From positions 2,480,001-2,544,000 of the forward strand of contig CAJFCJ010000001.1 of the NCBI GenBank assembly GCA_904063045.1: DNA of 64,000 bases, read 5' to 3'. Positions within the stretch are counted from its first letter, which is position 1, and the number at the start of each line of letters is the position of its first letter. Of the stretch, positions 1 through 64,000 are shown piece after piece. This stretch comes from Dimorphilus gyrociliatus. Its lineage: Eukaryota > Animalia > Annelida. The position numbers were made by a program, and so were the translations under genes. The notes beneath the pieces were generated by a model. It was given only the letters and a program-made list of their open reading frames with translations, was not told the origin of the DNA and searched no databases.

Positions 1-230
1 TGGACAAAGGTATATTGAAAAAAAAAATTAAGGATATCTAATACAAAAAGATAGGAAGGTTGTCTTAAAGCAGAACAAAACTCTTTAGAATTTGATGTAA
101 GTAGGGTTTTTTTCTGTAAAAATAAAAATATATAATTTTGTTTTTTTTAAAAAAAAAAGTAATTTTCCTTTCTTTCTTTCATTCTCTTCTTTTTAATTAG
201 GCTTTTCATTCTATTCTTCAATCTGGTTAA
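1..230 (+). CDS. Possible 3' end of an upstream gene (or spliced 5' leader of the CAP gene): exons <1-9, 55-96, 201-230 encoding WTK-EGCLKAEQNSLEFD-AFHSILQSG*
   Basis: GT-AG introns 10-54 and 97-200 with good sites (GAT|gtaagt, ttaattag|). All junctions are phase 0 and open up to TAA 228-230. Product not recognised. Confidence 0.35.
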
Positions 231-233
231 AAT

Positions 234-1240
234 ATGATCAAATTACAAATCTTCCTTATAATAGTAATATTAATGATATTCAATTGTGAATTTAAAGTAG
301 TGATTAGCAAAGAGTAAGTATATTATTATTATTATTATTATAATATATACAATAATTTTATTAATTAATTAGACTAGAATATTCATATGTTAAACCGGAA
401 GTGTTTATTGAATTTCACAACAGTATTAGAAGTAAAGTAAAAGCTTCGAATATGAACGAAATGGTATAATATAAACAATAATAATAGTGTATAATAAAAC
501 TGTATATATTATATAGTATTGGGATGAAGAATTAGCATTAAAATCGGGTCGTTTAGCCAGAGAATGTAAATATAACTATCCTCAAGTTGATGGATGTAAT
601 GGACTACTTATTGCTCACTCTCCAAGTTGTTAACATGTTAGAATTGTTGATTATTTTTTAATAGAATCTTATTTATTCAACAGTACTAGAAAATGATTTA
701 GTAAAATATATGAATAATATATGGTGCAATAAGGATAAATACTGTAATGGTAGTAATAAGTTATATAGGTCAATAGATGAAAAAGAAAGATTTCCGAATC
801 AAGATTGTAATCGATATTCTCGAATTATTTGGGCTGAAACAAATAAATTTGGTTGTAGTATGAACGTATGCGGAAGGATATATAATTCAACTGCCGACTG
901 TAGTGAAACTGGATGCATACTGTTACTCTGCCTCTATTCACCTTCGTAATTATTTGATTTATTATATATATACTATATATTTTCTTTCATTTATCGATTT
1001 TATATCTTTTCTTATTTGTTTAGTTTTAGGAGTAATCAACCTAATAAAGAGATTTACTCCAAAGGGGATTGGTGCACAAGTTGCCAAGATGGATTAACTT
1101 GCGATAAAGAAGAGACAAATGGTTTATGTAGAAATAACACTAAACTGCAATTGCAACAATTATATCTATATTCAAGCGTTCAATCTGTATACCAGTTAAA
1201 TATTTTTACGTTAATTATCTCCCTAGCTAACCTTCTATAA
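234..1240 (+). CDS. CAP/SCP-superfamily (GLIPR1/PI16-like) secreted or GPI-anchored protein; exons approx. 234-313, 373-~464, 517-~625, 684-945, 1030-1240
   Basis: Signal peptide MIKLQIFLIIVILMIFNC; CAP motifs EFHNSIRSKVKASNMNEM-YWDEELA, IIWAETNKFGCS and LLCLYSP; Cys-rich YSKGDWCTSC extension; hydrophobic C-terminus. Splice phases are consistent. Confidence 0.85.
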
Positions 1241-2174
1241 ATAAAAGTTTGTAGAAAGAGAAAGTTGAGAGAGAGAGAGAGAAGTGAATAGATAGATGTA
1301 AAAGCGGGAAAATACTATCAAATTTTCCTTCTATTAGTAACAGACCTTGCGAATAAATAGCGAAATAAAGAAATCTTTCAAGGTCATATCGGCTAAAAAA
1401 AACTGTACTTTAGGGGTTAATTAATTAGGTTAAAAGCTAATTTTAGTAGCATTTAACAAGTGAAATTTTTCTCTTATGCATATATAGGACAGAGTTAGAT
1501 GTTTGAAAGTATTTAACGAGGTCTTTTCAATAGGAAATACGATAAAAAGACACAATACTCTACGAGATAAGTTTGCCTCGTTGTTAACAATTTATGGGAA
1601 ATTTTTTTTTAAAAAAAAAAGAAATACATTATTAATATTAGAAAATTAATTTATACGAATTCATTTTCTTTTGCTATTAGACTTATAATTAGAGTGTAAT
1701 TTAAGGTTCATTTAGTTATCGGACCATGAATAAAGGATGTATGAGTAATCAAAATCTGTAGAATGTATCTTCAAGGGTATCTATTTGAAACATACGAGTT
1801 GATGGTATATAAAGAGTCTTGTAACATTTGCCTGTATATTTACTGGATAAACAATCGTCTTACAAATGGGCCATGATTTCGTAAAAGTGTTGAAAATAAT
1901 TAGGTTAAAGTTTTCAGGTATAGGACCATTAATAAGGATTCTTTGTACGTTTAAACCATTCCATTTCTCTTACTTTTTATCTCTTCTTCTTTCCCTCATA
2001 AACTTATAATTATTAATATAATCAATTATAAATTGTATTACATTTCTTTCAATTACAAATGATAATGACAAGAATCATTATATAAAGATCAAAAAAGTCA
2101 GAAAAATACGATTAAGCCTAAAAATTTGAGATGTATGAAAGAAAGGTAACTTCTGAAGAAGGAATAGTTTATGT

Positions 2175-3386
2175 CTAATATCCTCCAGAAAATCCGCTGG
2201 GTTGACCATCTTCGTCGACGCATTCGAAAGGTTCGCAAGAGCAACAATCGTCACAGCCGCAAGCTTCGCACATCGACTTGAAAGTAGAAATAAGTTTTAT
2301 TTATTTGTTTTATAATTTCATATAATTAATGTTTAAATATGTAAATTAAGTAATAATACTTACTGCAATAATTGAGGCTATAATTGCGTTAATACAAGCT
2401 TGAATACAGCCCAAGAGCATACCAATACAAACTCCAATACAAGTACCAACAACGCAATCCCAATTTTGAAAGAATCCTATACAACATATAATAGTACCAA
2501 GAACTATAACTATAAAGCCTATTACTCCAAAAACAATTCCAATAATAACTCCAACTGTCAGTTTACATTTTTCGTTACATTGGTCACATCTTGCTATCGA
2601 ACTGCAAAGGAGAGAACAAGAAATAGGAGATTAATCTCTCAATCAAGAAATAGACTTAATAACAAATATTTATCGTACTCTGTATATTTTAATCCAATTT
2701 CTAAAGCATCAAAGAATTTACCATCTCGAAGATCATTTCTCATAGCATCCCTAATTTTATTAGAGCATTTTTTATTTACCCTATCCCTAGCTTTAGCACC
2801 CATTTGCATGCTAAATTGTTTTGTTTGTCTTACTATAACTAGTAGAATAACGTTATCTGGAAATCGATCTCGGTTTCTACAGGTTACACTAGTATAAATG
2901 TTAAATTTTCTTAACAGTGCCCTTGAAAAATTGTCGATACTTCCATTATATGTTATATTTTCAGCTAAGGCGACCATTGGTAAATATCTATTTAGTTTTC
3001 TGTTGCAATTAAAACTGGTCCGTCTTTGACATCCACAAGATGATTTACTTAACGTTGATTCTATTTGTCCTTGTAATATCCTCACTATTTAAAAAACATT
3101 GCCAAGTGTTGAACTATTGAAATGAACTTATTAAGTTATACTTACGCTGTCCGGGACTGACTAAAGAGTCTGGATCGCATAGGAAACGTTCTCCCGGTGT
3201 AGTCAATTGACAGTCACTAGTTCCAATGACCGGATAATTAGATCCATCATCGTTCCAGTCAGCTTTGGCATGAATCTGCTCTCGAATCCTATCTATCAGA
3301 ATACTATTGGTTCCTCTTTCTAAATGACATTGGTTCAATAAAGAGAGGAAAGAGATCGTAAAAACAAGTTGATATAGTACAGTCAT
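2175..3386 (-). CDS. TPM-domain membrane protein (MOLO-1-like); 4 exons
   Basis: Signal peptide MTVLYQLVFTISFLSLL; FLCDPDSLVS and NVILLVIVRQTKQFSMQMG...MRNDLRDGKFFDALEIGL typical of TPM domains. Spliced downstream exons give TM LTVGVIIGIVFGVIGLIVIVLGTIICC, a second hydrophobic stretch and tail SMCEACGCDDCCSC...GFSGGY* (stop 2175-2177). Confidence 0.75.
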
Positions 3387-3781
3387 GGCTTTTAATTTAT
3401 TTGCGATCAATTCTATCTGATATATTCCTTATCTAATATCAAGAGTGAGTAATGAAATATTTAATTATAAGTTTTTTATGTCTGCTATTATCAAGAATGA
3501 AGAACAATTGCTTTGAAATTATAGCAATATTAGCATTTATCAAAAACTATCTTAATATAATATATATATAACATTGTAACACTTATTTTATTTGTTAAAT
3601 ATAATACTCTATAAATAGGGAATAACATGCTTTAATAAATAACCAATGAATCAAATTATTAAATACATACTTATATATAATAATAAAATATAGGCTTATT
3701 CAAAGCTTTTATGGGAAAAGAAAGACAAAGAAACGCCCTTTGATTCTATATTGGTTCTATATAATATTTGTTATGATAGCC

Positions 3782-4096
3782 TTATAAGAATTTAAGGGAA
3801 TAAAATGGAGGAAATTCTTGCAAGGTGAAACAATAAACAATACTGTATAGGACAAATATTTTATTGTAGTTAGAGTTAAGAATAAGACAAAATTGTATAC
3901 ATTTTCAACAGTAATAAAGTATCTCTAATCTCGGATGCTGTTGCACGTGAACACTGTCTCGTCACGAAACATTCTTCTGAAGTTAGTCAAACCATAAAAT
4001 AGAATTTCTATTAACTACTTTTTATCTCACCTTCAATGAGTGTTCTAAACAATCTATTCTGATCTCCTATTATCAAGATACAACGTCTTCTTCTCT
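3782..4096 (-). CDS. Putative last three exons of an unidentified gene (4096-4031, 3976-3901, 3842-3782)
   Basis: 54- and 58-nt GT-AG introns (GAAG|gtgaga, cttcag|, tatacag|) give a phase-consistent open frame RRRRCILIIGDQNRLFRTLIEEECFVTRQCSRATASEIRDTLLLLKIIVYCFTLQEFPPFYSLKFL*. No homology recognised and upstream exons not resolved. Confidence 0.3.
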
Positions 4097-7000
4097 CTGA
4101 ATAATATTAAATGAATATTAATCTCCTTATCTGAAAATTTAATAGTAAATAGTGAAATAGTTAAAATTTCATGCTGCTCTCGCACTCACTCTCTCTCTGT
4201 TTCTTTTTTGGCTTCCATTATCGTTGACTAAGCATATTTTGATACAGAGTTGATAAGAGAGTAAGAATATTATTTTTTGTAACCATATGCAATATTAGCA
4301 TGTATAATATTTATTGAAAGAATTCAAGAACCTATGAGAATAGAGTTTTCACGTTTATGTTCTAAATTATGGACAAGTTTTCAATAGTTACATTGTTCAT
4401 AAACTATAATTTCAACAAAAAATCGCATTTTATTTATGAATGTTACACTGCTCCAGGTCTTATAAGACTTTCGAGAGAGTATAAGGAAGTAAGGAATTAG
4501 TGAAAAGAGAAAATCCTTAAGCTAATTTGATACGTTAAAGGAAATGTAGAATAGAAAATTGCAATCTGTAAAATTAGCTAGTTATAACCTTATCTTAACA
4601 TATCTTAGTTCTAATTATTCGCCAACAGATGGAACCTCTTTTATTAAAATAAGAGAAATTCAATAAATCGTTTATAGATAGAATAGAATTGATTAATAGC
4701 ATAAAATTAGGAAAGAAACAATGAAGATATTAAGACTTTGAAAGTAAATTATTGACAATACATATACAGTATATAAATATACTCTCTTCTTAAGAAAGCT
4801 TTTTTGACTTTCTCTCTCTCTCTCTCTTTATCCCTGCTTTGCATATATATTGTATATATTATTCATGTTTTTTTACTTTATAACTCAATTTACTTGTGTA
4901 GTTTTTCGCCTATTATATTTATATAAAAAATTTAATACATCATATTAATGTATTTGTTGTAGTACTAGAACTATTTACTGAAACTAATCAAAAAAACATC
5001 CGTATTATAGTAAACTAATGACTCGCTATAGTTACTTTATCATAAATGCTAATTTTATAAAAGAAGAGTTTAAAACTTCTCTGGTTAGACAGATAATAGA
5101 ACTACAGCGTACGATGCAGTTTTACAAAAGGCTTTAGTCTCTCTCTCTCTCTCTCTTCCTCAGTTTTTCTCTATTGTATATATAAACAATTATATCAATT
5201 AAGAGAAAAATTGTCTTGCGTTTTTTTTCATTAATAATACTATTAGTTGATTTAATAGTTTAATACTAATATATATCTAACGTATTATTTTATGATAATA
5301 CTCATAATCTAAGATATCCTCTTATTTAAGAAAAGGGAATAGGCATATTAGTACTTTTAATAGCAGAAGGGAAAGAGAGGTCGTTGGGGGGAGGTGGCAA
5401 GGGAAAGAAAAGAAATCTTTAAAAATTTAAGCTAGTTGATTGGTTCTATTTTCCTCCTTTCTTCTTCCTGTAAAAGAATAATAAACATAAACGTACTTTC
5501 TTTATAAAAGAAATCTAAAGGAGTTACTGTATATAGTTTACAATCTAACATGCTTTTTTTATATTCACAACGTCAGGAATGCTTTTAGCAAGAATCCGTT
5601 TTTCTCTTTCTCTTCTGTTGACTTTAAATGTAATCGATGGCCAAGCCAATTTATGTTTCTTTTTTCTTAAACTCGAAGTAGATTAGAGCTATTCTTTAAA
5701 AAATATCATTAAATCTATAAGAAATAATACCAGTTTATATTAAATATGAAGGGGAAAGTTGGAATTGGACTTATAAAGTGCTGTATATGTGTACTAACCT
5801 AGAAAAAAATAGAGTATACTATATTTAAGATAAATTTCCATACGACTATTTACGTTTGTTAATTTTATTTGATATTGATATATAACGTTCCTCTCTAAAT
5901 TTAATGGCAAAGGAGGTCTTCCCATTAAGATTATCAAGGATTTTATACGGTTCGATATGTCTGTCATTAATTTCAAATAACTACCATTAACAATAAGATA
6001 AATAAATGATTATTTTAATAGATGTAAACTACTTTACTTGAATTTTTATTTTCAAATATCAATATTATGATTTCCCAAATGGGTTATTAATGTATTTATT
6101 CAACGGTCACGTGATAAAAGTATACTATTTTTTATAGGTGAAATATTTTACACGATAACAGATAGATTTCTACTATAAAATTCATTGATGTTATTAGTTT
6201 GCTACTATTAGCGAGTGTCAGAAACATTTATCTAGGTTGTTAGTTTGTCTAATGAACATGAATATAATGAAAATAAAAAGTGACTGAAATGTCTAATTAT
6301 TATTGTTCTATATAAGAAATTTAAAGCTGAGAAAATGACAAGATTGTATGATGTTTTTGTTTTTGTTTTTCCTATATTATTAATGGAGAAAAGTATCTGA
6401 AAGACGAAAATTGGGGTCATCATTAAACACATGTCTATATTTATACATTATCTATATGTATATAACATTTTAACATTTATATCTATGTAATGATACTCTA
6501 ATTAAAATTTAAATTCAGGTAATTCCTTATTAAATATCAATATTTCTAAAAGTTTCTTTTTTATTTATAACATTTAAACGGAATTTGAGATTCTCTCTTT
6601 AAAAATTACCTAAAAGTCTTCGTAACGAGATCCATTGTATAGACAATAATATCTATAAAAAAATGACTCTATAAACAGCAAATTGATGTCAAAATGTTAT
6701 GACCGAATTTTAGGACATAACTATTAAGCCTAGAAATGATATAGGTCGTCTTCATCTAGTTTTTCTTTTGAAAACATAATCTAAAAGAAAGACGAAAAAA
6801 AATGTTGTCTAGACTGGTTTTCTTTCTTGGTCAATGTTGAAGTGGTGGTGACTTAGCTATTACTTTTACTACTCTTAACGGATATAATTCAAATTTTGAC
6901 ATATAGTATAACAAATATGACATAAACGAAATGTTTAACTTGTATTAGAGATGGCTTTCCAATATGAGCTTTTAGGCTAAATTAATCTTTCAACTAAATT

Positions 7001-9070
7001 AAAGTATTTCACCTTTTACCTGCAGTTAGAAAACGTTACTGGATACACTAAATTATTAGTCTTTCAATCTATTCTAGATGTAGATAGCAATAAACGAGTA
7101 TTATAGATTCAATTATTTGAAGTCAAGTCAACTTCCGGTTATTGACGAACGACCGAGTTCGAAATTGGAATCATTTTTTTTTCCAAATAGAAAAACAGGG
7201 TGAAAGGTCATAATTCTTAGAATAAAGTCCGAATTTTATTTTGGTAATAATCTTATCGAAATAAGCTTTAAAATATTTCGTCGATAAAACGTTAGTATCA
7301 TTTAATAAATAACGCCGACTGTAAATCTCACCCATTATCGATCAATATTCAAAGTTTAAATAACTTTAAGGCATCTTTAGAAATGAGAAAGCTCCGAGTT
7401 ACTGATTTAAATAACTGATATATATCATTATAATAGAGACATATACATATATATATATAAACGTCCATGTATACATATATATATATATATTATAAATGTT
7501 AACTTCATCACGCTTCCAATACATTGTTAAACTTTACATTATCTCCATTTACGTCATTTGGGAATACCTAGCGCATTAAATTGTTGCCTAATACCCCTCT
7601 ACAATAAAGAAGGTTCTTTTTAATAACAATTGCAAATATAGAATTATATACTATATCTTATTACGTCATTAATAAAAATTATACCAGAAGAAATAAGAAA
7701 CGTTGGCATTAATAAAACTCTCTACCTATTACATATTATCAAAAAATATGATAGTTGGAATAATTAGAGGAAATATCTTTATGGCATAAATAATTAATGC
7801 TTAAAAATAATAGTATAAAAGAAAGAATGGCCGCCATTTTTGTTTATGTAATAGCACCCGTGAACTAGTCATCTATTACATTGTCAAGTTATATTCTTGA
7901 TGATTATTTCTTTTATTTTTAATTCAAATTTTAATAATCTATTTATAAATATATATTTCAAATATCGAACAGTCAAAATTCCATCTTCAACAACAACAAA
8001 CGGTATCAATTTGAAAAGGAATAGACTAAAGTGTGAATGGTTTAATCTAAGGAGCCATCTAATACCAAACGTCTTAAATAGTTTTAAGCTGACTTAATGA
8101 ACGGTACTTGGAGTTTGTAATTTCGCGGGAAATTAACCAGAAACAACGTCATTAGGAGGGAAAATTATTTTTTTAAAGCTGCACTTGTATTTGTTCGCCA
8201 ACTAATTAGCGTTGCAAAACCCTTTGCTAATTGCAAATTTTCTATCTAAGCTTGACTTTTTATCGAATGGTAAAAATTTTTCTACTGTCTTGTAGGATTA
8301 AAAGGAAAAAAACCATCTTATTTTCCATTAACAATAGACTTATTATTTATTTAATTGATAAATCCTTCTTATTTCTTTTCCTCTATAAAAAATTAATATT
8401 TTATTCATATAAATAGTCAACCTACCTAACTATCTTTGTATCTATTACTCTATCTCACTCTTCTATCTGTCTCTCTTCCAGCTGTCCCCTACTTCAATCA
8501 CTGTCTCCCTCCCCTTCCTTCCCTCCCGCCTCTCCTATAAGGCTTCTTTTGTAATAATAATAGAAAGAAAAAGAAGATATTAAAGAGCAAAGGAAATTAT
8601 AACCTCAAGAGAATTTAGATGAATTCACTAAAGAAATTGACTTTTAAAGATAGCTTCCCAAAAAGAGAAAGATGATACTTTTCGTTGAACTTTGAATAAG
8701 AAATAAAAAAGTTGATTCTTGCTATTTCTTTTGGAAAAAAGAAAAAAGTTTATCATTTTTCTTTATTGTGACGCCCACTCTGTCTATTAGGCTCTTATTT
8801 TGTATATTTAGTAAAACAAGATGGGCATAATCCCTTGCAGCGTTTCTCTTTACTTGGACAATTGCCAAGTTTTTTTCAACAACTCCATCAGATCTAAATG
8901 TTGTTATCTATGCAAATTTTACTCTTTTTATGTTGTATTTGTCCCGAATAGATCTCATCACTAGTTAATATTTTTTTTATTCCCATTAGGACTATAAACG
9001 CGTCATTTATCTAGGATCTTATATCTTTACGTACAGTGTCTAAAGTCCCCGATTTAGCATTGTTGTTTTT

Positions 9071-9106
9071 GTTATTATTATTATTGTTATTATTATTATT
9101 ATTATT
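9071..9106. repeat. (TTA)n microsatellite
   Basis: Read directly, with one interruption. Confidence 0.85.
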
Positions 9107-9436
9107 ACTATTTTAACGGTCATAAAAGAGTTTCAATAAGCGTAACTTGTATAATTTAAAAGGTTGATTAAAAGCTTTATAAAATGCTATACAACTAACC
9201 GACTAGCCAACTCTTCAATTTTAGTATTATTTTTATTTTCTCGGGTCTCCTATCTGATTCTGTTTGTTTCGTTTCGTTTTTTACCATAATTCGAGAAAAA
9301 CAATCTAACTAGATACGTATAGTAGATGTTACATATACTTTATATATGTATAATAATTTATTGTTCATTATATGATGATAATATAACAATAAGTATACAG
9401 TATATTTCAAGTAGGTGTCCTTTAGAATGGTAAGTT

Positions 9437-11887
9437 TTATGGAAGTCTGAGCATCTCCTCGAGGTATATATAAAAGTCTTCGTTATAGAGAAGATCGTTA
9501 TGGCCAATACCTTTAAATTTTTTCAATTCAAAGTTGTATTTTGGATGATTATCCCACATTTCACAAACTTTCATAGACCTTGTAGTTACTGTTTTATCGC
9601 CGTCTTCGTGTAAGACGGATGGCTGTTCATCGGGAAAGTGGGCTCGCCTGTAGTCGAGTGTAGAGCCAGTGGGTAAGCCGTGAGCGTATATGCAGACAAT
9701 GTCAACTCCTGGATGGATACGTTCTTCAGTGGTATTGACCCTTGCCCTTTGCCAAAGTTTTACGCCATCCTTATGATTAATATCGAGAAAGAATTGTTCA
9801 TAATCTTTTATCGTATATTTTTTGTCTTTAGTTATTATTACAACATCGTTTTCATTCCAAGCCAGATCATTTGGCATCATAAAGGCAGGTGATTCGTAAG
9901 TTCTTTCTTCATCTCTTACCTTTTTTGCACTTATAAAATTTATACCCCAATTATAACCGGAAGCGTAAAGCCATAAAAGAGCGGTTGCACCTCCATAAGG
10001 TACGTTCAAACTCAACATATACCTAACGTACTTGTTCTTCCAAGCTTCTGTTTGTTGCCTAAGGAAATATGTTGTGTATGTTCCTCCCATGCTGTGAGCC
10101 GCTAACACAACCTTTCTTTGTCCATTCTTTTCATAAGTGTCCTCTATCAACTCCTTAAATCGTCGAAAGTAATCGGAATGAGAAACAGGTGCTAATCTCC
10201 AATCATACGGAGCTGCTCTTACACTTTTTCCTCTTTCATAGCCAATATTCAAAAGTTCTGTTAAAATACATGATTAATAACATACTTTGTTGACTCGATT
10301 TTCGACCTTCGTAGAGGGCGCTACACACCAACGAAGTCTATTTATCAGGAGCAATTGAAAAGTACAAGGGAAGCCTTGTAGGGGAAAATGTGTTATTAGG
10401 TCAATCAGAAGTTATTGTCTTGATAACATCGAAAATAGGGAAAGGTTACGATTAAAAGTAATTTAAGAAGAGTAGAGTTTTATAGGGCATATGGATATTA
10501 CATCATTTACAGTAAATAATACACTATGTTGATATGTCTTGGAAAGCTTGCTTGAAAACGACAATACCTAATCTACTACCCTATTCTAGGCATAAGCTAG
10601 CTTCATTAAGACGCAAAAATGAACAGAAAATAGACGCCTCTCTCAGCCGGAAGCACCAAATTGTGGGAAATTTTCAATCCCAAGGCCGCTGTATATTAGA
10701 TCCAGACAAGCGGCAAGCCTTGGGTATTAATTCTGCTGACTTTGCGTCATTTTGTCACCCAGATGAGTCTTTAGTTTGCTAGTAAAGGTCATTAAGGGAA
10801 AGTTTACTCTGATTTGATAAGGGAAAAAAAGAGACCGTCTTATTTCTCTACTGTAACAATCAGTCAATACGCCTTAACTATTTCTTAACATAGAAATAAA
10901 TAAAAAAAATATTTAAGATTAAGTAGGGAAAAAAAAAAGATTAAATAGTTCATCACGTGATAAACATCTGTTACTGACCGAATAACTTTTTTTGTATCCT
11001 TTTTTAGACGAATGAACTGATTCTTTAAAAATATTTGTACTTGTCTGTTTTAGTGCAATAAATTATTTAAATAGTTTTTTTTCCTTTGTTTATCAATGAA
11101 AAGAAGAGGAAAGAGTGGCGGGAAAAATAGAGGCGGAGAGAGAGAGGAAGAGAGAGAGAGAGAGAGTAAATCGATATGGTGTTGTTGTTTTGTACTTTTT
11201 TTATATACATTAAAATGTTATTGTTATTTTCCTTAATCAGAAGAGCTATACTACTTAAATAGTCTTTTACAATAAAGCCTACTTGTCCTAATTACTCTTT
11301 CATATCCGAAATGGGAAAAAGAAAGTCTTAGTATAACATTAAGAAGAATACGATTCTCTTTAATACTTACTTCTAACAAATGTACTGAAATAGGCTCCGG
11401 TATTACCAGCTAAGAATGTTAGCCAAGATGGATCTACATATTCAACTGTTTCTGTTGTACCCCAACCAGGTATTCGTGTATAAACTCCTGGATATGAGTG
11501 ACTTTCTCCCGTCGTTCTATTAAACTGCAATCTAATATAGTCTTCCCAACAACCATACGTGTCTAAAAAAAAATATTCAAAAAAGATGTTATCTAATAGG
11601 AAGTGACCATTTTCATGTAAATAAACGCACTAACATTCCCCAGCAAAAAGGTCGATGTTCTCAATATTTGCCCAAATCAAGTACCAATCCTTTGAGACCC
11701 GACACTTCGGTGTTGGAACTTTAGGGTTCACGGTTTTCGCTTCAATACGACAGCCTCCATTACCCGGTATAATAATAACTGGTGAATAATTAAATTCTTT
11801 TTTCTTCCAGAATAGTGAATTGGCAGTAGATAAGAAAGAAGCAAAAATAGTGAGAATCAGGAGAGATTTAATCGCGTGATGTTGCAT
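9437..11887 (-). CDS. PLA2G15: Lysosomal phospholipase A2 / LCAT-family acyltransferase; exons 11887-11635, 11562-11371, 10257-9437
   Basis: Signal peptide; PVIIIPGNGGCRIEAK, CWEDYIRL, PGVYTRIPGWG, VRAAPYDWR; nucleophile motif AHSMGG, catalytic Asp in DGDKTV and His in GIGHNDLL. Exon phases are consistent. Confidence 0.88.
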
Positions 11888-13482
11888 ATTCCGTTCTTGA
11901 ACTTGAACTATTTTCTTTCAAATTGGAAAAAGCGGCAATTTAGCCAAAAAGAAAAATTACGTTTTTTCCTCCTTCCTCTTTCGACAAAAATGTAAAGAAC
12001 AAGAATACCTTCGCCTGATTTTATATACTGGAGTAATTGACCTTGCAACCTCAACGATAAACGTAGTTTAAAGTTTAGTATTGTGGAGTCTTAGGTTCAA
12101 GGGTCGATTCAGTTGAATGTTCTTATTTCACTTTGATTATTTGTAACAACATGAAATACATGTAAACAAATTCGTTTCCATGGTTAAATTATATACAAAT
12201 ATATTGAATATACATCATTCAATTAGTCATCACCCTTCTCGCCTCTTACTCTTACCTTACTAATCCATATTAAACCAGTCATGTCTAAACTATTTACAAA
12301 AAAAAATCGTTGTATTTTGTCTTATCCTATCAAATTAATTAATAAAATAATATTAAAAGAAAATGAAAAACAAAATATTTTTTTTTTAAAAAAACAAAAT
12401 AGAAGAAAAATTTTTCTTCTATAGTTTTACAAAGTCAAGTTGAACCTTTTCAGCTTTTTTTGATATGATCATAAGGAATTTATTGATAAACACTAGTGAA
12501 TTGTAGAACTATAGCAAAAAGCCTAGTTTTTTTCTTATTAAATGTTGTATATATATACTGTATATACAATATATTTAAATATTAAAAATGTCTTCTAGTT
12601 CTTTGTTTCAATTGTCATTCTAATAAAAAAAATAGGTATGAGATTAATAATTACGTAATTAATCATTTAATTTATCTTATCTATTGATTTATATCAAATA
12701 GTTAATATCGACTATCCTGTAGGTTTTGGGTGATTCATATTCAAAAGTATATATAAAGATGGAGCTAGGAATGAAAATGTCATGTTAACATCTCAGTATA
12801 TTTCGTACTAGACAACGAAATAAAATATCATAATACTGTAATTATATAATAATCTTATTTACTAAAGAAAATGGGAAATTATCAGGAAATTACAGTCGTG
12901 ACGTTTGACGTCCAACCGCAAATTCTTACTCTTGAGGTTTGTTCTTTTGTTTAAAGAAATTACTTTTTTTTCCTTTATTCTATTTAGTATTCTCTTTATG
13001 AAAATTCTATATAATTGTAGAATAACGATAACAATCGACGTACATCTAAGAAATCACTGCGCGGAACGTTTTTAAAAATGTTTGAGAATTTTGGCGGGAA
13101 AATTGCTGCCCCTATTTTTGGCGTTTACAGTGGAAAGTATAGAAAATCTACGCCATTACCATAATACCATGAACGCTTCCTATTTATATATTCTGTTTAT
13201 CTTCATATAATGCATTATTACGTACTCATTTTACTCTTTGATCTGTTGAAGTTCTGAAACTCAAACGATATTGAGAATCTTTTGTGACAACTATAGATGG
13301 CGGTAAAGAATCCGCCATGTTGGTTTTTTTTCCCCCCATGATATTATTAATTCGGATGTCTTTTTCTCAATGATTTTGTATTAAAAAAGTATAAACGTTA
13401 AATAAAAACTTAATAAACTATTCAAAGTTGTTCAAAAAAGTATTCACAAATCTTTTGTACAGTATATTCAAAGGCAATATCT

Positions 13483-14034
13483 TCATTTGTCTGAAGCTTT
13501 CTTTTTTGATGCTGCTTTCTTAGCAGGTGCCTTAGGACTTTTTGGTTTAGTAGGTGCCTTCTTTGCTGTTTTTGGTTTCTTAGCTCCGGCTTTGGTTGGA
13601 GTCTTTTTCGGCTTGGCCTCTTTTGGCTTTTTAGCAGCTTTCTTTGGTTTTGCTCCCGCGGCCTTAGGACTCTTGGGTGCTTTTGGCTTAGTAGGGGTTT
13701 TCTTGGTAGCTTTCTCTTTTTTAGCTTTTTCCTTCTTATCGTCCGAGAGTTTAAATGAACCAGAGGCTCCATTGCCCTTTGACTGTTTTAAAGTACCGTT
13801 CTTTAGGCCAGCCTTAAGCGCCAATTTCAGATGATTATTTGCTGTTTTGACGTCGACCTTATAGTTCGCTTGGATGTACTTGAGAATTGCTTGACGCGAG
13901 GAACCAGATCTTTCCTTTAATGAGGTTAAAGCAGCCGCTATCATTACAGAGAATTTCGGATGGTCTGAGACCTTCTTTGGCTTTGCTGCCGTCTTCTTGG
14001 CTTTAGGGGTAGTTGCTGCTGCGGTTTCAGTCAT
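13483..14034 (-). CDS. H1: Linker histone H1 (H1.0-like, solitary, intronless)
   Basis: Globular domain HPKFSVMIAAALTSLKERSGSSRQAILKYI...GASGSFKL followed by a Lys/Ala/Pro-rich tail. Confidence 0.96.
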   Translation of the reverse strand: MTETAAATTPKAKKTAAKPKKVSDHPKFSVMIAAALTSLKERSGSSRQAILKYIQANYKVDVKTANNHLKLALKAGLKNGTLKQSKGNGASGSFKLSDDKKEKAKKEKATKKTPTKPKAPKSPKAAGAKPKKAAKKPKEAKPKKTPTKAGAKKPKTAKKAPTKPKSPKAPAKKAASKKKASDK

Positions 14035-14109
14035 TTTCCGTGAAAGTACTTGATATCAAGGGTACGAAGTAGTGAATGGGTAGAATAAAACTATTCTGTT
14101 CAATCATTC

Positions 14110-14200
14110 CTTATATACATTTTGGGAGGTGTGCGCTGATTGGTTAAAAAGCTACCCGACAAAATTGAAGTAATGTAAAATTTTGTGCGCGTTTTGTGTT
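14110..14200 (-). promoter_or_regulatory. Histone H1 promoter: TATA (14117-14110), CCAAT (14143-14139), H1-box-like AACACA (14200-14195)
   Basis: Motifs read directly upstream of the H1 ATG, in the order known for H1 promoters. Confidence 0.6.
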
Positions 14201-17200
14201 CGCCTCTCACATTTAAAAGCGATTTTTTGACAAAGTCGTTAAATAATTAATAATTTTTTTCCCGTCTAACTTTTCTACAATATTTAATCTTTAATAGAAA
14301 CCAGATTTTAATAGTTTTATGTTGAATTATAGAACACTTTTTAGCATTTTTTACCCAATTTTATGCCAACCTTCAAGCGGTTCTCATTAAAAATGCTTAA
14401 TTATCTGAATAATTCCAACATAATTCACTATAAATTTTGTTGGAAGGTAAATTTTAGTTATTACTAAATGATTTATGAGAAGAAAATGAAATATTTCACG
14501 TAAAAATAATCAATTACGAGACGATTGAAGCTACAACCGTTAGCACAGTATGAAAATTTCCCGCCATAATATTGGGTGCATTGTTCCTTCTTTGCAAGCT
14601 TTTAGGAACTTGACAACAGGTGAAGTTACGGATTGTTCAATGGCTAATATTATGTATTAGCCTACAATTTAACATAATATGTTGCCATTAGTAGAAATTG
14701 GTTAGAATTACATAGAAATATTATTTATAGAAGGACAATTTCTTACAATTTATGCCGCATTTACATCCATCACTTTCAATACAGAACTGTCAACAAAACT
14801 GTCTTTGATAACATGACAAACACTCTATAAATCCTTTTTACCGGAACTTAAACCGACAAAAAGCGTCGATTCGATACGCTTAGATCTCCTAATAAATCTG
14901 TATAATAGGACTAATAAGACGATTGTTTGCATTTGTATTGATAAAGTACATGTTAAAAGGATTGAACGCCTAATAAATTTAGGAAAAGTAACATTTTGCA
15001 TTTAATATATATTCACTATATTTATCATTAATTATTATATTTAATGTAAAATAATCATTCTTTTTTATCTATAAGACTATACAATGTTTTATGTTTATAC
15101 ATAAATATATATATATATTTTGTTTTTTTAAAAAACAAACCTTTCTATTCAAGCTGAAACACTTCATTCTTTACAATAGCAAATTAATTGGAAATTTGAC
15201 TAATTTTTATAGTCATAATTTCTTTAGCCTATATACTTTATTATCCCTCTTTTTTCTAAGAGTGTATACAACGTATCACATATGCCATATGCTAAGAGTA
15301 TTAACAAGGATTATTGAGAGGACGAGGTGAAAAAGTCAGTTAGTTGATTGATTTTGTACGATATGAGACAAACTGAAATGGAGAGGGATAGAAAGCGAAG
15401 AGAAAGATTTCAAAGGAGAATGTTTAGAAACGTATATAGACTTATATAAATTCATATTCATAATAACATGGAACACAGTATATAATCTATTAAAATGAAA
15501 ATGAAAATAATTAAATGAAAGAGCTGTGAATGAAAAATAGAATGATATAAAAAGGGAAAAGAATTAAAGCTAAAAGCTAATTCATTCCCCCAAGTCAACT
15601 ACATTTAAACAAAAAAAAGATAATATAACTTTTTATAGACGTAAAAGCGTCTATTTATAAACATATGAAATGTATAAATAGATATTTACAACCTTATGTA
15701 TTGAAGCGTATAACTTGATTTGCCGTACGTCAAGAATATTTTTTACAGTAGTCGTCAACTGCAATACAGAGTTGCATAAATGCAAATTTTTTATATATAT
15801 ATATATATTTTTAATTAAAAATACTCTCATCTTTTTCTTTTCTTATTCCTCTTTTCTCTTTTTCTCTCTTTTCACTTTTCTAATACTCTTTGAATAGTAG
15901 TTTGTCAGAATATACTAGTTTGGAATTAAAAGTGCGAAATGCATACAGATATTTACTATATATTTGTTTTAATTCTATCGATCATTCAACTCTTCTTCTC
16001 TCCCTCTCTCCCTCTCTCTCTCTCTCTCGTTCCCATTTCTATCTTAGTATATATCCTTTAATACATAGTTTATATATACATTGTACACTTATAAATAAGA
16101 AAAGAGGACGCTGGGAGGCGGAAGGAGAAGACCTCTCTTGAGACGACAGAGATCAATATATTCAACTTGTAATAATTCTTGTAATCGATATAGAGAAGAC
16201 TGAAAAGAAATATGAGGTTTTTGTATCTATTTATTAGGTTTATTATTATTATTATTAGTAATTTAATTGTATTTTTGTTTTAAAGAAGAAAAGGAAACTG
16301 ATAGGGGAAGAGGAATTCTTCACTCCTTTTCTTTTTTATACCTTTTTATACCATTTACCGTCATAACAGTGACTCTGTTAATGTGAAAGGAAGGATGTCG
16401 CATGTAATACATTTGTCAGCCAATAATCCATTAGTAAGCTTTCTGTCTTTACTCGATTTCACGGGGGTAGTTAAAGTAGTATACAATGTACGTGTTTATA
16501 AGCATATAAGTGTATACGGTAGTACTAATATACCTTTCATCCGTGAGAGTTGTGCAGCATAAACTATACTAGACAAACGTAAAAAGAGATCTGTCAACTT
16601 GCATCATAATTGCTGTTGGAGTCTAGCTTGACTTTATTATTAAAAGATAACATGTTAGCAAGTTTCTTTTTTCCTGCTAACTACATATAGATATTATATT
16701 GATATATACATTATAAACATATAGTAATATTATTATGTATATACATATAAACAAATGCTGTTTATATTTAAATAATATGATCAGTTAAATGAAACATTCT
16801 TCCATTTGATAATAAAAGAGGTGGAATGAAAAAATAGGAAGAGAAAGAAATTGTTATAAACAATCGATCTGTCGCTTATCCGAGCAAAAAATAATCGATA
16901 TTAATTCTTTGAAGTTGTCCTCGATACATGCACTGTATAATTATACAGACTTCCTATTTTTGCAGAGAAGAGGCAAGTAATAATGTACTAGATGTCAGTA
17001 GCGCGCGTGATTTGCTTGCAAAGATAAAATTTCATCAAATGGAAATCATTGACTTTTTTTTTCTTTTAAAAATTTCAGGGTTATTCAAGTAATATATAAC
17101 TAACATCGGAACAGACAATATCGATATTTATAGCACATGATTCTCTCCCAACTACAGACGCTTCTAGAAAAAACATATAGTCTCCTTTTGTCTATATATA

Positions 17201-17671
17201 TACATTTACAATAAATATAATACACATATGCATTACAGTATAAATTCACTTTTCATAGACTTTGGACTTTTGACAGCGCCGTCTAACGTTTCGCTCTGAT
17301 ATAATAAAAAAAGACAGCAAAAAAAAGAACGTATCAATGAATGAAATTGTTGAAAAAACATGGATTCAGAATGAAAAGGTTAAGAAAGAGAGAAAAAAGA
17401 AAGAAAGACAGAGAGAAAGAGAAAGATCGTGAATAAGAGATAAAGAGTAAGAAGAACTATAAGAGAACAAGAAGTAGAACAATAAGAAGAGAAGAAGAAA
17501 AATTAGGAAAAGAAAAAAAAAATTGAAGTGATAATTAAAAAGATAAATCCCATTTCCCTCCATCTTTCTTTCTCTGTTTCTTTCCTTTTTCAATAACAGA
17601 AATATTTTTGCCTACGTTTTCTTTTTCTTGAAAATGACAATTATGTTAAAAAATTGTATGTTAAATTGCAG

Positions 17672-17703
<32 letters not shown>

Positions 17704-18008
17704 TATATAAATTTATATATATATACAGTATATATACAATACATGAATAATTTAATAAAAAAATCCTCCTAATACAGTCATATTTTTCGTTTTTTTTTTA
17801 AATCTATTGTTTGTCATATGGTTATTACCTAAGAGGCTTTTCTTCCCCAATCGTCCCTTACCTTGAAGACTATATGCAAATAGACAATATATATACAGTA
17901 TACACTATACAGCATATGTAATATATTACTGTTAATGTACAGATTTATATATATATATACTACTTTGTATAAAGTGTTTATGCTTATCTCTTATATATTT
18001 TTTACAGT

Positions 18009-19751
18009 TTATACGTGCTGAGGTGCTTGCTTTTTAGGCCTTGCTCTCTTTGCGGCTGCTGCCGCACCAAAACCACAATAACATACAAATTTCCAATGTG
18101 TTAGATGATTTTTAAGCCTGATAAGGGCATTTCGAACTTTTTTATCCATGGCGGCTAAAATGATTGGATGTGTGAGCGTGTTGGTAAGCAGTAGTTGGAA
18201 GGCGATTACGGTTAAGTAATTCTTAAGCAGGGACTTTTCCAGCGAATCCGTAACGCTTTGGAAGAGAACGGCAACTAGTATACAACAAACTAAACCTGTA
18301 GATAGATATAGATTCGTTAACGATTTACTGGCTGCCCTTAATTTCTCTAGCTTCATTTTTTCGTCGAGCTGCTCTTCCATGGCTGAAAGGGCTGAAATAT
18401 TATCTTTTTGATCTCGAACTCTGGTTGCGTTCGGACCTGTATAGACATCCTCAGTTATTAATTGCTCCTTTGCAGCTTCTTCCTCCCCGTCTTCTTCATT
18501 ATCATCGTCTTCTTCTTCCTCCTCTTCTGCCTCCTCTTCTTCCTCTTCCGGCTCCTCCTCTAGAGCTTCCTTAACTGATCCCAATGAATTTTCTTTCTCA
18601 ATGGGCTCTAAAGCCTTCACAACTGGAGTTTTCATCGTATTAGTTTTTTTAATAGCGTTAGGTGTGCCTTTGGGCGTACTACCACCATTACCCTTTCTCT
18701 TTACAGATGACGGAGGCGACGTATCGTCAACAACAATGGTAGGTATTGAACGCTTACTGTCGCTGTCCTTCAGTTGAGACAAAGATCTAAATTGAGAATA
18801 GAGTTTAGGATTTTCCAATTGATCCTGCAAAGCGGTTATATCAACCGACCACTTTCTGGTATAGTTATAATTAAAATTACTCGACGCAGCTGCTGGCGTC
18901 TCTTTCGAATTATTATTAGCAACCAATTTCCTGCCAAGTTTACCGGAAACTGGTAGGCAATCGTCACCTAGGCCTATATTAGCGACCGTGTGCCGTCTGG
19001 CAGATTTCTGAGCCTGTTTCATTCTCATTTTAAGGTCAAAAGAGTCTAATTCTTCCGCCTCTTCCTCATCGTCACTATTTGATTTGCTCTTTTCTTGAAT
19101 CCTATTTAGATGACGAGTTAATAAAGTCTCAGTTAGTTGCGGTCTACTAATATCAGAAGGCGTTGTAGCATCAGGTTCTTGTTCGATATGGTCCGAAGAC
19201 TTTTTGGGGGGTTCAAGAATCTTATCAAGATTCTTCTTATCCCTCAAACTGACTGCAATTAGGCCAATTAGGGTGGCTAGAAGTATTAACGCGTATAGTG
19301 CAGTAAGTGTTCTACTAGATAATCGACTATTAATCGGTACCAGCAGGCTTACTAATATAGAAACAACCCACACGCAACAGGCAGTAACCAGTAGCCAGTA
19401 TTCCCGGACGCCGCCTACCAATCTATTCACTGCGACACTGCAACTGCACAACACTATTACTGTAAGCGGGAGATAGAGGATAGCGTCCTTGGCAGAGTGG
19501 AAGGCTTGTGGTAGAGGGGAGGAGAAGAATGTGAAAATAACTAATGGCGTCTCAGCCAGACAGAGTATCAAATTGGCTACAGCCAAACTATAAACATACA
19601 CATATTGTCCCGATCGTAGAGATGGTCTAACCAATTGGCAACACAGTAGGCAGATATTTTCAGCGGCACCCACGAGCCCAGTTACCAAATAGACACCTGA
19701 TGCTGCAGCACCTATCCAAACCGACGCCGCCGTCGCATTCGTCGTCGTCAT
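18009..19751 (-). CDS. Highly divergent rhodopsin-like (class A) orphan GPCR, 580 aa, single coding exon, about 300-aa third intracellular loop
   Basis: Seven hydrophobic segments with degenerate class A motifs (AEN for GN, SLAVAN for LAxAD, VNRL for DRY, CCVW, THPIIL for NPxxY, helix 8 DKKVRNAL). Splice acceptor ctttactag| lies 1 nt before the ATG, so 5' exons lie further upstream. Confidence 0.72.
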   Translation of the reverse strand: MTTTNATAASVWIGAAASGVYLVTGLVGAAENICLLCCQLVRPSLRSGQYVYVYSLAVANLILCLAETPLVIFTFFSSPLPQAFHSAKDAILYLPLTVIVLCSCSVAVNRLVGGVREYWLLVTACCVWVVSILVSLLVPINSRLSSRTLTALYALILLATLIGLIAVSLRDKKNLDKILEPPKKSSDHIEQEPDATTPSDISRPQLTETLLTRHLNRIQEKSKSNSDDEEEAEELDSFDLKMRMKQAQKSARRHTVANIGLGDDCLPVSGKLGRKLVANNNSKETPAAASSNFNYNYTRKWSVDITALQDQLENPKLYSQFRSLSQLKDSDSKRSIPTIVVDDTSPPSSVKRKGNGGSTPKGTPNAIKKTNTMKTPVVKALEPIEKENSLGSVKEALEEEPEEEEEEAEEEEEEDDDNEEDGEEEAAKEQLITEDVYTGPNATRVRDQKDNISALSAMEEQLDEKMKLEKLRAASKSLTNLYLSTGLVCCILVAVLFQSVTDSLEKSLLKNYLTVIAFQLLLTNTLTHPIILAAMDKKVRNALIRLKNHLTHWKFVCYCGFGAAAAAKRARPKKQAPQHV

Positions 19752-22700
19752 TCTAGTAAAGAATTAGGTTTTTAGTTGGATTATCACGAACCGTAATGCC
19801 TGACACGTATTCTCAATATCTATTGGGGTAATAGTAAAGGGTAGGAGGAGTGTATTTTTCAAACCTAATCTAATCCTTTTATTAAGCTCACGTCATACGT
19901 TTCTAAAGAGTAAGGGAATCGTAAAGATATAGACAGAAGGCACAGGAGTTGAAATAAACTGGATAGTGAGTCTGTTAGACATACTGTATAGTAGTTAATT
20001 TTATTATTACTTTGCACTTTTACATAAAAAGGGTCAACTTGGGACGTAACTAGTAGAACTAGTAAAAAAAAAACTGAATATAGTATAGGTTTATATAGTT
20101 AAGTAATGGAGATAAAATGATAAAAGAAGATAGGTAGCCAAGAGAGAGAGAGAGAGAGAAATGAAAAAAAATAGAGAAGAGAGACAGAGAAAGCTAGTGT
20201 GTTAGGAGCGAAGGAAAGACAGAGAGAAAGAGAGAAAGAGAGGAAGAGAGAGAAGGAAAGAGGCGGATAGGAAAGCTATAGGCCTGATTTAATTAATTTG
20301 CTTGACTTCTTCCCGTATATCGTGATTCGCTAACGAAATAGAATATACTGGTATGAGGGTTCTTTTTTCCTTAATTTTGTCTTTGTAGTTTTTTTTTCCT
20401 GTTTTTTTTTTCTTTTTTTGTTTAACTCTACAAAATTTTTCCTAATGGAATGATCATTATTACAACACTTTATCTATATAATTATTTAGAAGAAGGAAAG
20501 TCGAAGAAAATTAGGTTTGTATAGCAATTAGCGTGAGATCGTTTTTCTTCAAAGTTGCCTTGACTCTGAGAAGAAAAGAAAAAAGTTTGCATGGGGGAAA
20601 AAAAAATGGAAAACAATTAGTATCCTATCTTACGTTAATCATTATATTATAAATAATATCGGGTTTTAGCAAGACCGTAATATATAGACAAAAGGATATA
20701 AGGAATATGTAGTAACTTTACTATTATAGTCACCTAATTTTGTTAATAAAATATAATTAGGGCCTATAAAAAGAATCTGAAGAACGGACAAAGGAAGGTT
20801 TGTGTTGCCTCAAGAATTATTCGAAAATATTCAATTGAATATAACTCTATATTAGGATCTTGTCTCGAAGGTTGTTTTCCCTTATCTTTTACTCTTTCTT
20901 TCATTCTTCCTTCCTCAAAACCTTACACCACAGAGACGTAAACATCACGTAGAGACACCCAGTATACTACGAAGTCTAATACATATACTCTCTAGCATTA
21001 TAAACAGTATATACAGAGGAAATATCTTTCTTATTAACTTGCATACTGGCTCTCTCTTTCCGTCTACCTTCTTCATTAATGCAAACAGACATACATAAAC
21101 TCGGGTTATCGCCTTATTGCTTACGGCGTTTGCGCTTCACTAAAAAAGAGGGAAAAGGGCGGAAAAATAAAAAACAATGTAAATATTGTATATCGCGATC
21201 ATAAGCTAATGACATGCGCCACCATACGACGACATTTCATCCGCATTGTATACCAATCAGAATATGCCAAACGTACATACTCGGTTCTGTTCTCTCAATT
21301 CTTTCAATCACGCTCCTGTCCTTTTTAAACGCCCACTGCACCTGCTAAGGTTTATATAATAACTCCAAGTGCATACATTCTATCAACCTTTTCTTTCTAT
21401 TTTTAATCTGACGCCTCTTTTCTTTGAGCAAGTCTCTTTGTCTATTCCTCTATGTTATTGGTGAGTGTAATCACAGTATAAATTCATTCAACCACTACAT
21501 TGAACTATAGTACAAAGAGCGTCGCCAAATTCTATCCGTTTACTTAAATAAGTAAGGCAGGCTTGATTGGACTATAACGCGAATGTTATAAACCTGCAAC
21601 GGATCTAATGAAGGAAGATAATCGGATTTTGTTTTCATCACTTCTATCTTCAGGAAAACAAAACTCACTAAATGATTCCTCTTGTTTTTTTTTCTTTGCT
21701 TTTGTGTATCTACGATAAATCCTCTTCTTTCAATTCTACTTTCAACTTTTCCTAAGGGCTATTCGATAGGCGGCGCTGCTAATTTTCACTAAATTGACCG
21801 GTTGTTTATTTGTTTAAATTTAAACGGTATTAGAGAAGAGAAAGCTTTTTTTCTTTTTCTCTCTCAATTTTCCCAAAAGCCGTTTCCTTTCGGATAGAAA
21901 AACCTTATTTTTCGCTATAAAAACTCTTTTGATGTTTTAAAACAACTTCCCTTATGATATTAAAAAAAAAGAAATGTCTAATTCCTATTAATATATATAA
22001 ATATCTCTCTATAGGCTTAAAAAGTACTTTTTTAACATTCTAGCATTAGAAGCCTTTTGAATATAATTAAAATGAAGTCAATTTATGACGTCATGTCAGC
22101 TGTCAAGTTTTTGAAGAACGAGAAAGCGAAAAAATTGTAAAAGATTTCAAAGAAAGACACAAAAAAATAGAATCAAAGAAGAAGTAGGAGAAAGATACGA
22201 AATAGTAAAATAGGGGAAAAGAGGTTGAAGAAGGGAAGGCATGGCAAGGATAAGGAGAAAAAGAGAAATTGGAATAATAATAGCTAAAAATGAAGATGAT
22301 ATTACAAATATTTTAATTAAAGTGAAGTAAAAAGAATTTTTCTTTAAAAAAAAAAAGTAAATAAAAAAAATCCATTGCCTGATGTTTTTCTTTCTAATTT
22401 CCTATGTATATCTCGGTGCTAATACTTTATAAAAGCCTTACCTTTATTTATAAACTATGGGCGTTTTAGGACGTTTCGTTATTGGACAGCACAGATTCTT
22501 TTGTACAAAACATAGAAAGAGGCGGAAGTAATCGATGCCTCAATCATAAATACTTTCGAACACATGCCAGAAAAAGCTATAGGGCTTGATGACGTCACGA
22601 AACAATCATTTCTAGATTACATTCTCTCTCTCTGTCTTTTATACATGTGTAGTATTGAGTTGTATATCCAAATGGGTGTAACAATATAAATATAGTATAT

Positions 22701-23376
22701 GTAGTACAGTCAGTACAGAAAGAGAACATATATATATATTTATATACAGAATATATATATATAATATATGTTTGCCATGTTTATCACCAGCTGGGATCTT
22801 GTAGTACAATATTTGTAAATTCGTTTAATCATTTACAAAGAGTTACGTAAACAATTTGGCAATGAAAAAAAAAAAGTGAATTTTTTTGACACGAGATATG
22901 AACGGGAAGAAAAATATTAACCTATTCGATAGATGAAAGTGTTGCCAGCGGAGATTTTTCCCTACCAATTAGTACGTGCATAAGATGAAGGTTCTGGGCA
23001 TCGTTTGCTCATATAAGGAGCTTGAGTGTTTCCCTTGGCATATCTTACTCTCTACTTCTCTTACTTTCCTTATTTTTCCCCCTTTTTAAGCATAACCACT
23101 AATATTTTACTATCGCTACTCTGCTCAACTGTAAACTTTCTCACGTATAATTTTTTTTCGTATTAGTCACACCCTAATGGCTTATTCTCTTATGTATATA
23201 TACGCTTTCGAAGCTCGATTATCCCATAGCTACATAATCCTATGAAAATCCTGCATTTCTCTCTCGAATGCGTGTTATACTCAAGGACTTTTATAAAAAT
23301 GCTTTTCTCATTAATATTTCCGCGTGGAAAGAAAAGGGTTTGCTAAGGTAAGTAAAAGACATACGATATGATGTGG

Positions 23377-23388
23377 TGTCACGTGACA
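23377..23388. promoter_or_regulatory. Palindromic E-box / CLEAR-type site TGTCACGTGACA
   Basis: Perfect 12-bp palindrome containing GTCACGTGAC. Confidence 0.4.
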
Positions 23389-25709
23389 CTAAGGGCGCCA
23401 TCTGAGCTCAAGTATTCGGGGGAGAATCACATGGTTACTTATCCTGTGTTAATTAAAAAGAGTAGAAGGAAGGATGAACTAAATGAAACCTACCGCCCTT
23501 TTTTCTCTACATAACTCATTCATTCAGGCCCTCCCTCTTGTTGGAAATCTCTATGATTATTTCTACTCTTTAGCATTCCCCTTATCAATTTATCCATCTG
23601 TCAATCAGTTTATCCTCCTACCTGTCTATCAACTTATCTTTCAATCTTTTGCATTTCCCTCCTTTCTTCTGCATCTCTGGAGAGATGTATACATATTTGA
23701 GCTTATTTACAAACATATGCTTACGCTCAGCACATATTGATGCATCGTTATCAATATTCCTTTTGCCCATGTTTAAACCATCAACCATATTTATCATCCT
23801 ACTCCTTATGACTATCTCTTTTCCACCTATGTTGGATTTTTACCCCCACACAGCCTAAGGAATTATTTATCATTCGCAACGAGTCACTAACGATTAAATG
23901 AAAAACTTTAATTCTTATCAAAGAAAAACTTTCATTCTATTCATATATCACGAACTTTCTTTCAATTAGGTTTTTGAGATCCTAATGCTGATTTAAGCAG
24001 AGTATAACATTTAAATTTATAACTCGACTTCCAATTATCGAATTAGTATAACTCTACTTCTAGTAAAAATAAATGTCAAGCTGAGTTTATTCAAAGTATT
24101 CTCACCCTTTCTCTTCTCTCTCTCTTTTTTTTGCTCCCCCTCCCCCTTCTTTCTTTCTCTCTCTCTCTCTCTCTCTCTCTTTCCCTTTTCGCTCTCCTCT
24201 ACATTTAACCACTACTTAGATCTAATGATAATTGATGTCGTATGCACTCAAAATTTTTTTCTACGTGCTCTCTAATTACACCGAATAAAAGACGTTTTTT
24301 AATAAGACTGTTGTCCAAAAAGATGTTGAAAATAATGCTTGTTTATGAAATTTGCATATTAATGAATAATAGTAATAAAGGAGTTTTTTTTCTTTTCATA
24401 TATCTCTTCAAGTTATAGAAATTATAAAAGAAAATTGTGCTAGAGAATTCTTTTCAAGAGAAAAAAAACGAGACGAAAGGTTAGAGGAAATATGATATTC
24501 AACTAGAGAAGATGAACGTACGTTAGCCGTAAGAGAAAGGCGTTAAATTGAAGATTGTATGTAGTATTTTTCTGTATCATTAGTGTAGAAAAAGGAGGCT
24601 CTACTTTGTCGGTGTAAATTGAGTTTATAATGGTTTGATATAACTCACTAGAGTGCAAAGTTAAAGACGTTTGCCTTTTTCCCATTACATAATATTCTCT
24701 TCTCTTTATCTTTCTTCTTTTTTCATTCTCTTATCAATTAAAATGAAAAAAAATAATCGATTTAATAATATGAAGAGAGAGAGAGAGAGAGAGAGAAAGA
24801 ATGGGAAATGGAGGGGGAGAGTGAAAGATAGTCAGACAGAAATTGACTTTTAACAGATAATAATAGTATTTTGATGGTTGTGTCTTGTTCTATTGATTAT
24901 GAAGAGAAGGTCAACCAAGTATCATTTCGTTACAGTTAAACAATCTACACCAGAAGGCAATTTGCGATTTATAACATTTAGTATTTTTGATCAAAATCAT
25001 TAAAATATTTTCTGTCTAATCCATATTGGAAAAATATAATTAAGGAGGGTAGAGAAGAGGAAGAAGAAGGGAAAAAAGACTATAGGAAGGTGGGCTTTGA
25101 ATAAAAGCTACAATTAAATTTTGGAACGTGTCTGCACACATAACAAGATCAAACTTTTTATCGGATACACTAATCGATAATTTGGTAAATAAGCTCGTTG
25201 AGAATGTGTTTATCATTATTTCTTTCGAAACCCAATAAAAGAGAATAGTTTAATAGATTTTTTTTGGCTTTAGTAAGCCTATTCCCAGAGATAAACGCCA
25301 CCGTATATTCTTCTATATTCAATAGTAATAGTTAGAAGGATCTTAACTGACTGTTGTCAGTCTTCTCTATTGTTCACCGGCGATCATTTGAAAGAGAGAT
25401 TACTATCACGTGATTTAAAGTACTCTTCTCACGTATTCTGGTTCCTTTTTTTTTCCATCTTACCATTTCTTCATCAACTTTTATGAATAATAATACTAAT
25501 ACTATTGCTATTATTAACAGTAGGATGTTTGTTATTGGTAAAAGTTATTTATTTTATTATTACGTAATATTAAACTGTATAACTTTATAAAAAAAAAATA
25601 CCGGTAATCTAACACAGTCTTTCATTTCTTTGCAAATAGGAAATAACAATATTTTAATATATTTCATTTTAAAGTACATAGAAAAAAAAAATTTCGTTTG
25701 AATGCTCGA

Positions 25710-25723
25710 GTTGTCATGGCAAC
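25710..25723. promoter_or_regulatory. RFX X-box (GTTGTCATGGCAAC)
   Basis: Full match to the GTHNYY-AT-RRNAAC X-box consensus. Confidence 0.45.
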
Positions 25724-28112
25724 TACAACAAAAAAACTGACTAATATGTAATATTTATTAAATAGTACAGACCTGTAAACGAATATTTTATCTCTCTTGT
25801 ACGTCTTTTACATGAGTTAATGCATAATAAAACGGCAGTTGGTCAGATTACGTGACAACTGCAAAAGGCGTTGCTGCGCTGCGCGCCATAATTGACTGCT
25901 GCAGCCGTCAAGTCGATCAAGTCGAGCTTTAATATATAAAGAAAAAGCTTGCTGTGAAGATTTATTCAAATTTTATTCACGATAGATATAAAAAACCGTC
26001 AGCAAATAATAGGCTGACTGCAGCGATTGCATATAAACAACCACAGGTCTGAAAAGTAAAAACTATAGCGTCTATCTAAGCCTATACGGAGAATCGCTAG
26101 TATTGCAGTTTTACAGTTGTTGCACTGCACCGATAGTGTCATTCAGTCGTTTTTCCTGTCGTGCGCTATTGAGGTGTTTCGCTAAGGTCATGGTCACATG
26201 ATCAATTCTTATTCTAACCACAAGTTTTCCACGGATAATATATTTGTCAACAAAGCTTTATACTTTTCCTGAAACGTTATCTTTCTTTTCTATCTAACTC
26301 TATCTGTTTTCTTAATTTTATTGTCCGTCTTTTTTTTTTTTACTCTTTTTCTCCATCTCTCTTCACTCATTCACTCACTCACTAAGTCACTCACTCATAC
26401 GCACATATATATACACATACACACACATAGTTTCTCCTCTCTCTCTCTCGCTTTCTTTCTTTCCTTTTTGCCCTTCTTTATCTTTCCTTTGTTCTCTACC
26501 TATTTTCTACCAACTCACTTTTTACTCCCCTTTCTATGTCTCGTCTATTTCCTTCCTTCCTTTCCTTAAATCCCGGATATTGCTCGATTAATCTTCAACT
26601 ATGTAATAAACAGAACCTTCCTCCGTAATTTGACTTGAAATCAACAATCTGGTTCCTTATTGCTTGTTAATTAGTATTCGACTGTAGAATCGTCTAATAC
26701 ATATATTCTGCACACTTCCTAAATGGAATTTGACCAGCCTTCTCTTATATCCATGAAATGTATTTTCAGTTTAGCAAGTAGTTGCAGATATTTATTAAAG
26801 TTTTAAATAGGGCACATTGTAAAAATCTCTTAAAAGCAAAGCTTGAGAATAATAAAACCTTATTAAAAATTAAATGTAACAACTTTAATTGTGCAAAATA
26901 CCATCTCTATATCAACATTTAAGAACTATTAGTATTTCTCAGTGACCTATATCTTATTTGTTAAGATCTTTAGAAAAAAATTTCTCACTTTCACGCAACT
27001 TTTTCCAGGTTTCTTTTTTTAGAACAAACAATGATAGTTTAACGGGAAGAAAATACAGAATACTGTCAAAGTGACAGATAGAAGAGCAAGGATAAATGGA
27101 CTTAAGGGTAACAAGTATCATTCTAATTCAAAAAGTGACTATATGTCAAAAGACTAAGCAACTAGCAATTAAATGATAAAACAGAAGTATCTTTCGTTTA
27201 GAAACAAATATGAGTATATGACGTTTTCGGTCTTTATCTTAGTCCATCCTTATTGAGTCTAAGATGGATAATAACCAACCGTTAGATGGCGTTACTATAA
27301 AATACAACTCTCTTCATTTACGTGAAACGTAATAAATTTTCATAAACGGAAACGGCGACTGTATATCTAGCTGCTTTCCGTCGATATCATTGTTTATATA
27401 ACGTCTGTCAATCTTTTTCTATAGACAACCAGCATAAGCCATATAAACAAGGAGTATATATACTGTATATACATGAATGTACAGTATTTATAACTAATAC
27501 ATGCATACTTAACATACAATTGCCTAAAAGACTCCAAGATGTTTATATATATATATATATATATATATAAACAAACGTCTTTATACATTAAGTACATAAA
27601 CTTTTATATACACAATTCTAATATATGCATATACAAAAATATATTAATATCTATTTATATTGGTATTTATATCTATATATTTCATTTACATTAGCTTTAA
27701 CAATATTAATATCATGCTTAAATAAGCGGCTTCCTGACAAAACTTTTTTTTTACTAGGAATCACGTGATTATCTTTCTTTTTCTTCTAGGCTTAATTTTT
27801 CCCTCTGTCACTCTTAAACGAGTGAAAAATAGTGGGAAACATGTGTTTTCCCCCTACTTTGTTTTTCTCTCTCTTTTACCGACGCTATTGTTTTCTTTTT
27901 TTATCTATTCTGAAATAAATAGTAGGGTAATCTAGAAAAAAAACCTATATGCGACAAATTCAATCATTAATTATGTCTGCTAATAGTATACTTAAAGATA
28001 TTATTAGCAAACTTTGACTTTAAACAGCTTTTAAAGTCAATTCTGGTGTAAAACCTTATTTATTCGACATATTTCCTTTGCAATATTAAAAGTATATATA
28101 AAAGGAGTAAAG

Positions 28113-28149
<37 letters not shown>

Positions 28150-28395
28150 CGAAGGAAAAGAGAAAAGAGTTCGAAAAGGACTCAATTTAAAATAACATAT
28201 ACCACGTGATTTATGATGAAAGCTTAATGAAGCAATTGAAAGTCTTTCTCCTATTTATTTTCAATGTGAGCTATATAGTAGAAAGATACGATATAGAGAT
28301 AATAATTGAAAGAGTTAAGTTGGCGAATTATCCCAATATATGAAAGATTGAAGCTGGAGATATATATTTATATATATATATATATATAGATAGAG

Positions 28396-28396
<1 letters not shown>

Positions 28397-28435
<39 letters not shown>
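28397..28435. repeat. (GATA)7 followed by (GA)n, compound microsatellite
   Basis: Read directly. Confidence 0.9.
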
Positions 28436-28436
<1 letters not shown>

Positions 28437-29614
28437 ATAACAGTATACAATTGTATATACTTATAAAATTAAAAAAAAATCTTTCTTTCTCCTCTTAAAA
28501 AAACGTACATAAAGAAAAAATATAGAAATTGTAATTTAAAAGGGAAACCGCCCATTTTTTGTAATAGCAACCGACATAATAAATACTCAGGTAAGGAAAA
28601 GAGACGGCGGGAGATTCTTTTAAGTATGTATTGTAAGTAAAAAATTTCTGGAGAAAGAAATTCGTCGTGTATACTTACATATAAAGTTTTCGCGGCATGA
28701 AAAGGAAATCATGTTATATCCCGAAACGAAGCGTTTCGCTGTATACTCGACTGCAAAGTGCAAACAAGAATTGATGATTGTGGCTCCGTCTGGTAGTCAG
28801 CTAACAGGTGACAGCGTTCGCGTCGCGGTCATCGTAAAAGATGGCAGCTTCGATCATTAGGGCTTGATCGTCCTTTGATAAAACGGCGCTTTTATCCCAA
28901 CCGCCTTTAATCCGACGTTTGATATACGAGTTTTCCTATGGCTAATAGGTTTCGACGCTCGAATCTTTCCAAACGCCCTCTCCCCCCCTTTTCTTCATCA
29001 GTTTGTGTTTTAAGTGGCACGAGCGACAAAATCACTCAAGTGATTTCGTTAGCACTAATTACATACAAGGTACTGAAGTGTCTGCGTTTATTAGAATGTT
29101 TATATTTTACTTTCCTTACCAGCGTAAAATTCTTAGCGACAAGTTATATAGGCAATAAACCGGCCTATGCCTTGTTAATTGACAATATCCAGTATATATA
29201 TATATATATATATATACATATATACTGTATATATACTAATATTCAACGTGAAATAACTAAAACAACTTGCGTATACTTTAGTAACGCCCTCTAGCGAATT
29301 GTTCACGTTCAGAAAACGCTTCAAACACACATAAAACCTCGATATTTTATTAGTTGATTATCAATTTTGTTATTAAATAACTCGAATAGTCTGTTTTTGC
29401 CTTGAGCATTTTCTCAATTTATCATCGGTGTTCAACAGGTTAATTGCATCTATTCTACACTTTTGTACTTAACAGTGTATATTTTTTATACTATTACTCT
29501 CCCTTTTATCTTATGTACTTGCGTCTTTCTCACTTTTAAGAAAAGAAGGTCAGAATTAAAACTTTGTTTTCTGCATTTATCATCAATTTCGTAGAGGGAG
29601 AGAAAGAGAGGAAA

Positions 29615-29646
<32 letters not shown>

Positions 29647-31762
29647 AGAATGGCGTAAAATACACAGTGATTTATAAATATTTTCAGGTATTCTAAAAGT
29701 AAGAACGACTGTAAGTTAGATAGATAGATAAGTAGGAAAACAGAGAAAGAGAGAGAGAGAGAGAGCGAAACCCAACCTGGAAAGAGAGCGTAGAGGAGAG
29801 GAGGGGTTGGGAAAAAATAACAGAAATGAAGCATCTTTAGCAAACTTCTATCATCGTTGAATACTTTTTAAAAGGATAAAGAAAAAACCAAGAGAAAAAA
29901 AAATCCTACTAGAACGGAAATAAATAATAAATGAAAAAAAAAGAATACGTCAAATGTTACCAATTAGCGGACAGGGTTTATATTGTACTTTCAAAGCCCA
30001 TTATTAAGCTTTTTCCATGAAAAATCTCTGGAAATTGTACTTCTTTAACCTTCGTTTAAAAATCTTATTAGTTCCTTTTTTTTCTACTTGTACTAAAACG
30101 AGTAAGAAAGTTATAGATAGATTTGAGAAGGGTAAAAAAAATCTACTCCCAGCAACGTTGCCTGGATTATTTAGTAAAGGTAATTTATACACAATATATT
30201 TTATATGGGTATATAAAAAAAACGTTGATTAATTAACATGAACGATTTCTTGGACAATTTATAATATAATTTACGAAGAAGGGAATAAATTATCCAATAT
30301 AATTAAGGATACAATTATTTCAATTCTCATTATCATCCTTCTTCTCGTTCTACTTATTACTATTATTATACTATTACCCGTGTCATCATCATGTTCCTCC
30401 CTTCCCATTCTACTATTTTATTTTTTGTTGCCTCACTTCGCCTCCCTTTTCAATTATAAACGATAATTTGAAGAACTAGGAAAGTGAGAGTTGGTCAGCA
30501 CGAGAAAAAAACGAAGGATAGAATTGAGAAGAACTTTCAGACTGTTCATTAACCATCATTAATAAATAAACGCACAAACTAATTACTTATTACCTTAGTT
30601 TTTTCCTCTATAATTAAAAGAGGAAGAAAGAAATACTGTTTAGATACAAAGCCTTTTCTTCATTTTGTTTTTTATTTCAACTTAAATTATATAGTGTGTT
30701 ACAGGTAGAATAAGGTTTCTGACAGAAGAAAGTGAAGTTGAAGCCTTTTTCTCCTATTCAGTTTACTTTTTAGTTTAAAGACATAAAGAATGAAAATACA
30801 GGAAAAGAGATTGAGAGAGAAAGAAAGAAAGAGAAAAGAACTGATGAAAAAATATATACTAATGAAAATGTTAGTCTTTTATATTAAATTAATAAAGTGT
30901 AACATTTTGTAAATACACCTTTAGAGGAGTATTAACAAAGATCTAGGACTTTTGAAAGAATCTTATAATAGTATATCGGATATAGACGAATGTTGAGGAA
31001 ATCGACGCCGACAATTCCATCTCTTTGATCTATTTTAACGAACGCTGCTCAGAAATCAAATTTGTCGATTTTCCTTCCTTTTCAATGACATGTTGTGAAT
31101 TGAAAAGAATAGGCGTATCCGACTTGAGCGACAGGGCATATCGCTTAGAATCGTTTAAGGTTGATTCATATGGAAAAGATGCTAAATGTCTGAAGGTAAA
31201 ATAACTGATAATGAAACTCGATCAAGGATCGGTAATAATTAATAGAAATACCAATCCCTGCATGTATTACGTTTTTTAACAACATCGAACATTCTGCTTT
31301 TAGACTAATAAATGGAACGCATTTATTATATCTCATTCCGGACTTTGTTGTCAAGTCGGCTTTTTAGATAATTTCGCTGTCATCCTGGGAGTTCAGCGCC
31401 CTATGAGGACAAACGGAGGGATCAGGGAAGGTCTTTTCCTATAGAAAAGACCAATAAAACGTAAAAATAACTAAAGTATTAATTATTTATCAAGAATGCC
31501 CGAATAGGCTTGCTTTAATATCGACCAAAAAAAAAATTATATTAATTCCTCTTCGATTATAAAATACATCGATACGGATCATTAGGTTACTAAACCGATG
31601 GAATATTTTCATATATGACAAAAAAAAGTTTCAATTTCTTTCCAATTAATTACATCAATATGTTACAAAAATTCGAATAAAATACAGAATAAGTGAAGAA
31701 ACGAGAGAGAGAGAGAAAAAAAGAAAAAAACAGAATAGCATAAAATATAAAATAAATACTTC

Positions 31763-31886
31763 CTAAGTTCGGATTTGAAATTTTCCAGCTCTGGTTACGT
31801 ACTTGACTCCTTTAAATGGCTTATATTTCTGTAAGAAGGGTAGAGAAGAGCCAAAAAAGAAAAAGAAAATACAATTTAATATATTA

Positions 31887-31936
<50 letters not shown>

Positions 31937-34900
31937 TGTATATATTGCTTTTTATTAAAGCAAAACTAGAATTATTCTATTTAAAAATAATAAATAAATA
32001 TATATATATATATATAAATATTGCGTTCATATCCAATCCTTTATATATAATATACAGTATAGTAGAAAAACTTCCATATCTTATATATATATATAATGTA
32101 TTAATTTTTTCCTTTATTATATATAAAGCTATAAATAATAATTAAAAAAAAATTATATAAAAATCTTTATTTATATATTTTGTGTTTATTTAATGAAGGA
32201 AGCCATTGCTAAATCATTAATTATTTCTTTTTTCTCTAACACCCTCCCCTCTCTTCCCTATTGAGTATATTTCAAAGATTATCTTAAAATAAAAAAATCC
32301 ACCTTATTGATAAAAGAAACCAAACCAGTTTTTTGCCTTACCCCATTAAGAAAATCAACACGTTTTCCATTCTGTTATTTTAGCAATAGCAAAAGATATG
32401 TAGATATTGAGCATCTGCATTTACCGTCTAACGATCAGTTCGAATTATTTTCTTCTTTTTATTTTCGTAAATAAATAAATAAATATGCAATATATGTTTC
32501 CACACATAAGGGGATATATATATATAAACAATAGTTTATATATTGATATGTGCCATATACTTGAATATTTATTAAACTACGTTTAGATATGTGTTTATTA
32601 ACAACAATATAAGAATAAAGGTATAAAATAAAAGAGCTTATAATAGTTTCCTTCGAATATCGACAAACAAACTAATCGGTAGACGGCGTAAAACATTCAG
32701 AGGAAAACGTAAAACGTGAGTATTTAGCGTATTTCCTCTGAAAAGCTATTCATTTTTTTATCCTTATATATACAGTATATATATATATATATATACTGTA
32801 TGGAGAGAGATAAATAGATAGCAGCTATCTAAAGGATTTATAGTGATGCATATATAAAAGCATAACTTTTAAAAACTTATAACCTTATAATACTAATACA
32901 TAATAATAGTATATAAGATTTAAACCATGGATATAATCCAACGTTTGATTAAAGAGAACAGACGATTTTTATATTAAATGAAAAGGAAACTTACCTCTCC
33001 GTACATATCCAATCGATTTACTTTTATGCCCGACACTGCCAATTGACTAATAGAAAAGTGTACCTAATGAAAGAGAATAAAGATAGAATGAAAAAAAAAG
33101 AAAAAAAAATAACCATCTATGTATATACAGTACATTAAGAATAAAACACAAGAAGTGTACTACATACATACTACGGTATATGTACATTAATGCATTTATT
33201 AATGTATAGCATATAGTCACACCTTCTGCGCTTAATATTTACAATTTATTAAGTATTTACGCTTGATTAAGTTTAGTTTAAAAATATTATAATTTCATAT
33301 TTTACCGATATTGTTGGATTTGAATCAGGAATTGGGCATCCGGATTGTAAAGTTATCTGTAAAAACATCACTAATTACATCGCTAAAGCCGTACGTAGTT
33401 GAATGTATTGGTTGGAGGGCAATAAATAAATAGGCCTAATTTGACTATCATTAGTATGTGACGGGTACAGGCTCTTACTGAATGAAATTAGGCCAATTTT
33501 ATTTAGCGTCAAGTGGTTTGCTATGCGAAATGTGTGAAAGTAATATGCGCTAAAGGTTAATTGTAAATTTTTCTTTAAGAGAGACAACTAACATTTCCTC
33601 GGATAGAAGGCAACTTCTGAACATCTATTTTACCAACGTCCCAATTCATAACTTTTGTAACAGGATCAAAAGAATATTTTCCCTGAGTAGGTGTGAGCGA
33701 AACATTTAATATAGACTTGCTGAATGGAATTTCTATGGAAACATTATCGACCTGAAGAATAAATAAATTATTCAATTTTCCTTTAATATGACCATTTAAT
33801 CAAGTATTTATTTTTACAGTTTTTCCCATAGTCTGCTTAGGGGCAATAGACATTTCTAGTCGACCAGAACTACCTTCTCTAAAGGAAATATTATGACGAA
33901 CCATTATGGGAATGGCGACGAGACTGTTTTAAAAAAGAGAAAATATATATATTACATATAAAGTAGTACAGAAAAATAAATTACAAGATGTTTAAGTACA
34001 GGGTACTGTATAAGGTTATTGGAAAAAGAAAATTTTTCTATATTGCCGTATATATCATCTATATTATAATTTATATTTGTAATATGAAACTTAAACCATT
34101 CAACTTACTTTTGACTGCCAATGTGATACGAAATTAGTCTAAAATTACCATCTGGTGGCACGAATGATAAGACTTTCTCACTCTGTAAAATGTAAATACG
34201 TAAAAAATTTAAGTATTAAAGCAATATATCGCATACAATACTATGTATACGTTATAATGCATGCATATATACAGTATATATCTTTAATAATAATTTATAA
34301 ATATTCACCTCCCAACGTTTGAACCTAACGCAAGGATGAAAGCTAATATCATCCAATAATCGAGGGTTTGTGAATGTCAATGTCAAGTCAGGCATTCCAG
34401 ATAATTTAATTAAGCAATCGATCTAGTTGAAACAAATTAAGGAATTTTAATAATATTATATAGAGGTATATATAACTACATATATATATATATGTATATA
34501 TTTACACTAATTAATATTATACAATATATCAAAGTATTCTGCTATATTAACATACTTTATGTACTACATTAAAAAATGATGTATAATAATAATTAAATAC
34601 TTACATAACCTTCGATTTCTGCGGTAACAGTCGATCCAGACTTATCGATAATTGCGTCGATTTCCTCTATCAAATCGAAATAAGCCTCGTTATTTGTGTA
34701 CTTAACCCCTGTCCTTCGCCATGGAATGTTAGACAATTGACCAGTAGGCAAAGTTGAACTTACGCTGAAGTTATAAAATAAACAATTAAATTATGCTACT
34801 AAAAAGTAGAAATCACTAATAATTAGAGTATACTTAAAAAACGAAAAAAAGAAGATAAAAGAGAAGAAGATTTGCATAGAGAAAATTATACTTATATATA

Positions 34901-36572
34901 TATATATACTGTATATATATAGTGAATAAATATATAAGGAAATCAGATTTGTGTATCTTGTTATCTATAAAATATACAGTACTATAAGAAAGCTCATTCT
35001 CTATATAAACTGTATACTGTATACATGTATATATACTGCATATATAGATGTAATCTTTGAGTATACACATATATAAACTATCTACGTACGACGTGCTTTT
35101 TCCAGTAACCGTGTCTGTTAGTGTTCGAAGAATATTTGGTGGTCTAATAAGCTCTTTTAAGATGTTTGATTCAGTTGCCAAAGGAAAGCCATTATCCAGC
35201 ATCTCATCAAGCAGCTGTTCATTACATAAATCACCCATCACCAATAGCATAAGATCATTCAAGTATTTAAAACATATGCAATAATAATAATAATAATAAC
35301 AGAATAGAATAAAAGAGTAGAAAGATAGCAGATATTATAGATCAAACTATAAATCACGCTTTTTGTCTTCTCTATTATTATTTCCTCGAATTCGTAATAA
35401 ATCTTTCAAAGATATATTATAAATGTATAAGTATATTAAATTACAATATATGATTAATAAAACTAAGAACTTTTTAAGGATTCTATCGTATTTAATTTTT
35501 TTTAATCTTTAATGAAAGCCTTAGGACGGATTCGATTATTGAGATTTGATAAAAAGCTGATCAATTCCTTCAAGAGCTATAAAATTCCCATAAAAAAAAT
35601 CATTCTCTTAGCAACTCACGTATCTGAAATACCAGTTACTTTCGATTTAATTTTACTAAATCGAGAAGGTCTTTTTATAAGCTCTTGTAAAAAGTTACTT
35701 TCCGTTGCCATTGGATAGCCATTATCTAACATTTCGTCCAGGAGCTTATTTCGAAATAGATGGTAAAAAATCTTCAATACGTCTATCACCTTACCTCATA
35801 GACAATAACGTAGTTATCCTTAATTGTAGCCTCTGTACATTCGGTAAAGTAGTCGGAGAATGTGTCAACTACTCTATGTAGAAATTCAATTACGAAGAGA
35901 GGAGGAACTTTATTGTGGAAGGGAAGAAAAATATTTTTTATTAACTTTTAGAACTTATCGAAAAACTTATAATCAAATAGTTCGCTTTAGAATATATAGA
36001 ATCGCAATCGAACGATTTATCCAATTAGGAATAGTTGTTATTAATTACATCAGAATATTACATTTCTAATCTCTATAAAGTTGCTATAATTTCCAATTAC
36101 TCGTTTAATATTTTCTTTAAATATTGACACTATTATTCTTTAATCATATTGTTAAGTTTACCTTCTGTAGTTACAACTGCGACCAAAAATATCTTGTGTT
36201 TATATATATTAATCAGATAGTGATGAGGTGTTGGTATAACTGATGGAACATCCTCTGGAGTTGCAGCCTATTTTTAAATTTAATTTTAATAGGATATAAG
36301 ATTAAAACGGAAATTGCCTGAATACCTTCGTCTGAGCTTCAAAGAAATAATCGCATATTGATCTATGTATTATACTTTTCCAATGCTTTTCCATAAATAC
36401 ATCCCTATAGAATGACCCGTTTAGTAATATTTATGCTTATTCAACACGTAATTTATAAAAACATGTTCAACTACATTACAAGAAGAACAGTATTTTTAAG
36501 TCAAAAATTTTATTTTGGAAGTATTAATTCTACTGACCCAGATCCATTGATAATAAATAAACTATGAATCAT
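31763..36572 (-). CDS. AP3M1: AP-3 complex subunit mu; multi-exon, with two alternative copies of one internal exon (35744-35620 and 35214-35090)
   Basis: MIHSLFIINGSGDVFMEKHWKS, VPPLFVIEFLHRV, LLDEMLDNGFPLATESNILKELI, IPWRRTGVKYTNNEAYFD, VSGIKVNRLDMYGE, KYKPFKGVKYVTRAGKFQIRT* (stop 31763-31765). Confidence 0.95.
31891..31932. repeat. (AT)21 microsatellite
   Basis: Read directly; one of many (TA)n tracts in introns and intergenic DNA. Confidence 0.95.
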
Positions 36573-36890
36573 GTTTTTGTTGAACGTCAAAGGTTTATAA
36601 TTGAAATTCGAATATTAACACTAATAACTACTATAGTGTTCCCAAAACTGCGGGTGAACAGAAACGGAAATGCAATGTGTAAGTATAAATATGGTTCTTG
36701 TATAGACTAATAATTTGTCGTAAAACTAATATGGTTTGACGTTCTAATCCCGTTTATCTAAAATAAAAATTCACGAGGAATCGGATACCGTATGATATAG
36801 TTATATTTTACCGAAATTATGGTAATTCTGATGAATTTTGAAGAATTTAGTTTTAAATGCTAATACTTAGTTGTCTTATCATGACGTTTT

Positions 36891-38798
36891 ATGTCAACTT
36901 TTTCCTTGAAAATTGGAGGAGAATTTCGGTTAGCATGATTAATTTAACCTAGTCAATTTTATTTCTAACGAAGCCATGCAATTCTAAAAAAAAACCGCTT
37001 ATTGATTATCTGTTGCTTCAGCATTTTAACATCGTCTAATACATCTTTACTAATAATGACAAGGTTTGGAAAATACCTCATTCATGTAGTTAAATTCACC
37101 TTAGTTATATATATATATATTTATAAACTGCAACACGAAATTTAGATTCCCATCCCCTCCCTTAAATATTTCAATGTTTTCACTGCCCTGCATAAATTTC
37201 CATATCAAATCTTAAGCAACGAAAAAAATTCTTAATTTTACTATTATTACTTATTTAGCGTTACAAAATCGGTCCAGCTGGATGTTGTGGAGTTGCTCAA
37301 ACAAGTCCTTCAATGGACTCCATTCTCTAAACCTGGTCTCAACACAGCTCTGTTACAAGCCGCTAAAGTAGGATCTACTGGTTGCGTGAGGGTCTTACTG
37401 AGTGCTGGGGCAGATGTCGATTATGAGGATGAAGTAGGTGATACAGCCTTTGTACACGCCTTTCGAGCTAGGCATTCTGAAATAATGCGCGTTTTATGTG
37501 ACGCTGGAGCAACAACCGAAATAGCTAAAATGAGTGTTGCACTTGCAACACGTGATCCTGAATTTGTAAAATTATGTGTTGAATTAGAAATACCAATTGA
37601 AAATGAAGATTGGAATAGTGCAAGTGGTGAAGAAGTTCTTATACTCCTTCGAGATCTGCAAATCGATCCATTCTGTGGAACTTACGGATTGCACGATTTT
37701 GCCGATAGCCCCTTTATGTACTTGGTTCAAGAGGGAAAGCCAGAAATTGTTCAATTATTATTTGATCGACATCCTTGCATCGACAAATACAGTGAAGAAG
37801 ATTTACAAATGAAAATGAACCAAGCTCTATGGAAAGCTATAAGATTCAAAAGATTAGATAATGTCAAAGTAATTGTAGAAAGCTTACATGCCGATATAAG
37901 AGCCATGGATGCAAAGGGACGTTGTGCAGTATTGATAGCTTGCGAACACGATGAAACCATTGCCAAGTATTTCTTTAAAGAGCACGGTGCAGATCCTAAT
38001 AGTATAGATTCTAAAGGTTTAGGCTGCTTACATTGGGCAGCTCATGTAGGCTTGATCTCACTCTGTGAAGACCTGATAAATAGGGGCGTCTCCGTTGAAA
38101 GAGAGGCGTCTTTAGGGGCAACCTGTTTAATGGTGGCCTGTTCTGGTAGTCATACAGAGGTTGCAAAACTCTTTCTGGAAGCTGGTTGCGATGTGAACAG
38201 AGGAACACCGGAAGGGTGGACAGCGTTGCATGTTGCGACTCAGGCTTCTTCTCCTGATCTCGTTCAGTTACTGCTTGAAGCGGGCGCCGAACCAAACGTC
38301 GCCTCTACTGCCCTTACTCACGGAGACGACGCTGTCTGGGCCAGTACACCTCTTCTCATATCCATATCACTTGGAAGTAAAGAAATGCTTCGACACTTAC
38401 TCGATTATAATGCTGCTATGGACCAGGAGGGTTTGGTTTGTACTAATCCTACTGTTGATATAAGAAAAAGATCTCCTCTACAACATGCTGTACAATGCAG
38501 AGCATGGGATATTGTTGAAGTTCTTGTGAAAGCTGGTTGTGAAATTGCCAGTATACAAGACTGGTTAGATGCTGGTAAGATTCCCGATAATTTTATTGAA
38601 AGCGATAAGATAGAGTGGTTAAGACGTTTAGCCGTCAATACTCGTCTACCCTCTTTGAAAACGTTAGCAAGAAAAGCTGCTAGAGCTAAATTTGGAAACG
38701 AATTGAAGAAGATGCTTGATTTTCTTAGACCGTCAACAACCGTTCGACGACTACTTCTACTTAGAGACCTATTTTCAGATTCTAGCGTAGAAGTTTGA
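36891..38798 (+). CDS. Ankyrin-repeat protein with degenerate C-terminal SOCS box (ASB-like); probable exon 1 at 36891-36928, main exon 37259-38798
   Basis: Multiple ankyrin repeats (TALLQAAKVG, GCLHWAAHVG, TCLMVACSG, TALHVATQ, TPLLISIS) and a SOCS-like LPSLKTLARKAAR. Start exon inferred from the matching phase-2 donor CG|gttagc. Head-to-head with AP3M, about 320 bp apart. Confidence 0.8.
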
Positions 38799-39810
38799 CA
38801 TTTTTCTCCTTACAAAATATAGCTTGAAAGTGTTAGTTCAAGTGATAAATTAAAAAAAAACTAGAAAGCTGAAACCAATCAACGATTTACATTTGCCATA
38901 GGCACAACCTTATTAATTTATTTATTGTTAATTTAAACTTCTAAAACCACTTGGAAGCCTCAGTGCACGACCTTTTTGTTCCTCCCATACATATTTATAC
39001 TAGATCACCCCTTATCTAACAGAATTTTAATTTTCTTTCAACTAAATAATTCTTTAGTAACAAATATTTCGATCATTAAAACCTTTAAAAAATACTTATT
39101 TGTTTCTTTTTTCGTTAAAATGTAAATAAATTGTTTTATTTCTTTACTAGAACAGGAAATAAACATCTAACAATATTTAAAAATCATAAGTGACAAGTTA
39201 GTTACGCTCTGCATATTTTTTTTAAATATCTGTTACAATGAACGATTAAAAATTTCGACAACACAAAAAAGAAGAAAGAAAACAGTTAAATGCATAACGT
39301 TAATAAGTGTGTTTTTCGACAATAAGGGCTTAAAATAATATCATAAATTGAACATATTTGTTATCGACTAGAAGAATTAACTAAATATTTTGAAAGAAAT
39401 AAGTTAAATAGCAAATTATGAACATAATACAGTTGGATATTATAAAAAAAAAGCCTAGAGTGATGTAAAAAAAAAGAAACAAGTTTGAAATATAGATATA
39501 TACGTGTACACAGCACAGCATGTATATCGTCTATATATAAAAAAAAAACAAGATCCAATATACCAAAAGAAGTATATAGTTCTAGCAAACAAAAAAAAAA
39601 CATAAAGGTATAGAAAACTGTTAAGTGGGAAGAACAAGAACTAAAACAAAAACGACATCGGATCGCAATATTTCAACTATCTTTTCTTTTTTTTTTTTTT
39701 TTGCTAATGAAATACGGAACATCAACCAAAAATGATTAATTATTTACATTAGCTATTGTTCCAACAACCCATTTACAATTGCCGCTTTTTTGTGTTTTAA
39801 ATAACTAACT

Positions 39811-40925
39811 TTAGTTACTTTTTTCATTCTTCTCTTCCTTGTGTAAACCGTTATGAGCATCAACGTTAACCTGCCAAGCCGCTGGCGGTAGTAACTTTTT
39901 AGCGATAAATGTGTATATTTTTCCGTGCAATAGAACGACTACCGTCTGGTGGGCTACAGCGCACATTCTATAACCTCGACCATAGAATGGATCGCTAACA
40001 GCTGGACACATTAAATTATTCAGATTGACATGTGACAGCTGTAAGAGAAAGGAAAAGAAAATTTTGAATAGATTAAAATGTTGAATCTCATAAATAATGT
40101 ACTTACGATAGCCAACGGCTGCATAATAAGCCAATGAAATAGATACAAAAAACTTTTGGTCGCAAAAGCCCAAGAGAAATCCAAAGTGGCCTCAGGAACG
40201 TAAATACCTTTTTAATAAGAGAAAGTACACTTAGGGATAAATGAAAAAAAAGAAATTAACCTCCTGTTCTCATAAGATAAAACGGTATGAGCAGCATTAA
40301 TCCATGCTGAATATAGTATACTTCAGTTTCAAACGGTAACTGTGTTTCAGCAAGTTAAATTAGTAAATGAGTAATGACAATAGAAAATATTAATTTTTGA
40401 TAATTAGCATTTACCAATCTTGTGTTTATAACTGGAAAAAACATTGCAATTGTGGCTCCACTCAAACCGTGCATTTGTAATCTTAAGAAATTATATTTAT
40501 TAAATTACAAAATTGTTACACAAAATATGAAATTAATACCGGAATATAGCCATTGATATCTTATTTTGAGGGGCGGCTAGAAGCCATATTTGAGACATAG
40601 TTATTAAATGACATGGGTTCAAAATCCATAGCATTTGTCTTGTTGCAAATTTAAAGCCCAATTCAATACCGAAAACAACGCACATTAATACCAACATCAG
40701 CCTCTTTGCTGCAGAGTCAGGCTTTGTAACTGGTGGGATATGCTTAGGCAATGTCATATGGGTATAGGCGTAAAACATCTCACATAAACCAAGCATTGTA
40801 ACAAAACTTGTTTCAACTATCTTTTGCCAATAAGGGATAAAGTTAATGCAATCAATACCCCCATTTCCAGGTAGGCTATGATTTACACCAGCATAGGTCC
40901 ACTCTAAATTGTCCCATATCGACAT
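39811..40925 (-). CDS. TMEM164: Transmembrane protein 164; 5 coding exons
   Basis: WTYAGVNHSLPGNGGIDC, FGIELGFKFATRQMLWILNPCHLIT, LPFETEVYYIQHGLMLLIP, VNLNNLMCPAVSDPFYG. Confidence 0.9.
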
Positions 40926-42327
40926 CTTTCTGCTAAAATTGATAAATTTTCTTGAGAAAAAATCATATTCTACTTAGAAGAAGCGGATTGACAACTATAA
41001 TAGATTGTAAAATCTTTTCTAAATAGCGCTTTCATGTTGAATTTCTAAGATTGTATAAAGCAATTGTATATAAATTATCTAATATAATCAATGTAAACAA
41101 ATCTAAAAGACTTATTTAATAAGTAATTAATCGAAAGAGTAGATTTTTTTGTTAAATTTCGAAGAAATTTGGATAAGTTCCAGTATTACTTTATATAAGG
41201 ATCAGCTGCTTATTGATGCTTTCAAATTAAAAATTGATTATATTTTTAGCAGTCTAAATTAATTTAGGATAAATATATGTTTCTCCACTTTTGAATTAAT
41301 TATCAATCGTTCTTACCTAGGCAAATAAAAAAAATAAATCAAGAATTCAACACTACGAATTTTTTTTAATATTTATTATTACTGCTACCATCGACATCCA
41401 AAATAGCTCCGGAAGTTGTAAGCATCAACGGGAAACGGTTCATGGACACTGCCTTTCCATTTCAAATGGAATTTATTTCAAATGTAAAGTGTTTTCATAA
41501 TACGATTAAATCGACTTACTTTCATTTTTCATTAGAAAATTAATATTTTTGATTAAAGTTTTAGTATATGACTCAGATATCAATCAATAGCCTCCTCTAA
41601 TTCAAAAAACTTTGTACATGCAAAGTTCAAATGGAACGTATTCTCACAAGCTCACTTTTATATTGTAGAACTAACGTCAAATGCAGAACAATTACCTTTA
41701 TTAGATCTTGCGAATAAAGTCTCTCTATATTGCATAATTAATCTGTATTTCCCAGTTATTATCAAATCCGTCTACAAGGTGAAAAATAACGTCAAAGTTC
41801 ATTAGTCAATGTACAAAGAAATTGACATCAAGTTTAAATTACTTTTTTGCTACTTTATTTAAATATTATTCTTTTTGTCTTTTCTATAAAATGGAATACA
41901 AACATGTGGTGATGAAATACATTTAGATGATTGAAAAGAAGAAATAGAATTTTATCAACAATAAATATATTGGTCTATAATTACTCTAATAACTAGATTA
42001 CCAGGTGAAACTACAATAGGTTAATAATTATTTACATCTACCTTTTACATATATAAAATAGAAGTACGCTAATTAAAAGATTACATAAGAATAAACTTTA
42101 AGAAGAGAAGGATCTTTTAACTATCTAATTGGATTTCTTTATGGGATGGAAATAGAGAATAAAAAATTATAAAGTTGGTTAAAACTGGATAACTAAAATG
42201 TCTTTTGCTTTACCTTTGCGTGCGTAGCTTCTGCTTAAAAAGGCTTTAATGAGGAATACTAGAGTTGAGGAATTGCATAGAAAAAGTAAATTACGTATTG
42301 AAAATTTTGTGCTTATGTTGTAGATTT

Positions 42328-42328
<1 letters not shown>

Positions 42329-42362
<34 letters not shown>

Positions 42363-42371
42363 CTCTCTCTC
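42329..42371. repeat. (CT)n microsatellite
   Basis: Read directly. Similar GA/CT tracts at ~5140, 11140, 24155, 24775, 28108 and 29615. Confidence 0.9.
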
Positions 42372-42804
42372 TTTTAAAAGAAGGACTTTTATTTTCAAAA
42401 CTCTTAATAATGATATCCTTAAATGAATTATACGTTGAAGATGTTGAGAAGATATTTGATTATAGATTTAAAAATAAAAGCTTAAATGCTATATTCTTAA
42501 ATCCTTCCTGCAAAACAAAATTAATTCTTTCTAGCTCTAAATATTTCAAAAGCTGCCATTCTTATAATCAAATTACTAAAATAATTTGTTAAAAGGTTAA
42601 TACATATTTCATTCTTCACGTCTTATTTTTAAAAATGTCCTTTCTGCTTCCTCTCCCACATATTTTCTCAGCACGTAATTGATCATTCTCTTAAAATAGT
42701 CTTGTTTATATTTCTTTCAGAACGAAATAATTAATTTTGTATTATTCCTATCTTTTTAAAAGGAAAAGTATTTGTTTCCAATTTGGAATACGTTTTCACT
42801 GCAA

Positions 42805-42832
42805 CAGGAAGTGACTTCAACAAAATGGCGGC
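42805..42832 (+). promoter_or_regulatory. ETS (CAGGAAGT) plus YY1 (AAAATGGCGGC) housekeeping-promoter signature overlapping the TBC1D13 start codon
   Basis: Motifs at 42805-42812 and 42822-42832. Confidence 0.55.
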
Positions 42833-44774
42833 AGCGCAGAATAAGTATTAACTTTATTTTTACTTTCTTCTCGTCATCAATTGTTTAATATTTTATAGGG
42901 TTAAACTTTTTGAAAACGTGCTAAATCAAGAAATTATTTCGTTGGAAGAAATAAAAAAGTTGTGCTTCAGTGGTAAGTTACACTGTATTTTTATTATTTT
43001 TGGTGGGTGTTTTCGTCACATGATTACCTAGCAAGAGAAATAAATTTTCAGAATTTAATACATAATGATAATTTTGGGCGTAAATTGATATATTTTTGTG
43101 AATAATTATCATGTAACGGTCATAAAAGCTAAACTATTCATTAAAATAGGATGTCCTGAGGAAGCAAGTATTAGGGCTACGTGCTGGAAGGTAAGATGGA
43201 AACTTTTCATCTTTTTTTCATGATAGTTTTAACCAAATGTCAAAGAATGCTTTTCGAGCAAAATTTAAGGCATAGGCTTGCAAAAATACAAATGTTTGAT
43301 CTAAACCTCAGCTAATTTAGTTAATATGTATTTTCTGTTTTTGATGTGAATATTTGAGTAATTACTTTTCCTTAGTTTTTCAATTTTTATGATCAATTAG
43401 CTGTAAATTTTATTACTATGTTTCAGCTCTTACTCAATTACATTCCCCCAGAAACTGCAGATTGGAAATCTCACTTGAAAAAGCAAAGGTAAGCTATTTT
43501 AAAGCTTCTTAGATTTGCGATATACGATATTAATCTTTCTACAGGGAATCCTACGCAAAATTTATAGATGAACTGGTTCAGAATAGCGTTGAAAACGACA
43601 ATGATAGTTCCACGAAAGATCATCCATTAAATACAAATCCTCAGTCTGACTGGAACCAATATTTTAAGGATAACGAGATGTTGTGCCAAATTGATAGAGA
43701 CTGTAGACGATTATCACCTGGATTAGCATTTTATCAGTATGAAACCAAGTATCCTTACGGTAAGATATTTAAATCGAATCACGAAACGAATCCTTTGAGG
43801 AAGAGACTGGCAGGTATTGCTTTGTCTGCCGAAGAAATTCATACGAATAAAGTTGGAACCTTTCAAAAAAATGTTTGTACTATATAACTAAGTCTGAAAA
43901 GAATCACTAAGCATATAACTGACATTTCATTCCTTTTATTATATCAATAAATAGAAGGAAATAAAAAAGAAAGCTCCCGAGCAACTTTCTGACGGTGAAG
44001 AGTATCATTGGGAAGTAGTTGAACGAATCTTGTTTGTTTATACCAAACTCAATAAGGGTCAAGGCTATGTTCAAGGAATGAACGAAGTTATTGGACCTCT
44101 ATATTATACATTCGCTACTGATCCTGATCAAAGTGGTCAGGAAAATGCTGAAGCTGACACATTTTGGTGCTTTATGAATTTGATGTCAGAAGTTCGAGAT
44201 AATTTTATAAAGTCTCTAGACGAGTCCAAGGTAGGGATAACGCATAAAATGCAACAAGTTATGGAGGTGTTAGAGAAAATTGATACTCCTTTATATATCT
44301 ATTTGACAAAAAATCTGGAAGTAAAGCCACAATATTTCTGCTTCCGATGGATTACCGTTCTATTAACTCAAGAATTTGATTTACCCAGTTAGCTATTTTA
44401 TCAACAACTAATAGTAGAAATTTCATTTCATTTATATTTTAGATGTCGTTCGAATTTGGGATTCTTTATTATCTCACGAGAAGCGTTTTGATTTCTTAAT
44501 ATATATTTGTTGCGCAATGCTTAAGTAAGTACACAGTATATTCTTATATAATAATCTAAATAGATATTATTAAATGTATCCCCAGATTGATAAGAGGAGA
44601 TATCCTCAAAAAAGATTTCACCGCTGCTCTAAAGACATTACAAGTAAGGCTATATTAAGAGATGTTGAAGAAACAGTATATTGTATGCTTTTTTTCCATC
44701 AACTACAGAAATATCCGTTCATTGATGTATCCACGATTATAAAAACTGCTCTGGAACTAGTTCAACAATGTTAA
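42825..44774 (+). CDS. TBC1D13: TBC1 domain family member 13 (Rab GAP); multi-exon
   Basis: EIKKLCFSG, YRATCWK-LLLNYIP, DHPLNTNPQSDWNQYFKDNEMLCQIDRDCRRL, YVQGMNEVIGPLYY, EADTFWCF, KPQYFCFRWITVLLTQEFDLP. Confidence 0.92.
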
Positions 44775-46527
44775 AATTTTTCACATATTTTTGGTGCTAT
44801 CGTGATTAATTACAAATATTGTCTTTTTTATGCTGTTAAAGAATACTTTAATTTCTTAAACATCATCGTGAAACATTAAAGCATATAGGACTATTGTACA
44901 TATAAAGAGAAACTTTATATATATGTACATTATAATGAATAGATATGTATACAGCTATTATTTTTAAACAGTATGTTCTATATTCCATTGTTATTATAAA
45001 AAATTCTTTTTGACAGTTATGCCAAGTTATTAATTCTCATAATGATAATATAAAGTTATTTTGTTTTAATTTTAAAGAATAATCTACCTGAATTTATTAA
45101 TAATAATGATAAAGTAATTGGAAATTTAATTCTATTTCCCTTAAAAGTTGATAATTGAGTACCTTTTTTTTCTTTTAGGAGCTTTTTACACGGTTACTTC
45201 GGTTATAAAAGGGGTGTTCGTAGATGCATTGCACCTCATTAACATTATTATATGTAATTTTTTTTAACAAAAAGTAATAAAGCGCAAGTATATGATCTTT
45301 TAATAAGCTGTCTTGTTGTTAAAATTTACCGTGTATAGTAACTATGATATGATCAGTTTCAGTAATTAATGGGAAAGACTACTCATATTTGAAATAAATG
45401 GTATTTTGTAGAAGAGTCTCATAAACAGGTGAAAATGGAAATTTCAAATTTGAATATATACAGTATATACTATATATAATTTATAAATATATATATACTT
45501 TAATATTTTATATCTCCCAACCCTGGGGTTAATTGATTTTAGTTCAGTACGCAAAGCATAAACTCTTAATCAGCTCTGTTTACCGTCAGATAAATGTTAA
45601 TTTCTAAATATAGCAGCAATGCAATACTGTCTGTATACTGTACACTGTATACTTGTACTTATAAACAGTGTATGCACAAATATTTTCTTTCGTTATATAG
45701 ATTTTTTGCTCAACAGTATCGTGCCAAAAAATAAACAACGTACTCTGATAATGAAAATACATTGTAATCAAAGTGGCCTTTTAAAAAAACTTTTGTTTTT
45801 ATACTTTTACATCAATTCTATATTTAGATTAGATAACACTTAACTTTTACCATGTATTTTTGTAACACGTTTCTCTTCATTGTTTTGCCAAGTATATTTG
45901 GAATATTTTTTATATAAAAATCTATAAAAAAAACAAGTTTGTGTGTTTTAAAGAAACATGTAGTTTATCTTGATTTTCTCTCTGTCTATTTTTTTTCTAT
46001 TGAAATAGAATATTATCCTTGAAAATAGAAATACGAAGAATAATCTTTTTAAAGCTATTATTTGATAATTTACAAAATACGATAAATTAGCAAATGGAAT
46101 TTTGTAGCTGGTATAAAGACAATTAACCATAAAGTTAATGTACAAGAAAACATTTAATTTCAAAATTTTTGTTTGTTTACATACTATACACAATATATCA
46201 TATATTGACTCGAATATCATTCCGATCTCTTTCTGTAGTCCATAGCCCAAATTTCGTTTTGTTCTCATCTAATCGAAGTATTTGTCCGAACAAAGTGAGT
46301 CATTTAGATAATGCATATCTGTTAATTGTTTTCTTTACCTAATCAAAAATCTTAGATTTAATTATTGAAGTGATATAAAAGCAGTATATTTTACCACTGC
46401 TTGCAAGGCCTTGATGCCTTTTTTTCATTTACGCAGTTTCATAGATGTGAATGTTTATTTATGCATCAAATAATATTTCGTAATTGAGTACAAATACTTG
46501 AAACAGATGAGTTAATACGAATTTACT

Positions 46528-46730
46528 ATGTCTGAGACTCCAATAGAAAATGATGAATTAGCAGAATTATCCAATTCGGTTTGTACTTTTACCTTTTAAA
46601 ACATGTATGTCCTACAGTTGCAAATAGTACATTTTTAAAAATATTTGGATGAAAAGAAGCATGCTGTTTAGCTTTGATTTTGTTGTTGTTGTTTTATTGC
46701 AAGATTAATTGGAAATAACACTTAATAGAT

Positions 46731-46768
<38 letters not shown>

Positions 46769-49582
46769 TTATATACTTATATATATTTACATAAGAATAA
46801 CTTTTGTGATTTCTATTCGTTTGAATATATGATATATTCAATATATTGAACTATAAAATACTTAACATTTCCATATATATTTATATAAGTATTATACACC
46901 TTTTACTTCTCAAAGTCATATGGTATCTATCATTAGTGTAGTTTATCGATTTCAACAAAAAATATTAGAGCCCTAAAATAAGACAAGACGAACAATTAAA
47001 TTGTATAATCTACTTGTACTATCTCTATCAACCTTAAAGCACTTTGAGATAAAATATATTTTTGTTCTTGATATCGGACCTGGCTAATCAGATACAATGT
47101 TTTCTCTATAGAATGTAAATCAAACGATGAAGATGCTTTTGGGTAAAAACCTATGGAGAAAGGCGAATAAATGGTCGAATTCGTTATATTACCATCTACA
47201 GCCAATATTTAGTGCATCTGTTGAAGCTCCCACACCCTCCAATATCATCTCTAACATTGGTCAAAGACTATTCAAGGTGAGGAATATAATTGTTACTATT
47301 GGGCAATTGTGAAGGTGAAATTTGCAACCGTGTTCTTAGAATCCATTTTCAAAATCAAGGTCACCTGTCTGTATAGTATAAGCATGAATATATAAATCGA
47401 TTTTATTTACGCCAGACTGTACAATGAAATTCCCAAAGTTATTTTTAGTATACAATATAGTACTTGTAGTTATAGATATAGTTCTATTATTTGTAATAAA
47501 AAGCATGCCATTCTAATAAAATCCTTTTACTTTATAGATACTTGAAGAAAGAAACAATTCAAATGTTAATAAAGTAAAATTAAAATACTTTAACGAATTT
47601 CAAGAAATTCTCCAAGAATGTTGTGATATTGACTCTCTTTTACAAGTGATAAATAACAAGGGTTATAATCTATTACAAACTGCAACGGAATATGGTGATA
47701 TAGCTATAGTTGATAGCTTAATTTCTGAAGGAGCGAGTCCCGACTCTGGGAAATGTTCTTCTCCATTACATATTGCTTGTTCTAAAGGCGATCTTCAATT
47801 AGTCCTGCACTTGTTAACCTTGGGAGCAAATCTAAGTAAAAAGAGTGGTATGTGCTGGCCAAAGTCTCATCTTCCAGTTAGACACGTTCCGTCTAGATTC
47901 CATTTCTTGGAAACTGATATCTATATGTGTGATACAAATGCTCAATTACCGTTAATGTGTGCAATTGAGAGGGATCATGTGATTATTGTTAAAGAAATTT
48001 GGCAAGTTTATAGACCAATTAACAGGTGAGATATATAAAAGAGCTGTAAGAAAAACTCTAAATGTTGCAAACTGTCTTCTCGTTTTCAAATACGTTACAA
48101 ACTTATATTTATTAATATATAAATATATATATATTGTAAATTTTCTTTAACAGCTATCCTCTGCATTGCGCTGCAAAAAATGGGAGTCTTCAATGCGTAG
48201 AATATTTAATATTCAAAGAGGAAATTGACAAGATTGACGATGAAGCTATGACTCCACTGATGCATGGAGTGTCATCTAGTATAGACGTTACGAAAGCCTT
48301 ACTAGACGCTGGTGCTGATGTTCATTGCCAAAATGAAAATGGAGGGATCCTACATCATTTATTTAAAAATTTGCAAAATCCTCTTGAATTATACGATGTG
48401 ACAAAACTATTACTTGGTCATGGGCTCGATACGAGTATTAATATACTAGACAAAGACAAGAATACAGCTTTGCATGGCCTAGTTGTATTATGTAATAGGA
48501 AGTTGGAGACGTTATCAGGCGTGAAAAGCGATCAATCAAAATTTGATGTGATTGTCGTGAGGACAATCGAACTATTACTGTTACATAATGTAGATGTTAA
48601 TAGTGTCAATTCCAGTGGCGTTACTGCACTCCATAAACTGCTCTTGACATTCGATTTCGTGCTAAGTAATGACCCAAGAGCTATTACGGTTGATACTCTT
48701 CCTCAGAGAGAATGTTACGAAATTAACATGGACGTTTTAAACGCTTGTGTTTCCATGCTCGGCCAACATAGAGCTGATGTTTGCTCATTAACTGCAGCAG
48801 GTCGAGCACCTATCGTTATTGTACTTCAATCGGTATTGGGAGCGCAATTAGGGCACTTGAAAAGATTTTCAAATGGTCTAGTTGATATTTTGAGAATATT
48901 ATGCACGCACGGAGCCAAACCAAGCCTTCATAGGAACACACACAACCTAGTTGTTGCAACTATAACGAAGTTGAGTGAAAAATGCATACAAAACCTTGAA
49001 ATATCAGAATTTACTTTATCAATATATGAAACACTTTTTGATTTCGACCTTGATCCAAATAGAACTGGACAACCGCCAGCTAATCTACTAGCTCAAACAA
49101 TAAGGACATTTGGCTTAGCTAAAACCGAAAATGGAGTAAATTTTGTCTGCAAAATTGTACAATGTTTATTACAACATAGTGTAAATCCAGATATTGAACC
49201 ATACGCATTAGACCCGGAGTTCTGCTCATCTCAAAGTTGTGTATTTTTAAGAAAATCATCTAATGGGATTTTACAACTTGCTATTGATGAATTGCAATCA
49301 TTACCACCATCTAAAGCAAGCGAATACGCATCGTTGGAATTATTACATTTACTCTGCAATAGCGTCAGCCATTCTGTTTTGTATTCGTTAAGTAAAAGAT
49401 CTCTGGCAACAATTAATCCTAAATTAAAGAAAATATTATTGGACTATACAGAACAACCAAGAAGCTTGAAACAGTGTACAAGGGTTATCATTTATAAGCA
49501 ATTAAGAAGAAAACTACTGATCGGAGTTGATCTTTTACCTTTACCAGACATGTTGAAACGTTATTTGTTGTATGTTCAATAA
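46528..49582 (+). CDS. Ankyrin-repeat and SOCS-box protein (ASB-like); exons approx. 46528-46578, 47538-~48024, ~48154-49582
   Basis: Ankyrin repeats (SPLHIACSKG, YPLHCAAKNG, TPLMHG, TALHGL, TALHKL) and C-terminal SOCS box PRSLKQCTRVIIYKQL...LLPLPDMLKRYLL. First exon inferred from phase. Confidence 0.8.
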
Positions 49583-50087
49583 GTTGGTATTATTCTTTTA
49601 AAGAACAAATAATATAATCCAATGGTTGGAGGTTATATATATAGATTTATATATAATATATTATTTTGTTTTTCAATTTGTGCTTATACTGCTTTCTTCT
49701 TATTCCTTCTTTTAACTTTTATGGAGGGTGTGTTTATAATAATAACATATTGATGTAATTGAAGTGTTCTGTGAACGAACTTGTTCAAATTGTTCTTTTT
49801 TTACTCTGAAAGAAGGAAATAATAGAAGGTGTCTTTTTTTTCAATTTCCTTTAATACAGTTTTTTTTATTCAAAAGTTCTTTATTAAAAATATAGATGGC
49901 GCAGCTTAAAAATGTCTGTTATGATCTGGTTTTAGTTCCTAAGCCGAAATGAACAACTATTCATTAAGGATGAATAATTACCCATCTTTTACGCCAATGA
50001 ATATTTTTCCAGGACACAAAGTGGATCAACGATCGCCTGTTGAGTTATTTCTAAGCTTTATTGCGACTAATCAACAATTTCTGCATA

Positions 50088-52779
50088 ATGACAGTACTTA
50101 GCAAGAATTTTGTTGATTGCTCCTGTTATGGTAAATTATTTATCAATTTTAAAAACTTTTTAAACATTATATTTTCGATTCAGAATTGGGTCATACATGG
50201 ACTCCCTCGTGTCGTCAAGCATTTACTGATGTGATGAAATCATCCTTTAAGGAATCGTTTAAAGTTTATGCAACATTATACATAGTAAGTCATTAAATAA
50301 TATTTATATTCTATATATAATGGGAGAACGAGTATTGGGAAATTCCATCAATTAATATTTCAGGTTACGGCCATAGTTCGGCGAAAGAAATGGGGGTATT
50401 GGAAAAAGAGATTAACTCCCGAAATATTGCAATCAACTCTCTTTTTAACTACAAACGCAATGATGTTTATTGCTAGTTTTTGTGTTTGGAGGTAGGATAA
50501 GTTATCTTATCAATTTTTTAAAAATGATATTATAGAGATTTCAGAACCTTTAAACATCTCGGTATAAAATTTTTATCATATTGGAATTTTACTATTAACA
50601 AATTATGCATAGTCTATTAAAAATAATGTATAAAAACAAAGAAAGAGAAAAAGAAATATCGCAATTATCTACTATATCTACATAAGGTTTTAAAGTGGAT
50701 ACCAATCAAAGATAATCAAAGAAACACTATTATAAATAACTATAACTATGAATATTAATATTTATCACATTCTACAAATAGATCAGAGTATAGAAAGCAA
50801 TTTTTTTTTTTAAATACTATTTCAGAAAAGTTATAGGAACCTATTTTCCATGGAATGCATTTGTATGCACAGTTCCCGCTAGCCTTATGGCTTTAATGGT
50901 AGAAAAATCTTACAGGTGACATACACTGGCACATCTTACTTACAAGAGCTTAATTGTTGTAGAGTTTTATTTTTTCTATCAATTTTTTCCCTGCATTTAT
51001 AAATCGTGTTTTATTTCTATGCCTTAAAAAGGGATGCAGTATAAAAAAAGACAAGAGTTTTAAACAGTGTACATATGATATATTTTTACACTTTCATTTA
51101 TAAATATGACCATTAGTTCATAAAATTAATAAAAGAAAAGAATTAACTAGTGGTGGCGATTTCAGAAAAATTACTGGTCCGTTTGGTTTTTTAACGTCAT
51201 CATTTTGGCCGGCAACAACCGCTTGTTTTATAGCAATACTTGTTGAAAGACCGGTTAGGTTTGTAGACTATTTTTCATACTGCTTCCCTATTAGGCAATT
51301 TTTTTTCTATATTCTATTCTAGAACAACTTTATTATTCTAATTTATTCATTTATTCATAAAAAAAATGATATTAATAATACTATATTATTACTACTAATT
51401 AATAGTCACGATTTTATTTTTGCAGTTTAGTTAATATTTACTTGATTTATGATTTTTTTCTTCAACTATGAAGAATCCTTTGTTGATTTTTTTTAATTCT
51501 TATTATAGAGAAATATGCAAATATATTCATAAATAATTAATCAGTTGGTTAAGTAATATACGACAAAGTCGTTGATTATACCGTACTAACTTTGGCTTCG
51601 CTTCTCTATAAGAATTTATATTATAAGAGTATTTATTTTGAAAACTAAATAGTTAATACTACTTTTTGTTTTTCGTTTTTATAGAAGAGGACCTTTGGCT
51701 GTATATCTATGTAATTTAGCTTCCGAGACCTTTTTTAGGATGATGGCTTCCAGAGGTATTGTTAAACCAATAAAACATGGAGAAGTATTAGTCTTTTGCC
51801 TTGCGTGTTCACTCTACTTTTACACATTCAAGTAAAAAATAGTTTCATTTCCTTTTTATCGAATATACTGGAAATAATATCATACTTCTTATTTTATAGA
51901 AAAGGACTCTCTTCACAGGATGCTATGCAAGGACCATTAAATTTCTTTTTGGGTAAGGGTGAGAGTCCACCCTCACTTGTCGATCAGTCGTTTACCGAAA
52001 CTAAAAAACCGGACAAAAAGAAATTCTTCCTCTTGAATCTTTTGCTCAAAAAACTAGAACCTTATTTGAGGATCATTAAAAATACTAGAAAACACCCACT
52101 TTGCAATCACTCGAACGGTTGTGCTTATCACATTTTACAAGAGTCGGCCAAGACCTTTTGTGTTGGCTACGTCCTACAGACGGCTATTAAGGTTATTGGT
52201 AATATAAAAAATTGGCGAAAGGCTCTCTTGCACAAGGATAGCTTAAATTTGGCATTATTTTTAAGTTTATTCAGTGTTTCGTCCAGAGGTATTTTGTGCG
52301 GTTTGAGATGGATTAGAAATAAGGATTCACCTATTCACGGTCTATTGGCTGGTGCTGTTGCTGGTCTATCGATGAGGTTTTATCCTAGCGTAGCCATTGG
52401 TCTATATATTGCCAGTCAGTTTGTTGATATGTGGATAAATGCTAAGGTTGATGCTGGAGTATTGCCGAGAATCCCGGGAGCTTACATTATTTTTTATACT
52501 CTTTCTACTGCTTTAATGTTTCACGCTGCAGTTTTTGAAGCGCACAATATTCGCTCAGGATACTGGAAATTCTTATGGAGATTAACTGGTGGCCATTTTG
52601 ATGATTTCAATAGAATAATAGTTAGCCAATGGTGTAATACAGCTACGAAAATGTTCCCTAACTTTAATCCAAATCTTGATCCAAAAATTTCACCACTTGC
52701 AAGAGAGATGGCCAAAAGGAACATGACTTGGCAAGATTTAAAAACAGCATTATTAAATGGTAAAACTTTCAAAATATAA
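50088..52779 (+). CDS. TMEM135: Transmembrane protein 135 (peroxisomal membrane protein 52 family); multi-exon
   Basis: MTVLSKNFVDCSCY-ELGHTWTPSC, SFKVYATLY, HPLCNHSNGC, ILCGLRWIRNKDSPIHGLLAGAVAGLSMRFYPS. Confidence 0.9.
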
Positions 52780-52944
52780 TGAAGTAAACATAACCAAAAG
52801 CGAGTTTTTAAACAATTTATGACTGACTATAAAAGAGTTACTGTGATAACAATGATTAATTGATTAAAATGTTGCAACTAATTGATAAATTAGTATAAAA
52901 ACAAATTCTTTAAGGCTTTATAAGAGTACTTTTCTTTTGAGTTT

Positions 52945-54361
52945 TTATAAATATATAAACAATACAGAACACGAATAACGTTTTGTTGGTTTGTTTGTCC
53001 ATAAGTATGGATTGACTTTGTTACAATGAAATAAGCGTTGTAAAGGTAATTTCCATAATCCAAGGAAGTATTTTTCACCAGAACCATCGTTTATAGCGCA
53101 ACTTGGCGGTATTAATTCGAATGGTGAAATTTCTAAATTAACTGGTCTATATCTACCAGGATTGTCATTAAGTGAAAGTTCTGAATTTTTTTCAAGAGTT
53201 GAGAAGGTTGTCATGAGTGCATAATCAGCTTTCATTGAGGAAATGTGTTTGAATACTTTATTAATGTCTCTATAATATAAATTTTGAAGAACCATTCTGA
53301 TGATAATTAGATTGAATTTACCATAGAAAGGTGCTTCAACTATATCGTGTTGTGTAAAAATCCATCCTTCCGTTGGGTACATTTGCTTTAAAGATCTTAT
53401 TAAATTGAATACAATATCAATGCAAGTGTATTCAATATCGTGTCTGGTCTTGAGATATTCAGACATCCAGACCATATCACCACAGCCAATATCCAATACT
53501 TTCACGACTTTTAAACCGCTTTCTGCCTTTAATTTATTGATTATATTATCCAAGGCGGGAAATATATATTTTTTAGTCCAACTCAGAGTTGAACCTTCTC
53601 CAGACGATGAAAAATCACTGCTAGCTTCCCATTTTCCCCATATTTTTTCTTTCCATATTTTAGTAAAATTATTTTGTCGACTTCTGCTTGATTCTCTAAT
53701 TTTACCAATGTTTTTCCTTGAATTTTTAAAACTCTTTGTAAAAGGATTAGGAGTGTAAGTAGAAAGGATTTTCTCATTAGTACAATGTTGTAAGTATCCG
53801 TCCTGTTTTAAAATATGCCTTGAATTTATATCATTCTCTTTCAATACCTTTTTCGCTTCTTTAATTATGTTATATTCCATATTAGATAAGCTTTTTGGAC
53901 TGTTTAAATCCTCTTTTTGACGATCCATCCATCTTGATCCAACTTTTTGAATGTCAATTCGAAAAATGCCCAATTTAGGAGTAGTAATTATTTGATCGTG
54001 TTCAAGATTTACTATAATCTTTTGAAGAGGGTGTTCGCTACAATCTTGACCTGTATAGGAAAATAAGTGTTCAAATAACAAAGATGTAGGCGCCATGTTC
54101 TCTCTTACACCTGTTTCTTCAGGTATTTACTCTTTATTTGTACGATATTTATTAATAATGAAATATTCATTTGAAGTTATTCTATTTATATTAATTAAAC
54201 TATCTTAGTTTACTGTAGTTTGCAATAACTTTGACAGACTATTAAGTTCAGTTGTTTAACTTACCTTCTGGACATTCCGGTTTACTATTCCATAGGTATA
54301 TAATCAGTATAATTGTAAAGATTATAGTGACCTTTAGAATCTTTGTCATATTCCTTTTCAT
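52945..54361 (-). CDS. Type II membrane class I SAM-dependent methyltransferase; exon 1 54361-54265 (TM anchor), exon 2 ~54110-52945
   Basis: Exon 1 MKRNMTKILKVTIIFTIILIIYLWNSKPECPE ends at a perfect donor GAAG|gtaagt. Exon 2 has SSSGEGST, motif I VLDIGCGD, YTCIDIV, HDIVEAP and LIIIRMVLQNL. Confidence 0.75.
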
Positions 54362-54663
54362 CGGTTTATATACATAGTATAACAAGTTTTTCCAATAGCA
54401 GATAATTTTCTGAAAATCTCTGATCAGTGTATCTAATACCTTGAAAATGAGCGATAATAAAGTCGCAGCTGGAATAGTTTTCACTCACAAGTGGCGCGTA
54501 AAATTTCCTGAAGAGTTGTTGCGCAACAAGCTTTTGATATACTATCAACTTTTAATCAATTCTTTTAATTCGTAATATTTATTTGTATTTTTAAATATTT
54601 ATTAATAAACACGACAAAGTAAAGCATTAACAACAAAAAATAATTGTATAAAGATCCGTTGTG

Positions 54664-56401
54664 TTAGCTAAGATCAATTTGTGAACGTAAAACTTGAATC
54701 TCTTCTCTTTGACTTTTGATTATTTCAATTAATGAATTAGCTGTTTTATAGTCGATCGTTTGGTTCGATCCGTTTGAAATATCAGTTTCAAAGAAAAAGT
54801 TATTAGAAAGTAAATACTTTGCAGAAGGCCTATTTTCAACTTTAGGACAAGTCATGTTTAAGATCATTTCACTAATTAACGGAAAATTCTTTCTGATATC
54901 TTCTGGTAGTTGTCTTTTCTCTTTAAGTTGAATAACCTTATCAATTAATTCGTGTTGGGAGGAAATAGAACCAAATAATTGAAAACAAATAATGCCAAGG
55001 CTAAATATATCGCTGGAAAAGTTATATTTAGAGGTATTAGTCTCAGGAGCTGCATATAGGGCACTTCCAACATACGAGGTTAAGCAAATCTCGTCCTGAT
55101 AGGTTTCATTTAAATCTCTTGCCAAACCAAAATCTCCTAATTTAACTACGATGTTTGTCTGATCACCAATCGTAAATATATTACTCGGTTTAATATCTCT
55201 GTGCATAATATTCTTATTATGTATATGATTAAGAGCGGATAAAATATCTTTAATTATCTTCATTTCTACTAAGCCTGGAGAGGATGTACGATCTCTTCCA
55301 TCAATCCAATCTGCTAGGGTACCATTACAATATTCCGTTTGTATGTACATGCATAAAAACGGCAATGGAGCTGGAGATTTCCAGCTTCCAATGGACGATA
55401 GATCATCAGAAGAGCAATAAAGTGTATCTAAACTTGAAGGATTATTCTCAATTTCCAACCAAGCGGTATAATAACGTACAATATTTGTTGGTTGGCATCT
55501 AGCCAATTGAGAAACTTCCCTTAACGTCTTTTATAATAAATTTTAATTATTCATTACAAAACAGATTATTATTAATTTAAAATGTTCTATTTACATTTCG
55601 AATGACCGTCTCGTCTGAATCGTCAAAATATATTTTAACTCTTTTAACCGCATACGTTTCATTATCAATTTTCTTTTCGACCTAAATTAATTAATTAACT
55701 ATTATTTTAAATAAATAAAAAGAAGTATTAATTAGAAAACATTCTATATATAAACCTTAAAAACTTTTCCATAACCTCCTTGACCTAATTGTTTAATTAT
55801 TCTAAAATCTCGTTGAAATTCTCCAGTTTTCTTTGGGAAATTACTTGTAAATTCTTTTAGAATGAACCGATAGACTTTAATTTTCTTTTCTGAACTTAGT
55901 GCTACACTACTTATAGCCTTTTTCGATAGGTCGATAATAGGTAGTTCATCTAAATTTAAGGGAAATATATAGAGATATACGTTTAATTTTTATTTCAACA
56001 GTTTATATTACTTTTATATTTTAATATTTTAAAATTCCATTTCTGGAGGAGTACTTCAGCTGATACGCATTCCTTAGCTATCTTTTTATTCGAACCGAAG
56101 CCCTATAGTACGAAATTAATAATCTATTAAAAAAAATGACGTAAGCTATAGTTATATAGCCAACCTTGTAAGTTGTTTTTCCTATTTGTATAGTTATTTT
56201 TATAGATTGTTCCTTAAATATTCCAACTTGTTCAGGAGAGCTAAAGGCAATGTTACTTCTTATTAACTTCAATATTTTTGATGGTTTAACATATATTCCC
56301 GATTCGTGATCGGAAGATGTTCTTCTACTACTCCGATTTGTGTCTGTAATTCTTTCTTCGGTTGGAGAATCAATCACTAAAGTGAGGAGTTTCTTAAACA
56401 T
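54664..56401 (-). CDS. dsRBD-containing eIF2alpha kinase, paralogue 2 (about 490 aa); exons 56401-56165, 56102-56012, 55949-55756, an 87-nt exon, then the last exon to 54664
   Basis: dsRBD KPSKILKLIRSNIAF...SIKITIQIGKTTYK|GFGSNKKIAKECVSAEVLLQKW. Kinase motifs LGQGGYGKVFK, YAVKRV, REVSQLARCQPTNIVRYYTAW, insert, MYIQTEYC, HRDIKPSN, KLGDFGLA, GSALYAAPE. Short C-terminal coiled coil. Confidence 0.88.
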
Positions 56402-56626
56402 TTTGAATAAGAATGCCTGTATTTGTCAAAATAGGAAATTCTTGAATCTAAAATAGATTACACTTTAGCTACACAGTAGATCATATACTGTATATTAAAT
56501 AGTATTGAGATACCTGAACAGCTGATTTTAATATTAATGTTTTGAATGATAAGAATAAGAATATGAATATTCAAGCTTATTTGTAATATTCAACAATTTT
56601 CCGTTTATTAATCGAATCAAATCTAA

Positions 56627-58503
56627 TTAAATATTCATTAGTTTAGTTTTTTGATGGAATTTTTTTAATTCCCTTATACATTCTTTTAAATATGCAATTT
56701 CTTCAGATTTTTCCTTACACTGTATAGCATAAGTCTCCAAATCAATTTTATCGATGTGGTTTTCTTCTAATTCAACTGTTAAACTTGAAATCTTTTCCTT
56801 TAAACTAATAATTTCCTTATCTTTCTCTTCTATTGTAGCTTTAAGTCTTGTAATCTCTTCACTTTTTTTCTTTACACCAGAGAAGACATCTAAAAGTAGT
56901 ATATCTTTAGCCATAGGTCTTTTATCAGCATCCTTATCAGTCATGTCCTCAACGAGTTTAACGACGGCTGGATGGTTGTGTAGTAGGCTTTCTGGTAATT
57001 TCCCATTAGTTTTAAGATTATTGATAATTGCATAAAATTCATGTGCAGTTGAAATATCAGAAAATAATCGTACAGCAATAATACCAAGACTGAATATATC
57101 ACTTGAAAAGTTATATTTTCCTGTTTCTATTTCAGGTGCAGCGTACGGTTGAGTCCCTACTGCTGAAGTTAATTTACTCTCGTCATCGCATTCGTGTAGT
57201 TCTCTAGCTAAACCAAAATCTCCTAATTTAACCTTTACTTCTTTTGATTTTTCAACTGTAAATACATTATTAGGTTTGATATCTCTATGTAGAATGTTTT
57301 TATTATGAAGATATTCAAGTGCTTTAAGCAAATCTTTAAATATTCCCAATTCAATTTGATAGTTATACGACTGATATATAGTCCTATTTTCAATCCAATT
57401 GTTCAAATTACCACAACATAATTCAGTTTGAATGTATAGATTTAGAGAAGGTATCCTTTCATTTAATCTTTTCCTTCTATTAGCCTGTTCGGTTGAGTAA
57501 TCGGAACTTGAACCGGTATTACTAAAAATTGATGATGGAAAAGTGTTATATAGCGTTTCTTTTGTAACAATTTCCAGCCATCCTTTATGGTATGTTAATA
57601 TATTTTTGTGTTTGCAATCGGCCAATCTTATAACTTCGTCATATTTCTAAAAATAAAATATACACATAATTAATTAAAAATCTTAATTGATTTAACTAAT
57701 TAATAGTTATAATAGTAATAATAGAAAGAAGACTGTATTTTTTATACTTTTCTAATAATTTCACTATCAGAGTCATAAATTCTCATATTTATCATTTTAA
57801 TAGCATAAGATCCTTTATCAAATTTATTCTGTGCCTGCAAGAATACATTATAATTAATTAATAATATAGTTAATTAATTACAAAGATATTTGCAGTGTAT
57901 ACCTCAAAAACACTACCGTACGATCCACTACCCAAAGGCTTTCTAATGTCAAAGTTCTGTTGTATATATCCATTGTCAATACGAAGACTCTTTGTAAAAG
58001 TTTCTAGAATAAAGCTATGAAATTTCTCATTAGCTTCTAAAGGTAGATTGATTTTATCTAATGTCTCGTCCGATAAGATTATTTTCGGCATTCCGTCTGT
58101 TTGTCACGATGAATTGTTTTAAGGTTTTCGTTCTCTTTTTTTATGTTTTTACTACCTTCTCCTGGTTTAAATGTAAAATTCCATAATTCATGTAAAGCTT
58201 TTGCGGCTGTAGTTTCTTTAGCCAACAACTTTGTCCTTCCGCATGCCTTAGAGATAAGGGTTATTGAATATAATTATATTTAAATCGTATAGAGAAAAGG
58301 GAAAAAGTAACCTGAAAGCAATTTTTGTCTATTATTAGTTTCGCTTCTACTTTATCATCGCCAGATCCTTGGATTCTTTCTACATTTTCGAACTTTGCAC
58401 CAGGTTTTATTCTATAAAGAATATTTCTCGGTGTTAATTCAAATTTAGAAGATTTACTCGATTGTGAACTTGAAGATGTTGATCCTCTGCTATATCTACT
58501 CAT
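56627..58503 (-). CDS. dsRBD-containing eIF2alpha kinase, paralogue 1 (about 527 aa); exons 58503-58312, 58246-58156, 58096-57903, an 87-nt exon, then the last exon to 56627
   Basis: dsRBD TPRNILYRIKPGAKFE...VEAKLIIDKNCFQ|ACGRTKLLAKETTAAKALHELW. Kinase motifs LGSGSYGSVFE, YAIKMI, DEVIRLADCKHKNILTYHKGW, insert, LYIQTELC, HRDIKPNN, KLGDFGLA, GTQPYAAPE. Long C-terminal coiled coil. Confidence 0.88.
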
Positions 58504-59349
58504 TTTATAGTGAATTTACAGAATCTAATGGATTTTTTTCTCACAAAAACAGAGAATAATTTAAAAATGAAAGTAGGATGCGGGGCGTATTTTTTGATAT
58601 ATTTCAATATATTTCATAAGAGTGTTTCACCTGCAGCCTATTTAAAAGAAAAGATAGAAAAAATCAATTCGATTAGTCATATAACATTTATTGATTAATG
58701 TAATCATATCAATGTTAAGGTAAAGTATTTGATCGATGAATATTTTCATATTGTTGTTGTTATAGAAGAAATTTTCTCTCCCTTTTCAAAGTTTACTTAA
58801 ATAGAACTTTTTCATTAAATTCTTAACGAATAAACTCCATTTAAAAATGTCTTCTTTAAGCTTCAAATTATCGGATGTATACTGAAGATTATTCAAGTTG
58901 ATTGAATAATAATACTTTGATTTTCTTTTCTAAATATAGAATTATCGATATTTTAATAATGAAAAAGAATAGATAGTATGTTTTTAATATACAATACATT
59001 AATAATAATACGACAGTGTTGACTTTTTCCATAAGTTATTAAATTGATATTATGCGCTTTAGTTAAACCATTAAATAGATTTTTACTAAGATCTAATAAT
59101 ATATATATTGATAGTGTTAGGTTTGAAATGTTTCTTGAATTGTTTACAGGTGATGACGTAAAGTAAGGTGTAAAGGATCTTGCAAAGTTGAATACTGTGT
59201 GATTTACAATACTTATTTTAATAGGCTTATTGCGTAGAATTTATCTATTGTATACATAGAGTTTTCTCCTTCACTTCTAAATCTTCTATGGCTATAATTC
59301 TAATAGAAATGTTATATTACGATTAGAACGTTAACGAATAACCAATCAA

Positions 59350-62300
59350 TTACGTATTCACTGATTTCTTTTCATCTTTAAGTTTAAATATACTCCAAAT
59401 TTCACCAGTAGAGTATATGAAGGGATTTAACAATGGATTTAAAGGAATTACAATTATTATAAACCACGGATATATCGAATTATTCAGTGTTATTTGATTA
59501 ATAGTAACCAAAAATCCTATTTATATTTTTTATGTTTGAATTAATTGTTTGTATTTCTTTAAATAATGAAATTTATTCAAACCTAAAATGGAAACTGGTA
59601 GCCAGCACATCATATTTGTACTTACAATTATAAACGCTGTAATAGCAACTTTTTGTTCAGATTTCTTACCACTTTTATTAATTTGTATCCTTGATTTTGT
59701 TACAGTAAGAAAGATTCTCAAATAAAGAATTAACGTTAAAACGCATAGCATAACTGTAAAGATACTGAAAAAGAAGAAAGAATATTCCCAACCTTTCGCT
59801 CTTTCATTTGTTAAATGTATAGAAATGCAAACTGGAGTTCTCGAAAAATAATTCTATTATATAGATATATAGGTTTGTCAGTGATAGGAGATATATACTG
59901 TATGTATTATTGTAATAGACCTACTTCAAAGAGAAATATTGGAAAGATACCAATGGTTAAAGATATACAAAATCCAATAAGAGTACATCCCAATATCGTT
60001 CGATGAGAGATATTCCTATGATAAAAAGGATGACAAATTGCTAAATATCTTTCAAATGTTGTAAAAAAAACGCATAAATTTGATAGAAATACTGAAGTTG
60101 AGGCGACAATTCCGCAAAAATTACACAGATAACTAGATTTCCATGAGAAATCATGATCAATATAAATATCCGAATAATATAAATCAATGGAAGCGATTAT
60201 TATTAAATAAATATTGAATGAAAAATCAGATAAATTTAATCCAATACTAAACCATTTAATCTTTTTTCCTTGACTTTTAACTGATAAATTCAAGTAGAAA
60301 CTTATTGAATTTCCAAAAATACCAAATATAATAATAATCCATATTGAATATTTTAAAAATTTTGTACCAATTAAATCTTTACAACTTTTAAAAAGTGATG
60401 TTTTTGGACTGCAAAATTTTAAATTTGGACAAAATTTTTGACTAAAACAACAAAGTTCAAAATTATTTGATATTAAAATCTCCAATTTTTTTAAATGTTT
60501 TATTAAATTTGATGTAAGATTTTGAGGTAAATTTGAATGATTTAAAAATATCATTTCAACACTTTCAAGATTGTTGAATGAATTTAAATTTATATTTAAA
60601 AGATTTAATTTCATTAGTTTAAGGATTTTCAACTTTTTAAGTTTCATTAAAGTATCTTTTCTTAAGATTGATATCTTTATTTCAGATATATCGAGATATA
60701 ATAGATTTATAATATATTCAAATGAATATTCATTCAATAATTCAATAGGATTATTGTTAATATAAAGATATTGTAATTTTAAATATTTATCCTTATCTAG
60801 TATCTTAAAACCTTTTAGACGGTTATAACTGACGTCTAAATAGACTAGATTAATTGTTTCTAGTTTTGGTAAGTTTTCTATTGAATTTAACGAAATGTTT
60901 AGAAATGTAACGAATAGAGGAGTTTGAATGATAAGTTTTTGATGAATTTTCATTGAATGAACGCTAATCATTCTCACTTGGGAAGGAATAGTTAAATCAT
61001 TATCAAACGTATCGTCAACACGACAAACTAATTGTTGAGGATAATTAGAAATACAAATTGATGATGAATAATTAGTATAAATAGATTTAAAGATGAAACA
61101 ATAAGATTCGTCGTCTCCTTTTAAACAATCAATTTTTAAATCGCAAACTTGATCTAGATTCAGATAAATGTTTGTCAATTTACATTTAAAATAACCTTCC
61201 GGTTGAAAATTCTCTATATTTTATGAATAAAAACAAGAGATAATTTATTATTATTATACATATTATTGATAAGAGAAATACCGCAATTAATTTCATCATC
61301 TGCGTATAAACAATGCGATATTCCATCGCAAATGTACTGAATTGGAATACAATATTTCACGTACATGCATTGATATTGTTTCTTTTGACATGTAAAATTA
61401 TTACAATTCTTTAGATCATCAAATGGATAATGAGGTTTCGTCATTAACCTCCGTTTTGAAGTATATATTACATTACATCTTCTTTCGGATCTTATTATTG
61501 TACTTTTAAGGACATTTTGTATTTCTTCTTTTTCGCATCTCTTACTTTGTTCCCTTCTAAAAATATATAGAATAGATAATTAATTAATTAATTAATTAAT
61601 AATAATAGAACAGTTTAAACAGTTTAAACAGTTTCTTTTTACTCGTGTGAAAAATAACGTTCGTATGTTGTATTTATTAGACGTTTCTCTAGAATTTCTT
61701 TACAACTTTTCGGATCTTCGTCGTCGAATTGAAAATTAACGCAATCCGATTTAAAATCGCAAATAATCTCATCGTTAATGCAATCTCCATCGCAATATTT
61801 TGTACAATCTTTACAAATTTCGTCAGTATTATCCATACAGTTTTTTTCATTATCGCATATTAAAGATTTATCTATACATCTACCATCTTTGCATTGAAAT
61901 CTGTTAATAAATTGAAATTTAGCAAATCGAGTAAATAATACGAAAATAATTATGATGATAAACTTTTCTTTAGTTTCGCATTGAAATACTAAAAATGTAA
62001 AGGATCTTAATTATTTTATTAATTATAGAAGGAAATGAGTCTATTACAGCATTCACTTTCATCACTATCGTCGGGACAATGACTCACGTGATCGCAAACA
62101 AGATTTACACTAATGAAATGATTAGAAGAGCATTGAAATTGATGATTATAAGAGCAATCATGTTCATCAGTTCCATCGGGACAATCCACAACTTTGTCGC
62201 ATACAAATAAATAGTTAATACAAATTTTATCCAACTTACAGAAAAATGTATTTTTAGAACAAAAATTTGATTTTATTTCCATATTTGGAAAAGTAGGAAA

Positions 62301-64000
62301 TTCTAATTTGTTAAATTCTATTTAACGAAATCATAAATATTTATATTTATAATTAGTATCACGTGATACTACCAAATTTTGTTTCGCAGACGATATTTTG
62401 AAAAAAGGGTACGTTGCAGTCTATTGATTTGATTCCGTCTACGTCGAGTATACCGCATTTCGATTTACTGTTCCAAAATATTAAATCTCTTTGAGATCTC
62501 TTGATAAAATTGTAGCATCCTCTCTCATATTTTAAACCTTTGCTAGAATAGAAGGGATTGTTCAAGTTGTTAATAGCTTGTACAGATATATATATATATG
62601 TATATAATGTATAGATGTGCAACAAACATAACATTTCTTGTTGACCATAACCCAATAATTTCGTACGGAATATTCTCAGACGTAACTTGAATATCTCTTT
62701 CATTTTTATCTTTGATAATCTTTAATTCTTAACAAATGAATCATGTTTTAATTACAAATATAAACTTGACTAATTAATTAATAACCTATTGGCTGAGGTT
62801 TAATTAAGTTAGCTTTAATAAGGAAAATCTCCAAGTGTTTACATTAATTCGTTTAATTCTATATTTAATTAATAAATACTTGATACTAATTTTTCGTACG
62901 GTTCAACGAAATAAACATATTCTCCATCATTCAATTCTTTATACGATGCTAATAAAACGAAAAGTTTAAACTTGAAAGTACTTGGACTAAATAGAGTAAG
63001 ATTTTTCTTCCAACAATATTCTTTAGCCTGTTGATAAGTAAGAAGAGTTTGAAAGCTTATAATCTCGAAGCATTTTTCATCAAAAGTTAATTTTCTTCCA
63101 TCAATTTTATTACAATCTAAACAAACAAACAAACAAACAAATAATGAATTGATCTTCTCCTTCTTATGGAATATTTTACCTGATAGAATTCTTTCTTTAT
63201 GGCATTGTATCATAAGTTTTGGACTAATAAATCCCTTTTTCTTTGCAATTCGGATGAACTTACATTCGATTAAATTTGTTTCATTAGATTGACAAAAAAG
63301 ACTTAACGGACTATCAAAAAATAATTGAATATCGTTAACTATTTGATACGTTCCTTGTTTGTAGCCTAGATAATTACAAACAAGCTATTTTTGATAAAAT
63401 AAAATATGTAATAATAATAAGATAAGATAACGAAAACAGACTTGAGCGTGATGATAATCCAGTAGTGGTGTTAAAATATTAACCCACATCGAATTGTAAT
63501 ACATCTGTAATCTACCAACTACAATATCCGGTTTATAAATTAAATCTTTATAAATAGTATTTAATCCAAATAATCTTAAACTATATTCTAAGTAAAATAT
63601 TAAAGATAAACTGGTAAATTCAATACAATAATGTAAACAGAATTATTAAACTGACCAGTAAAATTCTCTATTCTCTTTTGACAATATATTTGACAAGTTA
63701 AATTCCTATTTTCATAAGATGATTCTAGTCTGCATTCATTTAACGATATCGCATTAAATTTACAAACAATCGTTCTTGGTACACTTGTATAAGAAAATTC
63801 ATAACAAAATCTTGGATATTTATGAAAAACTCTTAATGAAAACTTTTTACAGATAAGATCAATAACCCGAAAAAAATTTCCATTGTCCTTAATTTGTAAT
63901 AAAAAGAGATTGGTATGATAATTTCTAGACATAATTGGTTGTATAGGAATCATGTTGCTATCATTGTCATTGTCATGTCTTTCATTGAATACATACGATT
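59350..64000 (-). CDS. GRL101: GRL101-like LGR (5' truncated): SRCR-like, C-type-lectin-like domain(s), about 6 LDLa repeats, LRRs, 7TM
   Basis: LDLa repeats (e.g. CDKVVDCPDGTDEHDC, CDHVSHCPDDSDESEC), LRRs (LNISLNSIENL, LDVSYNRL), LNLSDF, FERYLAICHPF, NMMCWLP, PLNPLLNPFIY; stop 59350-59352. Confidence 0.85.

What the first reader, a model, noticed from the sequence alone, without database searches (positions are those of the whole stretch)
54664..58503. Tandem pair of PKR-like (dsRBD + eIF2alpha kinase) genes in an invertebrate
Seen: the ORF track shows only the kinase cores. Splicing the small 5' exons reveals an N-terminal dsRNA-binding domain in both copies (P.xIL..I.P/S...F, beta-strands, then G/CGxxKK/LxAK...A..L..W), resembling ADAR/ILF3-type dsRBMs. 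Both genes have the same exon plan: a phase-0 intron inside the dsRBD just before the GxxKKxAK motif, then exons of 91, 194 and 87 nt, which indicates a tandem duplication. All catalytic motifs are intact, plus the eIF2alpha-kinase hallmarks (insert between subdomains IV and V, [LM]YIQxExC). Established: dsRBD plus eIF2alpha kinase is the architecture of the antiviral sensor PKR/EIF2AK2, classically regarded as vertebrate; PKR-like sequences have been reported in some molluscs, so novelty needs checking. Inference: a dsRNA-triggered translational shut-off (antiviral) system in this lineage.
Basis: partly seen in the sequence, partly recalled or inferred. Interest (0 to 1): 0.9.

Follow-up and report, generated by a model that had tools for sequence, protein, structure and literature searches.

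The report
Annelid look-alikes of antiviral kinase PKR
Two neighbouring, expressed genes of the tiny marine worm Dimorphilus gyrociliatus each join a double-stranded-RNA-binding domain to a kinase of the family that shuts down protein synthesis; this is the design of the vertebrate antiviral sensor PKR, but it was assembled independently, and its function has not been tested.

Summary
On the minus strand lie two five-exon genes, A (58503-56627, 527 aa) and B (56401-54664, 490 aa). They share the exon plan x/91/194/87/y, and a phase-0 intron splits the N-terminal domain just before the GxGxxK(K)xAK motif. One transcriptome contig splices out all eight predicted introns exactly.

The window is Dimorphilus gyrociliatus. 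The public model DgyrCDS653 wrongly fuses A and B into one protein.

The kinase domains have every catalytic motif and the eIF2alpha-kinase hallmarks. Their only strong matches among solved structures are PERK, HRI, GCN2 and PKR.

The N-termini are divergent dsRBDs:
- Each scores below Pfam's cut-off on its own.
- Both match profiles built from clear dsrm paralogues.
- Both fold as alpha-beta-beta-beta-alpha, and every top structural match is a dsRBD.

The genes are not PKR orthologues. They belong to an expansion seen only in D. gyrociliatus and one unidentified relative (at least 11 kinase units in this genome). An AU test rejects grouping this clade with PKR (p 0.007) but not with HRI (p 0.076).

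The A/B duplication is old, because the relative has an orthologue of each.

dsRNA activation and eIF2alpha phosphorylation are inferred only, and both dsRBDs lack two of the three canonical RNA-contact motifs.

Other first-stage notes of this scan flagged the same family in neighbouring DNA.

The parts
56627..58503 (-). Gene A: five exons (58503-58312, 58246-58156, 58096-57903, 57834-57748, 57646-56627), 527 aa. Domains: dsRBD, linker, eIF2alpha-kinase-type domain, C-terminal coiled-coil-like tail.
   Evidence: Splice model and translation. All four introns are skipped in RNA contig X2. 99.8% identical to residues 1-512 of DgyrCDS653.
58181..58431 (-). Gene A dsRBD (residues 25-86), split by the 65-nt phase-0 intron 58311-58247.
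   Evidence: AF2 pLDDT 85.8 with alpha-beta-beta-beta-alpha topology. The top 50 PDB matches are all dsRBDs. Scores 21.8 bits against an independent dsRBD profile, while the best of 2000 shuffles scores 6.3. Pfam Dicer_dsRBD E 0.004 and dsrm E 0.12.
56882..57953 (-). Gene A kinase domain (residues 143-443). The beta4-beta5 insert is residues 216-258 (57565-57437).
   Evidence: Pfam Pkinase E 5.9e-33 on the last exon. All 19 PDB matches with E<1e-20 are PERK, HRI, GCN2 or PKR. Motifs seen in the alignment.
56630..56863 (-). Gene A C-terminal heptad-rich tail (about residues 449-527).
   Evidence: Weak hits to several coiled-coil families. Its start aligns with the segment that follows the kinase domain in HRI sequences.
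54664..56401 (-). Gene B: five exons (56401-56165, 56102-56012, 55949-55756, 55681-55595, 55527-54664), 490 aa, same architecture as A.
   Evidence: Splice model. All four introns are skipped in RNA contig X2. 99.4% identical to residues 508-992 of DgyrCDS653.
56037..56284 (-). Gene B dsRBD (residues 40-101), split by the 62-nt phase-0 intron 56164-56103. The KKIAK motif is intact.
   Evidence: AF2 pLDDT 82.9 using a family-only alignment. The top 50 PDB matches are all dsRBDs. Pfam dsrm E 0.0025, 18.8 bits. Scores 17.3 bits against the profile of the D. gyrociliatus dsrm paralogues, while the best shuffle scores 9.5.
54796..55806 (-). Gene B kinase domain (residues 158-447). The insert is residues 229-262 (55452-55351).
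   Evidence: Pfam Pkinase E 2.7e-34. Motifs seen in the alignment.
56448..56513 (-). Extra 66-nt GT-AG intron in the 225-nt spacer between A's stop codon and B's ATG. It is spliced out in the RNA contig that runs through both genes.
   Evidence: Joint 56447/56514 in X2. AATAAA at 56609-56604, downstream of A's stop codon on the coding strand.
56377..56679 (-). The 303-nt in-frame GT-AG 'intron' that the public annotation (DgyrCDS653) uses to fuse A and B into one 992-aa protein. The RNA contig does not use it.
   Evidence: Comparison of P0121 with A and B. Coordinates. The X2 contig keeps A's stop codon.

Best explanation
A and B are two adjacent genes of Dimorphilus gyrociliatus.

Each encodes one divergent N-terminal dsRNA-binding domain, a linker of about 55 residues, a catalytically intact kinase domain of the eIF2alpha-kinase family, and a C-terminal coiled-coil-like tail.

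They belong to an expansion of such kinases seen only in D. gyrociliatus and one unidentified relative. It has at least 11 kinase units on one 3.6-Mb contig, several of them with clear Pfam dsrm domains. The expansion arose independently of vertebrate PKR, probably from an HRI-like ancestor.

Proposed mechanism, inferred by analogy with PKR:
1. The dsRBD binds double-stranded RNA.
2. Binding brings two kinase domains together. The C-terminal coiled coil may help.
3. The activation-loop Thr that corresponds to PKR Thr446 is autophosphorylated.
4. The kinase then phosphorylates eIF2alpha Ser51 and stops translation initiation, as an antiviral or stress response.

Shown here: gene structure, expression, domain architecture, family placement, and non-orthology to PKR.

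Inferred only: RNA binding, activation, substrate and biological role.
For: - Gene models: clean splice models, confirmed intron by intron by an RNA contig.
- Kinase family: every PDB match with E<1e-20 is PERK, HRI, GCN2 or PKR.
- Named sequence matches: apart from the paralogue DgyrCDS664, the top matches of full-length A are EIF2AK1/HRI, and the first 50 or so rows are all HRI-type.
- Motifs: all catalytic motifs are present, with the beta4-beta5 insert, L/MYIQTExC, the T-x4-G-T/S activation loop and a Thr (A) or Ser (B) at the position before helix alphaG.
- dsRBD, sequence: independent profiles score A at 21.8 bits and B at 13.7, against at most 6.3 and 9.1 for 2000 shuffles each. The profile of bona fide dsrm paralogues scores them 19.7 and 17.3. 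The three best Pfam hits of A's N-terminus are all dsRBD families at the same residues, and B's best hit is dsrm.
- dsRBD, structure: AF2 models have pLDDT 85.8 and 82.9 with alpha-beta-beta-beta-alpha topology. All 50 best PDB matches of each model are dsRBDs.
- Paralogues: DgyrCDS664 and DgyrCDS663 carry Pfam-significant dsrm (46.8 and 59.4 bits) plus Pkinase and lie in the same cluster.
- Overall design: language-model features of full-length A lie nearest to chordate PKR clusters (score 0.97).
- Conservation: orthologues of both genes, with the same exon plan and a conserved K(K)xAK helix, exist in a related species.
- Independence from PKR: the family forms its own clade (SH-aLRT 90-93). 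An AU test rejects family+PKR (p 0.007) but not family+HRI (p 0.076).
Against: - Neither dsRBD reaches Pfam's dsrm cut-off alone (13.4 and 18.8 bits against 23).
- A profile built only from vertebrate and mollusc dsRBDs does not separate B from shuffled sequences (4.6 bits).
- Both domains lack the loop-2 GPxH histidine and the helix-1 glutamate that contact the RNA minor groove. A has KLLAK in place of KKxAK.
- There is one dsRBD per protein, whereas PKR usually has two.
- The AF2 alignments contained true dsRBDs, which biases the models towards that fold.
- The family sits on long branches. In two of the trees it falls outside all four canonical eIF2alpha-kinase families, so keeping eIF2alpha as the substrate is not guaranteed.
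- No binding, activity or induction data exist.
Confidence: 0.55

Rival explanations
1. A and B are eIF2alpha kinases, but their degenerate dsRBD is not a dsRNA sensor. It serves as a dimerisation or protein-protein module (a 'type B' dsRBD), or it binds a particular structured cellular RNA. The kinases would then respond to other stresses, as HRI does.
For: Both domains lack the GPxH loop and the helix-1 Glu, and A has lost the second Lys of KKxAK. There is only one dsRBD. The nearest named kinases are HRI, which dsRNA does not activate. The Pfam scores are sub-threshold.
Against: B keeps KKIAK, and A keeps the first and last Lys of the motif. The helix is conserved in the orthologues of the related species. 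Paralogues in the same cluster have fully canonical dsRBDs with GPDH and KKxAK, which suggests that RNA binding is the ancestral role in the family.
Confidence: 0.25
2. A and B are one gene, as annotated (DgyrCDS653). It would make a 992-aa protein with two dsRBD-kinase units, either through the 303-nt in-frame intron 56679-56377 or as a functional bicistronic RNA.
For: One RNA contig runs through both genes and splices an intron in the spacer. The public model fuses them with canonical GT-AG sites that keep the reading frame. Two-unit models are also annotated for the paralogue DgyrCDS663.
Against: The RNA contig keeps A's stop codon and its own spacer intron, so the RNA form seen encodes two separate ORFs. 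An AATAAA lies 18 nt after A's stop codon. B has its own ATG and 5' leader. In the related species another kinase gene lies between the A and B orthologues. A contig that spans two genes does not prove a single molecule. The genome paper reports no operons (PMC7854359).
Confidence: 0.1
3. The kinases have left the eIF2alpha-kinase function. They would phosphorylate another substrate, so the resemblance to PKR is architectural only.
For: The family sits on long branches and is placed outside the four canonical families in the LG+G4 and C20 trees. Evolution is fast: the A orthologues are only 39% identical. Pseudokinase paralogues exist, for example DgyrCDS655.
Against: All strong PDB matches are eIF2alpha kinases. 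The family-specific insert, the LYIQxExC motif, the activation-loop pattern and the pre-alphaG Thr/Ser are all retained.
Confidence: 0.1

Closest known systems
PKR / EIF2AK2 of jawed vertebrates
   Same: N-terminal dsRBD followed by an eIF2alpha-kinase domain. The activation-loop Thr is at the position of PKR Thr446, and there is a Thr/Ser before helix alphaG (position mapping from memory of PKR, read on the alignment). Language-model features are nearest to chordate PKR clusters. Both families occur as tandem gene duplicates.
   Different: Not orthologous: the kinase domains lie outside the PKR clade, and the AU test rejects a joint clade (p 0.007). One dsRBD instead of the usual two, and a divergent one (no GPxH). 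A C-terminal coiled-coil tail is present. Published work places PKR-group proteins only in jawed vertebrates (PMC11305385).
HRI / EIF2AK1
   Same: Best named sequence matches over the kinase domain, E 1e-41 to 1e-30. Similar activation loop (TSxVGTxxYAAPE), an alphaG region with the G(K/Q)LPE motif, and a coiled-coil-like segment after the kinase. The AU test does not reject a clade with HRI (p 0.076).
   Different: No HRI2_3H (PF22949) or heme-binding N-terminus; a dsRBD stands there instead. The ML trees do not place the family inside HRI. The annelid HRI of Lamellibrachia groups with other HRIs, not with this family.
Pomacea canaliculata 'EIF2AK1-like' XP_025115876 (kinase plus C-terminal dsrm)
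   Same: This snail protein and a near-identical second entry from the same species were the only other non-vertebrate proteins in my searches that combine an eIF2alpha-kinase-type domain with a Pfam dsrm (35.9 bits).
   Different: Its dsRBD is C-terminal, not N-terminal. Its kinase does not group with the Dimorphilus clade. It looks like a further independent fusion.
PKZ of fishes (Z-alpha domains plus a PKR-type kinase)
   Same: An example of a nucleic-acid-binding domain swapped onto an eIF2alpha-kinase core.
   Different: PKZ nests within the PKR clade and uses Z-alpha domains (PMC11305385). The present genes use a dsRBD on a non-PKR kinase.

Membership tests
eIF2alpha kinase family (EIF2AK1-4) | Intact Ser/Thr kinase catalytic motifs | tested here: met
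   GxGxxG, AxK, alphaC Glu, HRDIKPxN, DFG and APE are present in A and B. Pfam Pkinase E 1e-33 to 1e-34.
eIF2alpha kinase family (EIF2AK1-4) | Closest sequence relatives are eIF2alpha kinases | tested here: met
   All 19 PDB sequences with E<1e-20 are PERK, HRI, GCN2 or PKR. Named database matches are EIF2AK1.
eIF2alpha kinase family (EIF2AK1-4) | Insert between beta4 and beta5, followed by the LxIQMExC-type strand | tested here: met
   Inserts of about 43 residues (A) and 34 residues (B), followed by LYIQTELC and MYIQTEYC.
eIF2alpha kinase family (EIF2AK1-4) | Phosphorylates eIF2alpha on Ser51 | not testable with these tools
   Needs a kinase assay or the yeast S51A suppression test.
PKR / EIF2AK2 (orthology) | Kinase domain falls within the PKR clade | tested here: not met
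   The family forms a separate clade. AU test of family+PKR: delta lnL 57.6, p 0.007.
PKR / EIF2AK2 (orthology) | N-terminal dsRBD(s) upstream of the kinase | tested here: met
   One dsRBD in each of A and B. PKR typically has two.
PKR / EIF2AK2 (orthology) | Activation by dsRNA | not testable with these tools
   Biochemical assay needed.
HRI / EIF2AK1 | HRI-type N-terminal region (Pfam HRI2_3H, PF22949; heme-binding domain) | tested here: not met
   No PF22949 hit in P0121 or in its N-terminal parts, whereas HRI matches carry it.
HRI / EIF2AK1 | Kinase domain groups with HRI | tested here: inconclusive
   Not recovered in the ML trees, but the AU test does not reject it (p 0.076). HRI gives the best pairwise scores.
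dsRBD (Pfam dsrm PF00035 and clan) | Score above Pfam's gathering cut-off | tested here: not met
   A scores 13.4 bits and B 18.8 bits against a cut-off of 23. A also hits Dicer_dsRBD at 18.1 against 26. The fused model P0121 reaches 23.9 only by summing the two domains.
dsRBD (Pfam dsrm PF00035 and clan) | alpha-beta-beta-beta-alpha fold | tested here: met
   AF2 pLDDT 85.8 and 82.9. The Foldseek top 50 of each model are all dsRBDs, with TM 0.6-0.74. Caveat: the alignments contained dsRBDs.
dsRBD (Pfam dsrm PF00035 and clan) | Homology to bona fide dsrm domains | tested here: met
   Profiles that exclude A and B score A at 21.8 and B at 13.7 bits. The profile of the Pfam-positive paralogues scores them 19.7 and 17.3. 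The 2000 shuffles each reach at most 9.5.
dsRBD (Pfam dsrm PF00035 and clan) | Three RNA-contact regions (helix-1 Glu, loop-2 GPxH, KKxAK) | tested here: inconclusive
   KKIAK is intact in B, and A has KLLAK. The loop-2 His and the helix-1 Glu are absent in both.

The most novel reading that the evidence does not exclude
dsRNA-triggered shut-off of translation by a dsRBD-eIF2alpha-kinase fusion evolved at least twice in animals. A miniature annelid with one of the smallest animal genomes built its own PKR analogue, probably on an HRI-like kinase. It then expanded the gene into a cluster of more than ten diversifying copies, including pseudokinase and two-unit forms, as expected of an arms race with viruses.
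Probability: 0.4. Interest if true: 0.8.

Novelty: new variant of a known kind. Interest (0 to 1): 0.66.

Why it matters
PKR is regarded as an innovation of jawed vertebrates. A 2024 phylogenomic study found no PKR-group protein outside them (PMC11305385).

An independently assembled dsRBD-eIF2alpha-kinase in an annelid would have three consequences:
- It would show that this sensor-effector design is a recurrent evolutionary solution.
- It would give a natural comparison for working out which features of PKR are needed for dsRNA activation.
- It would point to translational shut-off as an antiviral arm in spiralians, whose antiviral immunity is poorly known.

The work also corrects a public gene model, since DgyrCDS653 is two genes. 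Finally, it identifies an immune-type gene expansion in a genome known for its compaction.

Tried and rejected
- Pfam on single exons gave no dsrm hit, because intron 1 splits the domain.
- The spliced proteins have no reference and I did not type them into tools. I used the public fused model P0121 (residues 1-510 are A; 511-992 are B from its residue 9) as the reference, and did the remaining work on spliced sequences in scripts.
- The first protein search missed the genome's own model because of the search's length filter. The exhaustive search found it.
- PKR orthology is rejected by the trees and the AU test.
- A recent tandem duplication is rejected, because A and B each have an orthologue in locus L001 of a relative.
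- dN/dS between D. gyrociliatus and the L001 species could not be used. dS is saturated (1.3 to over 2, or undefined), so only dN and identity by region are reported. For B, identity is 55% in the dsRBD, 62% in the linker and 75% in the kinase. A is 39% identical overall.
- The careful tree under the C20 mixture model did not finish in the time allowed. I used the quick C20 trees and a careful LG+G4 tree.
- 'HRI-derived' could not be shown, only not rejected.
- Literature searches for mollusc PKR found only a catalogue entry, 'EIF2AK2/PKR-like', with no domain analysis.
- No paper in the library links Dimorphilus with PKR, eIF2 or dsRNA.
- The species behind locus L001 (Logan assemblies of SRR23372216, SRR23372229 and others) could not be identified.
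Full report
**What is in the sequence**

The region is AT-rich (about 29% G+C). ORFs on the minus strand show two kinase cores. Reading the minus strand and joining exons at GT-AG sites gives two complete genes.

- Gene A exons: 58503-58312, 58246-58156, 58096-57903, 57834-57748, 57646-56627 (192/91/194/87/1020 nt; 527 aa).
- Gene B exons: 56401-56165, 56102-56012, 55949-55756, 55681-55595, 55527-54664 (237/91/194/87/864 nt; 490 aa).

The introns are 59-101 nt long. In both genes intron 1 is phase 0 and falls just before the GxGxxK(K)xAK motif.

**Expression and splicing**

An RNA-derived run (X2) holds about 0.76 of the sampled words of the region, which equals the exonic share. Laid on the window, one 3359-nt contig, 100% identical, skips exactly the eight predicted introns and contains the dsRBD exons.

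The same contig runs from A into B. On the way it removes an extra 66-nt GT-AG intron (56513-56448) in the 225-nt spacer, and it keeps A's stop codon. An AATAAA lies 18 nt after that stop codon.

The contig therefore shows continuous RNA coverage across the spacer. That fits either a read-through RNA or an overlap between A's 3' UTR and B's first, non-coding exon. A contig cannot tell these apart. The genome paper reports no operons or trans-splicing in this species (PMC7854359).

**Identity of the genome and the public annotation**

An exhaustive profile search found a 992-aa protein, DgyrCDS653 of the annelid Dimorphilus gyrociliatus (CAD5111339.1).

- Its residues 1-512 match A at 99.8%.
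- Its residues 508-992 match B at 99.4%.
- The public model is thus a fusion of the two genes. It uses a 303-nt in-frame GT-AG 'intron' (56679-56377) that the RNA contig does not use.

No paper in the library links Dimorphilus with PKR, eIF2 or dsRNA.

**The kinase domains**

- Pfam Pkinase matches both last exons (E 6e-33 and 3e-34).
- Against all PDB sequences, every match of A's kinase region with E<1e-20 (19 sequences) is PERK, HRI, GCN2 or PKR.
- With full-length A as query, the paralogue DgyrCDS664 comes first. The named matches after it are EIF2AK1/HRI from fishes, insects, molluscs, tunicates and echinoderms (E 1e-41 to 1e-30).

An alignment with HRI, PKR, GCN2 and a PERK-like sequence shows:
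- all catalytic motifs in A and B;
- an insert of about 43 (A) and 34 (B) residues between beta4 and beta5, followed by LYIQTELC and MYIQTEYC;
- an activation loop LTSAVGTQPYAAPE (A) and LTSYVGSALYAAPE (B), with a Thr five residues before the G-T/S, as at PKR Thr446;
- a Thr (A) or Ser (B) before helix alphaG;
- a heptad-rich segment after the kinase that aligns with the one in HRI.

The PKR residue numbers come from my memory of the PKR literature. The pattern itself is read from the alignment.

**The N-terminal domains**

Scanned alone, A's N-terminus gives Dicer_dsRBD (E 0.004), DSRM_2 (E 0.084) and dsrm (E 0.12, 13.4 bits), all at residues 30-85. B's gives dsrm (E 0.0025, 18.8 bits). Both are below the cut-off of 23 bits.

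Three further lines of evidence support a dsRBD.

1. Profiles built without A and B.
   - A profile of 13 dsRBDs scores A at 21.8 and B at 13.7 bits. The best of 2000 shuffles of each scores 6.3 and 9.1.
   - A profile of only the three Pfam-positive D. gyrociliatus paralogue domains scores A at 19.7 and B at 17.3 bits (best shuffles 7.7 and 9.5).
   - A profile of only vertebrate and mollusc domains scores A at 13.0 bits (significant) but B at 4.6 (not significant).
2. AlphaFold2 models.
   - A residues 18-100, with a 17-row alignment: pLDDT 85.8.
   - B residues 31-110, with a 9-row family-only alignment that contains no vertebrate PKR: pLDDT 82.9.
   - Both have alpha-beta-beta-beta-alpha topology.
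3. Foldseek against the PDB. All 50 best matches of each model are dsRBDs. The best are ILF3 DRBM2 and ADAR2 dsRBM2, at 28-30% identity for A.

Caveats:
- The alignments given to AlphaFold contained true dsRBDs.
- In the alignment both domains lack the loop-2 GPxH histidine and the helix-1 glutamate.
- B keeps KKIAK, while A has KLLAK.

The fold and the homology are therefore well supported. RNA binding is plausible but not assured.

**The gene family**

D. gyrociliatus carries further members on the same 3.6-Mb contig.
- DgyrCDS655 is a pseudokinase. It lacks GxGxxG and has HKD and NFD in place of HRD and DFG.
- DgyrCDS656-659 and 662 are more than 90% identical to one another.
- DgyrCDS663 is modelled with two dsrm and two kinase domains (59.4 bits dsrm).
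- DgyrCDS664 has dsrm (46.8 bits) plus a kinase.
- A gene with several dsRBDs lies beside them.

Only A and B are inside this window.

A Logan contig from an unidentified relative (L001) holds four family kinases in a row. I modelled two of them.
- An orthologue of A, with exons 198/91/197/87/948 nt, is 39% identical to A.
- An orthologue of B, with exons 3 and 4 fused, is 65% identical to B overall and 75% in the kinase.
- Both keep the K(K)xAK helix.

In the trees A pairs with the first and B with the second (SH-aLRT 91 and 100). The A/B duplication therefore predates the split of the two species. dS between the species is saturated, so dN/dS is not usable.

**Relation to PKR and HRI**

I built trees of kinase domains with Myt1/Wee1 as outgroup: 58-116 units, using FastTree, IQ-TREE quick with C20, and IQ-TREE careful with LG+G4.

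- All trees recover a clade of the D. gyrociliatus sequences plus their unidentified Logan relatives (support 90-95).
- All recover a separate vertebrate PKR clade (97-100).
- The backbone is unresolved.
- The annelid HRI of Lamellibrachia groups with other HRIs, not with this family.
- An AU test rejects family+PKR (delta lnL 57.6, p 0.007). It does not reject family+HRI (delta lnL 21.8, p 0.076).
- No HRI2_3H domain is present.

The family is thus not PKR. An HRI-like origin fits best but is not shown.

**How unusual the architecture is**

In my searches, kinase plus dsrm outside vertebrates appeared only in D. gyrociliatus and in two near-identical Pomacea canaliculata entries, where the dsRBD is C-terminal. 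Language-model features of A lie nearest to chordate PKR clusters, and all the dsrm+Pkinase clusters listed are chordate.

A 2024 study of 246 genomes concluded that PKR-group proteins are absent outside jawed vertebrates (PMC11305385). A mollusc immunome paper lists 'EIF2AK2/PKR-like' only as a catalogue item.

**Verdict**

The most likely function is a dsRNA-responsive eIF2alpha kinase that evolved convergently with PKR. Shown: gene structure, expression, domains and phylogenetic independence. Inferred: RNA binding, activation and substrate.

The main rival is that the degenerate dsRBD acts as a dimerisation or specific-RNA module on a general stress kinase.

Noticed in passing
window 56448-56513 (-) and 56377-56679 (-): The RNA contig links genes A and B through a spliced 66-nt intron in the spacer and keeps A's stop codon. 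The public model DgyrCDS653 instead fuses the genes through a different 303-nt in-frame GT-AG intron. It is unresolved whether read-through, bicistronic or fused isoforms exist. The genome paper reports no operons.
   Followed up: partly
L004 10001-10462, 16060-16494, 13470-14780; L004 2002-2675: The dsRBD intron position differs within the family. A, B and their orthologues are split at beta3/alpha2. DgyrCDS663 and DgyrCDS664 are split at alpha1/beta1. The second dsRBD of the neighbouring multi-dsRBD gene is split at the A/B position. This could mean separate dsRBD acquisitions, or intron gain and loss.
   Followed up: partly
P0198 / P0393 (Pomacea canaliculata XP_025115876 and a second entry): An HRI-like kinase of a snail carries a C-terminal Pfam dsrm (35.9 bits). 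No other mollusc in the hit list has this, so it appears to be another independent kinase-dsRBD fusion.
   Followed up: partly
P0250 (DgyrCDS655), outside the window: This family member has no GxGxxG loop, and has HKD and NFD in place of HRD and DFG. It is a likely pseudokinase within the cluster.
   Followed up: partly
L001 1257-2805 and 5109-6207: The unidentified relative (Logan SRR23372216) has two further family kinase genes, one on each side of the A orthologue. One of them lies between the A and B orthologues and is absent from that position in D. gyrociliatus.
   Followed up: no
window 59350-61178 (-): ORFs of a leucine-rich-repeat, LDLa-type (LGR/GRL101-like) GPCR lie just upstream of gene A. 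Other notes of this scan describe such receptors with kinase-like tails elsewhere in this genome.
   Followed up: no
window 52945-54096 (-): A 383-aa ORF lies downstream of gene B. Another first-stage note reads it as a membrane SAM methyltransferase. I did not examine it.
   Followed up: no
P0133, P0134, P0139, P0143 (Folsomia candida and unnamed Logan proteins): A strongly supported, long-branched clade of two-kinase-domain proteins without dsrm, one of them from the springtail Folsomia candida (the others are unnamed), appears among the eIF2alpha-kinase-like hits. UniRef names the Folsomia protein 'Interferon-induced, double-stranded RNA-activated protein kinase', but it has no dsRBD.
   Followed up: no
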